Of a DNA stretch of 64,000 nt, positions 1-64,000 are shown one piece after another; the stretch's first letter is position 1, and each line of letters opens with the position of its first letter. Made by a program: the position numbers and the translations under genes. This DNA comes from Lytechinus pictus (taxonomy: Eukaryota). The notes below the pieces were generated by a model, which saw nothing but the letters and a program-made list of their open reading frames with translations, had not been told where the DNA came from and ran no database searches. Location: NCBI RefSeq assembly GCF_037042905.1, contig NC_087250.1, forward strand, positions 27,964,001 through 28,028,000, in the 5' to 3' direction.

Positions 1-164
1 TTTCGGAAGTTCTAATCCCTTTTTTTCTGTCCAACCATACTTTTCCAGTGAAAGGACTTTAAAGTATTATTTGAATTAAAAAGTGATTTCTCCGTATTTT
101 TTTTCAAAAAATTAGTTAACTTATTAACTTTCTTTATAATTATCATTGAACTTTTCCTCCTGAT

Positions 165-296
165 AAGAGCCATTGATTTGATCAGCAGGAGTGCACTATT
201 TAGCCTCCTGCAGAAGATATAGGCTCCCCCAAGACTGTTCCATGGTCATGATGGATCTCACTCAAGAAATGTTGTACGGAAACGATGTCGCCCCTG
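165..296 (+). mobile_element. Decayed RTE-clade LINE fragment (RT region), left part; interrupted by the LTR element
   Basis: Translates to ...AIDLISRSALFSLLQKI*APPRL, resembling the RTE RT motif KAFDxVSRxxLxxxLxKxGCP. It continues after the LTR element. Confidence 0.6.
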
Positions 297-1283
297 TGTC
301 ACGTGGGAATTGACTTTTTTTAATTATTTATCTACTGCTGCTTGACGCCAAATAAGGAATACGTAAAACTGATGTATACAGTTAGTAAAAGATTTAATCA
401 AAGCTCTTAAATCATAGTGTGGTTTCCTTTGATATCTTTTACAATGATTTACATGGGAATATACATGGATATAACAATATAACTTAACTTAAACAATAGT
501 TGAATAGAGCCCACATCATCTGTTCTGGCTTGACATGCCCCACTCGGCCCTGGTGGTCGGTCCAGTTCCTGGCCTCCGCAGCTTGCGATGTCTCTTCCAC
601 TCGGCCTCGGCCTCCGCAGACAGTTGCCCCCTGATGAGTAGCCCTCAGATCAGAGATGTGGCTTCAACGAATTATTGGACGAGATCGAGCCCCCATCGAT
701 GACATGCATTTTGATCAATCATGTCGGTGGAGAACCGGTGGCAGCTGGGGTCGTTATCTCGTCACCGATGTAGTCCCTCAGTTCTAACTTCGACTGCCTA
801 GAGTAACATCTGTAGTCTGTTCTAGCTTAGGTGGTTCTCTCTGAATTACTGAAATTAACCTCCTAATATACCCTACCGTTACTAGGACTAACTGTAAGAT
901 TTCTATAAAGTAATTCAAAGAATTTCAATAACAGATGAGTGCATAAAGCAACACATTCCTATTATGTTATGTAATAAAAGCCATAAAAGACACTTCCTGT
1001 GTATCTATACATCTACACTCATCAATGCTAGATCACTTTTGGTTATTTACAACACCTGTATGAAAATGCTTCTCCTAAAGAAATATTTCGAACACCTGTA
1101 TAAAATATGACATAAACCTGGTACACTTGTACTCTAAGGGGGGGGGGGGGGGTATCAAGCGTTCCCAATGCTTGCTTTCAAAGTATTCAAAACATATAGA
1201 TACATGCTTGTCTACATGCCTACCCTAACCTGGACCAAATAACTCAACTGAAATACATCTGTAATTAAATTTCTATCCTGACA
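297..1283 (-). repeat. 3' LTR
   Basis: Near-identical to 4376-5363. I see 2 substitutions and a 1-nt poly-G length difference. Confidence 0.95.
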
Positions 1284-1297
1284 ATATCCCCCACCTT
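1284..1297 (-). other. Polypurine tract (PPT)
   Basis: Minus strand AAGGTGGGGGATAT immediately before the 3' LTR. Confidence 0.8.
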
Positions 1298-2599
1298 AAG
1301 ATAAAATTAAGGGAACCTGAATTATATCCAATAAAGAAATTTATAACAGAGTCTCCTTTAACAAGGTATTACTCAAATCTCTATCATAATGAAAAAGTTA
1401 ACTATCCATACTATTACGAATAATTCATTATCTATATTCAGTGATACATATAAAGATATATAAACATCCAAATATACATTTCAAGAGCTTATTCCAAATA
1501 AGTCATCTGTATTAAAGTTTTAAAACATATCGTCTTTTAAAGATGACAGTCTAAATGTCAATGTGTTTTGCAAAAGCTGTTTTGAATTAATTTTTACAAT
1601 CAAGTTAAAACTTGTTTAAGATAAAATAAAGAGAATTATCAAATTCAGTAAACTTTTTAACTTTTTTTTATAAAGTACAGTGCTTAAAAACTGCATGGTT
1701 TTAAACCAAAATCATTAAACTGTCTTAAAATTGTATTTTCTTAACAAAGTGAAATGATTTTTATATTGTGGTTTAAAATTCTACACAGAAATTTTTACAT
1801 CTTTTACAACTTTTAGACATTGCTTTGCTAAATCAAAATCAGTCTTTTTCCAAAATAAGTAGATCACTTTTCTTTAACATTTGAAAATTCAAAATGACAT
1901 TTCATATATAAAAACAAGATGTCTCATATCTGAGAGACAATATCTTTGACACAGGTATGTATATATGACATGCAAGATACGAGTTTTATTTTTCATTCAA
2001 GTACAATTTGTGTTTCAGAACACTTCTGAACCTGTCAAAATGCCGTATATAATTTCGCAAACTGTCAATTCAAATTTTAACTATACATTCAATATCATTT
2101 TAAAATTGACAATAATAAGCTGTTCTTCAAAATGGATTTTATTTTTTTTTAAGTGACTTACATATAGTCAAAACATTTCACAATTGAATAGTGTCATTAA
2201 AATGACTGAGTTTTTCATTTTAGAGCAATTAAAATGGCTTGTTATTTCAATTCTGTGAAATAACAAGATTTACGTTTTCTTATAACTACGTTTACAATCT
2301 TAAATCAACTTAACTAAAACCTATCGGCCCTAAACTAACCTATACTATGTATAACTAAGCCCTACCAAACACAGTTTCCTTAACCTAAAAGTTACAAAAC
2401 AGCGAAGAGCCCGTTGAAATGTGAACGCTGTGTGCTGGTTCCAGGGTTCCTGAAAGAAATGAGAAAACCTTCATGAAGTATCTGTCATGTAATAATCATA
2501 TACATGTATAAATGAAATAATTCATGTTTATATCATTTAAATGTAATTTGAAATGCTTTTTTAATCTTAACTACGTGTTTATTTAATTTATCAAATCCT

Positions 2600-2678
2600 A
2601 TGATGTTTTCTAAGCGCCTTGAGCATGTGACCAAAAGTGTATAAGACGTTGTATAAATCCTAAATATTAATATTATTA
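2600..2678 (+). mobile_element. L2-type LINE/SINE 3' tail fragment inside the LTR element interior
   Basis: taagcgccttgagcat...gtataaat...tattaatattatta resembles the L2-type tails at 27180-27243 and 43370-43428. Confidence 0.45.
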
Positions 2679-4354
2679 AAGTATAGTTTTTGTTAAATTC
2701 GAACTATTGGATATGTACCAATAGAAGTTCTTTATTACATATATTTTTTTTTATTTAAAATTCGCACTCTCTCTCATTTTGTCACCTGACAGAGCCAGTG
2801 AGACAAAACTAAATAAATTCCATCTACTAAAGCCTATTTCCTCACCAAAAGTTATAAACCTATAACCTGCTTTAATGAATTATATAATGAGTAAACATTA
2901 AAATCTGACAAGATTTAAATATTCTCTTGGCTTTCAGTTTTCACATAAACCTGGCAACCAATGCCTGAACCCCTAGTGCCTTCCAGTAAGCACACTAGAA
3001 CGTACCTCCCAATGAGCGTACAAAATTCAACCATGCGAAACACCTATCCACCATACGCAATATCTAAAGCCTATCAAATGCAATATCGCCTATCAAAAAA
3101 AGACAATTTCCTCTTAATCTGTTATTTTGAACTTCTGTGCAATAAAAATTGGCAAAATCCTTTCCACATGGCGTCCAACGCCCATGATCAAATACCCTAG
3201 ACCATGTGGACGGTTTCTCGCGCTTAGCTGAGAGCCATATCCAAACATGCGAAACACCACCAATTCAATGCAATATAATTTAGTATCCATAAACCGCTTA
3301 ATTATAAGCCTCCACATAAAACCTGACATCCAATGTCAAACCTAGAGCCTCCCATTGAGCACCCTAACGTGTATCTCCTAGCGAGCATACACAAACCATG
3401 TGAACAACTTCTCTAATCAAAGCACATGCGATACAAATATTCGATCAGAAATCCAAAGTTCCAAATATGAGATCAATAATCTGTATTATATTTCATCCAA
3501 GCAAATTTAAGTCTAAAAAGCAATAGACTACTGAAGACATTAGACCAAGGAAAGGGGGTTATTAAGGGGGTTTTTTTAGCGGAAGAAACAATTAACCATC
3601 AATATGTGTCCATCGATCTCCATTCTACATGCCTCCAACAAGGCCCATTTCCCTACCTAACGTGGAATTTTTTTTGTTCAATGCTAGCCTTAGCGGCTAT
3701 TAACTATAGATTCCAACAAATTCAAATATCCTAACAGGCTTTAACCATCCGCATAAACAAAGCAAAAGCTTTAACACCTGGCAACACATGCCAAACCCTA
3801 GTGCTTTTTAGCAAGCACACTAGAATGTATCTCCCAATGAGCATACAATTAAACCATGCGGAACCACACCAATCCACTTCACACAAGAGGATTCAAAGCC
3901 TAGTCAAATTCAACACTGGAATCTATCCAAGCACGTAAACTTGTATCATTCAATACTTGCTACCATGCCAACGAGTTACCCATAAGAATAGACAGTAATG
4001 TGAAATAAGAACAAACAGTTCTTCCCGACATATCCTTTATCCTAACGACCAACAGCCAACTATATACCATAGCATCAAAACAGGGTCTGCTTTCCCTAAA
4101 TGCTGTTTACCCGGCCGAAAAAAAGGTATCATATATTTTCCTACCGAAAATTTCTCACAATAATTCACTGTACTATCCAAATGTAAATTCAAGCATAGCA
4201 AGTATGATTAGTACCAAGGATTCAATGCACACCTTGGGGAGAAATACTTTTAAGAGCTATTACCAATAGACCCATCAATAAAGTATCCATTCGGAAAGAT
4301 GACCACAGATTAATTTCTTTCCGAAATAATTTTGAATTATTTCAAGCAGCAGTG

Positions 4355-4372
4355 ATCTCGGTGGGACCTCCA
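4355..4372 (-). other. Primer binding site complementary to the tRNA-Gln 3' end
   Basis: Minus strand TGGAGGTCCCACCGAGAT, 3 nt from the 5' LTR. The plus strand ATCTCGGTGGGACCT-CCA matches the 3' end of metazoan tRNA-Gln as I recall it. Confidence 0.85.
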
Positions 4373-4375
4373 AAT

Positions 4376-5363
4376 TGTCACGTGGGAATTGACTTTTTTT
4401 AATTATTTATCTACTGCTGCTTGACGCCAAATAAGGAATACGTAAAACTGATGTATACAGTTAGTAAAAGATTTAATCAAAGCTCTTAAATCATATTGTG
4501 GTTTCCTTTGATATCTTTTACAATGATTTACATGGGAATATACATGGATATAACAATATAACTTAACTTAAACAATAGTTGAATAGAGCCCACATCATCT
4601 GTTCTGGCTTGACATGCCCCACTCGGCCCTGGTGGTCGGTCCAGTTCCTGGCCTCCGCAGCTTGCGATGTCTCTTCCACTCGGCCTCGGCCTCCGCAGAC
4701 AGTTGCCCCCTGATGAGTAGCCCTCAGATCAGAGATGTGGCTTCAACGAATTATTGGACGAGATCGAGCCCCCATCGATGACATGCATTTTGATCAATCA
4801 TGTCGGTGGAGAACCGGTGGCAGCTGGGGTCGTTATCTCGTCACCGATGTAGTCCCTCAGTTCTAACTTCGACTGCCTAGAGTAACATCTGTAGTCTGTT
4901 CTAGCTTAGGTGGTTCTCTCTGAATTACTGAAATTAACCTCCTAATATACCCTACCGTTACTAGGACTAACTGTAAGATTTCTATAAAGTAATTCAAAGA
5001 ATTTCGATAACAGATGAGTGCATAAAGCAACACATTCCTATTATGTTATGTAATAAAAGCCATAAAAGACACTTCCTGTGTATCTATACATCTACACTCA
5101 TCAATGCTAGATCACTTTTGGTTATTTACAACACCTGTATGAAAATGCTTCTCCTAAAGAAATATTTCGAACACCTGTATAAAATATGACATAAACCTGG
5201 TACACTTGTACTCTAAGGGGGGGGGGGGGGGGTATCAAGCGTTCCCAATGCTTGCTTTCAAAGTATTCAAAACATATAGATACATGCTTGTCTACATGCC
5301 TACCCTAACCTGGACCAAATAACTCAACTGAAATACATCTGTAATTAAATTTCTATCCTGACA
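4376..5363 (-). repeat. 5' LTR
   Basis: Direct repeat of 297-1283, followed on the minus strand by the PBS. Confidence 0.95.
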
Positions 5364-5368
5364 CCCTG

Positions 5369-5999
5369 CCTCTCAAGAGGTGAGAGTACAAGACCTAGTC
5401 ATACATAACAGCTGCCTGTCCTGTGCATGTAATGAGTTTGGATCACCCATTAGCCTGTGAGACAGAAATCCTGATCGACTCAAGACACTGACTGTCCTCC
5501 AGATATCTATATCAACAGCACGCACTCGTCTGTTTGTGGTGGACTCCTCACCTACCATGGATCGACTACATACATGTAGCTCCCTTTCACTGGACAAGTA
5601 TATAAGCAACGGGATAGTAAAATCTGTCAGTCATTCCAAGCTCCTGAAAACGTACGCCGACCAAGAAAAGCGGCTAAACACCTTCCATGTCAGCTGCCTT
5701 GGACGTATTATGCACATTAAATGGCAGGACAAAGTTAAAAATACAGACGCCCTTCAGCGTAAGTGCTGGCATCCCCAGCTTATTCTCGCTCCTTAGTCAA
5801 AGGCACCTCAAGTGGTTGGGGCATGTTCGCCGCATGAAACCTTGGCGAATCCCTTCTTGGATTCGCCAAGGTACACTGTAAGGTGAGCTGTGTGATTGGT
5901 CTCACCCCCATCGGTAGATCACACCTCCGTTATAGAGACACCTGCAAATGTGACATAAAACTTGCCGGCATAGACAAGAACACTTGTGAAGATGTAGCT
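5369..5999 (+). mobile_element. Decayed RTE-clade LINE, C-terminal ORF remnant
   Basis: EKRLNTFHVSCLGRIMHIKWQDKVKNTDAL, LKWLGHVRRM and LRYRDTCKCD match the RTE post-RT motifs also seen in 60838-61437. Frameshifted. Confidence 0.85.
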
Positions 6000-6045
6000 T
6001 ATTCTCGCTCCTTAGTCAAAGGCACCTCAAGTGGTTGGGGCATGT

Positions 6046-9000
6046 ATCACTATTCCAGAGTCAGTTAATGTCAGTACAAATACTACCCACCGAAACATTG
6101 CTTATATTCATGGTTTATACTACCAAGAATTACGTGGTAATGGCCTTAAGATCGCCCATTTAAATGTTAACAGCCTACTAAGACACATTGAAGAAGTGAG
6201 AACATTTGTTAAGACTAACAAGGTTCAGGTATTCGCAATTAATGAAACCAAAATAGATGAATCTATCTATGATAAAGAAATTATGATTGACGATTACAAT
6301 TTGGTTCGTAAAGACAGAGTTCGACAGGAAGGTGGAGTAGCCATTTATCTCCACAAATCATTACATTTTGAAAAAAATATTCATGAATTCCTTGATGATT
6401 TAGAAGCACTTGTTATTAAGATTTATCTCAAGTTTTCAAAACCTCTCATCGTATCAACTTGGTATAGACCACCATCCTCAGATATTGGAATCTTTAATTT
6501 GTATGAAAGATTTCTAAGCGTTATTGACACAATGAATTGTGATATAGTTATAGCAGGTGACGTAAACTGTGATATCCTAGCTAAACCCTTATCAAGCATG
6601 ACCAAGAAATATATTGATATAAATAATGTTTATTCTCTGGTCCAAGTTAATACCAAAGAAGCAACAAGAATCACTAATCTTTCTGCTACATTGATTGATC
6701 ACCTATTAACAAACAACACCAAAAACGTAGTGAATCATGGTGTAATTCATAACGGAATGAGTGACCATTCGATTAGCTTCCTGACCTGGAACTCTAAGAT
6801 TTGTGCTCAGCCAAAATTTATCACTTTCAGAAGTTGCAGCAAGCTCAATATTGATGACTTTAGAAATGATATTCGTAAACAGAATTGGGAAAGTATAGAT
6901 CAATGTAATTCAGTTGATGATGCTGTCGATTTATGGCAAAATATGTTTTTACAAGTTGTTGACAAACACATGCCAAATCGTTCAAAAAGAATAAGTACAA
7001 AGGGTTCTCCTTGGATGAATGCAAATATTTGTAAACTCATGAAAAAACGTGACAAACTTAAAAGAAAAGCTTGCAAACTGAAAGATGATAAACTTATGTG
7101 CGAGTACAGAATATTACGAAATAAGGTAACAAATGAAGTAAGGAAATCAAAGAAACGGTATTACTCTGATAAATTTACAAATCTTAAGGTAAACCCAAAA
7201 CAGACTTGGAAAACCTTAAAGTCCATTATTCCGAATAAAAAACGTGAAAATCTCACAGCTTCGTCTAATTCGGATTGTAATACTGAAACTGCTAACCTAT
7301 TCAACACTTACTTTGCAAATGTAGGGAGACAATTAGCCAGTGAAATACCCGATATGAACCTCCATACAGAAGATGGTAATTATACATATGATACTTTTGC
7401 ATTCACTCAGGTGAACGAACATGATGTTTTGAAAATCATAAGAAATCTTAAAAACACTAAGTCAGTCGGTATTGATAAGATATCTGTCTTTGTCTTGAAG
7501 GCATGCTCTATGGAGATATCAATGAGTATTGCTAAGTTGATTAATTTATCTTTGTCAAGCGGTATATTTCCGCAACAATGGAAACAAGCTAAGATTATCC
7601 CAATTCACAAAGGTGGCGATAAAAATTCTCCTTCGAATTATAGGCCCATCTCAATTTTGCCCTGCGTATCTAAAATACTGGAAAGGGTTGTCCAACGGCA
7701 AGTTTTAGATTTTTTTGCGAAATAATGATATTCTGACACCTGCCCAATCCGGTTTTCGGCCAAGGCACTCAACCATTACCACTCTCCTAAAGGTAACCAA
7801 TGACTGGTTCCACTCAATCGATCTTAAACATTACATTGGGGCCGTCTTCGTCGATTTAAAAAAAGCATTCGACACCGTGAACTGTGATATTCTTTTGAAA
7901 AAAATGAATAACTTAGGTATTTCTGGCACACCATCCTTATGGTTTCGAAGTTACATGTCAAACCGGGTTTGTAGGACTCTTATCAATTCGGAACTCTCTT
8001 ATGAATCAGTTATTAACTGCAGTGTGCCCCAGGGATCCCTCCTGGGGCCACTCTGCTCTTTATTTTATATGTCAATGATCTAGTGAAATGTATTAATACA
8101 TGTCATATCCAATTGTATGCGGATGACACCGTTTTCTATTTTTCACACCCCTCCATAGATAGAATCAACGAGGCCCTAAACTCAGATTTAGAAAATATGT
8201 ACCAATGGATGTGCCAGAATAAGTTAAGTGTTAACTGTCAAAAAACGGTCTGTATGCTCATCGGAAGCAAGAGTATGACTTCTAAACAAAATGTCCTTCA
8301 TGTTTCCTTAAATAATACCCCATTAGAACAAGTTCATCATGTCAAATACCTAGGCATCATAGTTGATGATTATTTGAATTTTAACTTGCATATAGACAAC
8401 ATGTTGCAAAAAATAGGTCAATTAGTCGGCTTTCTGGGAAGATTGCGGCGATCCTTAAGTGAATCGATCCTGAAATTAATATATAGTTCATTGATCCTCC
8501 CCTACTTTGATTATGGTGACGTTGTTTACGATGCATCCTTTAGGAAATACACAGACCGCCTTCAAAAACTGCAAAACAGAGCAGGTCGTATTATACTCCA
8601 AATTAAACCCGAATCTCATATATCTATTTTGGAAATGCATGATACACTAAATTGGCAATTGTTGGACAAAAGAAGAAACGATCATTCCCTTATTCTCATG
8701 TATAAGATCATGAATAATCTATCTCCAAAATATTTAAGAAATGAATTTGAGTTAGTATCACATACGTATCCCTCCCGTTTCGGAACCAAATTTAAATTAC
8801 CAAAACCAAGAACAAATTACCTCCAAAGATCCTTCAAGTATAAAAGCGCCATGGCTTATAATTCCCTTCCTCTTCACATCAAATCATCCCCTAGTATTCA
8901 TATTTTCAAATCTAAGATTGTTGATCTGTAGCACATGGACTCCGGTACCCCCCCCCCCATTCCCTGTTAGGTTTGCGCCCCTTATTATTTTTTTTTTTAT

Positions 9001-9229
9001 GTTTTATCTAAATATGTTTACTGTTGATATTTACATTTTCATTTATCTTCTGTACATCTGCTATTCAAATGTGGTTTATTTGTGTCTAAATTATACGTTA
9101 ATGTTAAATGTTATGGACCCCACGGAAGACCAGCGCTACTGTGCCAGTCACGCTGAATGTGGGCTATACACCGTATTTTATTGTATATAATTGTGCTTTT
9201 AATACGGAAATAAATACTACTACTACTAC
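6046..9229 (+). mobile_element. CR1/L2-group (Crack-like) LINE, 5'-truncated, near-complete ORF2 (APE endonuclease + RT), 2 frameshifts, (TAC)n tail
   Basis: ORFs 6031-7725, 7715-8083 and 8083-8931. EN motifs: HLNVNSL, NETKID, GDVNCD, SDH. RT motifs: NYRPISILP, QSGFRP, DLKKAFD, PQGSLLGP, YADD. AATAAA plus (TAC)5 at 9209-9229. Confidence 0.92.
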
Positions 9230-9450
9230 ATGATAGTCGCCATTCTATGGAGAGCTACTAAGTACAGGGGTCAAGACGTCAGAAAATAATCGGAATGCTA
9301 AATTGGCAGACCAAAGACCTAGGAGGAAGGCTAGGGCAGCATCTCTATATAAACCTGTCTCAGCGCCATCTTCCTTCATCTGTACAAATTTGCTATAGCT
9401 ACTGCCACTCTAGAGCGGAGCTCTACAGTCACTCTCGAAATTGTAAGACC
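9230..9450 (+). mobile_element. 3' end of the decayed RTE element, resumed after the CR1/L2 insertion
   Basis: Continues EDVA|DSRH... to a degenerate C2H2-like end (FICT..CHSRA.LYSHSRNCK). Confidence 0.6.
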
Positions 9451-9779
9451 TAGCGCTACACAATCGTCTTTTAAGAGGAACTGATACCTTCCAATCATTG
9501 GACACATTGATTTAGAAAAAAATATTGAGAAAACTCTTTCAAATTCAAATAAGACTCTAAAGCTTCTTCAGTACAAAAGTATGGATGGACACTAAAAAAA
9601 ATAAAAATGAACGCGAAATGGATCATAGCCCAAACCTAAAGAGGATTCGTTCTAAGGTGAGCAGTTAATGTCGAAAACTGACATCTCAGATGTGACTTCC
9701 CCTTATACTAAAAACTGAGAATTAATACAAGAAATGGGTATTCTTACTGAAATCCCTTTACATTAGCTCTTACACGCAT

Positions 9780-10430
9780 AAGCCTCAGAAAGTAATTTTT
9801 TCAAGATCGCAGTTGGTGGCCATCTTGGATTTGATCTGAAGATTATCCTTTTAGGCAAAATTACAGCATAAATTGAATCAACATACCAAATGACTCATGA
9901 ATAGAGTTATATTCAGGATTCTGGGGCAAAGGGTTAAACAATTAGTTTTTCAAGATGTCGTCATATGGCGGCCATCTTGGATTTGACATGAAGATGACAT
10001 TATATAGCAAAAAAGACAGCATAAATGGATTCTACACACCCCAAAACCCCTAAACAAAGGTATTACTCATTATTCTGGGGCAAGGGGTTCAACTTTAATT
10101 TTTCAAGATGGCATCTGGCGGCCATCTTGGATTTGACCTGTAGATGACCTTATATTGCAAAAATGATTCCAGAAATCGGTTCTACACATCTCTAAACCCC
10201 TAAAACGACTCATTACTCATCATTTTGTGAAAAGGGGTTTAAAAGTTAGGTTTTCAAGATGGCATCTGGCGGCCATTTTGGATTTATGCAAATTAGCAAA
10301 ATTGCCCAAACGGCAACTTTGGGCAACCAGGCTGAATTTGTTCTAGGACCCCAAAGGAACACGAATCAAGAAGAAAACTTCATCGGAAAGAACATGTCTA
10401 GGTTTGGAAAATGTCAAATCGACTATAAGA
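9780..10430. repeat. Tandem array of ~4 degenerate ~140-150-bp units, probably part of a non-autonomous element
   Basis: ttttcaagatggc...ggcggccatcttggatttga recurs at ~9800, 9950, 10100 and 10250. Confidence 0.7.
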
Positions 10431-10573
10431 GATGCAGTGTGAAACGAAAGTGGGCTAAGGAGGAAAAGTGGGGCTAAGCATTAACCAATCACAAAAGTCG
10501 AAATTGCACGTTAATCGCGTTCTGTGTGATAAAATCATCAATATTCATGAGCTGTGTGATAGTTCGGGGTTAA

Positions 10574-10945
10574 AGGAAACCAAATCCCAAGAAGAGAAGT
10601 AATCTTATTGGAAAGAGTAAAATGGGAGGAACAATAAAAAAAAGTTTCATCAAAATCGGTTATGAAATAAGCAAGTTATGGGAGTTTGAAAACTCTTGTT
10701 TTACTTTCTATGGACATCCTCAAATTGGCAAACGTGCTTCAAAATGACTGATTTTGTGGACAACTCTCCATTTGTTTTGTACACAAATTTTCTGATTTTC
10801 CTAATTATCTTTCAAATTGCATCTTGCCTCCTTCTGAGCACAACATATGTCATGGGAAAATATGGGTCAGGAGGAGATAATGTGAAATATGTAAAATAAT
10901 GGGGAAAATATGAAAATATGTGTACAAAACAAATGGAGAGAAATG
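10574..10945. mobile_element. Truncated TTAA-flanked (Kolobok-type) MITE
   Basis: Starts TTAA|AGGAAACC and shares the tttcatcaaaatcgg...aagttatg motif with the complete copies. Confidence 0.55.
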
Positions 10946-11269
10946 GGAATTAGTTGTTGTTTGAGCTTCTCTTTTAAATTACATTATCTTTCCCTTCCAT
11001 TTACCACATTTTTGAATTGTCTCTCTATTTTCTAATTCATCGGAGTTTTATTTACCCTTGATTACCTATTATTAAACTTTTACCCGTTTTTTTTTTTAGT
11101 ATACTGTTATCAGCTTCTTCATTGTTTTGTCATCTTATGCCTCTTAATTCTTGTTTAACTGCTTGTAATTTATTTAGTTATTTCACTTGTTATTTGTTAT
11201 TTCACTGATTTAGTTCAATATAAATGCAACATGTTTTTCTTTTTAATGTCCGCTACTGATGGTCTGAAA

Positions 11270-14200
11270 GGGATCAGGACAACTACCCCCCCCGGACAAT
11301 TACCCCCCGGACAACTACCCCCGGACAATTACCCCCTGAGGACAATTACCCCCCGAGGACAATTACCCCCGGGACAATCACCCCCCGGACAACTACCCCC
11401 CGGACAATCACCCCCCAGACAACTACCCCCGGACAATTACCCCCCAGATAACTACCCCCGGACAATTACCCCCCAGAAAACTACCCCCGGACAATTACCC
11501 CCAGACAATTACCCCCCCCCGGACATCTACCCCCGGACAATCACCCCCAGACAACTACCCCCGGACAATTACCCCCCGGACAATTACCCCCAGACAATTA
11601 CCACCCAGACAACTACCCCCCGGAAAATTACCCCCCGGAAAATTACCCCCCCCCCCCCCGGACAACTACCCCCAGGACAATAACCCCCTGGATAACTACC
11701 CCCCGGACAATTTTGGATATTGTGATTTGAAACTGGATAATGATTTAAATATAGACCAAGTTGAGTATTTGAATAAACATGCGCGCGAATGTTTCATATT
11801 TAGACTTAGAATCTTGGCATTCTAAATACATATTTTATCATGAAAATCAAAGCGCAAAGCGATTTTAAACTGTTTGATATTCCGATCTGCAAAAGCAGTC
11901 AATTTTAGCTCTAAATTTCAAGCACTTTGTAGGAAAGTTGTGAGGTGGATATGGATTGCACTTCATAAAGAACTGACATTTTTCATTATTTACTTTCAGT
12001 TTTGACGTAGGACCAGGACATCTTTAGGACATTTCATCATATGAAAATGATGACTATCTTCCTATTCCTCTTGCTAAGCGCGAAATGAATCAAAAGGAAC
12101 AATCTAATCATTAAATTGATATGTTATTCATTAATGCCCAGTGAGTGCGCGAAATCTGATGATATCATGGCCTGAAACTGGACATTTCAAGCACTTTTGT
12201 AATTCTAAATAGAATGCAACAGTTAATTAATGTATTAATGCGAGCGCAAATTGCGAGACAATTTTTTTTTATAAACTGTCATGAAAAGGGGATTTTCAGT
12301 AGTTTGTTGTATAATCAATATTGAGACATACATAACTCGCCAATCAAAATGCGAGCGTGCAGCGCTAGCTGATACGTTTTGACAATCAGACCTGAAAGGG
12401 ATATTTTGAAAACTTTATGGAATACACAAAAATAATAGGTATCTAATAAATCAACATTTGCAAGCGCGCAGCGCAAGGATAAAATGTTTAAATTCAGACC
12501 ATAAAACCGACGTTTCTACAGAGCACTTTTTAAAAATCAATCACACAAATAATGAAAGTTCGATTTCCGAGATGAAGTATGTTTTGTATATTGACTTCCA
12601 AACTTGATATTTAAACTCCATATTGAACAGGCAATGCGACCACGAAGTGCGCGCGAAAATTTTATATAGTGACATGAAAGATTCTTTTTATTTTCCAAGT
12701 CTTTCCCTCATTTTATTTTATTCACTCGTCCTCCTCCTCTTCTTTTTCTCCTCTCATTCCCCTCCTTTTTTTCTTTCTTTCCTTTGTTTTCCCTCCACCA
12801 ATAGGAGCCTGTGCCCCTCGGGCCCCCCTGGATCCGCCTATATGATATGTAGCCTTAAAATATAAAGTTTTGAAGTCGACATACAAGCAGATTTCAGCTT
12901 AGACATTATTATTTTGTTTGATTTATAAATTGATTTTTAAAGTGCTCTTTTTAATGTCCGTTTTATGGTGTGAATATAACTAGCAGCTTGCGCTATGCAC
13001 TCGCATTATTTGATTTGCCAAATTATATAATAAACTACTTAAAACCCTCCTTCTATGACAGTTTACCAAAAATTTCGTCTCACGATTTGCGCTCGCAATT
13101 TTGTTTAAAATATATCAACTCACAAATCCTATTCATGATTACAAGAGTGCTTAAAATATCCAGTTTCCAGGCCCTAGTGTCAACACCTTTCACTCACTCA
13201 TTAGGCTTATCACATTACTAAAAATAAAATTTTCATGAATTCTTAATGACTAAATTGTCCCTTTTCACAGTTTCATATCGCGCTTAGGAAAAGGAATGAA
13301 AAAATTGTCATCATTTTCATATGATGACAAAATGTCCTTCGACCTAGAATGTCCAGGTCCTTGGTCAAAATAATAATGAAGATATCAGCTCGCGCTTCAC
13401 ACTCGCATCATTTATAAAGTGCTTTCCACATCCACTTCACAACTTCCCTACACAATGCTTTAGATAGTGCTCAAATTCACCATTTTCATACCGGAATATC
13501 AAGTATTTTCCGCTCGCGCTTCGCGCTCGCATTATTGATTTTCATGATAAAAATATCAAAATGCCCAGATTCTGTCTAACTCTAAAACACGCGCACAACA
13601 TTGAGATTTGCAGCTTCATATTTATTCAAAACGTGCTAAAATTTTCTAGTTTCAGATCAGATCGCGCTTTGTGCTCGCATAATTAATGCAGGAAGAAACC
13701 AAATTACCCATCCTTTTTCATGATTTACAAAATATGATTAGTGTCCCCTTTTTAGGTCTGAAATCCCTTTTTTTTTCCGCTCGCATTAATTGTTTGGTTT
13801 TATACCTATACCTCTAATTATTACAAAAAGTGCTAAGAATGTCATTTTTTTAGGTCAGAATATCAAAAAAAAAATTCAGCTCGCGCTTCGCGCTCGCATT
13901 ATTTAATAGTTGAAATATGTATCGTTTTAATGACAACTGCAAACTTCCTTAACAGGTCCCTTTTTGATCAAGCCAGAAACCATGTTAACAATTTCTGCTC
14001 ACGCTTCGCGCTCGCAGTAATTATCTAGTTACATACGCATCTTGTTCAGGTTCACAAACATTGCCCAGAATAGTCAATTTTCAGGTTAAAATATATACAT
14101 GCAATTCCAAAAAAAAATCAGCTCGTGCTTCGCGCTCGTACTATTTAAATAGGGCTTATAAGATCATTACACTGATTATGTTGTTTTATAAGAATAAAGC

Positions 14201-14625
14201 GTAGAAATGACTGTTAGGACATTTTTCATGATGCAGAAGGCGCCGCTAAACAAAAAAAACAAAACAAAGCAAAACAAAAAAAAATGGAATAAAGAAGAAA
14301 GTGAGAGAACAGGAGAAAGACCAATATAAAAGAGAAAGAAAAAGTAATTAACGTAAGATAAAGTAGAAAATATTTCGAAAACCTGTGCCACCGACCAAAA
14401 CTTACAATGGGTCCTGCTTAATTCTAACATTGATATTGGAGAGAAGGGGGGATTTTCTGGAAGTAATTGTCCAGGAGGTAATTGCCCTCGGGGGTAATTT
14501 TACGGGGGTAGTTGTCCGGGGTGCAATTGTCCTCGGGGGGGGGGGGGGGTACTTGTCCTCGGGGGGTAATTGTCCGGGGGTAGTTGTCCGGGGGGTAATT
14601 GTCCAGGGGGGAATTGTCCTAGAAC
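11270..14625. mobile_element. Foldback (TU/Rehavkus-MULE-like) element with 15-bp minisatellite TIRs
   Basis: (GGACAAYTACCCCCC)n at 11276-11712 and its inverse at ~14455-14621. Flanked by the direct repeat TGGTCTGAAA (11260-11269, 14626-14635). Confidence 0.8.
11713..14170. repeat. Two oppositely oriented fragments of a dispersed repeat family carrying the GCGAGCGCGAAGCGCGAGC motif
   Basis: 11713-12840 aligns by eye with 20005-21310 and ends in ...CTGGATCCGCCT. 12900-14170 carries the reverse motif (gctcgcgcttcgcgctcgc). Confidence 0.75.
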
Positions 14626-14912
14626 TGGTCTGAAATATAAAGGTCGAAAATTTGAACCTCACGAATCATGATATTGTTTCGATAAATCTATAAAGAATTC
14701 ACCCCTGTTGAATACAAACAAATCCATAATTCGCCTGTTATATTGAAAATATGTCATTGCGGTCTACCCACACTGTTATATTTTGTTGATGATATTTCAT
14801 TTCAAGTCAACACAGACTGTTCTATTATGTTGATAATAATGTACCGGCACCCGCTGGAACGGTAACTAACAAGGGAAAACAAAAATAATAACAAAAGGGA
14901 CAAACTTGATAT

Positions 14913-15068
14913 GGCAGTTTTTTCATAAAGTTGTTCCGAAGTTACGAATGGCTTTACTCAAGACTGATAAAGTCAGCTACAAGTCATAGGGATCCGTTAA
15001 CCAAAGAAAGGTTCACCAGTCTGTGTAAAGGCATTCGTCATAACTCACGAACAGCTTTATGAAACACA
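14913..15068. mobile_element. Small palindromic MITE (same family as 20669-20842)
   Basis: tttcataaagttgttc...gaacagctttatgaaacac inverted ends. Confidence 0.6.
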
Positions 15069-18000
15069 CAATAGATAGTTTTTTACATTGACACATAACA
15101 AAAGATGACCAAAACGTTTGACTTCCATTATTCAAAGCATCTTGGTTGATAGTTCGTGTATGTACGGTTTGAAGGTTTGACGGAATGGTTATTAACATGA
15201 AAAGCGGAGATAATATTATATTCTTCGTCGATAAGAGCTGCTATAGAAAATTGAGTATCTGAATATAAAAACGGTCAAGTCCAATTGAGTTAGATACGGG
15301 AAATTATTCCTTATACAATGACTCTTCTTGTGTATAAATGATAAATCTGAAATCATCTTTAAAAAATACCTTAAATAAAGGGGGAAAACCTTGCCCAAGC
15401 CAGGACTTCAGCTTTTCTTAACTTCATATCATAGCGCCCTCTCTCATTACATTTAACTCTGTACATACACTAACTGCATTATATTACTTTTTTTATTATT
15501 TGACAGAGATGTGGTTCAATCGTTGTGACGGAATAAAAGCATTCATCTGAATCTCTAACTTTATTCAGTCCTAAGTTATTATTATGAGTTTTTATTTTAC
15601 AAGAGGAGAGAGGTATTTTCAATACTGATCATAATGTAAAATAAAATCTTGTTTTATTTTTTACCTGGTCTACAATGATTAAAAAAATAATAATTAATTG
15701 AAGATCACTTGCAGATGTCTGTGATTCTGTGTTATTTGGGTATAATAATACCCTGTGTGTGTGTGTGTTCAGAGGGTGTGTGAGGGGTGGTTGGGTGGGT
15801 GTGAGTAAACAAAATAGCAAAAATAATAATTCCCAAGCTAATGTGCGTGTGTGGAAGTAGGGCATGCAGGGACGGATTAAGTATTGATGTTTTCTTACAA
15901 AAGTGTGCTGACACCACTAACCATTTTTTTAAGAATCACACCTCCCCCTCCAATTCACTAGCAAGCACTAAGATAGAAATTCTGCCAATTTACAAATGCA
16001 TTAAAAAACATATCTGGCAAGCATGAAATTAAGGTCCTTGCCATGGAAAAGTTCTCACTACATTTACACCCCCAACCTGAAAATAAGTCAGGACGCCCTC
16101 TGTATTTTCGTTTTTTTCTATTTAATTGAAAAATGAAGGGAAGGGCCATACCCCCTACCCCCTAATTCTTGAACTGCTGTTCGTGTGCTTAAGACTTCTT
16201 GGTGTCATGGATGGAGGAAGAGGGACCTGTACCACATGAATGATACGTCATCTTGCAAACTCTCTATCAATATATTTTTTATTATTATTTACAACACATT
16301 CATATGTCCTCACATTAACACTCACACCCACATAACCACACCAGCTCGCTCATCCAAAAACACATACGAAGAAATAAGAGGCACTATTTGTCTGATATAT
16401 AAGACAAATCTTTTGTGTATCATTTTTATACATCCAGTAGTACAAAAGTCTACCATGTATGCAGACGTAGGAATGACCCAAGTCCATGTGGTTCTAAAAG
16501 ACAGTTCACTTTAAGATTCTAGGACATCTACCCCCTGGACATCCACCTCCCGGACATCCACCCCCGGACATCCACCCCCTTAGGACAAGTACCCCCTAGG
16601 ACAAGTACCCTCTAGGACATCTACCCCCCGGACATCTACCCCCCGTACATCTACCCCCCGGACATCTACCCCCCGGACATCCACCCCCCGGACATCTACC
16701 CCCCGGACATCTACCCCCGGACATCTACCCCCCGGACATCTACCCCCTAGACATCTACCCCCCGGACATCTACCACCCGGACATCCACCCCCCGGACATC
16801 TACCACCCGGACATCTACCACCCGGACATCTACCACCCGGACATCCACCCCCCGGACATCCACTCTACGGACATCTACCCCCAGACTTCTAACCCCCGGA
16901 CATCTAATCCCCGGAAGTACATCAACCCCTCGACATACTCTGTTCATGAGGGTAATAATGGAGCTTAAAATGTTTAATTTTTAATATTGAATTATTCTGT
17001 TCACGATCCGAGTTTGCATTGATTTTTGTTAGTTTTAAACATTCTGATCATGAATCAATGTAGGAATTAGAGTATCGAATATCAGTTTTAGCTCGCGCAC
17101 TCATCACTTGTCTATTCTGATTAGGAAAGATTAATTAATTGTGCCGGACTCACTATCTGGTGAGCCTGCAATATTATAGTTTATCTGTGAAGTTATGAAC
17201 AAAATGAGAAATAATATTTTCATGATGAGATATTTGTTTAATAATATATAATATTCCTATAACTAATTGCAGGGAAATGTTTTCGACAATATCCCACATG
17301 CGTCACTCCTCACATACTCCACTAGCCCACACTCTTTGTGTCGTCATCTTTACTTAATTAACGGGTAATCTTATTTGTTATTCTCTTTTTCACAACAAAA
17401 AATACCAATAAAAAACATACCTGTGCCTCATTTTTTTATGAAAGGAATTCTCATTCAAATCATAACACGTCACATAATTGTACAAGATATAAACTCAAAA
17501 TACGAAAGGTCGAGTTCACAAAGGGAAACCCTTAGTCCATGATGCATGTACAACGTGACTCACTCAATTTAATGAATAATGGTTTGTTGAAATCTGAGTT
17601 CACAAAAGAAGTTGTATTGTTCTAATCAATTTCCATTTCATTTATATTCACCCTGTAAGAGACTGTTGAACAAACAACATTATACAAGAGGTTATTATTG
17701 AACTCCGCAATAACATACATAGGTATATCAACAGATGGAACCATCCTTGCTAGGCTGAACACAACTTTTTTCGAACTCTGACAACACCTCGGCAAATGTT
17801 ATTTTTTTAAGAAGGAACATATTTTCATTTATTACTTTATAAAAATCATGCATTTTATTTGTCTCTGGGCAAACAATGTAAACTTACGCACATAAAAATG
17901 AAAGCAAATACGAAGAAAATATTAAAAAACGATAGGTAGAAGGATAGAGGAGAGAAAGAGAGAGGAGACTTAAGAAAATACGAGAATACGTGGAGAAGAT

Positions 18001-18636
18001 CAAGTAAGTAGAAAAAGTGAATTGCTACATTACATTTAAACAAACTAGGATGTATGGAAAAGTCATAATCTTTGTGAAAAACACTAAACTAAAGTACAAC
18101 AACTTTAAATAACAATCTATAGAAGAAAAACATACACTAAATCTTTACCCCCCCCCCTCTTGCTAGATCGTAAATCATACATATTTGATAAACATGAAAA
18201 AAAGTTTGACTTCACTTGTCTTGCTTACAAAGCAAACGTATACCCTGCACACCATGAAACAATAAAAACTATTATCATTGTCATTGGCACGAATAAAGTT
18301 TGAATCTCATAGTTCTTACGATTTCAAGAATAATGAGTTAAGTTAATAAAGGCCTCTGTATCCAAAACTGAAAAAAAATGATTCATGTTTTTAATATATC
18401 ATTTTCTCGAAGATTATCCTGGTAAGGATTTGATATTAAATCAAAGATTATTTTATTAAAGAGAGACACATCAATATGGTGTTGCTTTACCCCCTACCCT
18501 ATATTTCGCCGTGTGTCATGCTTTTTATTGTCATCAGTCAGTCTTTTTATTAATTTATAAGAATTACAAGCGAAGCCCCGTAACCAGGTTGTGGGGAGGG
18601 GGGGGGGGTTACCTGGGTTCGAAAGGGATAGGAGAA

Positions 18637-18840
18637 CGCTCTAAAAAAGAAACGTTGAATCAACATTTGAAAGGTTGGAGGAGTGACAACATTTTGCATT
18701 TACCACTTTAAATGGTTCTAAACAACACAACACTTAAAGTGTTGTTTTCAGCTTTATGCAAGGTTGGATGTAACATTTGGAAAAGGTTGTCACTCCTCCA
18801 ACCTTTCAAAAGGTGATTTAACATTCGAATTTTTAGAGTG
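18637..18840. mobile_element. CACTA/EnSpm-type palindromic MITE
   Basis: C(G)CTCTAAAAA...TTTTTAGAGTG ends, internal inverted tttgaaaggttggaggagtgacaac, 2-bp AA flanks. Confidence 0.7.
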
Positions 18841-19012
18841 AAGGAGAGTATCAAATTAAAAACGATTAAAGAAATGAATGAAACAACATCAGGTTTCAAA
18901 TTAAAAATGCATGAATTTCATAGTTTCATTATTTTATGACTCGCGATTAATACTTCAATTAAATATTTCAAGACTTTCGGCGGCCTAAATCGATCAATCG
19001 CACGAAGACTGT

Positions 19013-22000
19013 CAGGGGTGGAAATCTCTCCCAAAAGGTAGGGGGACACAGGGGCGGATCCAACCTTCACCAATGGGGGGGGGGGGGGGCGGAAATTTGT
19101 TTCAGTCATAATTATTTTCCCCGATCGGCAGCTCGAAGATGTTTTTTGTTTCTTAAAAGGGGTAGTCCTCATTAGTCACTTCTTAGCTCTATTCTTAATT
19201 AATATACAACATCATAATCCTTATTTATATGATGCGAGCGCGAAGCGCGAGCTAGTTTTTGTGTGGAAATTTTATGTATTTTCCCCTAAAATTTGAACTG
19301 TTTCTGGGCAATGTTTGTTATTGTGTATTCAACTAAATAATTACCACGAACGCAAAGCGCGAGCATAAATGAACTGATGGAAAAGATACCTGTTAAAGTA
19401 GCATTTAACAATCAAATAATGCGAGCGCGAAGCGCGAGCTGAAGTTTTTTTTTTTACATTTTCACCTTAAGAAGGGAAATTCTTAGCATTTTTTGTAACT
19501 CAAGCAGAATAAGTATATAAGTAAACAATTAATGCGAGCGTGAAGCGCGAGCGGAAAATTTCGAGATCTAGACCTATAATATTTACTGAACGAGACACTC
19601 TATTCATGTTTTGTAAATCCTGAAAAGGATGAGTATTAATAATGCGAGCGCAAAGCGCGAGCAGAAAATTTTTATATACATTTGGAACTGGTACCTGTTG
19701 AAAATGTACCTGTTAAGTAGTGCTTGCACTTAGCTATGAAGGCGTTACATATTTCAACAATCAAAAAATGCAAGCGCGAAGCGCGAGCTGAATTTTGTTA
19801 ACTTTCTAAAGAAAGAATGGAAAATTTTAATCAGTTTTTATAATCGTAAACAGGATAGCTATATAATTAAACGATTGAGCGCGAAATTCGAGATTTAGAC
19901 CTAAAAACGGGCCACTCTGTTCATGTTTTGTAAATCATGAAAAGGATGAGTAGTATGGGGTCTTCCTACATTAATAATGCGAGCACAAAGCGCGAGCAGA
20001 AAAAAAAATGATATTGTGATCTGAAACTGGATAAGGATTTAAATTAGAGAACAAGTTGAGTATCTGGATAAACATGCGCGAGCGTGTTTCATATTTAGAC
20101 CTATAATCTAGGCATTTTAAATCCAACTTAAATCATGAAAATCGTGAAACTTTGACATTCCGATTTGAAAAAGAGTCAATTTCAGCTTTATATTTCAAGC
20201 ACTTTGTAGAGAAATTGTAAGGTGGATATGGTGGATATGAATCGCACTGAAAAATATTATTTGAGTTTTGAAATAGGATCGGGACATCCCTATATGTCAT
20301 CATATAAAAATGATAACTATCTTCCTATTCCTCCTGCTAAGCGCGAGATGAAACAAAAGGGACAATTTAATTATTAAATTAATATTATAGCCATTAATGC
20401 CTATATAATGAGGGCGCGAAATCTGAGATATCATGGCATAAAATCTGGACATTTCACTTTTGTGATTATATGAATAGGATGCATCAGTTAATATTTTTTT
20501 AACCATTAATGCGAGCGCAAATCGCGAGCTAATTGTTTTTGATAAACTGTCATGAAAAGGGGATTTTAAGTAGTTTTCTTATATAATCAATATTGAAACA
20601 TTTATATAACTCGCCAATCAAAATGGGAGCGTGCAGTGCACTAGCTGATACGTCTTGACAATCAGACCGGGTGGGTGTTTCATTTAAAGCTGTTCGTAAG
20701 ATACGAATGACTTTACGAACGACTGGTGATCCTTTCTTGTGCTCTGTAATATCCCTATTTAATTGAGTTATGACCTAAGAACATGTTCCAGTCGTGCGTA
20801 AAGTTGTTCGTAACTTTACGAACAGCTTTATGAAACACCCCCTTGAAAAGGGATGTTTTGAACACTTTATGGAATACACGAAAATAATAGGTACCTGATC
20901 AATCAAAATTTGCGAGCGTGCAGCGAGGGCAGCAAATGTTAACATTTAGACCATAAAACTAACATTTTTACAGAGCACTTTTTAAAAACCAATTTGTAAA
21001 TTACACAAAATAGTGAAAGTTCGATTTCCGAGGTGAAATACGTTTTCTATATGGGAGTTCCAAACTTGATATTCGAACTCCATATTGAACAAGATATGTA
21101 AATCACCCAACAGGCAATGCGAGCGCAAAGTGCGAGCGAAATTTTTTTATAGTGGCACGAAAGATTCTTTTTATTTTCCAAGTCTTCCCCTCATCTTGCA
21201 CTCGTCGTCCTCTTCTTTTTCTCCTCGCTTTTCTCTCCTTTTTTCCTTCTTTCTTTCCCTTTTTTTTGCTCCGCCAAGAGGGGAGGGGGGCCTTTCGGCT
21301 TCCTGGATCCCAGGCGCGTAGCCAGGGGGGCGGTGGGGGCGGTCGCCCCCCCCAAAATAAACGTCCCCAAAAAGAAAACAAGAAGGGAAAAAGAGAGGAG
21401 AGAAGGAAAAGTGAAGGGAGGAAAGGGAAAAAGGGTAGCTTTGTGTGTTTTTCTTTTTATTCTTTCTTTTTTTTTTAATTAGAAACGAAACTCCTTCACT
21501 CTTGCTCTAAATATAGTTGTATGAATTTTGCTTCCGCGCTGCGCGCGGTTAAATGACAATATTGCAGTTCTCCTTTGTTTCCCTCACCCTTTCTCTAACC
21601 CTGTTTTTCCACCTCAGCTAACTGTTTCTTGCCAGTAAAAGTTCAAATGTAGGCCTATACATTTGGGCATGGAATTAGAGTAAGGTTAGTCCGAAGTATA
21701 TGGAGTTATCATTTTTTTAATTGATCGCGCAACTTCTGGTCGGGTCGGCTACGGGCGGGTAAAATCTTTTAATAATTTCTGCCGTCACCTCCATATAGGC
21801 AATACTTTTCAGCTCATTAGTAAACAACCATAATTTGGGGGCAAACGGGTTCCTAATTTAAAAATAGGAAGATATAAAATTCGTCGTATTAAATAAAAAA
21901 GTACAATATTTGTTATCAAATTCTCGTAAACTTCATGTCATTTCACTGCACACTCATCTCCTGTCCTGTTTTGCGCACTCAGTTTGAAATTGTGAATGAA

Positions 22001-22599
22001 ACTTAAGTTTCTTTATCATTAAAAATGAAACGCATCAGGATAAGTCAAAGAAATTATACATCATCCTGTTTTATATCATTTCAATAAATCACAGAAGTTT
22101 CAACCTTTTCCGCCCTGTTTTCCTTTTAAAGAAGTTCAATAATCTTAGAAATTCAATTGAATTAGAGCCGATGGGGGTATTAATATGCATTTGATGAAAC
22201 GTCCGCCTTTTGAAATTTCAGAGTTTCATTGCTCTGTGCGGGAAGGAAAAAAAATCCTCCCCGCATATATCCTTCTTCTCCTGTTTTGCGAGTTAAGATA
22301 TGCACTGTGGCGGTGCGGTCTGTCACTAAATTATTTGTAATAAAATCTCATCTTTCCAAGGGAAGTATTCAATATAACTTAGAGAATACCCTTTTCTCGG
22401 GACCTTTTTCTTTGCAAAAAAAATGATAAAACGCTTTAGCTTCCGCGCTATGCGCAGGGTTAATATTATTTTGATTTCCTCAATCTTATCCCTTTTTTGT
22501 GCGTTCTGAATCACTTTTGAAAACAAAAATAAAAAATAGTAGGGGGACATTTGATATTATGCCCCCTACTATTTGTCCCCCCTGGGATTTCCGCCCATG
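19013..22599. mobile_element. Nest of hAT-type non-autonomous elements
   Basis: Outer TIRs CAGGGGTGGAAATC / GATTTCCGCCCATG with degenerate 8-bp flanks (aagactgt / gaaactgt). An inner element starts CAGGGGCGGATCC at 19049 and runs to ~21309. Another CAGGCGCGTAGCC end lies at ~21310. Confidence 0.6.
20669..20842. mobile_element. Small palindromic MITE (Harbinger-like termini)
   Basis: gggtgtttcat..aaagctgttcgtaa / ttacgaacagctttatgaaacaccc. It interrupts the host repeat, which is uninterrupted in the paralog at ~12388. Confidence 0.75.
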
Positions 22600-22739
22600 G
22601 AAACTGTAACAGTGCACTTACACGCAATATCAATCATGATTAGCAATATTTATTGAATGATATCTCAATGGAAGTCCGGGATTCCTTATCATTGCTTATC
22701 ATTATTAATTCATATACAGTTCCTATATGTTGTACTTAA

Positions 22740-23362
22740 AGGTCAACTCCACCCCAGAAAAAGGTTGATTTAAATGATTAGAGAAAAATCAAACTAGCAT
22801 AATGTTAAAATTTTCACCTAAACTGGACGTAAAATAAGAAATGATGACATTTTAAAGTTTCGCTTATTTCCCATAAAACAGTTATATGCACAACTCAGTG
22901 GCATGCAAATGAGGCTGATTATGTCAACTACTCACAATTTATTTTGTTTTTATTGTTTGAATTATAAAATATTTAATATATACAGATTTGAAAATAAGGA
23001 CCAACTTGACTGAATGATATAGTATTAACAATGCTACAATGCTCATTACACATGTTCAGGGAGGAATTAATCGTTGTTTCACTTGACAATGATGTTTTTT
23101 GTTAGGTTTAGAGGCTTTTCAGTCTATATAAGACAATTTAAGCCTTATATGTGAAAATAGGAATATTTTATATCTAATATAATTAAATACAAAAGAAATA
23201 GTGAGTGGATGTGCACATAACTGTTTTGGGAAATTAAGTGAAACTTTAACATGTCATAACTTTCTTATTTTACATCCGATTTTGATGAATTTTTCAGTGT
23301 TATGGTTGGTAGATTTTATTATTTTTTAATCAAATCAACTTTTTGTGGGGTGGACTTATCCT
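22740..23362. mobile_element. TTAA-flanked (Kolobok-type) MITE
   Basis: TTAA|AGGTCAACTCCACCCC ... GGGGTGGACTTATCCT|TTGA. Same family as 61773-62372. Confidence 0.8.
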
Positions 23363-24343
23363 TTGATAACAACGATGACGAACATAAACCAAATATCTAC
23401 GGCCTTCGATGGGAAGTTTGGTGAAACTATGATCCCCTTTAATAGTGACGCGTGACGCGTCACTTCGGGCGTCACATTCTGGCTTCATTTGGGGAACCAC
23501 GTAGTTTCAATCATCTCCTCTAATGGTCGTACATATTTGTTCGATGTATCCCTATTCTTAATTGCATTCGCATTAAAGGGGAACTTCAAGCTGAAAATAT
23601 TAGAACAATGAAAATATGATTTGTAAGCGATCGGGGGGTAGATGTCCGGGGGGTAGATATCCGGGGGGTAGAAGTCCGGGGGGTGGATGTCCGGGGGGTG
23701 GATGTCCGGGGGGTGGATGTCCGGGGGTGGATGTCCGGGGGGTGGATGTCCGGGGGGTGGATGTCCGGGGGGTGGATGTCCGGGGGGTGGATGTCCGGGG
23801 GGTGGATGTCCGGGGGGTGGATGTCCGGGGGGTGGATGTCCGGGGGTGGATGTCCGGGGGGTAGATGTCCGGGGGGTAGATGTCCTAGAGGGTACTTGTC
23901 CTAGGGGGTACTTGTCCTAAGGGGGTGGATGTCCGGGGGGTGGATGTCCGGGGGGTAGATGTCCAGGGGGTAGATTACGCACTTTAAAATTTGTATGTAA
24001 AGAGACAGGGTGTTGGATTGTTGGTTAATGTTCAAATTTAGCTACGTGGACGGGTGTAGTTCAAATAAATGTTGGATTCCTAACACAACTTGTGATGTGT
24101 CTTCAGTTAATTAAAAAACTAATTTTATTTGCTCATTTTTATTCATATTTTGTAGTCTATTTATCCATAATATAGAAACTTTTTACTGAATTCTCTGTTG
24201 GGAAATAGTGTTAAATTCCCAAACTGGGCCAAAAAATTAAAACATATCGTAACATTTTTTACAGACATGATTTGATGTAATCTTCAGCTTTTGACTAGTT
24301 TTTAATTACGACTATTTGGAGCGGCTTTCCAATTCTGCATTAA

Positions 24344-24939
24344 AGGGGAATCCAACCCAAATAAAAACTTGTTTTTATAAGGAAAAGAAAAATCAGACAA
24401 GTTGATAGGTGAAAGTTTGAACAATATTGGACAAACAACAAGAAAGTTATGAATTTTTAAAAGTTGTAAATATTGGTAATCACTATACCCATGGAGAATT
24501 CAAATTGGCTGCATATGGGATGTCATAGTGATGTAAGGCAAGGACTACTCTTCCATGTACTCCAATACATATTATGGCTAAAATGTAATTTTTCCCAAAA
24601 GTTTTATTTCAAGTTATATTTTTCTTTCATGAGGACATAAAACAATACACTACCTGGGTTATATTTAGATTACTGCCCCAGGGGAATGGGTACTTAGGAG
24701 AAAACCACAAGTCCCTGATAATAAAGTACATGGCCTATGGGAAAGTTGTCCTTACCCCTTGTCATAATTTACTTACCCAGTTGCCAATTTGAAATCTACA
24801 TAGTATTAGTGATCTCAATTTTAAAGCAGCTTATAACTTTCTTATTGCTTGTCCGATTTCTTTCAGACTTTCACCATTCTGTTTAATTTATTTTTCTCCT
24901 TCCCAACACAACATTTTATGGCCAAGGCTGGATTCCCCT
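24344..24939. mobile_element. TTAA-flanked (Kolobok-type) MITE
   Basis: TTAA|AGGGGAATCCA ... TGGATTCCCCT|TTAA. Confidence 0.85.
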
Positions 24940-26199
24940 TTAAGATCATGTAGGTCAACTTCTCCTGACATAACGATCTAGCTCCAAATAAGAGCCAAAT
25001 AAGACATCACAAAAATCATCGTTTCATTATTAGATCCTGACTGGGTCTTTAAACCTGAGTGTGAAATTGAATAATGTCTCGAGCATGGGTGCTGATCAGT
25101 GTCTATGTGGTTGATGAGTGTGGCTAAGTGTGAGTGTGTGTGTTGAAGGAGTGTGATGTGTAAAGGTGTGTGCATGTGAGGTTGTGTGTGTGTTAGGGAG
25201 TGTGTAAGGGGGTGACTGACACAAAATATTGTTCTTTGTGAGAAACTGTTTTAGTTGAGAGGGGGAACGGGGATGGGGGGGGGGGGGTCAGATCCGTAAT
25301 GAGAGTAAGTATTTAGGGACCCAGACATGGCGTGAAGGCAACTAAAAAATAAAAGATAATGAGTAAATGTATAAATAAAATAAAGGTAGAGGAATTCATG
25401 CTCTCTTCGGATTGGAATCTTTGATTTAATAGACCTCATCATGGTGGCGACTAACAAAGATTAATGATTAAAATAAATTTTTGATATCCATTATTAGGAA
25501 TCCAGAAGTCTTACTTTCTATATATTCGGAAGCCCCTCTTTCTACAACCTCTGTTTTTTATTGTACATGTATATATAGGTGTGTTCGTGTGTGTGGTGCC
25601 CTTAGAATTGTGTGTGTGTGTAAGTAAAGTTAACGAACAATGAAGCATCAATTGTGTCCCCCTCCACCTTTAAGGAGAGATTTCAGCACCCCCACTGAAA
25701 AAATCGTTTCCAGGGCCCTGCCCTGGTCTGAAATAATGCTTTGAGCGAGACAATTATTCAATCTACGGATGGTCGACGTATGCAGTCTACAGTAGTTTGT
25801 GTTGTGTACATTGTTAAGGATAAAAAGATAAAGATACAGAAAGATAGGTAGGTAGGTAGGAGAGGGAAAAGAGGGATAGTAATAAAAAGCAGGATCTTGA
25901 AAATAAAGAGATTCGAAGAGGGGTTAGGCCAATTGAAAACGATAGGGCTTGATATATTTAAAAGGGTCTAGAATGATTTAAACATTTAAAAGACTTTATA
26001 AAGCTCAGAAAATTGGTGGATTGAATAAATAATTAAAAAAAAGGGAGCTTGAAAGGCTGCAGGAAAAATAAGAATATAGATGTGTTAAGATATGAAAATA
26101 ATCCCCTTCAGCTCTTCTGAACTATTTTCCTAGCGCGCCCATGAAACATAACTTTGTTTTTACCCTTCTACGTTCTAAAACGTCTAGCCCCTGACAAGA

Positions 26200-26272
26200 A
26201 ATTAGGACCAGCGGTGATTGAACTGGCCTAGTTCTTAAGGCCAGCGCTCTACACCTCTTGGCCACCATCTCC
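26200..26272 (-). mobile_element. Degenerate tRNA-like head (SINE remnant or tRNA pseudogene)
   Basis: Minus strand gatggtggccaagaggtgtagagcgctggccttaag...cagttcaatcaccgc has A-box-like and B-box-like motifs, but no full cloverleaf. Confidence 0.3.
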
Positions 26273-26626
26273 ATTAATCTGGCTATCAAAATCTATTGCC
26301 AGTCAACACGAAGCTTATCATAAATGACCATTCCATCCGATATGTGTAATCTATATGCTGAATTTACTACTCTGATCACAAAAAAGCAGGCAAGTAACAT
26401 TATTTTTCTGTGCATTTTTTTATTCAGAACATGTGACAAAATGCAAATAACACTCTACTGTTCTAACAACTGTAATTGTAGTAATGATGCTTCTCATAAA
26501 TGATTTAGCGTTACATATTACCGTACCTATTTACAGTTATTAAGTCCCTATTTTCATTTCATTAAATACCAATTTAATGTATTTGCTACGCCAAGCAAAT
26601 TATTCCACATTTTTAAAGCAGTCTTA

Positions 26627-27067
26627 TACCGTGTTTACACTTAATCGGCATTCGGTTCTGAACCAAATGCCGATGGATTGGATTGCGTTTACACGTTGTT
26701 ACAGCTCGCGGTTCAGAACCGCTAGCCGATGCAAAAACCGAAAATGATACGCATACCTACAATATACGTCATAATAAAGACTACGCTGGATCAGTGCGCT
26801 AACAATTACGTCAAAATGGTAAAGTAAATGAAATGCGCACAAAGTGCCGGTGCAGAATCGGTTTTCTGTTTACACGTAGTAAAAAAGCCGATTCTGCATC
26901 GGCTCGCGGTTCAGAACCTACTACTTTGGTGGTGCAAATTGCCGGTTCTGAACCGCGAGCCGATTCAAGTTACTCACGTTTAAAAGTTGTGAAAAAGCCG
27001 ATGCAGCATCGGCTTGCGATTCAGAACCGCGAGCCGATTCAAATGCCGATTAAGTGTAAACACGGTA
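26627..27067. mobile_element. Palindromic PIF/Harbinger-like MITE
   Basis: TIR taccgtgtttacacttaatcggcatt / aatgccgattaagtgtaaacacggta, TTA/TAA flanks, internal repeated cggttcagaacc. Confidence 0.8.
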
Positions 27068-27071
27068 TAAA

Positions 27072-27776
27072 AGGGGAAGGAAACCTTTGAAATAAACAGG
27101 CTTGTGTCGAAACAGAAAAATTCCTTGAATGCTCGATGCGCCCGATAAGGGTAGCCGTGCTAAAGCCGGGGTAATAGGCAGCGCTTAGAAACATTTGTAT
27201 TAAGCGCTATATAAATGTTCCATATTATTATTATTATTATTATAAGAATCAAAGAAACAGATCAACGAAAGTGTGCGAAAAATTTGACAAACATTGAGAA
27301 AGTTATGAGCATTTGAATATTGCAATCACTAACGCTAGGGAGATCCTCCCATTAGCAATTTGACAAGGATGTGTGATGTCACATGTGAACAACTTCCCCT
27401 TTAATGGACTGTAAAATACCCCCAAATGTCTCGTTTTGCTTTTTCCTAAAGTGGTACAAACTTTTGATCCATGATGTATTCTTTAAAAATCTGTATTACA
27501 ATTCTCTGCTATAGAAAGACATGATCTACTGATAGATGTGATAAAAGGGCAGTTTAAGTGAAATATATATCAGAGTAATGGGGAGGGTTGTTCATAAGTG
27601 ACATCACACACCTTTGTCGCATTGCCAATTTGAGGATCTCCATAGCATTAGTGATCACAATATTCGAATGCTCATAACCTCGATATTTGTCCGATTTTTC
27701 TCAAACTTTTGTTAATCTGTTTCTTTGATTTTTCTGTTTTCACACAAGCTATCTTGTTCTAAAGGTTTCATTCTCT
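27072..27776. mobile_element. Kolobok-type MITE containing a 3' SINE fragment (27121-27243)
   Basis: AGGGGAAGGAAACCTTT ... AAAGGTTTCATTCTCT. The insert resembles the 3' half of the SINE at 43190-43428 and ends in (TAT)n. Confidence 0.7.
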
Positions 27777-28099
27777 ATCAAGTAGAAGCCTATTTTGTTT
27801 CTTTTCTTTTGTAATTTCATGCTGTAGATTTTGTATTTGTCGTTTTTTCTTTAAGAGCAGTGGTTTTCTTGGTAAATATTTTTTTATAATTCCAATAACA
27901 AGAGGCTGGTACCAGTCAAAAAAAAAAAATCAGTTTGTGTAGTTTGTGAAGTGGTGGCAACTTTATTTTACCACTAAGAAAACATTGGTTGTATAGTGAT
28001 TTGCAACCAAAGGTCGGACGAATATATATGTAGTCTCTGAGAAAACCAGATGATGAGCTTTCATACTGTTTGCTTATTATAAATAGTGATTTGTCATTT

Positions 28100-29035
28100 A
28101 TTTTTGGGGGGAGGGGGGAACTGCCCCCATAAATACTACAAGTAAAATCAGATGAATAAAATTATGTTAAATCATACCACATTAATACAACAACTTGATC
28201 TATTATTACATTTATATTTATGATACAAAATAAAATCATTTGTGTGTGTGTGTGTGGGGGGGGGGTTGGTACTATTGCCCCCTTAAGTTCTACTACCAGT
28301 AAAATCACAAGAAATAAGTGATAGTAAATTAAATCTTATTAATACCTTAACTTGATAAATGTACAGAAATTAATCATTAATACTAGATAAAATCAATCAA
28401 TAAATGCATCAGTCAATCATAAAGGCTACCAGTAAAATCAAATGAACAAAATGATATCAAATTAAATAAGTCAATACAACAACGTGATAATGTACAACTA
28501 TATAAATTGATACAAACTTAAATCAATCAACCAATCAATGAATCACTTAGTCAGTCAATCATAATGGTGGGGGGGGGGGCGAAGGGAGTACACCTGCCCC
28601 CCTCAAATACCACTACTAGTAAAATGAAATGAACAAAATGATATCAAATTAAAGAAGTCAATACAATATCATGATAAATGTACACCTATAGAAATTAATA
28701 CAAAAATCAATGAATCACTTCATCAGACAGTCATTCATAATGGAGGGGTTGAAGGGGGTAAAACTGCCCCCTCAAGAAGTACCATAAAAATCAGATTAAC
28801 AAAATAATATCAAATTAAATAAGTCAATACAATAACGTGATAAATGTACACCTCTAGAAATTAATACCAATCAACGAGCCGGTCAATCATAATGGTGGGG
28901 GTGGGGGGGGGGGGGTACTACTGCCCCCACAAGTACAACCTGTAAAATGAGATTAACAAAATAATACCAAATTGATTAGAATCAATATAATATGTACAAC
29001 TATAGAAATTAATACAAAATAAAATTGATCAGTCA
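28100..29035. repeat. Degenerate tandem repeat (~130-180-bp units, ~6 copies)
   Basis: Recurring poly-G..ctgcccc..agtaaaatcagatgaacaaaat..atcaaattaaataagtcaataca..tgataaatgtaca. Confidence 0.75.
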
Positions 29036-29598
29036 AGCAATCGTAAAGCAAGCAGCGAGTCATATTTCATTCAAAATTGTTTGCTGTGGCATATATCAGA
29101 GGATGATACATATAGGTAAATGTTTGATCAAACCTTTACCCTAAAAGGACTGGGCTATTTGAGATGTATTGAGGACGGGGGGGGGGGGGGGAGGGGGATG
29201 GGGCTTCATTGCCCCCTTCTGATAATATTGCACATCCCATAATACAATATCCAACAGACATATATTTAACAAATATTTTCCTCATCAAAAGGTGGATACT
29301 TTACAAAATTAAAGTCGCTATATTTCTGCTAATTTACCAACAAATATAATAAGAATACATGAGTACACTTGAAGTTATTCGTTTATACTGCATGCAACCA
29401 GAAGACTCATTGCATTCTATCCATGATATTGTATATACATGTATAGTATGAGGGTTGTGCTTTAGGAACTATAGCTTAATTAAGTATATTTAAATGAATA
29501 TAATGAAATCAAGTTGAATCAAATCAATAATATAGCAATAGATGACTTAAGAAATTACTACAATATGTATATATATATATATATGCATGTATATATAA

Positions 29599-29643
<45 letters not shown>
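29599..29643. repeat. (ATCA)n microsatellite
   Basis: About 11 perfect tetranucleotide copies. Confidence 0.95.
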
Positions 29644-29646
<3 letters not shown>

Positions 29647-31914
29647 ACGGGCTTTTACTCGGCGTCACAGAAAAGGTCATCGGCATGCTTGAAAAACTCG
29701 CTTGAAATCGTTTTCGCAAATTCCAATGTGGCCGGACGGATGACACCGTTCAAATATACCTGTTAGAGTTAAGGTTTTCAAAAAGTACCTTTGACCGACT
29801 GATTAATTATGGACATGTTAAACTGCACGTGACTGTTTCCTTTCGATCTGGAAAAAAGTGAAAAACATGTAGATCTACATTATGAAAACATTGAATTCGG
29901 ATAATCACTATCTGTATCATTGACGTCTGATAAAAGAATATAGGCTAAGCTCTCTATAAAAAATATAATGATTAAAATGACCTCACGTACCCCCCCCCCC
30001 AAAAAAAAAAGAAATAACCAAAACTTAAAATTCCTGTGTTTAATTGGTCATGTGAATATTGAGCAATAAACCCACTGATATTAAATTCAAATCGGTGTGT
30101 TTCTTAGTATTTTTCGTGTAATATTTTTTCGACGTTCAAAAGGATGAAGCTTTTAGAGGTGTGTGGATCACAACTGGCCCATCTAACGCATTGTACATTC
30201 GACAAACGATTAGAGAAAACGTAATAAAAAGGGACAACAAACACTTGATGATATACCATTATGTGATGCAAAGCTCTCTATAAGCCTATTAATATGTTTT
30301 TAAATATGGCTTGAAATGAAGCATACGAGGTGAAATGAGAAGCAAATCTACGTATTAATTTCATTTCATTCGCAGTTACTCTTAAAACCACAAGATGTAC
30401 TCATCAAAAGAATTATGTATCCATCACGAACATAATAAAGAAAGTATTTCAATGAGTAATCATATCCTTTCTATTCTACCACATTCGTAATTAATATCTA
30501 GTTAAACAACAACTGTTAATAGGTTAGGGAAAATCCCCACCAAACTATTTCTAGCTATACAGAAACACCCAAATACATAAGTTTATTTCTATACATAAAC
30601 ACTGATTCTATAGAAAGCGTTTTTCTTGAGATTTGAGAAAAAAAACAGGAAAACAGATTCATTATATTTTCCCAAAACGAAAAAAACTTGTTGAAAAAGT
30701 ATGTACCTCGAGTGTTTCAATTGTTTCTATCATTTTTTTTATTGGTTTGTATAACACATTGAAATTTACTGTAACTAGTTCTAGTCTGGTGGGGTGGGGG
30801 AGGGAGGGGGGGGGGTATCATCAGGAATGGCGGCAACAGAAGATTTTAATTGTGACACATCCTTATGAAAAATTATTCTACTAGCATAATTGTCTGCAAG
30901 GGAGCTTGGTGGGAAAATGAGGAAAGTTTCTCTTTATCTGACAAAAAAAAATAAAAAATCTGGGGGCGAGGTCAAATTTCCCAGTCCGCACCTCCCCTAT
31001 TGTTGCCTGTGCGAGACAGTTCTTTCTTGCAAAGTAAAGAAAAACGTGTATGGTAGCTAGTTCACTATTTTTTGCATTAATATGATGACAGATTTATCAA
31101 ATCTTCATAATAATACGTGTTTTTGATATGCAGTTATTGTCCACTACTATACATCAGATGAAAAAAAAAAACATACTTTTGATAAAGGAGCAAACCCCCT
31201 TTCCGTTCTCAGCACAATGAGGCAAAAAATTTGGAGGTGTGAGCTTTGAATGCAGACTTGTTTGAAATTTTCGAGGGAGCAAAGTCTGACTAAAAAAAAA
31301 GCACTTGATAAAGCAATGTAGGCAAAGCAGCTAGTTTTCTTAAAATTGTCTAGTCTTGTTGTAAACTTAAAATAAAATATCCAACCACTTTTTTTTTATT
31401 CGTTGACAGACTTCAAAAGTACCATTCTGCTAAATTCATTATCAACGGTCGGAAATAAGTTGACACGATCAGATATAAACAGGAGTAGACGCAAAAAACC
31501 ACAATTGCTGCCCATTCAATTTTCGATAATCATTCCAAAAATGGCATTCATATCGTAGGAATAGAACTTATCAGAAAAAACCCCACCAGGAATCAATCAT
31601 ACTTAAATGAGAATCATATTGGATTATGAAACTTAAGACACTTAAAACGGCATCCATATAGAGGAATAAATATTTTCTAATTTACCACAATCGTGTGTCA
31701 CATTTTTTACATCAGTGTCACTAATTTAATGATATCAATTTATGATACCCTCCCGCAAAAATAAAATGAAACAAAAAATAAAATTAATAAATACAATTAA
31801 AATTAAAATCGTGAAATAAGAAGTAAAAATAAATAAATCAAAATTTCTTGATCTTCGTCAACGACAGCCTTCTCATCGATTTGACGGTCCATGCCTCTAT
31901 CTTATCATCAATTG

Positions 31915-32123
31915 TTAGTCAATCGTCATATCCACTCTGGGGTCATCTACATCTTTGCTCCTCGTGAAGGACCTACTATCAGAACCAGTTCCCAGAGTAC
32001 TCTCTTTGACTCGTGATGATTTTGAAGTTGTTGAAGGTGGCTTGGTGACGTCACCGCACATGAGGACTTTACACAGACTCCAAACCTTCTTATTGACCGT
32101 GAAAGCAAGGAAGATGTACACAC
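31915..32123 (-). CDS. Terminal exon of the 7TM receptor (end of TM7 and cytoplasmic tail)
   Basis: Acceptor ttctcttgagcag|GT in phase 1 joins ...NGLQ-G-VYIFLAFTVNKKVWSL..., the family-B TM7 motif NxLQGxxIF. Ser/Thr-rich tail, stop at 31915. Confidence 0.85.
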
Positions 32124-32504
32124 CTGCTCAAGAGAACCAACAACAAATGAACACGTGTGGAAAACAAACAACAATAATAATAATGGAACGCAGTTCACAT
32201 GTCACGAGAAATACTAACTTATATTTCGCCATAGTCCCGAATGGAACATGAATATTAATAAATCATTACACTTGCGAAGAAGTGTAAAAAAGAGCTCTCA
32301 GTTTGGAAAATGGGTAGTGCAATTACGGTTATAGTAACTAATAAAAATGGCACACAATGACATCCCCTAACGTCCCAATCCGCTCATACAAACGCACACC
32401 ACACATACCCTCACACCCACCCTGACACACACACAGTCAGGCGTGCACGTTCTTTTCCAAATGTTACAATTACCGACACATCTTTTTCAGATCACACAAA
32501 TACA

Positions 32505-32659
32505 CTTTTTATACGCCTGTCCTAGACAGGACGTATTATGGTATCACGCTCGGTGTCCGTCCGTCTATGCGTCTGTCTGTCCGTCTGTTAACTTTTCCTT
32601 GTAAACGCGATATCTTCACTTCAACTTAACCTAGGCTCATATGGTTTGGTGTGTACGAT
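32505..32659 (+). mobile_element. 5' part of a HINE/DINE-1-like element, split by the 20-kb hAT insertion (continues at ~52912-53600)
   Basis: T-run, short hairpin (cctgtcctagacagg), (GTCC/GTCT)n microsatellite, then cttgtaaacgcgata. The same repeat unit with aaaggtcaaggtcac resumes after 52911. Confidence 0.7.
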
Positions 32660-35525
32660 CAGGCGCGGATCCTGTAGTGAGGGGGGAGGGGGGGGGCAAA
32701 TTCGACCTGAATTTGGCGCCCCTGTGTACTTTTCGGAAAAATGGCGGCCCCTCCCTCCCCCAGGCAATCATAAGTGCCTTAAATGCATGTTAAATTATCT
32801 TATTTCATAGGCACATAAAGAAGAAGCAATTGAATAATGGTTTAATAATGATGTATTCATAAATAAATGTAATATCACTTTAAAAAAGAATCAATGCGAG
32901 CACGAAGCGCGAGCGATTTCTATTTTAACCATTTGATGCTTTCAATCTCGTTTAACTAATCATCAGAATAGGCCCTGCTATAATTATGTGAGCGGGAGCC
33001 AAGCACGGATCCAGGATTTCTTCGGGGGCCCTAATTTCAAGTCAAGTAATAATCGTGCCAAAATATTGACTCCCATTGCCGAATGGGTAATGTGTAGTTA
33101 CTTCACACAGAAACCTCTTTTGCATTGTATAGGCATATTCTGGGTACTCCCATGTTTTTTTTCTTTTCTACTTTTTGTTTCAGGGCTTGAAAAATCTTAC
33201 GGGGATGACGCCCCTGTATCGCCGCGTATGAACACTGGTTGTGCAATAACTAAATTGTTTATTCTGCATGAAAGAATATTAATGTTTTATTTTGGGTAAT
33301 ATAATTTCTTGAAAAGATATACATGCTTTTTATTATGGAGTTGAGGTAGACTTAGTAGTCAGCACTCAGCATTTACTAATTAGGAGTGCACTGCCTACTT
33401 AGATATGTAAGTGTTGGGATATATCATATAATATTTTGTTATTCGCTTGAAATCCATTCAAAACAGTGAGTTGTCTTGTCAATCCTATTCAACAAACATT
33501 GGCTCTTCCGCTCTTGCAACAATCATATCAATTATCAAAAGGTTATGTATCTTATAATCTTGCTCAAATTGTATATACTTCAAATAGATTTTCAAAATAA
33601 ACATAATGCGTGTAAATGGTGTAAATAAAACAAATATGAGATACTAAAGATAAATGTGTTGTAAAAATATACTTTATTGGCAATGACTATATAAATATGA
33701 AAACAATGCTCTTAAGTTCGCATCATTTTGGACGATAAGTTCTTATCTCTCTCTTTCATACAATACAAGTGAAACGTGAACTCCAAGTTCCCATGTATCT
33801 TGTATACATCAACTATTTCAAGATTTAACAATAAATGTAAATGATAGCAATGTAGTTTAGGCCTGAGTAAATCCACGTAATAGTTTCAGTGGAATTCGTT
33901 TAAAAAATCACAACGTGATTTCCCACTTAAGGTTGGAAACGAAAAGGTGTCGTGTCATCAACTGTATCTAGCTGTCTTTTACGCATTACTACATGAAACA
34001 AAAATATAGGAACGCTATTAACCATAGAGTTATTTCAGTTACTAGAGTATTCGACGATTTGTAACCAAAAAAAAAAAATGCATCCGAAACTCTCACCATT
34101 ACAATGAAAGTTTCATTTATTCATTTACATATTGCAAGTAAACTTCAACATTTCTGTAAATAATATATATGAATATATCCATACACAATTAAGTTCACAT
34201 GGTGGTATAATGCACATCCTATTTCAGAATATGATATGCGTTGTGGTATGAATGTCTATCCACCTAGAACACGCAAAACGTTTACTAGTAACTAGTGACT
34301 ATACTACTAGACCGATTTTTACTCAAACGGCTTTCCAATAGAGAAATAACAAGAGAACATTCACCTGAGAATAGAAATCCCCATTTGTTCTGATAAATAT
34401 CAAGAGTATCAGTACAAAATGTAAACAGTGTCAGTATAAAATGTAATTTGAAATTAACAGAAATGTCAAAGAAAATCGGTTATTCAATCTGCTCAGATTA
34501 AAGAATAATACTCTCACCACTGCTGAAGTTATATAATTATTGATTGTATACCCCATTCATCGTCCAATTGAAACATATGACCTATAATATGATATTATTT
34601 TCCACTTGTTAACATTATATTTTCCAATCCGTTTGGGATTAGTGTCTTAAGTGTTGCAAGCAATATAAAAACAACAGTTAAAATCAGACGCTTCTCATAC
34701 ATTTGTCAAAGTGCAGAGTGCTTCCCTTCATGCAAGAAGAATTCACAAATCTTTTTCATATTGTGTTTCTTATGGGGTGTTGCAAGAAAGTTACGTTGCA
34801 ATTGATTGCAAATCGACTGCAACTTTGCAGCCGATTCCGATCGACTGCAACTAGCAATCAATCGCCAATTTGCGTTGCAAGAAAAAGGCTTGCGATTGAA
34901 CGCAAGTTGCAGCTGATCTGCAGACGATTTGCAGCTGTAAACAGGGTCTGTAGCATAAGACTAGCCGAAAAGGCAAAATAATGGCTTGCAACAATCCTGT
35001 TTGTGGAAGAGAGTAAGTAGAAAATATTCATTTTTCAGACAATTCTTTCTCCATTATGTATGTTTTTAGAGAATTTATATATTTTAGACCTATGCCAGGG
35101 AAAAAATTATTTTGAAAAAAGTGAAAATAAATCTTTATCGCCGGTCGAAATTTCACCTTCAACAAATTTTCTACCGTACAATTTCAATCCCAGTCCCACA
35201 CTTGACTTTTTGTGTCGGTAATGCACGGTTGTATCAACAACACGGCAGGTCATTGCCGGTGCAGTGCTGTTAAAAATCACCCAGAAGCAAGTAAATGTGT
35301 AGGCTCTAATTATGTATGAAACATCGAAAATGACCTTTAAAGATTATTTTTGTTCCTATTTGAAAGGATTTTTTAAAAGTTATATCGGTTTCAACGGCGA
35401 ATAGGCCTAGCCATCCAGTAAATAGAAATTAAAGACTTCCATTACAGTGACTTACAGTCTAGACATTTCCACAAAAAAAGATTCCTCTCCATTTGTCTCT
35501 CTTTTTTTAAGAGTCTGTCTAACGT

Positions 35526-36135
35526 TACCTCGAGCGAAGTTCGTGCAGGCCCTACTCCACTTCACTACCGCTACACTACGCTCCACCTACCCGAAATTCG
35601 AGACTGAACTCTATCTGATATTCCGAGTGACAAAGGTGGGATTTTATGGGGGGAAAATATAAAATTCATGCAACATCACGACCTTTAAAAACAATTAGGC
35701 CTAATTATTTTTCTACTTACACCAAGTTTCACTTTTCCATGCTTCTATCAGTCTCAAAATTGGTGATTTAGAGCCAACATGAAGTTCCTCACACAAATAA
35801 ATAATTCGCTGCTGTATCGCGCGTGCATGCAATGTTTTGAAATCGGCAGCGAATTATTTATACGTGTGAGGAACTTCATGTTGGCTCTAAATCACCCATT
35901 TTTAGACTGATAGAAGCATGGAAAAGAAGTGAAACTTGGTGTAAAGTAAGAAAATTAAATTCAATTGTTTTTAAAGGTCGTGATGTTGCATGAATTTTAT
36001 ATTTTCCCCCCATAAAATCCCAGCTTTGTCACTCGGAATATCAGATAGAGTTCACGGTCTCGAAGTTCGGGTAGGTGGAGCGTAGTGTAGCGGTAGTGAA
36101 GTGGAGTGGAGCCTGCACGAACTTCGCTCGAGGAA
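35526..36135. mobile_element. 610-bp near-perfect palindromic MITE with 9-bp TSD
   Basis: Arms of ~285 bp (cctcgagcgaagttcgtgcagg... / ...cctgcacgaacttcgctcgagg). Flanks gtctaacgt / gtctaccgt. Confidence 0.85.
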
Positions 36136-36611
36136 GTCTACCGTTAACCTCCCTTTTTATGACTTTCCTTGGCCTGGCCTGGGATAAAGTGAAAATTTTG
36201 CTGTTTCGACTTTTGTCTTTGGAGGATTAAAAAAAAAATTATGTATTATTATTATTTTTTTATTTGGGGGGTGGGGGTTCTCCAGACTCTGTATATCTCG
36301 CCAGACAAGAAAAAGAAACAAAGGTATAGGGGGTCTACATGTATTGGGCTACTTTTCAGAATCTATTGTCCACATCTGCCACATTCTTGGGGAAGTTTTG
36401 ACATTGAATAGGATGTTGCCTGCCCAGGGCTCTTTTTAAATTTCTTACGGGCAGATTGCACAAGAGGTTCTTTGCAAGGACAGTATTTGTGTCGTTGATT
36501 TGTAATGATGTGCCGTATGAGTCACATTTTTAATATCCATCTCATATAAATATAAAAAGATATACATGTAAATACATTTATTTTTTAGATTCAATATGTA
36601 GATCTACTATG

Positions 36612-36979
36612 CCGGGGGGAGGTACTTAGATTTGGTTTGGACAAAGGTGTGCGGCTGTAAGTTCGAAACCCGTACCCATATTACAGGTCATTTTGGCTAA
36701 AAAGGTACCCATTATTAGGGATTCATTACAGGGGCGGATCCAGGATTTCCAAAAGGGGGGGGGGGCACATTTTCGCCTGGAAAAACTTGACAAGCAAAAA
36801 AAAAAAAAGGTTATCGCCCAAAATGTAAGGTCATTTTGTATTTGCACCAAAGACATTGGAGTAGAATATGGACCTATATTTAAGGACATTATCTAAAAAT
36901 TGGGCCATGTTTAGGGATTTCTTAAAAAAAGGCGACCCATTCCCCATATGCCTTATCTCGTGAGTACCCCCCCCCTGGG
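36612..36979. mobile_element. MITE with CC(C)GGGGG termini and 8-bp TSD
   Basis: ccggggggaggtact ... agtacccccccccctggg, TSD CTACTATG (36604-36611, 36980-36987). Contains a CAGGGGCGGATCCAG fragment. Confidence 0.7.
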
Positions 36980-38281
36980 CTACTATGTAGCTGACTCTTG
37001 ATTTTTATGCAAGCACATGAGGTGCTATATAGATGACAGATTTTTTTTTTCACTTTAAATTGTTAAATGGATGATTACAATGCTTTCCCAGGTGCTTTCA
37101 GTTAAAGGGTGTCTCATATGGTGCATCATTATTAATATTGAATGCATAATCATGATTTTTTTTTTTACATCAAGCACAATACTCGGGGGGGGGGGGGGGC
37201 ATATGGTCCCCCTTGACATTTTTCAGAATAAATCTGCCACTCAAAATTTTATTCCCGCACCGCTGACTGACGTTTTACTTTCAAGTCTCACACAACTTTT
37301 GATACTAAATTTGCCATTCCCAGGTACAGGGTCAGGAAATTTTGCAACATTATGTTTGTTTAAGTACATGTCAGACAAAAACATGATTACATGTAAAAAG
37401 TCAATATTCATAACTGGGTAATTTTTTTTTATTGACAATAGTAATTTAATGTCACTGATGAACTTTGTCTTGAAAATAACAATAAAATTTTTTTTTAAGA
37501 AGTTAAGAAAAAATATTTAAAAAAAAACATGAATTGAAAGGAATTTATTTTGATACCAGATTTTTTAAAGTAAAGTTGTTAGGATTGCTCTAGAAAGGAA
37601 TATGTACACCAAAGTTTGGCATTCTATTACGAGCTTTTTTAGTAAATTAAAGCAAAAGGTATGAATTCATAATTTTTTTAATTGCGCCGCCCATGGCTGA
37701 GGAACCATAGTGCCCCTCCCCAGGCCAGAAGTGACTTTAATCAAAACACACTTGGACTACTATAATGATTAACACACTGGCAACTGAGCTTGTATATTAA
37801 TTTCATGAATATGTTTTATCTCTTTGCTTTTTGCTTTTAATTGCTTACTACAGTTATGATGACAAAGAAGTCTGGAATAAACAAGAAACCTCCGAACCAC
37901 CATAACTGTGTCTGCTACAATGTGTGTTCTTGCAACCAGCTGATTGATTCATTTTATCAACTCTCAAATGGTAGGTCACATGTAAACTGTATTATTATTA
38001 ATAATTCACCATGATCGTAATGCGGATGGGGGTGAAATCTGTACACATTAACCCAAGGATAATGCAAAATGAAAAAGGCAAACACAAATCTCTATCTTGA
38101 CTGGACTTCTCAGCAATGAAGACACCCCCATTGATGGGGGGGGGGGGGGGAGGGGGTGGTTGTTGTGCTCATCCAAGGTGTACTGTATGAAATTGTGTAT
38201 TTTGCTTTCATTGATTTAATTTATTGCATATTTTAATTTCCATGATTCATTTATTTGAAGAAAAACAATCAGTTTTCACAC

Positions 38282-39239
38282 TTTTTGTCTCACCTGCATA
38301 GCAGAGTGAGACTATAGGCGCCGCTTTTCCGACGGCGACGGCGGCGGCGGCGTCAACACCAAATCTTAACCTGAGGTTAAGTTTTTGAAATGACAGCATA
38401 ACTTAGAAAGTATATGGACCTAGTTCATGAAACTTGGCCATAAGGTTAATCAAGTATTACTGAACATCCTGCCTGAGTTTCATGTCACATGACCAAGGTC
38501 AAAGGTCATTTAGGGTCAATGAACTTAGACCATGTTGGGGGAATCAACATCAAAATCTTAACCTAAGGTTAAGTTTTTGAAATGTCATCATAACTTAGAA
38601 AATATATGGACCTAGTTCATGAAACTTATACAAAAGGTTAATCAAGTATCACTGAACATCCTGCATGAGTTTCACATCACATGACCAAGGTCAAAGGTCA
38701 TTTAGGGTCAATGAACTTTGGCCGAATCGGGGGTATCTGTTGAATTACCATCATAACTTTGAAAGTTTATGGATCTGATTCATGAAACTTGGACATAATA
38801 GTAATCAAGTATTACTGAACATCCTGTGCAAGTTTCAGGTCACATGATCAAGGTCAAAGGTCATTTAGGGTCAATGAACTTTGGCCAAATTGGGGTATTT
38901 GTTGAATTACAGCCATAAATTTGAAAGTGTGTTGGTCTAGTTCATAAAACTTGGACATAATAGTAATCAAGTATCACTGAACATCCTGTGCGAGTTTCAG
39001 GTCACATGATCAAGGTCAAAGGTCATGTAAGGTCAAAGAACTTTGGCCACGTTGGGGGTATTTGTTGAATTGCCATCATATCTCTATAAGTGTATTGGTC
39101 TAGTTCATAAAACGTGGAAATAAGAGTAACCAAGTATCACTGAACATCTTGTGCGAGTTATAGTAGTTTTCAAAATCAGCACTGCTGCTATATTGAATCG
39201 CGTGATGCAGGTGAGACGGCCAGAGGCATTCCACTTGTT
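38282..39239 (+). mobile_element. Complete HINE (Helentron-associated, DINE-1/Tsp-like) element with internal tandem repeats
   Basis: T-run, subTIR GTCTCACCTGCA, (GGC)n microsatellite, 4-5 units of ~160-190 bp with aggtcaaaggtca, inverse subTIR TGCAGGTGAGAC at 39206-39217, end ...CTTGT|TT. Confidence 0.85.
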
Positions 39240-41088
39240 TAGATTAAATCATGGCAAATTGCCAATTACTATGGTCTCAGGAGTAAGCCACTATCCCTCT
39301 ATCATATCATCTTGTCGGTGCAAACAATGCCCTTACCAGCAGGCATAGGGGCATTTCTGCACTGATGGGGTGCACAAAAATGTTTTGCTAAGGGCGTTCT
39401 TGCACTTAAAGGACAAAATTTGAACTAACCCAAGCTATGTATAGTTATGGGCTTGCATTATTTCCCATATTATTATTTTTTTATGAACAGGTTGATTATC
39501 AGAACTGAATTCAGAGCTGCTCCTGTCTGTAGTAACATCATTATAAGAGTGGACTTCAGAATGAGGGCGTTGCTTGTTTAAAAACTTCACTCCATGGAGC
39601 TCTTCAAATTTATCTCAAATCAGACTGCTTCTGGAAACCAGATTTGTTCCTTCAAGCAGAGACGATTGTGGCTTTCCTGACTGGACTTCTATGGATTCTT
39701 TATGCCAACCTTAATGACTGTGGTCTTCTGCATGAGACACATCAATTTCAAACAAGACATTCTGTGGTGAAACACTTGATGAAGATGATATGAAATTTTT
39801 ATTTCATATAACTGAATCTCAGAAGTAATTCCTCAGGAGTAAGAAACAATGAAAATTAAAAATAAAAGGTCCATCAATAATGAATGTCTTGAGCAGTGTT
39901 CTTTTTGTGCACAGAACAATGGATCTTTTCATTTCCAAGCAGGGATGTAGTCAATGCTGACTTCGAGACAACATTTTGCTGGCCTTGGTCCGAGTCACTG
40001 TACAGAATCTATGGATAGTTCTCTCAAGCTGCCTCATGACTCAGAAGAATCAGCCTCGACCTCATCCCTGTATGCAAGTGTGATATATATCTACCATGCA
40101 ATCTCATGATTAAAGAGAGAGAAACAAGAGAGCTTCAGATTTTGAAGTGTAGCAATCTCCTGAAATGTATGTTTTATTTGAAAATCAAACTAAAATAACT
40201 TAATTGGGCATGTTATTCATTATGATATGTATGAATGAAAGCATTGAAGCAATTTGGTGCTCTTGCAAAATAAATTCTGAGTTGTATTTACTGCAAACCC
40301 TCAGAAATATTGATAAGCATTTGCCAGTGCATGAAGTGTTTTAATGAAGAGTGGCTTTTTTGTGCCTATGGAGATTTATTATTTCTTCAATATTTTTCAT
40401 ACAAATTATTTCAGAAATCACAATTTGAATATTCCTTGACCTCTGATAACAAGAGCAGAATATTTTTGGTGATTGACACACTTTAAAATGATATTAGGAG
40501 AGAATGTAGTGAAATTGTGTGATAATAATGGCATAATTGCTGAAGAGGCCTATAAAGATTTAAAATAACATTATTTCAAGTTTTTCTTGAAAAAAACCCA
40601 TGGAATAATGAAAATGGCATAATTTACACAAGTTTTCAAAACAAAATACAAAAAAAAAAATTTTTGCAGAATTTTTAGTACACAAGCCTATGGACAATCA
40701 ATTGAACGTAAATCGAACGCAAATTTTGCGTGTCCTCCAAAATCTCACATAAGTTACGTTCGATTTGCAATCAATCGCAAAGCTTGCGCTTGATCTACGT
40801 TCAATTGATCAAACGCAACTTCTTCTTGCAACAGGATTGAACGTAACTTGCGTTCAATTGCAGATTTGCGTTTAATCGGAGGACTTACGCTCAATTTTGG
40901 GAGTTGCGTTCGATTTGCGTTCAATCGCAAGTTTCTTGCAACACCCCATTAGCCTATAATAAACGAGAGCGACTTTTGTTAGGAATAGAGTTATGGAGTG
41001 CTCAGCTCGTGAAGCTCACGAATTACTCATTAAAATATTGACGAATTGCCTACGTGTGTCCCCTACTAAAACATGTTACAAAACATAA

Positions 41089-41450
41089 TTTTTGTCTCGC
41101 CTACATAGCAGAACGAGACAGTATTTGACGCCTCTTTTTGACGATGGGGACGGCGTCAACACTGAAATCTTAACCAAAGTTAAGTGTTTGAAATGTCATA
41201 GTTCATGAAAATTGGAAACAAGGGTAATAAAGTATAGCGGAATATCCTGACTACGTTTATTTAATGTAACATGACCAAGTTCAAATGGAATTTAGAGTTA
41301 ATGCAGGTCTGGGTCAATGAACTTAGAAAATATTGGGAGAATCAACATCGAAATCTTACCAAAATTAATTTTTTGAAATGTCGACATAGATTAAATAGTT
41401 ATTGGATCTACTAGTAATTCATTAAATTTAGACCAAAAAAAAACCAATCA
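41089..41450 (+). mobile_element. Truncated older HINE copy
   Basis: tttttgtctcgcctacatagcagaacgagac...ggcgtcaacactgaaatcttaacc parallels the start of the 38282 element. Confidence 0.7.
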
Positions 41451-43189
41451 AATATCCACGTGTTATACGTTACGCGTTTCATTGTTATACATCGTTAGGA
41501 TCATCAATGACACAGGAGAGCCTCATCTTTCGAGGATTGAAAGTGGCGAAATCCTTGACAACTTTGTCAATGTCGACTTCAAGGTATCTACGTAGCAACA
41601 TCATTGCCAGCCCAATCAGTCTCACCTCTGTCATCGCCGATCTCATTCCCGTTTTTTATCTCTTCATGGCGCTGACAGAACGTTCTGCCTCAGCGCTGGT
41701 CACTGGAAAAAAATTGTCATAATATGAAGTATTGTGCATACATTAGGGAATCTCGCTTTATCGCATGCTCGCAGGGCATCGATAGCTGACATGGGTCGTT
41801 CGTCTTCTCTTCTTTGGGACCAGTACATCTAAAATGAAAATGAAAAGTTTAATTATTTAGAATATAAAGTCATATATCGTTGATTAACTACAAAGCAAAG
41901 TTGTTCAGATGCAATAATTTTGCAATACACTTCATCAACGAAAAAAGAAAGATGGCAATTTGGTAGGCAAAATTTAGCAGTAATACTTTTTTTTATCTAA
42001 AAAAAAAAAATCGAATTTTCTCTCATTCTCTGTAATCGTTGCATGGATACAAATATTTTCCATCACATGGGATTTACCAGAGTCCTGATGATATCATATT
42101 TATTCCTTGATTGAAAACGAAATATATATTTTGCTGCTGTTTCAGGGTATCTCACCGGTGACACAAGGCTTGAAACGAGTTTTGCGGAAGTTGCTAATAT
42201 TGCTCAATAACATGATTTTTGATAAACAGAATAGTGATTACATGTATTTTATTGTATCTGTCACGTCGCGGGTATTCTGGGTGAAACAGAGAAGATCGTC
42301 CAAGAGACAAGTCACGACTACGTTACTGTTGTTCAGATACTGGGCTAACAGTTTCTGCCACTATTATGATGTTTCATGTTATACAAACCTGTCAAAGCTC
42401 GAGCTCTTGAGGAAGATTTGCGGGATATGGGATGTCGTCGTGGAAGAATTCAAATGCCTCTACAGAAGGGAGAGTTTTGGCAGCTACGGACGGAAATATC
42501 TGGAATCAATTGAGGGCCTCTGCTTCAGTACACTGAATCTAAAATGAACAACTTAATTGATGATGAATTGGACAAGCTGATGCATACCATCACAAGCCAG
42601 ACATGATACAATACGTAACATAATTATTTTGGTAGTACTTTGATCTAATTTAATTTACATTAAATCATATTATATTTTATTTTTAATTTTCCATTTCTCT
42701 ATGTGGGATCCATACCCCTTTTGCTTATCCCTTTAAGTAGTTGGTGAATTTTCAATGTTTTAAACTAAATCAAATGAAATAGACGTGCTAATTATTTTTA
42801 ATCACTCATTTACACTATTTTTGTAGGCCTACCTCAATGCAAACTCTGCGAGCAGATGGTCCAGGATTGGCACTGTGATTGTAACTCGATAGTATGCACT
42901 GATGATGTCTTCTCCCTCACTAATGTCAGGATTCGCGCAGAGAATCTGCTGGCCGCAGGTCCTTGGGCGAGATGGAGAAACATTCACCTGCTCTGCTACT
43001 TGGCAAGCACCATTGTACATGTCCAAATACTTCTCGTCCAGTTCTTCTGATCTTATCTGCAAAAAGAAAATTATTATTTTTTTAAATACAACATCATGTA
43101 CCGATCAGTCTATTTTTTGTCAAATTGAGAAAATTTCAATTATAGTTGAATAAAATAAAAGAGAGGGGATAGTAATAGCTGATAAGACA

Positions 43190-43428
43190 AGTAGTACATG
43201 GGTTCGAATCCCACCCATGGTGTAATTTCCTTCAGCAAGAAATGTATCCACATTGTGCTGCACTCAACCCAGGTGAGGTGAATGGGTACCCGGCAGGATT
43301 GATTCCTTGAATGCATGAGCGCCGAAAGGCAGCTCGAGCTAAAGCCGTGGTAAAAATAACAACAACGCACCTCGGAATAGAATATTCTAGATAGATGGCG
43401 ATGGTATATAAATGCCTATTATTATTGT
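43190..43428 (+). mobile_element. tRNA-derived SINE (5'-truncated) with L2-type tail
   Basis: B-box GGTTCGAATCCC, core tgcactcaacccaggtgaggtgaatgggtacc, tail tatataaatgcc(tat)n. Confidence 0.8.
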
Positions 43429-44136
43429 TCAAATTTTTAATTCATTTAACTTTTTTACACTTTTATCTCAACGTGAATAGATCTTTAATACAATCTTCAA
43501 CTCTGCCATGTACTGTAAGAGAAAAGATGAAATAGCAACAACTTTACTCTTCTTCGTATACCTTCTGAAGCTTCTTCTGCACCAGAGTCACATGCTCGAA
43601 GTCGCGAATGATGTCAACTTGACGTCCTTGCAGTAAGGAGCTGATGCCTTTTAAATACCCGGTTATAGGAGACGCAATGGATAGCGCCACCAGATATTCA
43701 AATTTTTTGATAGCAGCAAGGAGGGTTGCTGCCTCAGCTGCAATATCCCTGTTGTCGTGTTGGGAAGACATTTGTGTTAGTGTGTCGACGATCTGCAACG
43801 AGAAAGTGAAGCGAAAATGCGATGGCTGATAATTAACGTCATAAATGATCGTTTAATTTAGACATCTCCAGCGTTTCTCCTCACCAATGTTTGTCCTTTA
43901 TCTGTGCGCTCTAAACGAATCCGCCATCATAATTATCATTATTATTAGTAGTAGTAGTAGCAGCAGCCGCAGTATATAAGTAGTTAGAATTTTAAACTTA
44001 ATTATAAAGTCGTCTACCTACACTTCCCCAGCATTACTTGACCGAAATACAAAAGAAAAAAAACCTAACTATTACGGGTAAAGGAGACATATCGCAGTAA
44101 TGAGGGGGCGGGGCAGTTTCGGCAGTGAGGCTTGGG

Positions 44137-44800
44137 CCCGGGGGCCACTTACATTGACGAGTGGATACCATGCGCGACCAAAAAAAAAAAAACACGTAAA
44201 AAAGGTGTATTTTTGAAGATATGGCATGTTACGTACGTAACGTGATAAGGGTGTAAAAAACACAAAAATATTGAAAAAAGGGTATCTATTTCGCTCGGAA
44301 AAATATACGTGTTTAGGGTCAAATATGCGGGAATGATGAAACAAAATCAAAATGTTTTATAAAGGATGTCCTTTTTGCCCAACACTACGTGTTTAGAGTC
44401 CGATTTGCGCGAGGTGTGCAAGGTGGGGCCGTACTAAACCAAAATAATGGTGTGTAAAGGTAAAACCGACGACCGACGGACCCGTGACATAACAATATAA
44501 TATCGCTGTACTTGTTAAGGGGTTCATTTCAGGGAATACTTGCCATGAGTATCGTTTTATTTCCAATACTTGTTAAGTGTTGCATTTTCAGAATATGGAA
44601 AATACATCGCTGCACTTGCTTAGGGGCTCAATTCTGGGAATACTTGCCAAAACTATTTGTTTCCAATACTTGTTAAGGGTAGGGTTTCACACGCCAATAC
44701 TTGTTAAGGGGTGCATTTTCAGATTATGGAAAATACGTGTTTAGGGGGCTTTTCAAGACCCCGTGGTCGCGCATGGTATCCACTCGTGAATGGAAGTGGC
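44137..44800. mobile_element. MITE with CCCGGGGG terminus (family shared with 54237-54831)
   Basis: TIR ccacttacattgacgagtggataccatgcgcg / cgcgcatggtatccactcgtgaatggaagtgg. GGCTTGGG occurs on both sides. Confidence 0.8.
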
Positions 44801-47800
44801 TTGGGTGAATGTGTTTGTCAAGGAAAAAGTTATAAACATCAATATTTGCAAATTAATCTTTTTTGCTAAAGTCAACCTGCTCTTAATGAGTACACCCACT
44901 TTCAACCATTTAGCCATGTCCAGTTTTGAGCACCTTTTTAAAATACGTAGTGGTAGATCTCAACCGGGAACTTTGGCAGGAGTCATAATATTTTCACTCG
45001 CTTTAAAGACACTTTTACCCATCGTGTTAATGTGGGATATGTTTCAGGATATGAAAAATGTTTCCTTTTGATTTTTTTTCCTAAGATAATTCCTTTTGGA
45101 TAGCGATAGCAATGTATTAAAAAAAATATCACCTACCTTCGGAAAGAGCGCCAGGAAAACTTCATAGGCGTCATGCCTTTCGACCCAACGAGTGTGACAA
45201 ACTTCTATTAATTTGTTATCACATTTTCGTCGGCCTGATTCATACCAATAAACAACGCAAACAACCCTTTGTTGTTAGCAAAGTTAAAAACTAGAATCAG
45301 ATATTCCAAAGCGTGTGTAAGATTAAAACCAATCTCCCACATTAGATGTATTCAATTAAAAATGTATTCAATTTAAAAAATGCAATATAAAAAATGTACG
45401 TCATATTATATAAACTAGCCGATACACCCGCGTATGTGACAAGTTCGATGGTAAAATAAACATTGAGATGTTTTCTATCATGACGTGTATATAATTATAA
45501 AGAGTGTTGAATTGGAAACATGCACTAAATGTAAATATTGGCGTTATTGTGTTTATGTTAATCATCAACCATAATCTTGGAATACAATGGATCTTTAGCT
45601 TGTATATAGATTTAGTTGTATGTGAAATAATATGAAGAGTTTATGGAGTTTTGAAACTTTTGGAAACCTACTTAAAGTAGATCTAATTTAGTTGATTTGG
45701 GATTGTGGGGGCCAAACTTAAAAATAACATTACCTGCCGTTGATACGGCGTGCTAAGCATTTTTCTTAAGTGTTTTAGATCTACTTGACGCCCCCCGTAG
45801 GGATAGTAAGTAAGTTTGCTTGTAAAAGAAATATGCACAAGTCGGTGACTGGCCGTTTTCTTTGGGGACTTCTCATTTAACAGTATTTTACCTATAGACC
45901 AATTGAGAGTTCTCTCATTAACTGGTTCACATGCAAAGTACAACATTAATGAAGTTAACTTTCTGCCGGTTCATCAGTTTCTACACGGGGCGCGGAACGG
46001 TTTTCAAAGTGGAGGGGGGACGGGTGGGGGGGGGGGGGCTGCTGACCATGCAAAAAATGACATTCATAAAATTATGGTAATTTTTACGTTTTTGCACACG
46101 GCTTTGACAAAAGTAGAGAGGGCCTGAAGCCCCCAAACCCCCGCTTCCTCGGCCCCTGTTCTATCCATGGAATTACCCGACTAGCTGACTACAAACTTCA
46201 TGATTTTGCAGTGTACAAAGAAAACGTCGAATCCAATATCGTTTGGAAAATGACACCAAAAGCCGTTATAGCAATAACTTACTTGAATCTGTGAAATTAT
46301 TAAGTCCAAGCTGTTTTTATGCATGTTTCTTTATTATGTATGTAATGGTAATGGTAATTATACATCAATATAAATGTTTTGACCTTGTGGGAAAATAACG
46401 GCTCTTTTTTTTGAGGTGGGGGAGGGGGGTGGAATTCGGTTGGTAAGCAAAATCCACAGAGTGACACACGAAATATTGACGTGCACACAAAATGTTTGGT
46501 AAATTTCAAATATCATAGAGTCTATGTCAACTATTGTATGAGAAGGCCCCAAAGCAGGGAAGGAAATACACTGGAACTCAGATCTAAGGCTGATTTTTTA
46601 GCTCCCCATATGAACTAAATAAATAGATCTAGCCCCCAAATGACAAAATAGCCGTCAGAAAATTATCCTCATAACTAAGGTCGAAATACATTCATGACTA
46701 TGGTGGTCAACTGGTCATGAGCTTTGAGCCATAATTCAAAGGAAACAAATATTTAATTTGGCATAACTGAACATTTTTTTGCCGTGAAATGTTTTTTTCC
46801 AACGATTCATCGAATAGGTAGGGAATCAAGTATGTTTCATGCAACTTTTTCTCGACCGTGCGTCATTCATATTCTCCGAAGAGGGTCTCATGATTATGAA
46901 AAAAAGAAGAAATGGATGTTTCAGTTATGAACTTTGATTTCCGAATAGATAGCAGTAAAAGCCAGAAAATAGTAAAATTGCTCGTGCAAACGAAAATTTG
47001 GTAACATTTCCATTGTTCTTACTCAGTCATGCATTCTTTGTGACCATTGATATGGTCTTTAAATGACAGAAACCAATCATATATTTCGATATATACATCA
47101 CATGAAGAAAAATTACGATTATGGCAGCAAAAACTTTCACCGAATCACGGTTTGTTTTTTTCTGGGGATTCACTATATTCTAACTTCTCAATGAGACATC
47201 AAATTATCAATCGATGAATGCTCATGTTTCATCATGTGTTCATACCTCTCAAATTTGGGCGGATGTCTTGTCTTGCTTTAGCCTCTCCGTTTTTCTGTTT
47301 CGATTTTCGCAACCTGAAGATTTTTTGCTGGCCATGGTATTTGAGAACTTTGTAGTTGGGCGTCGTCGCCTGGACGTCATGAGTTGTAGACTGGCGAGTT
47401 TGAATTCGCGCCTTGCCCGCTTTCCAGACCATAATGCGCATGCTCGTAGCTTCCAGAACTTCGAGAATTTCTTGGAAGTCTCTTCGGGACGGAATGAATG
47501 AATGCGGAAATAATAACACGAAAAGTCTTAAGGCCTGAAAAAGTTCTTGTAATGTGATCGAGGTGGTCTGAAGATACGGTTATCATGAATTTCCACTTTC
47601 CAAATAACTATGGAGCGCAAGTTATCTCGACCTACAACTAGCTACACGGCGGGTCATTGCTTGCTTGCTATTGGTGTTGAACGTGACGATGTTAACATGT
47701 GCTTTGTAACCTACAGTACATGTATGCAATTATAGGTATATGGCTGAATAAGAATGCAACTTGTATAATAGTTGCATTCTTTTTAGGCCATACCCATACA

Positions 47801-47802
47801 CA

Positions 47803-48772
47803 ATTTCAGCACCCCCCCAGTTCTAGCATCAATTTGGCGCCCCCCTCGTTCGAACATCAATTTGGCGCCCCAAGTTCGAATAGCAATTTGGCGCCCCCTA
47901 GTTCGAACATTCTATCAGCCCCCCCCCCCCCATGTCGAACATAAATTTGGAACCCTACGTCGAACATCAATTCGGCGCACCCCCCTACGTCGAACATCTA
48001 TTTGGCCTCCCTAGGTCAAACATCAATTTGGTGCCCCCAGTTGGAACATCAAATTGGCGCCCCTAGTTCGAATATCAATTCGGCGCCCTAGGCCTACATG
48101 TAGTTCGAATATCATTTCGCCCCCTAGTTTTAGTATCAATTTGGCGCCCCCTAGTTCGAACATCAATTCGGCGCCCCCTAGTTTGTGTATCAATTTGGCG
48201 CCCCCTAGATCGAACATCGATTCGGCCCTCCCCCCAAGTTCGAGTATCAATTTGTCGCCCCCATTTCGAACATCATTTTAACATCCCTTCGAACATCATT
48301 TCGGCGCCCTCCTAGTTCGAATATCAATTCGCCCCCCACCCCCTAGCTCGAGTATCAAATTAGCGCCCCCTAGTTCCAACACCAATTTGGCGCCCCCGAG
48401 TTCAACATCAATTTAGCGCCCTTACGTCGAACACCAATTCTGAGCCCCCTAGTTCGAGTAGCAATTTGGCGCCCCCCTAGTTCGAACATCGATTGCCCCC
48501 CCCCCCTAGTTCGAGTATCAATCTGGCGCCCCCAGTCCGAACATCATTTTAACATCCCTTCAAACATCATTTCCGCACTATCATAGTTCGAATATCACTT
48601 CGGCGCCCCTACATGTAGGTTCAATATCAAGTAAGCGCCCCTAGTTCGAATATCATGTCGCCCCCCTAGCTCGAGTATCAATTTGGCGCCCCCTAGTTCC
48701 AACATCAATTTGGCACCCCCTAGTTCAGCATCAATTTGGCGCCCCTACGTCGAACATCAATTATGACCCACC
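47803..48772. repeat. ~30-bp satellite (CTAGTTCGAACATCAATTTGGCGCCCC)n, left block
   Basis: About 30 degenerate tandem copies. The array resumes at 51494. Confidence 0.92.
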
Positions 48773-51493
48773 TGTTACACCCACAAATGTAATAATCGCC
48801 CACAAATGTAATAACGCCCACAAATGTAATAACACTTTACCCACAAATGTAATAACGCCCACAAATGTAATAACACTTTACCCACAAATGTAATAATTTT
48901 GATCGCCCACAAATGTAATAATGACTTTACCCACAAATGTAATAAATTTGAAGGGATTTTTGGCGAATCCGTTCTAAACTGAAATCCTATAGTAATACGT
49001 TCATATAGCACAAAAGTGCAAAGTCCTTTTTTCCAGACCCGGTTAATAAAGAAAGTATAATATAATCCAAAGTCTTTTCTTCCAGACCCGGTTGTTTCAA
49101 TAATTATAATATAAGTTCAAAGTCTTTTTTCCAGACCAAGTTGTTAAAAAAATTATAATATAAGTCCAAAGTCTTTTTTTCCAGACCCGGTTGTTTCAAA
49201 AATTATAATATAAGTTCAAAGTTTTTTTTCCAGACCTGGTTGTTAAAAAAATTATAATATAAGTCCAAAGTCTTTTTTCCAGACCCGGTTGTTTCAAAAA
49301 TTATAATATAAGTCCAAAGTCTTTTTCCAGACCCGGTTGTTTCAAAAATTATAATATAAGTTCAAAGTCTTTTTTCCAGACCCGGTTGTTTCAAAAACTA
49401 TACTGTAAGTTCAAAGTTTAAAGTTTCGCTTAATTTGTATTTTTTCAGAGAACTCGTTGTGGGGTACAGACAACACTCTAAACCCAAGCATTTTAACTGG
49501 GCTTAATTTTGAAATTTGGTCTTATTTTTTTTTTCTTTCAATATTTCTTTATTTTTTAAATAACCGGGTTTAGACGAAAGACTAAGCATAATACTCGTGT
49601 TATTCCACAGGAATAAGAATATGACAAAGTCTTGTGTTTTTAAGACTGTTTGAATTAATTTTTAAATGACTGGGTCTGGAATAAAGACAACGCTCTAAAC
49701 ATGTGCTTTTCTACATGGTCTTAATTTGGAGGATTGTTGGTTCTTAGATTCGTTGTTGGGGTTGGGTTTTATTGCTTTTTTATTCTTGAAATAACTGTGT
49801 CTGGAGGAAAATCTACAATCGATCTTCATGTTATTCCACAGTAATTAGATTATTGGGTATTCGTTTGAGAATATTTGTAAAAACTATCTTTTTTTTCAAA
49901 TAATAACCAAGTCTGGAGAAAGGATGTTTGCTTTACCCATGCGTTATTACAATGTTTTGTAGGGGTCTTAGTATTATTTAAAAAAAAATGGCCTGGGTGC
50001 GGAGTAAATACATATTTTTACACCCAGTAAGGGTGTAACTTTTGAAGATTGGTCTTAGATTTGAACTGTTGAAGTTTTTTTAATTCATTTTTTTTAAATA
50101 ACCGGGTCTGGAGAAAAGAGTACGTTTTAAAACTCGTGTTATTCCAGAAAAATTAGAATATAATATAGTCTTACGTTAGAAGATTTTTTTGGGGGTAATT
50201 TTTTTTAATGATTAGGTCTGGAATAAAGACAATGCTCTAAACCTCTTTTTAAAACAGGTTCTTAGGTTGAAGGATTGTTTGGTCTTAGATTTGGAACTTT
50301 CTTATTATTACTGTTAGCGTTATTTTGAAAAAAAAAATAACTGGGTCTGGCTGAAAGACTATGCTATATGTCCATGTTAACTGGGCGTTGTGGCGTGCGC
50401 CTGTAATCCAAGCTATGCGGGGAAGTTACAAATTGATGCAGAGGTTCGAGCCCTGGTCACGTCTTTCGGATGGTGACGTTTAAGGTCGGTCCCAGACGTA
50501 AATAATCATATCTGATTGATACACGTCTGACAAAACTCAAATACACACACACACACACACGTTATCCAGCATTAATAAGATTATGGGGTCTTTAGACTGT
50601 TTGTGTTGTTGTTGTATTGTTATTTATAATTTTCGAATAACAGGGTTTGGAGAAAAGACTAAGCTCGATTTTTATTTTTATTCCACTGGAATATCATTAT
50701 GGTATCTCAGTTTGGACTTATATTATAATTTTTGAAATAACTGGGTCTGGAAAAAAGACTTTGGACTTATGTTGTAATGTTTGAAACAACCGGTCTGGAA
50801 AAAGACTTTGGACTTATATTATAATTTTTGAAACAACCGGGTCTTGAAAAAAGACTTAATTTAGACTTATGTCACAAATATTTAATCAACCAGGTCTGGA
50901 AAAAAGACTTTGCACTTTTGTGCTATATGAACACATTACTAAAAGGATTTAGTTTTTAGTTTTAAGTAACCGGGTGTGAAGAAAGACTACGCTTGATTCT
51001 CAATTTACTCTTAGCGCATATATTCACAATACGCACCATGTAAGTTCAAACAAGAACAAAGACATTAATTCCATCAGTTTTAATTAACTGGGTCTGGAGA
51101 AAAGACGAAGCTCGATTCTCATTTTCATTCCACTGGAATATCATTATCGTATCCTAGTTTGGATTTATTTTATATTTTCAATAACCGTGTCTGGAAAAAA
51201 AAGACTTTGGACTTATATTATAATTTTTGAAATAACCGGGTCTGGAAAAAAGAACTTAAATTATATTATAATTTTTGAATTAATCGGGTCTGGAAAAAAG
51301 ACTTTGCACTTTTGTGCTATATGAACGCATTACTATAGGATTTTAGTTTAGAACGGATTCGCCAAAAATCCCTTCAAATTTATTACATTTGTGGGTAAAG
51401 TCATTATTACATTTGTGGGCGATCAAAAATTATTACATTTGTGGGTAGAGTGTTATTACATTTGTGGGCGTTATTACATTTGTGGGTGCAACA
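48773..51493. mobile_element. 2.7-kb non-coding foldback element with TGT...ACA termini (Ginger-like ends)
   Basis: TGTTACACCCACAAATGTAATAA / TTATTACATTTGTGGGTGCAACA. TIRs built of (cccacaaatgtaataa)n plus a ~90-bp unique block, then ~60-bp ttccagacccgg repeats in opposite orientations. Flanks ccacc / ccccc. Confidence 0.85.
50380..50560 (+). mobile_element. SINE with a 7SL (SRP RNA Alu-domain)-like head, B-box, two hairpins and (CA)n tail
   Basis: ACTGGGCGTTGTGGCGTGCGCCTGTAATCCAAGCTA head, GGTTCGAGCCC at 50443-50453, (AC)n tail, TSD GTTA (catgtta / cacgtta). It interrupts a host 60-bp repeat unit. Confidence 0.75.
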
Positions 51494-51845
51494 CCCCCCC
51501 CCTAGTTCGAGTATCAATTTGGCGCCCCCCTTTGTTCGAACATCGATTGCCCCCTAGTTCGAGTATCAATCTGGTGCTCCCAGTCCGAACATCAGTTTAA
51601 CATCCCTTCGAACATCATTTTGGCACTCTCATAGTTCGAATATCAATTTGGCGCCCCTAGTTCGAATATCATTTCGGCCCACCTCCCCCCCCCCCCTCCC
51701 TAGCTCGAGTATCAATTTGGTGCCCCCTAGTTCCAACATCAATTTGGCGCCCCCTAGTTCAACATCAATTTGGCGCCCTTACGTCGAACATCAATTCGCC
51801 CCCCCCCCGTTCGAACATAATTTCGACATTCCTTCGAACATCATT
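51494..51845. repeat. ~30-bp satellite, right block
   Basis: Same unit as 47803-48772. Confidence 0.92.
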
Positions 51846-52630
51846 TTTTTTCATCCTCCTCTTCTTTTTTTTTTCTCGCCTTCCCCCTCTTTCCCATTTT
51901 CTTCACCCTTTCCCTTTCTTTTTCTTCTCTTCTTTCTTCCCTCTTCCCCTCTCTCCTTTTCCCCTCTTCCTCTCTCTTTTCCCCCTCTTCCTCTTTTTTC
52001 TTCCCCCTCCACCTTCCATTTTCTTCTCTTCCTTCCCCCTCTTTCTTTTTCTTTTCCCTCTTCTCCCCTTCTTTCCCCTCTTCTTTCTTCTTTTCTTTCC
52101 CCTCTCTTTTCTTATTTCCTCCCTCTTCTTCTCTCTCCTTTTTCTCCTTTTCCCCTCTTCCCCTCTTTTTTCTCTCCCCTCTCCCTCCCCTCCATTTTCT
52201 TATTTTCGATTTTTTCTCCTTTTCTTTCCTCTTTTTCCTCTCTCTCTCTTTCTTCTCTTCCTTTCCCTCTTCCCCTCTCTCTCTTTTGTTCTCCTTTTCC
52301 TTTCTCTCTCTTTCTTTCCCCTTTTCCTTCACTCCCTTCCCCCTCTTCCCATTTATTCTTTTCTTTCCCCCATTCCTCTCTCTTTTTTCTCCTCTTCTTC
52401 CTTCCCCCTCTTCCTCTCTCTTTCCCACTCTTCTTTTTCCCTTTCTCTACTCTTCTTTCCTCCTTCTTCCATTCTTTTTTTTTCTCCTTTTCCTTTCCCC
52501 CTCTCTCCTTTCCTCTTTTCTTTTCCCCTTTTCCTCTCTCTTTTTTCTTCCCGTCTTCCTTTCTTCTTTTTCTTTTTTCTTTTCCATCTTCCCCTCTTTT
52601 TTCTCTTTCTTTCCCTCTCTTCCTTTTTTT
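51846..52630. repeat. Polypyrimidine/polypurine low-complexity tract (~780 bp)
   Basis: Almost exclusively C/T on the plus strand. Confidence 0.95.
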
Positions 52631-52675
52631 AGCCGAAGGGGGAGGGGGCGAGAGGGATCCGCGCATGTGTATGAT

Positions 52676-52902
52676 TAGTCTAGTTCTAGACGATATTAAA
52701 CGAATTTATTTGCACCGATATATACGTTCTATTCCGTGCGTACGCCCAGCCGAGTGTGCGCGCAAAACCGAGAACCTGTACTCCGAGGCGGAGTACAGGT
52801 TCTCGGTTTTGCGCGCACACTCGGCTGGCCGGGCGTACGCACGGAATAGAACGTATATATCGGTGCAAATAAATTCGTTTAATATCGTCTAGAACTAGAC
52901 TA
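52676..52902. mobile_element. 227-bp near-perfect palindromic MITE, TAG termini, 9-bp TSD (AcademH-like signature)
   Basis: TAGTCTAGTTCTAGACG...CGTCTAGAACTAGACTA. TSD GTGTATGAT at 52667-52675 and 52903-52911. Confidence 0.9.
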
Positions 52903-53868
52903 GTGTATGATACCAGCATGGATCCCATGAAGCTTATCCATTTTTTAGATCAAAATGACAAAGGTCAAGGTCACAGTGACATGTTTTCATATTACCCTTC
53001 TGCAGTCCTTGTAAACGCGATAACTCCAGGCTGCGTTTATGCGACCTCAAGCCAGAATCATGATTTGAATCATGATTTGAATCATGATTCAAAACACAAA
53101 CATGAATCACAATATCACAGAATCAGCGTTTAGACGACCTTCATTCCAATGCTGTTTCTCCTCAGATTTGGGCCAATCCAGTGCGCATCATTAGTGCGCA
53201 GTTTGACAGAGGAAGTTTTTCGCACGTGTTTCGGCTCTCGAAAATTATTTTGCTTCCATCAGAATTCAGTCTATACCTCATTTTGTTTACTTCTATCATA
53301 AAGGGTCCATATGCTTCTATTCATCTTGTTAGTTTATCCAAAATGGTGTTCGGAAGTGAATTTCAGCGTAGATCCAATTTGATATTGATACTGTATACTC
53401 AACAACAACTGAGATCATTGTCTGTCCAGTTAATTCATTTACTAGAACTTGAAGTTGAAGACATGACCAAAAAATGAAAAGTAGTGGACGATGCGATGAC
53501 CAACACAGAACTTGAACATGACAAGAAATGAATTCAGGCTCATATATGGATCCCAGGAATTCTATCGATTTTGAGGTCAGAAGGTCAAAGGTGAACTCGC
53601 CATCTTCCACTTTTCTCGCTTGAATAATAGCATGTACTGTACCCTTTAGACACACTACACTCCACCTTATGGAGGATTGTAGGAAACAGTAGATGAAGAA
53701 GCAAAGAAGAAGAAGAAGTGGACGATGAAGAAGAGAATTTTAAGAAGAAGAATAAAAAAAAACTACAATGATGAAGAAGAAGTTTAAAGAAGAAGAGGAA
53801 GAGGGAGACGATGATGAAGACGGAGAAAAAGAATAAAAAAAATCAAGCAGAAATAACATTAACCTTAC

Positions 53869-53971
53869 CTTGGAGTCCGTTGAACACAATGAAGAGATAC
53901 CAAAGAGCGGTAATCCCAGATAAAGGAATAATGAATGCAGTGATCCATGTAAACCCCATCAAAGTTGATAC
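53869..53971 (-). CDS. 7TM receptor exon (TM6 to start of TM7)
   Basis: tag|VSTLMGFTWITAFIIPLSGITALWYLFIVFNGLQ-G|gtaagg, with the family-B MGxTW motif. Phase 0 in, phase 1 out. Confidence 0.9.
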
Positions 53972-54236
53972 CTAGGTATCAAATAGGTAATACAAATTCA
54001 TACTCCATAGACAGATCTACATATTCCAGCTTAATTTATCCTCTGATCAGCTCAGAGTCGTATCAATAGAGACTTAATTGGAGTCTATGAAGTGATTAAT
54101 GTTTTATAATTGATCCAAGCAGGAGGAAAAAAAGTTTCCTGCTTTAGAACTAAATTTCAAAGAATGTTATTATTTTGCACGTTGTGAGAAATTCTTAATT
54201 TCACTTGATTTTTTTTCCATGTAAATATGTACACAG

Positions 54237-54831
54237 CCACGGGGGGGGGGGGGGGGGGTGCGTGGAGAGGGGGGGGGGTGGCACCTCCATTGACGAGTGG
54301 ATACCATGCGCGACCATGTGGTCTCAAAAAGCACCCTAAAAACGTATTTCCTTATTCTGAAAATTCACCCCTCAACAAGTATTGGCGTGTGAAACCCTAC
54401 CCTTACAAAGTATTGGAAACAAAACGGTACCCTTGGCAAGTATTCCCTGAATTGACACCCTATACAAGTACAGTGATATTTTATATGTTATATCACGGAC
54501 GTCGGTCACTGGTTTTATCTTTACTTACATTGGGTTCATTATACGACCCCACCTCGCGCAAATCGGACTCTAAACACGTAATGTTTGGGCAAAAAGTACA
54601 TCCTTTTTAAAACTTTTAGTCTTAAATTTTATACCCCCTCAAATTTGACCCTAAACACGTAATGCTTTCCTAACGAAATAGATACCCTTTTTTTCTTTAT
54701 TTTAGCGTTTTTGACACCCATATTACGTTACGTACGTAACGTGCCTATCTTGAAAAAAACATTCATTTTACGTGTTTTTTGGCCGCGCATGGTATCCACT
54801 CGTCAATGTAAGTGCCCCCCCCCCCGCCGGG
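54237..54831. mobile_element. MITE (same family as 44137-44800, opposite orientation), 8-bp TSD
   Basis: Same TIR core. Flanks gtacacag / gtagacag. Confidence 0.8.
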
Positions 54832-55090
54832 GTAGACAGTCGTGTGGACATACATGTGGTATTCGGTATGATATGTTAAACCGATTTTACATGTACTTCA
54901 ATTACATGGGTGACTTGAACAGCCAAATGTAAACAATCAGGTATGTCTTTCCTTTGACATTCCCTATCTATTTTCAAATATTCTTGGGCAGAAATGGAGA
55001 CGCCTGTGAGTTTCTAACTGAGTTTTTTTGTAAAGTGTACAAAAGTTATCAGGGCCTGATTAAGCATGCCAAGATATACGTTATGCGTAC

Positions 55091-57591
55091 CTTGATATAA
55101 ATCTTCAGTAGGTTAAATCTCTCCTGGAAGCTTGGTCGCATGTTTTTCCTCCCGACTTTCCTAGCATTCTGATGTCCCTTCCAGATACCAAGGGCGGTGT
55201 GAAAGAAGAAGATCAAATTAATTGCCAGAAGTATTGCCATTGGGATACCGAATGCCATGAACCTCATGAAATCATCACCAATCCAACAAAGACCACCATA
55301 TGAATAATCCAGTACTTCCGAATGGGTGATAGCGTCAATGCAGAGACAAGGGATGACCACACAAAATGACACACCCGGGATGTACACTAGGTACCTAATG
55401 AGTGACTTTAGACTCGTCTGCGCAAAGTTGAAGCTCCTGTTGTAACCAAACGTGTGGTGTAAATCGAAGGCAAGGGAATTGGTAGTGGCGAATACAGCTA
55501 ACCAGCAAAAATGGGTAGTTGCAGAGACAATCTTACAGAGGATAGGAAAGGGGTACGCATATGAACCAACAACTGTCAAAATTTGAGCAAGGAACAGGAA
55601 CACACAAAGGAACATCATGAGTTTGTTATTGGTCAATTTCCGAAGAGATGGAAACATGATGTGTGTGGAGAGGGTCACTACCAAGGAAATGAGGGAGACA
55701 GTCACGCAAACAGTACTTAGAATGCTCTGAGAGTCAGAGTACTGGAGAAACTCCACGGAAGAGTTGATATTTATAACACCGCTGTTCTCTGATGAAAATG
55801 AACACACTTGAATGCTTCCAGTTTTACTTATCCCAAATTCAGATTCATTGAATTGCATGCCAGACACCAAATGGACCAGGATTGTTTGATTCTCAATATG
55901 AAGCTGACGGAATTCCGAAGCATTCATTGTGATAATTGGACAAGAAAGAGTCACTGATACTGGATCGGTAGCATTTTCAATGCGGTCAACACAAAACTGG
56001 ACTACTTCTCTTATAGAAACCGTCGCATTGACATGCGAACGTTGCAACTGCGCCGTTCTTCTCACTTCAACAGATTTATATTTCTGTGCTGCATGATGTC
56101 CTCTGAATATCAGATGAGTTTTTTTATTCAAGGTGACCTCGGAGACATCTTGGCCGTATTTCACATCCATCCATCCAAATTGACAAGGTATATCTTCATC
56201 ACTGCAATACAGCTGGAACTGCAATACCGACGCTCCACATAAATGACCTCTTGAGGAAGTATTAATTATTTTAACCAAGGTGGAATATGACATATCGACT
56301 TGCACCTCAACCGTCAGCTTTGGATTCACATCCTGTGCGATACACTGATCCACATCAGGGTAAACACGGACTAAAGAAACGTCATCCAAGGATATCCCAA
56401 GGAATTCTGTGAGGCACTTCATCAAACCTTGATTTTCTTGAAATAATGCACATTCTCTGATTGAATTGTTCAAGCCACCAAATTCAATTCCAACACGATT
56501 TCCATTACACCCGACAGCCCAGGTACACTCACCGTCAAGAAGAGACAAGCTGTTCCTGCACGAAAGAGAACGACATATCCCCGACAGGATGTCAAAGACA
56601 GCTCCTTCTTCGCATTCCACTGTTTTCTGCTGGACAAAATTCTCATCAACTTTGAAATGAATACCGTCATTACCTTTAAAATCTACCAAGAGTGAGATTG
56701 GGAACCCTATAGGTGTCGTCCCCTCCCCGCGGATATAATGGAAACAAGAAGTGAACTCTGAATAGTGACGATCTGGAAGATTACACTTGAGACAGTATTC
56801 ATTGAAAAAATATGGCATTTTCCGGGAAAGTGTCAACGGTGCCCGCAACCCTAAACCCACACAAGCATCAGCAATCGCATCATCTGCAAAATTTTCTGGA
56901 CAACTTCTGACTTCGTTGAAGCATTCTCGATATGCAGGGGTACGCCTGAACGTAGATTTATCATCGAATGTATAAGTGCACACCCCTCTCCTGATTCTAT
57001 CCAGCATTTCATCAGTATCTGAAGGTGGAACAGAGCCATCACTGCAGTTGAAAAGAACAGGCCAAGATGTGAGGTTGGCAGATTGAAAACCATGGCAGAT
57101 GGCACAATAGACATTTCTGAAAGTCACCCTGCGCTCAAGAGACACTGGCACAATTGTCAGTAGGTCATCAGTGAAAGAAGCAGTGTCTTCACACCTTGGC
57201 TTGGTATCTGAACTATTCCACTTTGATGGGCAACGGGTGACAAACCAATAACTCGCAGTTTTTGCCTTAACGCATGAAACCATGTTGGGGCGAACCGAAT
57301 CAGGCACTTCCATGGTTTCCATGTTTTGATGATCAACATAGCCAGACATTCCGAAACCAAATCCAAATCCAAAGCCGAACCCTCCAGTGTCCTTGTTTTG
57401 GCACAGTGATTGGTAGTCCCAGCAACAATCTTCAAAATGCTCGCATGCGTTGTCGCAGCTGCAGGTGGAGAACCCGGCGACATAATTACAACCAAGATTC
57501 GAACATGAATGGTATTCGCTACAGATTCCGATCGTCATGTTTGTATTGTTGGCTTGAATGTATTCCATAGCACCTGATAACCACCTTTCAA
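55091..57591 (-). CDS. Large exon of a family-B/adhesion-like (Methuselah-like) GPCR: somatomedin-B-like domain, Cys-rich ectodomain, TM1-TM5
   Basis: 855-aa ORF with CSCDNACEHFEDCCWDYQSLC, TFRNVYCAICHG and five hydrophobic helices (CKIVSATTHFCWL, YGGLCWI, FGIPMAILLAINLIFF). Acceptor tttcag|TT at 57591, donor AAG|gtacgc at 55091. Confidence 0.93.
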
Positions 57592-58067
57592 CTGAAAAAA
57601 AAAAACAACATGACAAATCTGATTAAATATTGAGTTGCAGGTCAACATAGCATAATTTCCTAAAGAACATATATATCTTTGCCGGGTTCAACTGGTAATG
57701 TCTAACAATCCATTCATTACTCTTTTCAATGTGGACATAAAATTCATTTCAATAAAATCCGGTAGATATTCTAGTCATGAAAAAAATAAACAGAATATAA
57801 AGTTTAAATTGGAATATGTGCTGTGGTTCTGGTTGTACACTTCACCTTATAATAACAAACGCATTTGCTACATAGAAACCTAAAAGGGATTTTTCTTAAA
57901 GTTAAAACAAAGTGCAAGTGGCAGATACGTTAGAGTTTAAAGAAAAAATGTGAGAAATAATAAGAGCATTATGAAAATTTAAATATGAAAAAAAAAAACA
58001 TTGTGTTTAGATTAACCGTTTTCCATATTTCATATTGATCATGCTGGTAGTGTCATTGCAATACAAA

Positions 58068-61000
58068 CGCTAAGAAATAAAGGTTCAAAATTGAACCCCT
58101 AGAGGTTAATGCAATAGCAGCACCCCAAGGCTTCAACAATTTAACCCCTAGTTGGGGTTCAAAAATCGAATCCCTAATTGGGGTTTAAAATCTAAACATG
58201 TTTTCCCACCATCTGGGCTCAAAAACTGCGCCACGCGTGGTGCAATCATAAAGTACTCAGGGTTCATTTCAACATCCCTACGGTTCAAATTTGAACCCTT
58301 AAAGGTTTATTTTTGCAACTTTCAGGGTGCATTTTCCACCATATTAAACCAAAGAGTTCTTTTTGCGACAGCCACCGTAAATAACAAGACTGTCGATACT
58401 TCTTCACTTGCTGTTTCTCTATCGATTTTTGGGTGTTTCTTACCTTAGTTAGGGGTCGAACCCGTTTCGATGTATCTGCAGATAAGATTATTCCTGCTTT
58501 GTCAGCCAGTAGTGCTGATACCAGAAGAGGTTTCATAGCGATTTTGAGCCAATACTTTAAATAGTCTAGGCTTTCCCACCCTTACTGATTAATAAAACCG
58601 ATGTCTATGGACAATTTACGCAAAATTTGACAGAATAAAACTATATTTTGGTATGTATTTTCACTCTCCCATCATCTATGTTCCACATTAGAGCGAGATA
58701 TATTATTTTGAACCTTCTCCATATTTTTATTTTCAATTTTGAGTGACTGTCGCAAAGAGACCCTTCCCCTTTCATTGTAAATTTGTAAAAAAAAAAATAT
58801 ATATATAGAAGTGCCGATTTGATGCCTTGCCTTCCTTGGCGTAATCGGTTGACCCACGCCTTCTAGCCGCGTTGACATTAGTCTGTGTACGGTTACCTTC
58901 TTTACAAAGACTTCTAACTTGCATGTTTCGTTTAAATGGATTTACACAGCACATTAATTAGTATTGATCATTTGATAATTTGGCTTTATTTTCTTTCTAT
59001 AACCTTTGAATCAATTCACTTTCATAAAAGTTATGTCTGTAACATGTGAATATAATTATGATAATCACCTTTCTGTAGTTTTCTGTACAAGACTAATGAA
59101 GGTTCGTGATTTAACCTTACAAATTGAACCCCAGTCTATACAAGGTGAACCAGTATAGATATAATATTCAACCCTCGGGGCAAAATTGGACCTTAAACTG
59201 CACAGCCATGGAGTGTCTTTGGCCACGCACCAGGAAACACACGGACTGGTTTGATGAAAACTGTACTGAGATCAAGCACCTGCTAGAGAAAAAGCGTCGG
59301 GTCTATAAGTCTCATCTTAATGACCCAACGTAATTAGCTAATAAAGATACACTTAGGAGTGTGCTGAGCATCTTCAGGCAAAGTTGCGCCAAATGCAGGA
59401 TTCCTGGTTGAGTAAGAGAGCGGATGAGATTGAGGGCTTTGCAGACAGGAATGACATGAAAAACTTGTATGATGGCCTGAAGGAAGTCTATGGTCCCTCT
59501 ACCACAGGCTCATTGTCCCCCCTTCTCAGTGCTGATGGTTCTACTATAATCACAAACAAAGAGAAAATTATAGAAAGATGGGCAGAGCACTTCAACGGTG
59601 TACTGAACATGCCTTCAGTCGTAAAAAATGAGGCCATTGACAGGCTGCCTCAGGTCCCGGTCGATGAGACAATGGATGCCATACCAACCTTGGAGGACAC
59701 TCGGAAAGCAATTCACTCATTACCTCATTACCTAGTGGCAAAGCTCCTGGTTTGGACTCCGTTCCAGCTGAAATCTACAAAGAAGGTGTTATGGTCCTGT
59801 CTAAGAAACTCCACCAGTTGTTTCAACAAATTTGGCAACATGAGACAGTGCCTCAGAACTTCAAAGATGCCTCCATCATACATCTATACAAACGCAAAGG
59901 AAATAGCCAAGCTTGTGACAATCATCGTGGAATATCCCTGTTGTCCATCGCAGGCAAGATCCTTGCTAGAGTCCTACTCAATCGCCTCATTGTACATCTT
60001 GAACAAGGCCTCCTTCCTGAAAGCCAGTGTGGCTTCCGAAAAGCACGTGGCACTGTTGACATGGTGTTTGCTCCTAGACAGTTACAAGAGAAGTGTCAAG
60101 AACAGAATGCTGACCTCTACTCCACCTACGTCGATCTTACCAAGGCTTTCGACACTGTTAGCAGAGAGGGTCTTTGGAAAGTCATGGCAAAGTATGGTTG
60201 CCCCAGAAAGTTCATCGCCATCGTACGACAGCTCCATGATCGCATGCTGGCAAGAGTTCAGGACAACGGTGAGACTTCTGACTCATTTCATGTCTCAAAC
60301 GGAGTGAAACAAGGCTGTGTCCTTGCTCCCACCTTGTTCAGTCTCATGTTCCCAGTCATGCTGACTGATGCCTTCAGCAATACAAACATGGGCATTGGCA
60401 TCAGGTACAGGACTGATGGCTCTGTCTTCAACCTTAGGAGGCTTAAAGCAAAAACCAAAGTCTCAACTGACACTATCAATGACTTCCTGTTTGCTGATGA
60501 TTGTGCCCTCAATGCTTCCACAGAGGCTGACATGCAGCATAGTGTTGACAAGTTCTCTGAGGCCTGCAACAACTTCGGCCTTACAATCAGCACAAAGAAG
60601 ACTGAAATATTACATCAACCAGATCCAGGAAAGCCTTACGTTGAACCCAACATCACAATATGCGGACAACGTCTAAATGTGGTGGACAAGTTCACATACC
60701 TCGGCAGCACACTCTCAAGAAACGTTGTCATTGACGATGAAGTTAATGCCAGACTTGCTAAGGCAAGCGCTGCCTTTGGCAGACTATACAAGAACATTTG
60801 AAACAGGAAAGGAATCTCAACGACAACCAAGATCAAGGTGTACAGGGCCATGGTTTTTACCACATTGCTGTACGGCTGTGAAACATGGACAGTATATCGG
60901 CGCCATGCCAGGAAGTTGAACCATTTCCACACCACCTGTCTGAGAAAATTTTTTGGCATCAAGTGGCAAGACAGGATACCAGACACTGAGGTCCTCACTC

Positions 61001-61565
61001 GTGCGAACCTGCCCAGCATTTACACTGTTCTGATGCAGTCTCAGTTCCGGTGGGCAGGACATGTAGCTCACATGCTGGACGAACGTCTTCCAAAGAAACT
61101 TCTGTTTGGCGAGCTCCAGGAAGGAATACTCTCTCATGGAGGCCCAAATAAGCGCTTTAAACACACACTAAAAGAATCACTTAAGTCTTTTAACATCAAC
61201 CATGACACATGGGAACAGAAAGCCCAAGACAGAGGAGCATGGCGAGCAGCTGTACATAAGGGTGCTGAAGCATATGAGGCCAATAGGACCGTAGTGGCCG
61301 TAGCCCGCAGGCAGGCCAGGAAGGCAAGGACTGCCAACCCTGTAGCAGCCAATATTCCCTGTCCACACTGCCAGAGACTATTTAGGGCACAGATTTGCCT
61401 GACTGGCCATCTGCGGACCCATCAAGCTAATGATTAAACCCCAGGATGATTAGATGGTCCTCGTCGCATCGACGGACAAACAAGAAGAAGAATATTCAAC
61501 CCTCGTCGAGATAGGGGTAAAAAAGGGCAAAATTGGACCTTAAACTGCACCTTTAATTCTTAGTG
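58068..61565. mobile_element. Possible CACTA-like non-autonomous element hosting the RTE insertion
   Basis: C(G)CTAAGAAATAAAGGT at 58068 versus ACCTTTAATTCTTAGTG ending at 61565, with aattgaacccc subterminal motifs. No matching TSD. Confidence 0.4.
59204..61490 (+). mobile_element. RTE-clade (BovB-like) LINE, 5'-truncated, RT + C-terminal C2H2, (GAA)n tail
   Basis: NHRGISLLS, ESQCGFR, DLTKAFD, GVKQGCVLAP, FADD, LLYGCETW, CPHC..H..TH. Frameshift at ~59730 and a premature stop at 60799. TSD AATATTCAACCCTCG (59163-59177, 61491-61505). Confidence 0.95.
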
Positions 61566-61772
61566 TGCAGAGTAAAGACTCGAACTTTTTAGTCTGATAA
61601 TTTCTAGTGGTCCCATTTTCAATTGCTTCCTAGTGATCTCGATTTATTTTTCTCAATCAATATGGCTATTCACTTTTTCAACTTATATTTTGAAATGATT
61701 CCTGCAGTCAATATATGCCTTATACATATGCATTCCAACATGCAACAGCAATTACAGGTCAATTCTCTTAAA

Positions 61773-62372
61773 AGGTCAAGTCCATCTCAGAAAAATCTTG
61801 ATATGAATCAATAGAGAAAAATCAGTCAATCACAATGCTGAAAATTTCATCAAAATCGGATTTAAAATAAGAAAGTTATGACATTTCAAAATTTCGCTTA
61901 TTTTTAACAAAACAGTTATATGAACGAGCCAGTTACATCCAAATGAGAAAGTCGATGATGTCACTCACTCCCTTTTTTTTTTATTTATTGTTTGAATTAT
62001 ACAATATTTCAATTTTTACGAATTTGATGATTAGGACCTCCTTGCCTAAAGCACAAAATATTAAAATAATGAAATTCCACGTGTTCAGGGAGGAATGAAA
62101 CTTCATTTCACATGACAAGGACGACAAAATAAAAATATTTAATATTTCATATAACAAAATACAAAAGAAATAGTGACTGAGTGATGTCATCAGTTTCCTC
62201 ATTTGCATACCGACCGAGATGTGCATATAACTGTTTAGTGAAATGAAGCTAAACTTTAAAATGTCATAAATTTCTTATTTTACATCCGATTTTGATGAAA
62301 TTTTTAGTGTTATGCTTGTTGAATTTTTCTCTTTTTATTCAAATTAAGTTTTTGTTGGGGTAGACTTGTCCT
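61773..62372. mobile_element. TTAA-flanked (Kolobok-type) MITE
   Basis: AGGTCAAGTCCATCTC ... GGGGTAGACTTGTCCT. Paralog of 22740-23362. Confidence 0.8.
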
Positions 62373-62408
62373 TAAAAGGAAAATAATTTGACAATTAATT
62401 TGACTCAC

Positions 62409-62519
62409 CCTCACTGCAATTTACACCAGTGTATGATAAATAGCAAACACATTTATAGCCAGCATCATGATCATAGCAATCGCTATTTTCGCTGCATGGA
62501 TTCGATGCACAATTGATCC
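62409..62519 (-). CDS. EGF-like domain exon, probably of the same 7TM receptor
   Basis: tttacag|(x)INCASNPCSENSDCYDHDAGYKCVCYLSYTGVNCSE-G|gtgagt: six Cys, 111 nt, phase 1-1, and it splices in frame to the 57591 acceptor. Not in the ORF track. Confidence 0.85.
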
Positions 62520-62899
62520 CTGTAAAGACATTAAAATTGATTCTTATTCAACTACACTCGGGTTAAGACAATATGGATTGATATCAATCTGTATCGTAAC
62601 ACTTTTGATAACAGCTCTAGATCTGAAGTGTAGATGCCAAGTTAAAGGGGTCCTGGCAATATACAAACTTGTCCAAAAGCTACCCATCAAGCAAAATACG
62701 TAGTTTAGATAATGATAATACGTAATGATACATATAATTCATAAAGCGTCTTTTTTTTTTATTTTGATTAAATGATGAAGGCACTTAGAAAACAACAAAG
62801 CAAAAAGTAAGGATAAGTACAAAAAAATTCTTATGATAATAGAGCGAAATTTCTGTCTTGAAACCTATAGTACCTACTGAGTAACAAATGCAATTTTAA

Positions 62900-63105
62900 A
62901 AGTTGCTCTTACAGGATGGTGCAGAGGAATCTAATTTTTTGCTTGGGATGATCGCAAGGTGCGTACATGTTGATACTGGCATCTTAGGTACTTGTTTTAA
63001 TCTGGTGCGGGTCCAGGGATAATATGAATAACCAGAAGTTGAATTTTGAAAACTATGCGATCCTTTATGGCCAACCAATGGAGGTCTTTGAGAACAGCCT
63101 GATCT
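62900..63105 (-). mobile_element. Old L2-clade LINE fragment (ORF2 C-terminus)
   Basis: VLKDLHWLAIKDRIVFKIQLL...PAP...YQHVRTLRSS matches the LHWLP..RI.FK..AP.YL..LRSS pattern. Confidence 0.7.
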
Positions 63106-63315
63106 GTGGTAAGTTGATTCAATCTATTTCATGTAATGCTTAGTGATCTAAAAGTTTGTGTATCTTCTTTGAAACTCTTTGAATTCATTGTCTAGAAATC
63201 TCAATTTTATCAACAAACTTCACACCAAAAAGCATCTATACAAATTATATGTCATTTATGGCTAAGTGTGATTAAGGTATGATATAAAACATCAACACGC
63301 TGTATCATTTATTAA

Positions 63316-63934
63316 AGGGATGGTCCGGGCTAAAAATATTTATATCTTAATACATAGAGTAGAATTCATTTAGCAAAATGCCAAAAATTTCATCAAATCC
63401 GGACAACAAATAATAAAGTTATTGAAATTCAAAGTTGAGCAATATTTTGTGAAAACAGTCGTCATGTATATTCATTAGGTGGGCTGATGATGTCATATCT
63501 CCACTTTCCGTTTTCTTATGTTATTACATAAAGTCATATTTTTTCATTATTTCATACTTGTGTGAAAAGTATGTCTCCCTTATAATGAAATAAGCTGCAG
63601 CAATATAATATCTAATATTAATAATAATAAAATATAATAATACAAATATCTAACGCAATAAATCAGTTGTCAATCCAATTTTTCTAGTTCTTGGAGGAAA
63701 ACAATTGAATAGACCTAATTTCATATAATAAAATACAAAAGAACAAGTGGAGATGTGACATCATCAGCCCACCTAATGAATATTCATGATGACTGTTTAC
63801 ACAAAATATTGCTAAACTTTATAATTCAATAACTTTGTTATTTGTTATCCGATTTTGATGAAATTTTCGTCATTTGCTCAGTCAGTTCTACGCTATCTAT
63901 TAAATTATACATACTTTCAGCCTGGACCATCCCT
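63316..63934. mobile_element. TTAA-flanked (Kolobok-type) palindromic MITE
   Basis: TTAA|AGGGATGGTCCGGGCT ... AGCCTGGACCATCCCT|TTAA, with long inverted arms. Confidence 0.88.
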
Positions 63935-64000
63935 TTAATATTTGATTTTTTTGGGGGGGATGGGGGTAGAGATATAAGACTTCCCAATTTGCCAAGTTAT

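Follow-up and report, generated by a model that had tools for sequence, protein, structure and literature searches.

A sea urchin SINE with a head very probably copied from the host's own 7SL RNA

Alu, the human genome's most successful mobile element, is one of the SINEs derived from 7SL RNA, and such origins are considered extremely rare. A short insert in the window, by which we mean the whole 64,000-nucleotide stretch of DNA that was analysed, raises the question of whether one of them took place in an invertebrate. An earlier note had read this insert as a 7SL-derived, Alu-like SINE that arose by fusion of a 7SL head onto a tRNA/Deu-type body in an invertebrate genome; the host is indeed an invertebrate, the sea urchin Lytechinus pictus. 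The product of a neighbouring gene is 100% identical to a protein assigned by NCBI to Lytechinus pictus, with 63% identity to one from Strongylocentrotus purpuratus; a protein atlas had suggested Mollusca, wrongly. We conclude with high confidence that the insert is a SINE, a non-autonomous retrotransposon, of the sea urchin in which an unrelated body follows 47 nt of 5′ sequence taken over from 7SL RNA of the host itself.

The 181-bp insert that the note had described, with its target-site duplication (TSD) and (CA)n tail, is present in full, and the B box, the core hairpin and the 3′ hairpin can each be read directly at their positions (Table 1). The claim that it interrupts a host repeat also holds, as the surrounding DNA is a degenerate array with units of about 49 bp. 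From 5′ to 3′, the 7SL 5′ domain, which begins at the +1 base, is followed by a short linker, the consensus B box, the Deu/Nin-like core and the stem-loop, and the element closes with a short unique end and (CA)n. Variation in the length of the tail gives element lengths of 174–192 among copies. The 3′ stem-loop is present in both the minimum-free-energy and the centroid folds of the element, and it is presumed to be the recognition structure for the reverse transcriptase of a partner LINE.

Table 1 Positions in the window of the SINE and its parts
Feature	Position	Strand	Evidence and remarks
Complete SINE copy of the youngest subfamily, with one B box	50380..50560	+	181 nt; 100% self match and genome matches
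5′ TSD copy, GTTA	50376..50379	+	Read in sequence; repeated after the tail
3′ TSD copy, GTTA	50561..50564	+	Read in sequence
7SL-derived head: Alu-domain helices 2, 3 and 4 (5′ domain), including the equivalent of the 7SL A box	50380..50426	+	RF00017; alignment to own 7SL genes
Linker, head to B box	50427..50442	+	Conserved among subfamilies; no significant likeness to the remaining 7SL
Pol III B-box-like motif GGTTCGAGCCC	50443..50453	+	Read in sequence
Core like the 5′ portion of the Deu/Nin-DC SINE domain	50455..50493	+	Comparison by eye; count of core 26-mer
5-bp hairpin inside the core	arms 50456-50460 / 50473-50477	+	Read in sequence
3′ stem-loop, 7-bp outer arms and inner stem	50493..50529; arms 50493-50499 / 50523-50529	+	Folds; conserved in all subfamilies
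Unique 3′ end	50530-50543	+	Followed by (CA)n
(CA)n tail	50544-50560	+	Length varies between copies

Consistent with a 7SL origin of the head, positions 50380-50426 matched the Rfam covariance model RF00017 (Metazoa_SRP) with 29.6 bits and an E value of 4.1e-6 over model positions 1-44. A 47-nt fragment is unable to reach the 70-bit gathering cut-off of this model, and we therefore used the E-value mode instead; at gathering thresholds, the whole window gave no Rfam matches. On the same model, the species' own 7SL gene trimmed to its first 50 nt scored 37.7 bits, other copies of the SINE scored 31.9–34.9 bits, and seven genuine 7SL genes in the genome scored 272–283 bits. When aligned to these genes, nt 1-31 of the SINE were identical at 31 of 31 positions to one of them (L037) and at 30 of 31 to each of the remaining six. 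The SINE head has the helix-2 variant ACT...AGT in common with the L037 gene only, and the first 47 nt of the SINE agree with this gene in 42 of 50 alignment columns. As its 7SL criterion, SINEBase is described as using at least 60% identity over at least 60 nt (PMC3531059); the first 60 nt of two copies, compared with two 7SL genes, gave 48–49 matches in 63–68 columns, or 71–78%. Identity over these 60 nt is concentrated mostly in nt 1-47. Of 30 inspected copies, 21 start with A, the +1 base of 7SL, and the A-box region of the element is identical to that of 7SL. By contrast with the 7SL matches, ARAGORN found no tRNA genes on the element, and none of the six Rfam matches to it at E≤10 was a tRNA; the tRNA-like head of a SINE2 is absent, and the B box alone is of tRNA type. 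The covariance-model search and the alignment to the species' own 7SL were checks that the earlier note had proposed, and both came out in favour of its claim of a 7SL head, as did the search for the closer likeness to a tRNA that it had named as grounds for giving that claim up. Judged by these comparisons, the likeness of the head to 7SL is far beyond chance, and a 7SL-derived rather than tRNA-derived head is supported. Given the identity of the head with a 7SL gene of the host itself, its origin is independent of the Alu/B1 and hagfish lineages, as the note had suggested.

The 7SL part ends at about nt 47 and corresponds to the Alu domain's 5′ domain (helices 2-4). Beyond model position ~47, the covariance-model alignment is mostly non-canonical and gains little score. 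Deriving the body after nt 47 from other parts of 7SL (the S domain, the 3′ arm or the B-box region) was rejected as not significant, with shuffles scoring as high in proportions of 0.016–0.35. A test for both arms of the 7SL Alu domain found the 3′ one to be absent, whereas all described SINE1 families keep both. With only the 5′ domain kept, the element is less Alu-like than the title of the earlier note implied. Within the head, the pairing of helix 2 is preserved through the ACT/AGT variant, and the helix-4 loop departs from 7SL by one inserted A, with more changes in the younger subfamilies. Neither the head nor the whole RNA gave thermodynamic folds better than those of shuffles (z of +0.06 and −0.58), so that an SRP9/14-binding fold of the head is not demonstrated by minimum-free-energy folding, a method that is uninformative for the Alu fold. 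The genome contains an SRP14 exon (30.6 bits); a six-frame search did not detect SRP9 (PF05486), a result that is uninformative for a small, intron-split gene.

Copies of this composite element occur throughout the genome. Among 1,640 first-look candidates from a genome search with the element, all 40 that were scored were 98–100% identical (the 100% self match and 39 at 98–99%), and they were spread over many contigs. A 54-mer across the junction of head and body had 326 copies at ≤3 mismatches; the junction counts for the three subfamilies were 326, 295 and 635, and the reversed controls gave 0. Exact matches made up 74 of the 326 and 99 of the 295. The junction is uniform in 1,256 copies across the three subfamilies, which carry diagnostic indels, and the largest subfamily (635 copies) is marked by two GGTTCGA motifs, a tandem duplication of the B box. 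As for the two parts by themselves, a core 26-mer occurred 1,553 times at ≤2 mismatches (control, 0) and a head 28-mer 1,296 times, the 7 genuine 7SL genes counted in (reversed control, 0). The family has about 1,300 to 1,600 copies, more than the at least 100 interspersed copies by which a SINE is recognized.

These copies behave as separate insertions. All 30 inspected copies have unrelated flanks, shared host repeats apart, and (CA)n tails of variable length. TSDs of at least 3 bp were present in 20 of the 30, compared with 39% of shuffled flank pairings, and TSDs of at least 7 bp in 3 of the 30, compared with 0.4% in the control. Where copies sit in paralogous flanks, the flanks are 3–10% diverged whereas the SINEs inside them differ at 0–1 of 164 positions, which indicates separate insertions; segmental duplicates with shared long flanks were not seen among the inspected copies. 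The genome-wide search that the earlier note had called for thus returned many copies with common 5′ ends and TSDs, and the single-copy chimera that would have undone its reading is ruled out by the 326, 295 and 635 junctions. These data support the reading of the element as a SINE present in many copies, which share their 5′ ends, vary in their (CA)n tails and have short TSDs. The family is young and possibly still active, with at least three subfamilies.

The body has a different ancestry from the head, and part of it resembles a known SINE domain. We compared about 45 nt of the core by eye with the BivaMD-SINE1 and Tgr_1 sequences from published supplements. A bivalve Deu-domain segment shares with the core a near-exact block around TCTTTCGGATGG, with agreement by eye in ~31 of 45 columns, and the flanking motifs GTCACG, TTAAA and GGTCCC are common to the core and the published bivalve Deu segments. 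Two supplements each contain one occurrence of a 10-mer of the core, located in a Tegillarca granosa SINE; the supplements of PMC11481361 held no matching SINE sequence. The central Deu/Nin domain is described as 70–330 bp long (PMC4824008, PMC4758252), and the recognizable Deu part of the urchin element covers only ~40–45 nt of it, the remainder being absent. On this comparison, the likeness to a Deu/Nin core that the earlier note had pointed out is partly supported, being confined to the domain's 5′ portion.

The tRNA-headed donor that the note had envisaged fared similarly: the Deu-like core is there, and no tRNA-headed relative with the same body was found among the loci and sequence searched. 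None of 20 loci in which just one of the two parts, head or core, was perfect had a different head; these loci are members of the family that are mutated, truncated or old. Two candidates for such a relative were rejected, L057 as a 5′-truncated copy with a unique flank and L052 as an old copy, 81–82% identical. Sensitive BLAST of 278,301 nt of genome sequence gave one weak 36-nt match to the core (L067), which looks like an ancient, decayed copy. As for the B box, the own 7SL genes contain no consensus B-box string like GGTTCGAGCCC, and a derivation from the B-box-like hairpin downstream of 7SL genes was rejected, as only ~4 of 11 bases agree by eye outside the box. The B-box segment may be a tRNA remnant. 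The bases around the box are able to form a T-arm-like stem with 4 of 5 bp.

How might such an element move? Transcription by pol III would start at the 7SL +1 base, directed by the A-box region of 7SL origin and, downstream of it, the B box of tRNA type, and with no run of four T (T4) anywhere inside the element, it would read through into the flank. A stringent, non-L1 LINE would supply the reverse transcriptase that recognizes the 3′ stem-loop and (CA)n, and insertion by target-primed reverse transcription would leave the short, variable TSDs. In 278,301 nt of genome sequence, there was no match to the tail alone with non-SINE sequence upstream, and the two LINEs within the window were rejected as partners because they end in (TAC)n and (AAG)n and do not share the tail. 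By analogy with what has been proposed for Alu, the 7SL head may bind SRP9/14 and so bring the RNA to ribosomes that are making the LINE protein. One possible explanation for the origin of the chimera is that reverse transcription switched template from the RNA of an older SINE to 7SL RNA; another is that a copy of a 7SL gene received the insertion of a 5′-truncated SINE at ~nt 47. One or other of these two routes is probable.

Other readings of the element can be weighed against these results. One accepts the same element and the same origin and holds that the 7SL head supplies only a pol III promoter and a defined 5′ end, SRP9/14 having no role. Ribosome docking would be dispensable for a stringent LINE that reads the 3′ stem-loop, and the missing 3′ arm of the Alu domain, the drift of the helix-4 loop in younger subfamilies and a head that folds no better than shuffles all fit a promoter function. 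However, the retained piece takes in all of helices 2-4 to ~nt 47, well past the A-box region at 6-15 given in the available text of Kojima 2020; it coincides with the 46-nt SRP9/14-associating domain reported in PMC11760393 as necessary for Alu retrotransposition; and helix 2 still pairs through the ACT/AGT variant. We regard this promoter-only role as a serious contender that falls slightly short of an even chance. It is very improbable, by contrast, that the head is tRNA-derived or resembles 7SL by chance and that the element is an ordinary tRNA/Deu-type SINE. The B box does fit the tRNA-type consensus, a T-arm-like stem of 4 of 5 bp is possible, and Deu/Nin SINEs so far have tRNA or 5S heads, as far as the accessible portion of PMC4824008 goes, but neither ARAGORN nor the Rfam matches at E≤10 gave a tRNA, and the 31/31 identity to a host 7SL gene begins at the +1 base of that gene. 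For nt 1-47, this 7SL identity and the absent tRNA matches refute a tRNA or chance origin.

Equally hard to credit is the idea that the copies are one-off chimeric 7SL retrocopies or segmental duplicates with no self-propagating family behind them. Chimeric small-RNA retrocopies are known, and some copies of the element sit in shared host repeats, but a uniform junction in 1,256 copies, three subfamilies with diagnostic indels, and flanks that are 3–10% diverged around SINEs differing at 0–1 of 164 positions speak against it, and the copy counts refute the one-off chimera. Another reading is that the family is real but already catalogued in Repbase, in Dfam or in the repeat library of a genome paper. 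There are repeat libraries for sea urchins, and the family may have received a label from an automatic classifier. On the other side, a full-text search of the literature found no description of a 7SL-derived SINE from a sea urchin or any other invertebrate; SINE1 has primates, rodents and hagfishes as its only known hosts in the consulted part of Kojima 2024 (PMC10886601), and the available sections of PMC13023118 place 7SL SINEs in supraprimates, hagfish and now a shrew mole. Prior cataloguing thus seems to us unlikely, although far from fanciful. The last source also extends the earlier note's list of known hosts (Euarchontoglires and hagfish). Taken as a whole, an independent echinoderm 7SL-headed SINE that is not yet in print and carries only a ~47-nt 5′ Alu module with a B box, a Deu/Nin-like core and a stem-loop of the stringent-LINE type is a tentative proposal, to which we give distinctly less than even likelihood.

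One close parallel is the hagfish SINE1-1_EBu (Kojima 2020, PMC7245038), which, in the text available to us, likewise has a head from the host's own 7SL, an origin independent of Alu/B1, a body derived from an older SINE or LINE, and a microsatellite tail with, presumably, a stringent non-L1 LINE partner. Both families are young, and the hagfish element also has a few thousand copies (2,363 according to PMC13023118). Besides living in a vertebrate rather than an echinoderm, SINE1-1_EBu differs in keeping 5′ and 3′ parts of 7SL, with a complete Alu domain and a deleted S domain, whereas the urchin family has nt 1-47 only. Its body and tail are bipartite RTE sequences and (AAC)n, compared with a B box, Deu/Nin-like core, stem-loop and (CA)n in the urchin. 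Alu, B1 and Tu of Euarchontoglires and Urop of the shrew mole (PMC13023118) share with the urchin SINE a 5′ end at 7SL +1, the A-box region and helices 2-4, and SRP9/14 docking is the helper function proposed for them as for the urchin head. As described there, they consist of 7SL only, with 5′ and 3′ arms joined by a deletion of ~183 nt, and have poly(A) tails and are mobilized by L1 without a specific 3′ structure; the urchin SINE has no 3′ arm, a B box that is not from 7SL, and a stem-loop with a (CA)n tail. Among DeuSINEs, or Nin-DC SINEs (Nishihara 2016, PMC4824008; Matetovici 2016, PMC4758252), the resemblance, judged by eye, lies in the block around TCTTTCGGATGG and its flanking motifs. 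Their heads are tRNA or 5S in the passages available (PMC4824008), unlike the 7SL head of the urchin, but the combination of 5S with a partial tRNA (PMC4824008, PMC4758252) parallels the swap seen here, in which a non-tRNA pol III head is followed by a retained tRNA-type B box.

A preprint by Moldovan, Yin and Moran (PMC11760393) reports that a 46-nt minimal 5′ Alu domain is found in association with SRP9/14 and is necessary for Alu retrotransposition. This is the same 7SL-type segment, about nt 1-46, as in the urchin head, although the preprint's module is an engineered deletion of a human Alu, mobilized by L1 in HeLa cells, whereas that of the urchin is natural, attached to a foreign body and known from sequence alone. 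The urchin family resembles a natural deletion experiment in which the 5′ domain alone, the piece reported there as necessary for mobilization, has been kept. A laboratory model animal whose genome carries young and possibly active copies makes it possible to test the long-standing idea that SRP9/14 binding takes SINE RNA to the ribosome, where the LINE enzyme is captured. If the head does dock through SRP9/14, the module would be a portable device, convergently recruited in vertebrates and an invertebrate and able to work with a non-L1 LINE. The family would be the first 7SL-derived SINE of an invertebrate and a further independent origin of such elements. Within Lytechinus, the approximately 1,300 young insertions could be used as population or phylogenetic markers.

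The element at window 50380–50560 belongs to a real, young, 7SL-headed SINE family of the sea urchin Lytechinus pictus, and the size, youth, subfamily structure and retroposition hallmarks of this family are directly visible in its genomic copies. Direct reading of the sequence agreed with the features that the earlier note had described there (table), and the insert contains no run of four T. A search of the whole window against Rfam at gathering thresholds gave no match, as expected for a fragment of 7SL. When window 50300–50640 was searched in E-value mode, six matches were obtained, the best of which was Metazoa_SRP (50380–50426, 29.6 bits, E = 4.1e-6, model positions 1–44), in an alignment that takes in helices 2 to 4 as well as the UGUAAU stretch. 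Truncated to 50 nt from its 5′ end, a genuine 7SL gene reaches 37.7 bits on this model, so the SINE head retains most of the score possible for that segment. No tRNA family was among the six matches, and ARAGORN reported 0 tRNAs. The second match, mir-1268 (window 50378–50430, 29.2 bits, E = 0.0014), overlies the 7SL head, and its model scores 34.3 and 36.1 bits on genuine 7SL genes too; it is a by-product of 7SL likeness, not a microRNA.

Among 25 scored Metazoa_SRP matches in the genome, seven were full-length 7SL genes (272–283 bits); the other 18 were 58–96 nt long and scored 31.9–34.9 bits, and the three that we fetched (L038–L040) were SINE copies. Nucleotides 1–31 of the element are identical to the 7SL gene at locus L037 (31/31) and match the other six genes at 30/31 positions. 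Because the helix-2 variant ACT...AGT is common to the element and the L037 gene alone, this gene type is the likeliest source of the head. Aligned to a 7SL gene, the first 47 nt agree in 42 of 50 columns, and identity over the first 60 nt is 71–78%. Judged from these alignments, nucleotides 1–47 derive from the host's own 7SL, which upholds the earlier reading of the head as 7SL rather than tRNA.

The genome-wide search proposed in the earlier note found the 181-nt sequence to be multi-copy: of 1,640 first-look candidates, 40 were scored, and all of these were 98–100% identical. Its expectation of shared 5′ ends and target-site duplications was also borne out, as 21 of 30 fetched copies begin with the A found at +1 in the 7SL gene and 20 carry a duplication of at least 3 bp (39% of shuffled flank pairings). 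These duplications are short and variable in length; three of the 30 reach at least 7 bp (0.4% of shuffled pairings), and none was found in ten (61%). The flanks are unrelated apart from some host repeats in common, and the varying (CA)n tail gives lengths of 174–192. Counting head–body junction patterns with up to three mismatches (reversed-pattern controls all 0), we found 326 copies of the window type with a single B box (74 exact), 295 with a helix-4 loop 2 nt shorter (99 exact) and 635 with a tandemly duplicated B box (at least 100 exact). A head 28-mer occurs 1,296 times, the seven genes included, and a core 26-mer 1,553 times (controls 0). An older family member, L052, is 81–82% identical to the rest, and L067 appears to be a decayed copy.

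Several further observations concern the copies. Paralogous host repeats were hit repeatedly at the same spot (the window copy and L015; L004, L007 and L010, with insertion points a few bases apart); their flanks are 3–10% different and the SINEs differ at 0–1 of 164 positions, which suggests insertion hot spots or target preference. Head-to-tail dimers with 190-bp spacing occur in at least five places (L039; contigs C2, C4, C7 and C18), and the flanks common to L039 and L040 place the dimer inside a larger repeated unit. Three clustered 7SL genes on contig C10 are preceded, at a distance of approximately 34 bp, by the end of an old copy that is approximately 87% identical to the one in the window. 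This copy stops just short of a conserved block of approximately 40 bp that precedes six of the seven genes. Its closest relatives elsewhere are 90–91% identical, so one old insertion was duplicated along with the 7SL genes. Sequencing runs of two other organisms contain roughly half of the 31-letter words sampled from the element, and near-identical copies may exist in related species.

Past approximately nt 47, the covariance-model alignment has mostly non-canonical pairs and gains little score. The body, aligned locally to the remainder of 7SL, did no better than shuffled sequence: a fraction of 0.016–0.026 of the shuffles reached its score for one subfamily and 0.33–0.35 for the two others. 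The element therefore retains only the 5′ domain of the Alu domain. By contrast, all described 7SL SINEs retain both the 5′ and 3′ arms, according to PMC7245038 and PMC13023118, and the sea urchin architecture differs from theirs because the 5′ domain alone is kept. PMC5786205, PMC7245038, PMC10886601 and PMC13023118 give 7SL-derived SINEs a narrow range: supraprimates, hagfish and, since 2026, the shrew mole. Full-text literature searches listed no paper describing one from sea urchins or other invertebrates; the family, unreported in the literature covered, may still have an entry in Repbase, Dfam, SINEBase or a supplement.

The earlier note had proposed fusion of the head to a tRNA/Deu-type SINE body. 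A Tegillarca granosa SINE printed in two paper supplements contains a 10-mer of the core, once per supplement, and the matching block falls in the segment that the BivaMD-SINE1 authors name the Deu domain (Nin domain), per their printed alignment. GTCACG, TCTTTCGGATGG, TTAAA and GGTCCC follow in the same order in the core and the bivalve segment (approximately 31/45 columns, by eye). The apparent Deu/Nin likeness covers these ordered motifs; the remainder of the domain is absent. We found no tRNA-headed family with the same body, and none of 20 loci having a perfect head or core, but not both, carried a different head, so the proposed fusion partner is a plausible candidate. L057, at first sight an exception, is a 5′-truncated copy with a unique flank. 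The bivalve SINE survey mined tRNA-derived SINEs only (PMC11481361).

The consensus B-box string is absent from the inspected sequences of the genome's own 7SL genes; the SINE therefore acquired its B box, or evolved it, independently. Six 7SL genes out of seven are followed, 15–45 nt past the terminator T-run, by a B-box or T-arm-like hairpin (GGTTCGAGTCC or GGTTCGAGTCT), with a second T-run after it in several genes; the L037 gene has no such hairpin within 60 nt. ARAGORN found no tRNA at any of the seven loci. The hairpin may serve the 7SL genes as a downstream TFIIIC site.

The family could have arisen through a template switch or through insertion into a copy of a 7SL gene. Its members would be transcribed by pol III from a composite promoter, and their 3′ stem-loop and (CA)n tail would be recognised by a stringent LINE. 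The retained 7SL segment is the equivalent of the 46-nt 5′ Alu domain that is reported to be necessary for Alu retrotransposition and to associate with SRP9/14 (PMC11760393); SRP9/14 might have a role here too. The genome contains an SRP14 exon, and the failure to detect SRP9 in a genome search is uninformative. No LINE with the SINE's 3′ end was found in the window or in 278 kb of this genome's sequence; the two LINE-like elements of the window both lack it.

Coordinates of the element, related loci and other window features
Feature	Position	Strand	Remarks
SINE insert	50380–50560		181 nt; sequence inspection
Target-site duplication GTTA	50376–50379, 50561–50564		both sides of insert
(CA)n tail	50544–50560		3′ end of insert
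B-box-like motif GGTTCGAGCCC	50443–50453		
5-bp hairpin	50456–50460 / 50473–50477		arms
Longer 3′ stem-loop	50493–50529		in both minimum-free-energy and centroid folds
49-bp-unit arrays	49014–49417, 50711–51311		opposite orientation
26–27-bp-unit arrays	48101–48762, 51499–51823		outside the 49-bp arrays
LINE-like element 1	6016–8931	+	long endonuclease/reverse-transcriptase frame; ends near 9216–9230 in (TAC)n
LINE-like element 2	59357–61437	+	long endonuclease/reverse-transcriptase frame; (AAG)n near 61483–61492 follows
Secretin-family 7TM receptor with DUF8401 domain	55049–57622	-	long single open reading frame
Proline-rich open frames	11159–11825, 16600–16968, 23485–23916		PPGQLPP/DNYPP-like short repeats
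Old SINE copy near 7SL genes	L031:1290–1467 and 877–1049; L035:1294–1467; L036:1315–1473		
Hairpin downstream of 7SL genes	L031:1799–1858		same position in L032–L036
SINE dimer	L039:1501–1875		

The SINE lies in a degenerate array of approximately 49-bp host repeats flanked by inverted array copies, at the centre of a large inverted arrangement. Elsewhere in the window, the 7TM receptor product is 100% identical to a Lytechinus pictus protein (NCBI name), 84% to a paralogue and 63% to a Strongylocentrotus purpuratus protein. This match assigns the window to L. pictus or a very near relative, against a protein-atlas result that had pointed to Mollusca. The long proline-rich frames look like translated microsatellite-type DNA, not genes.
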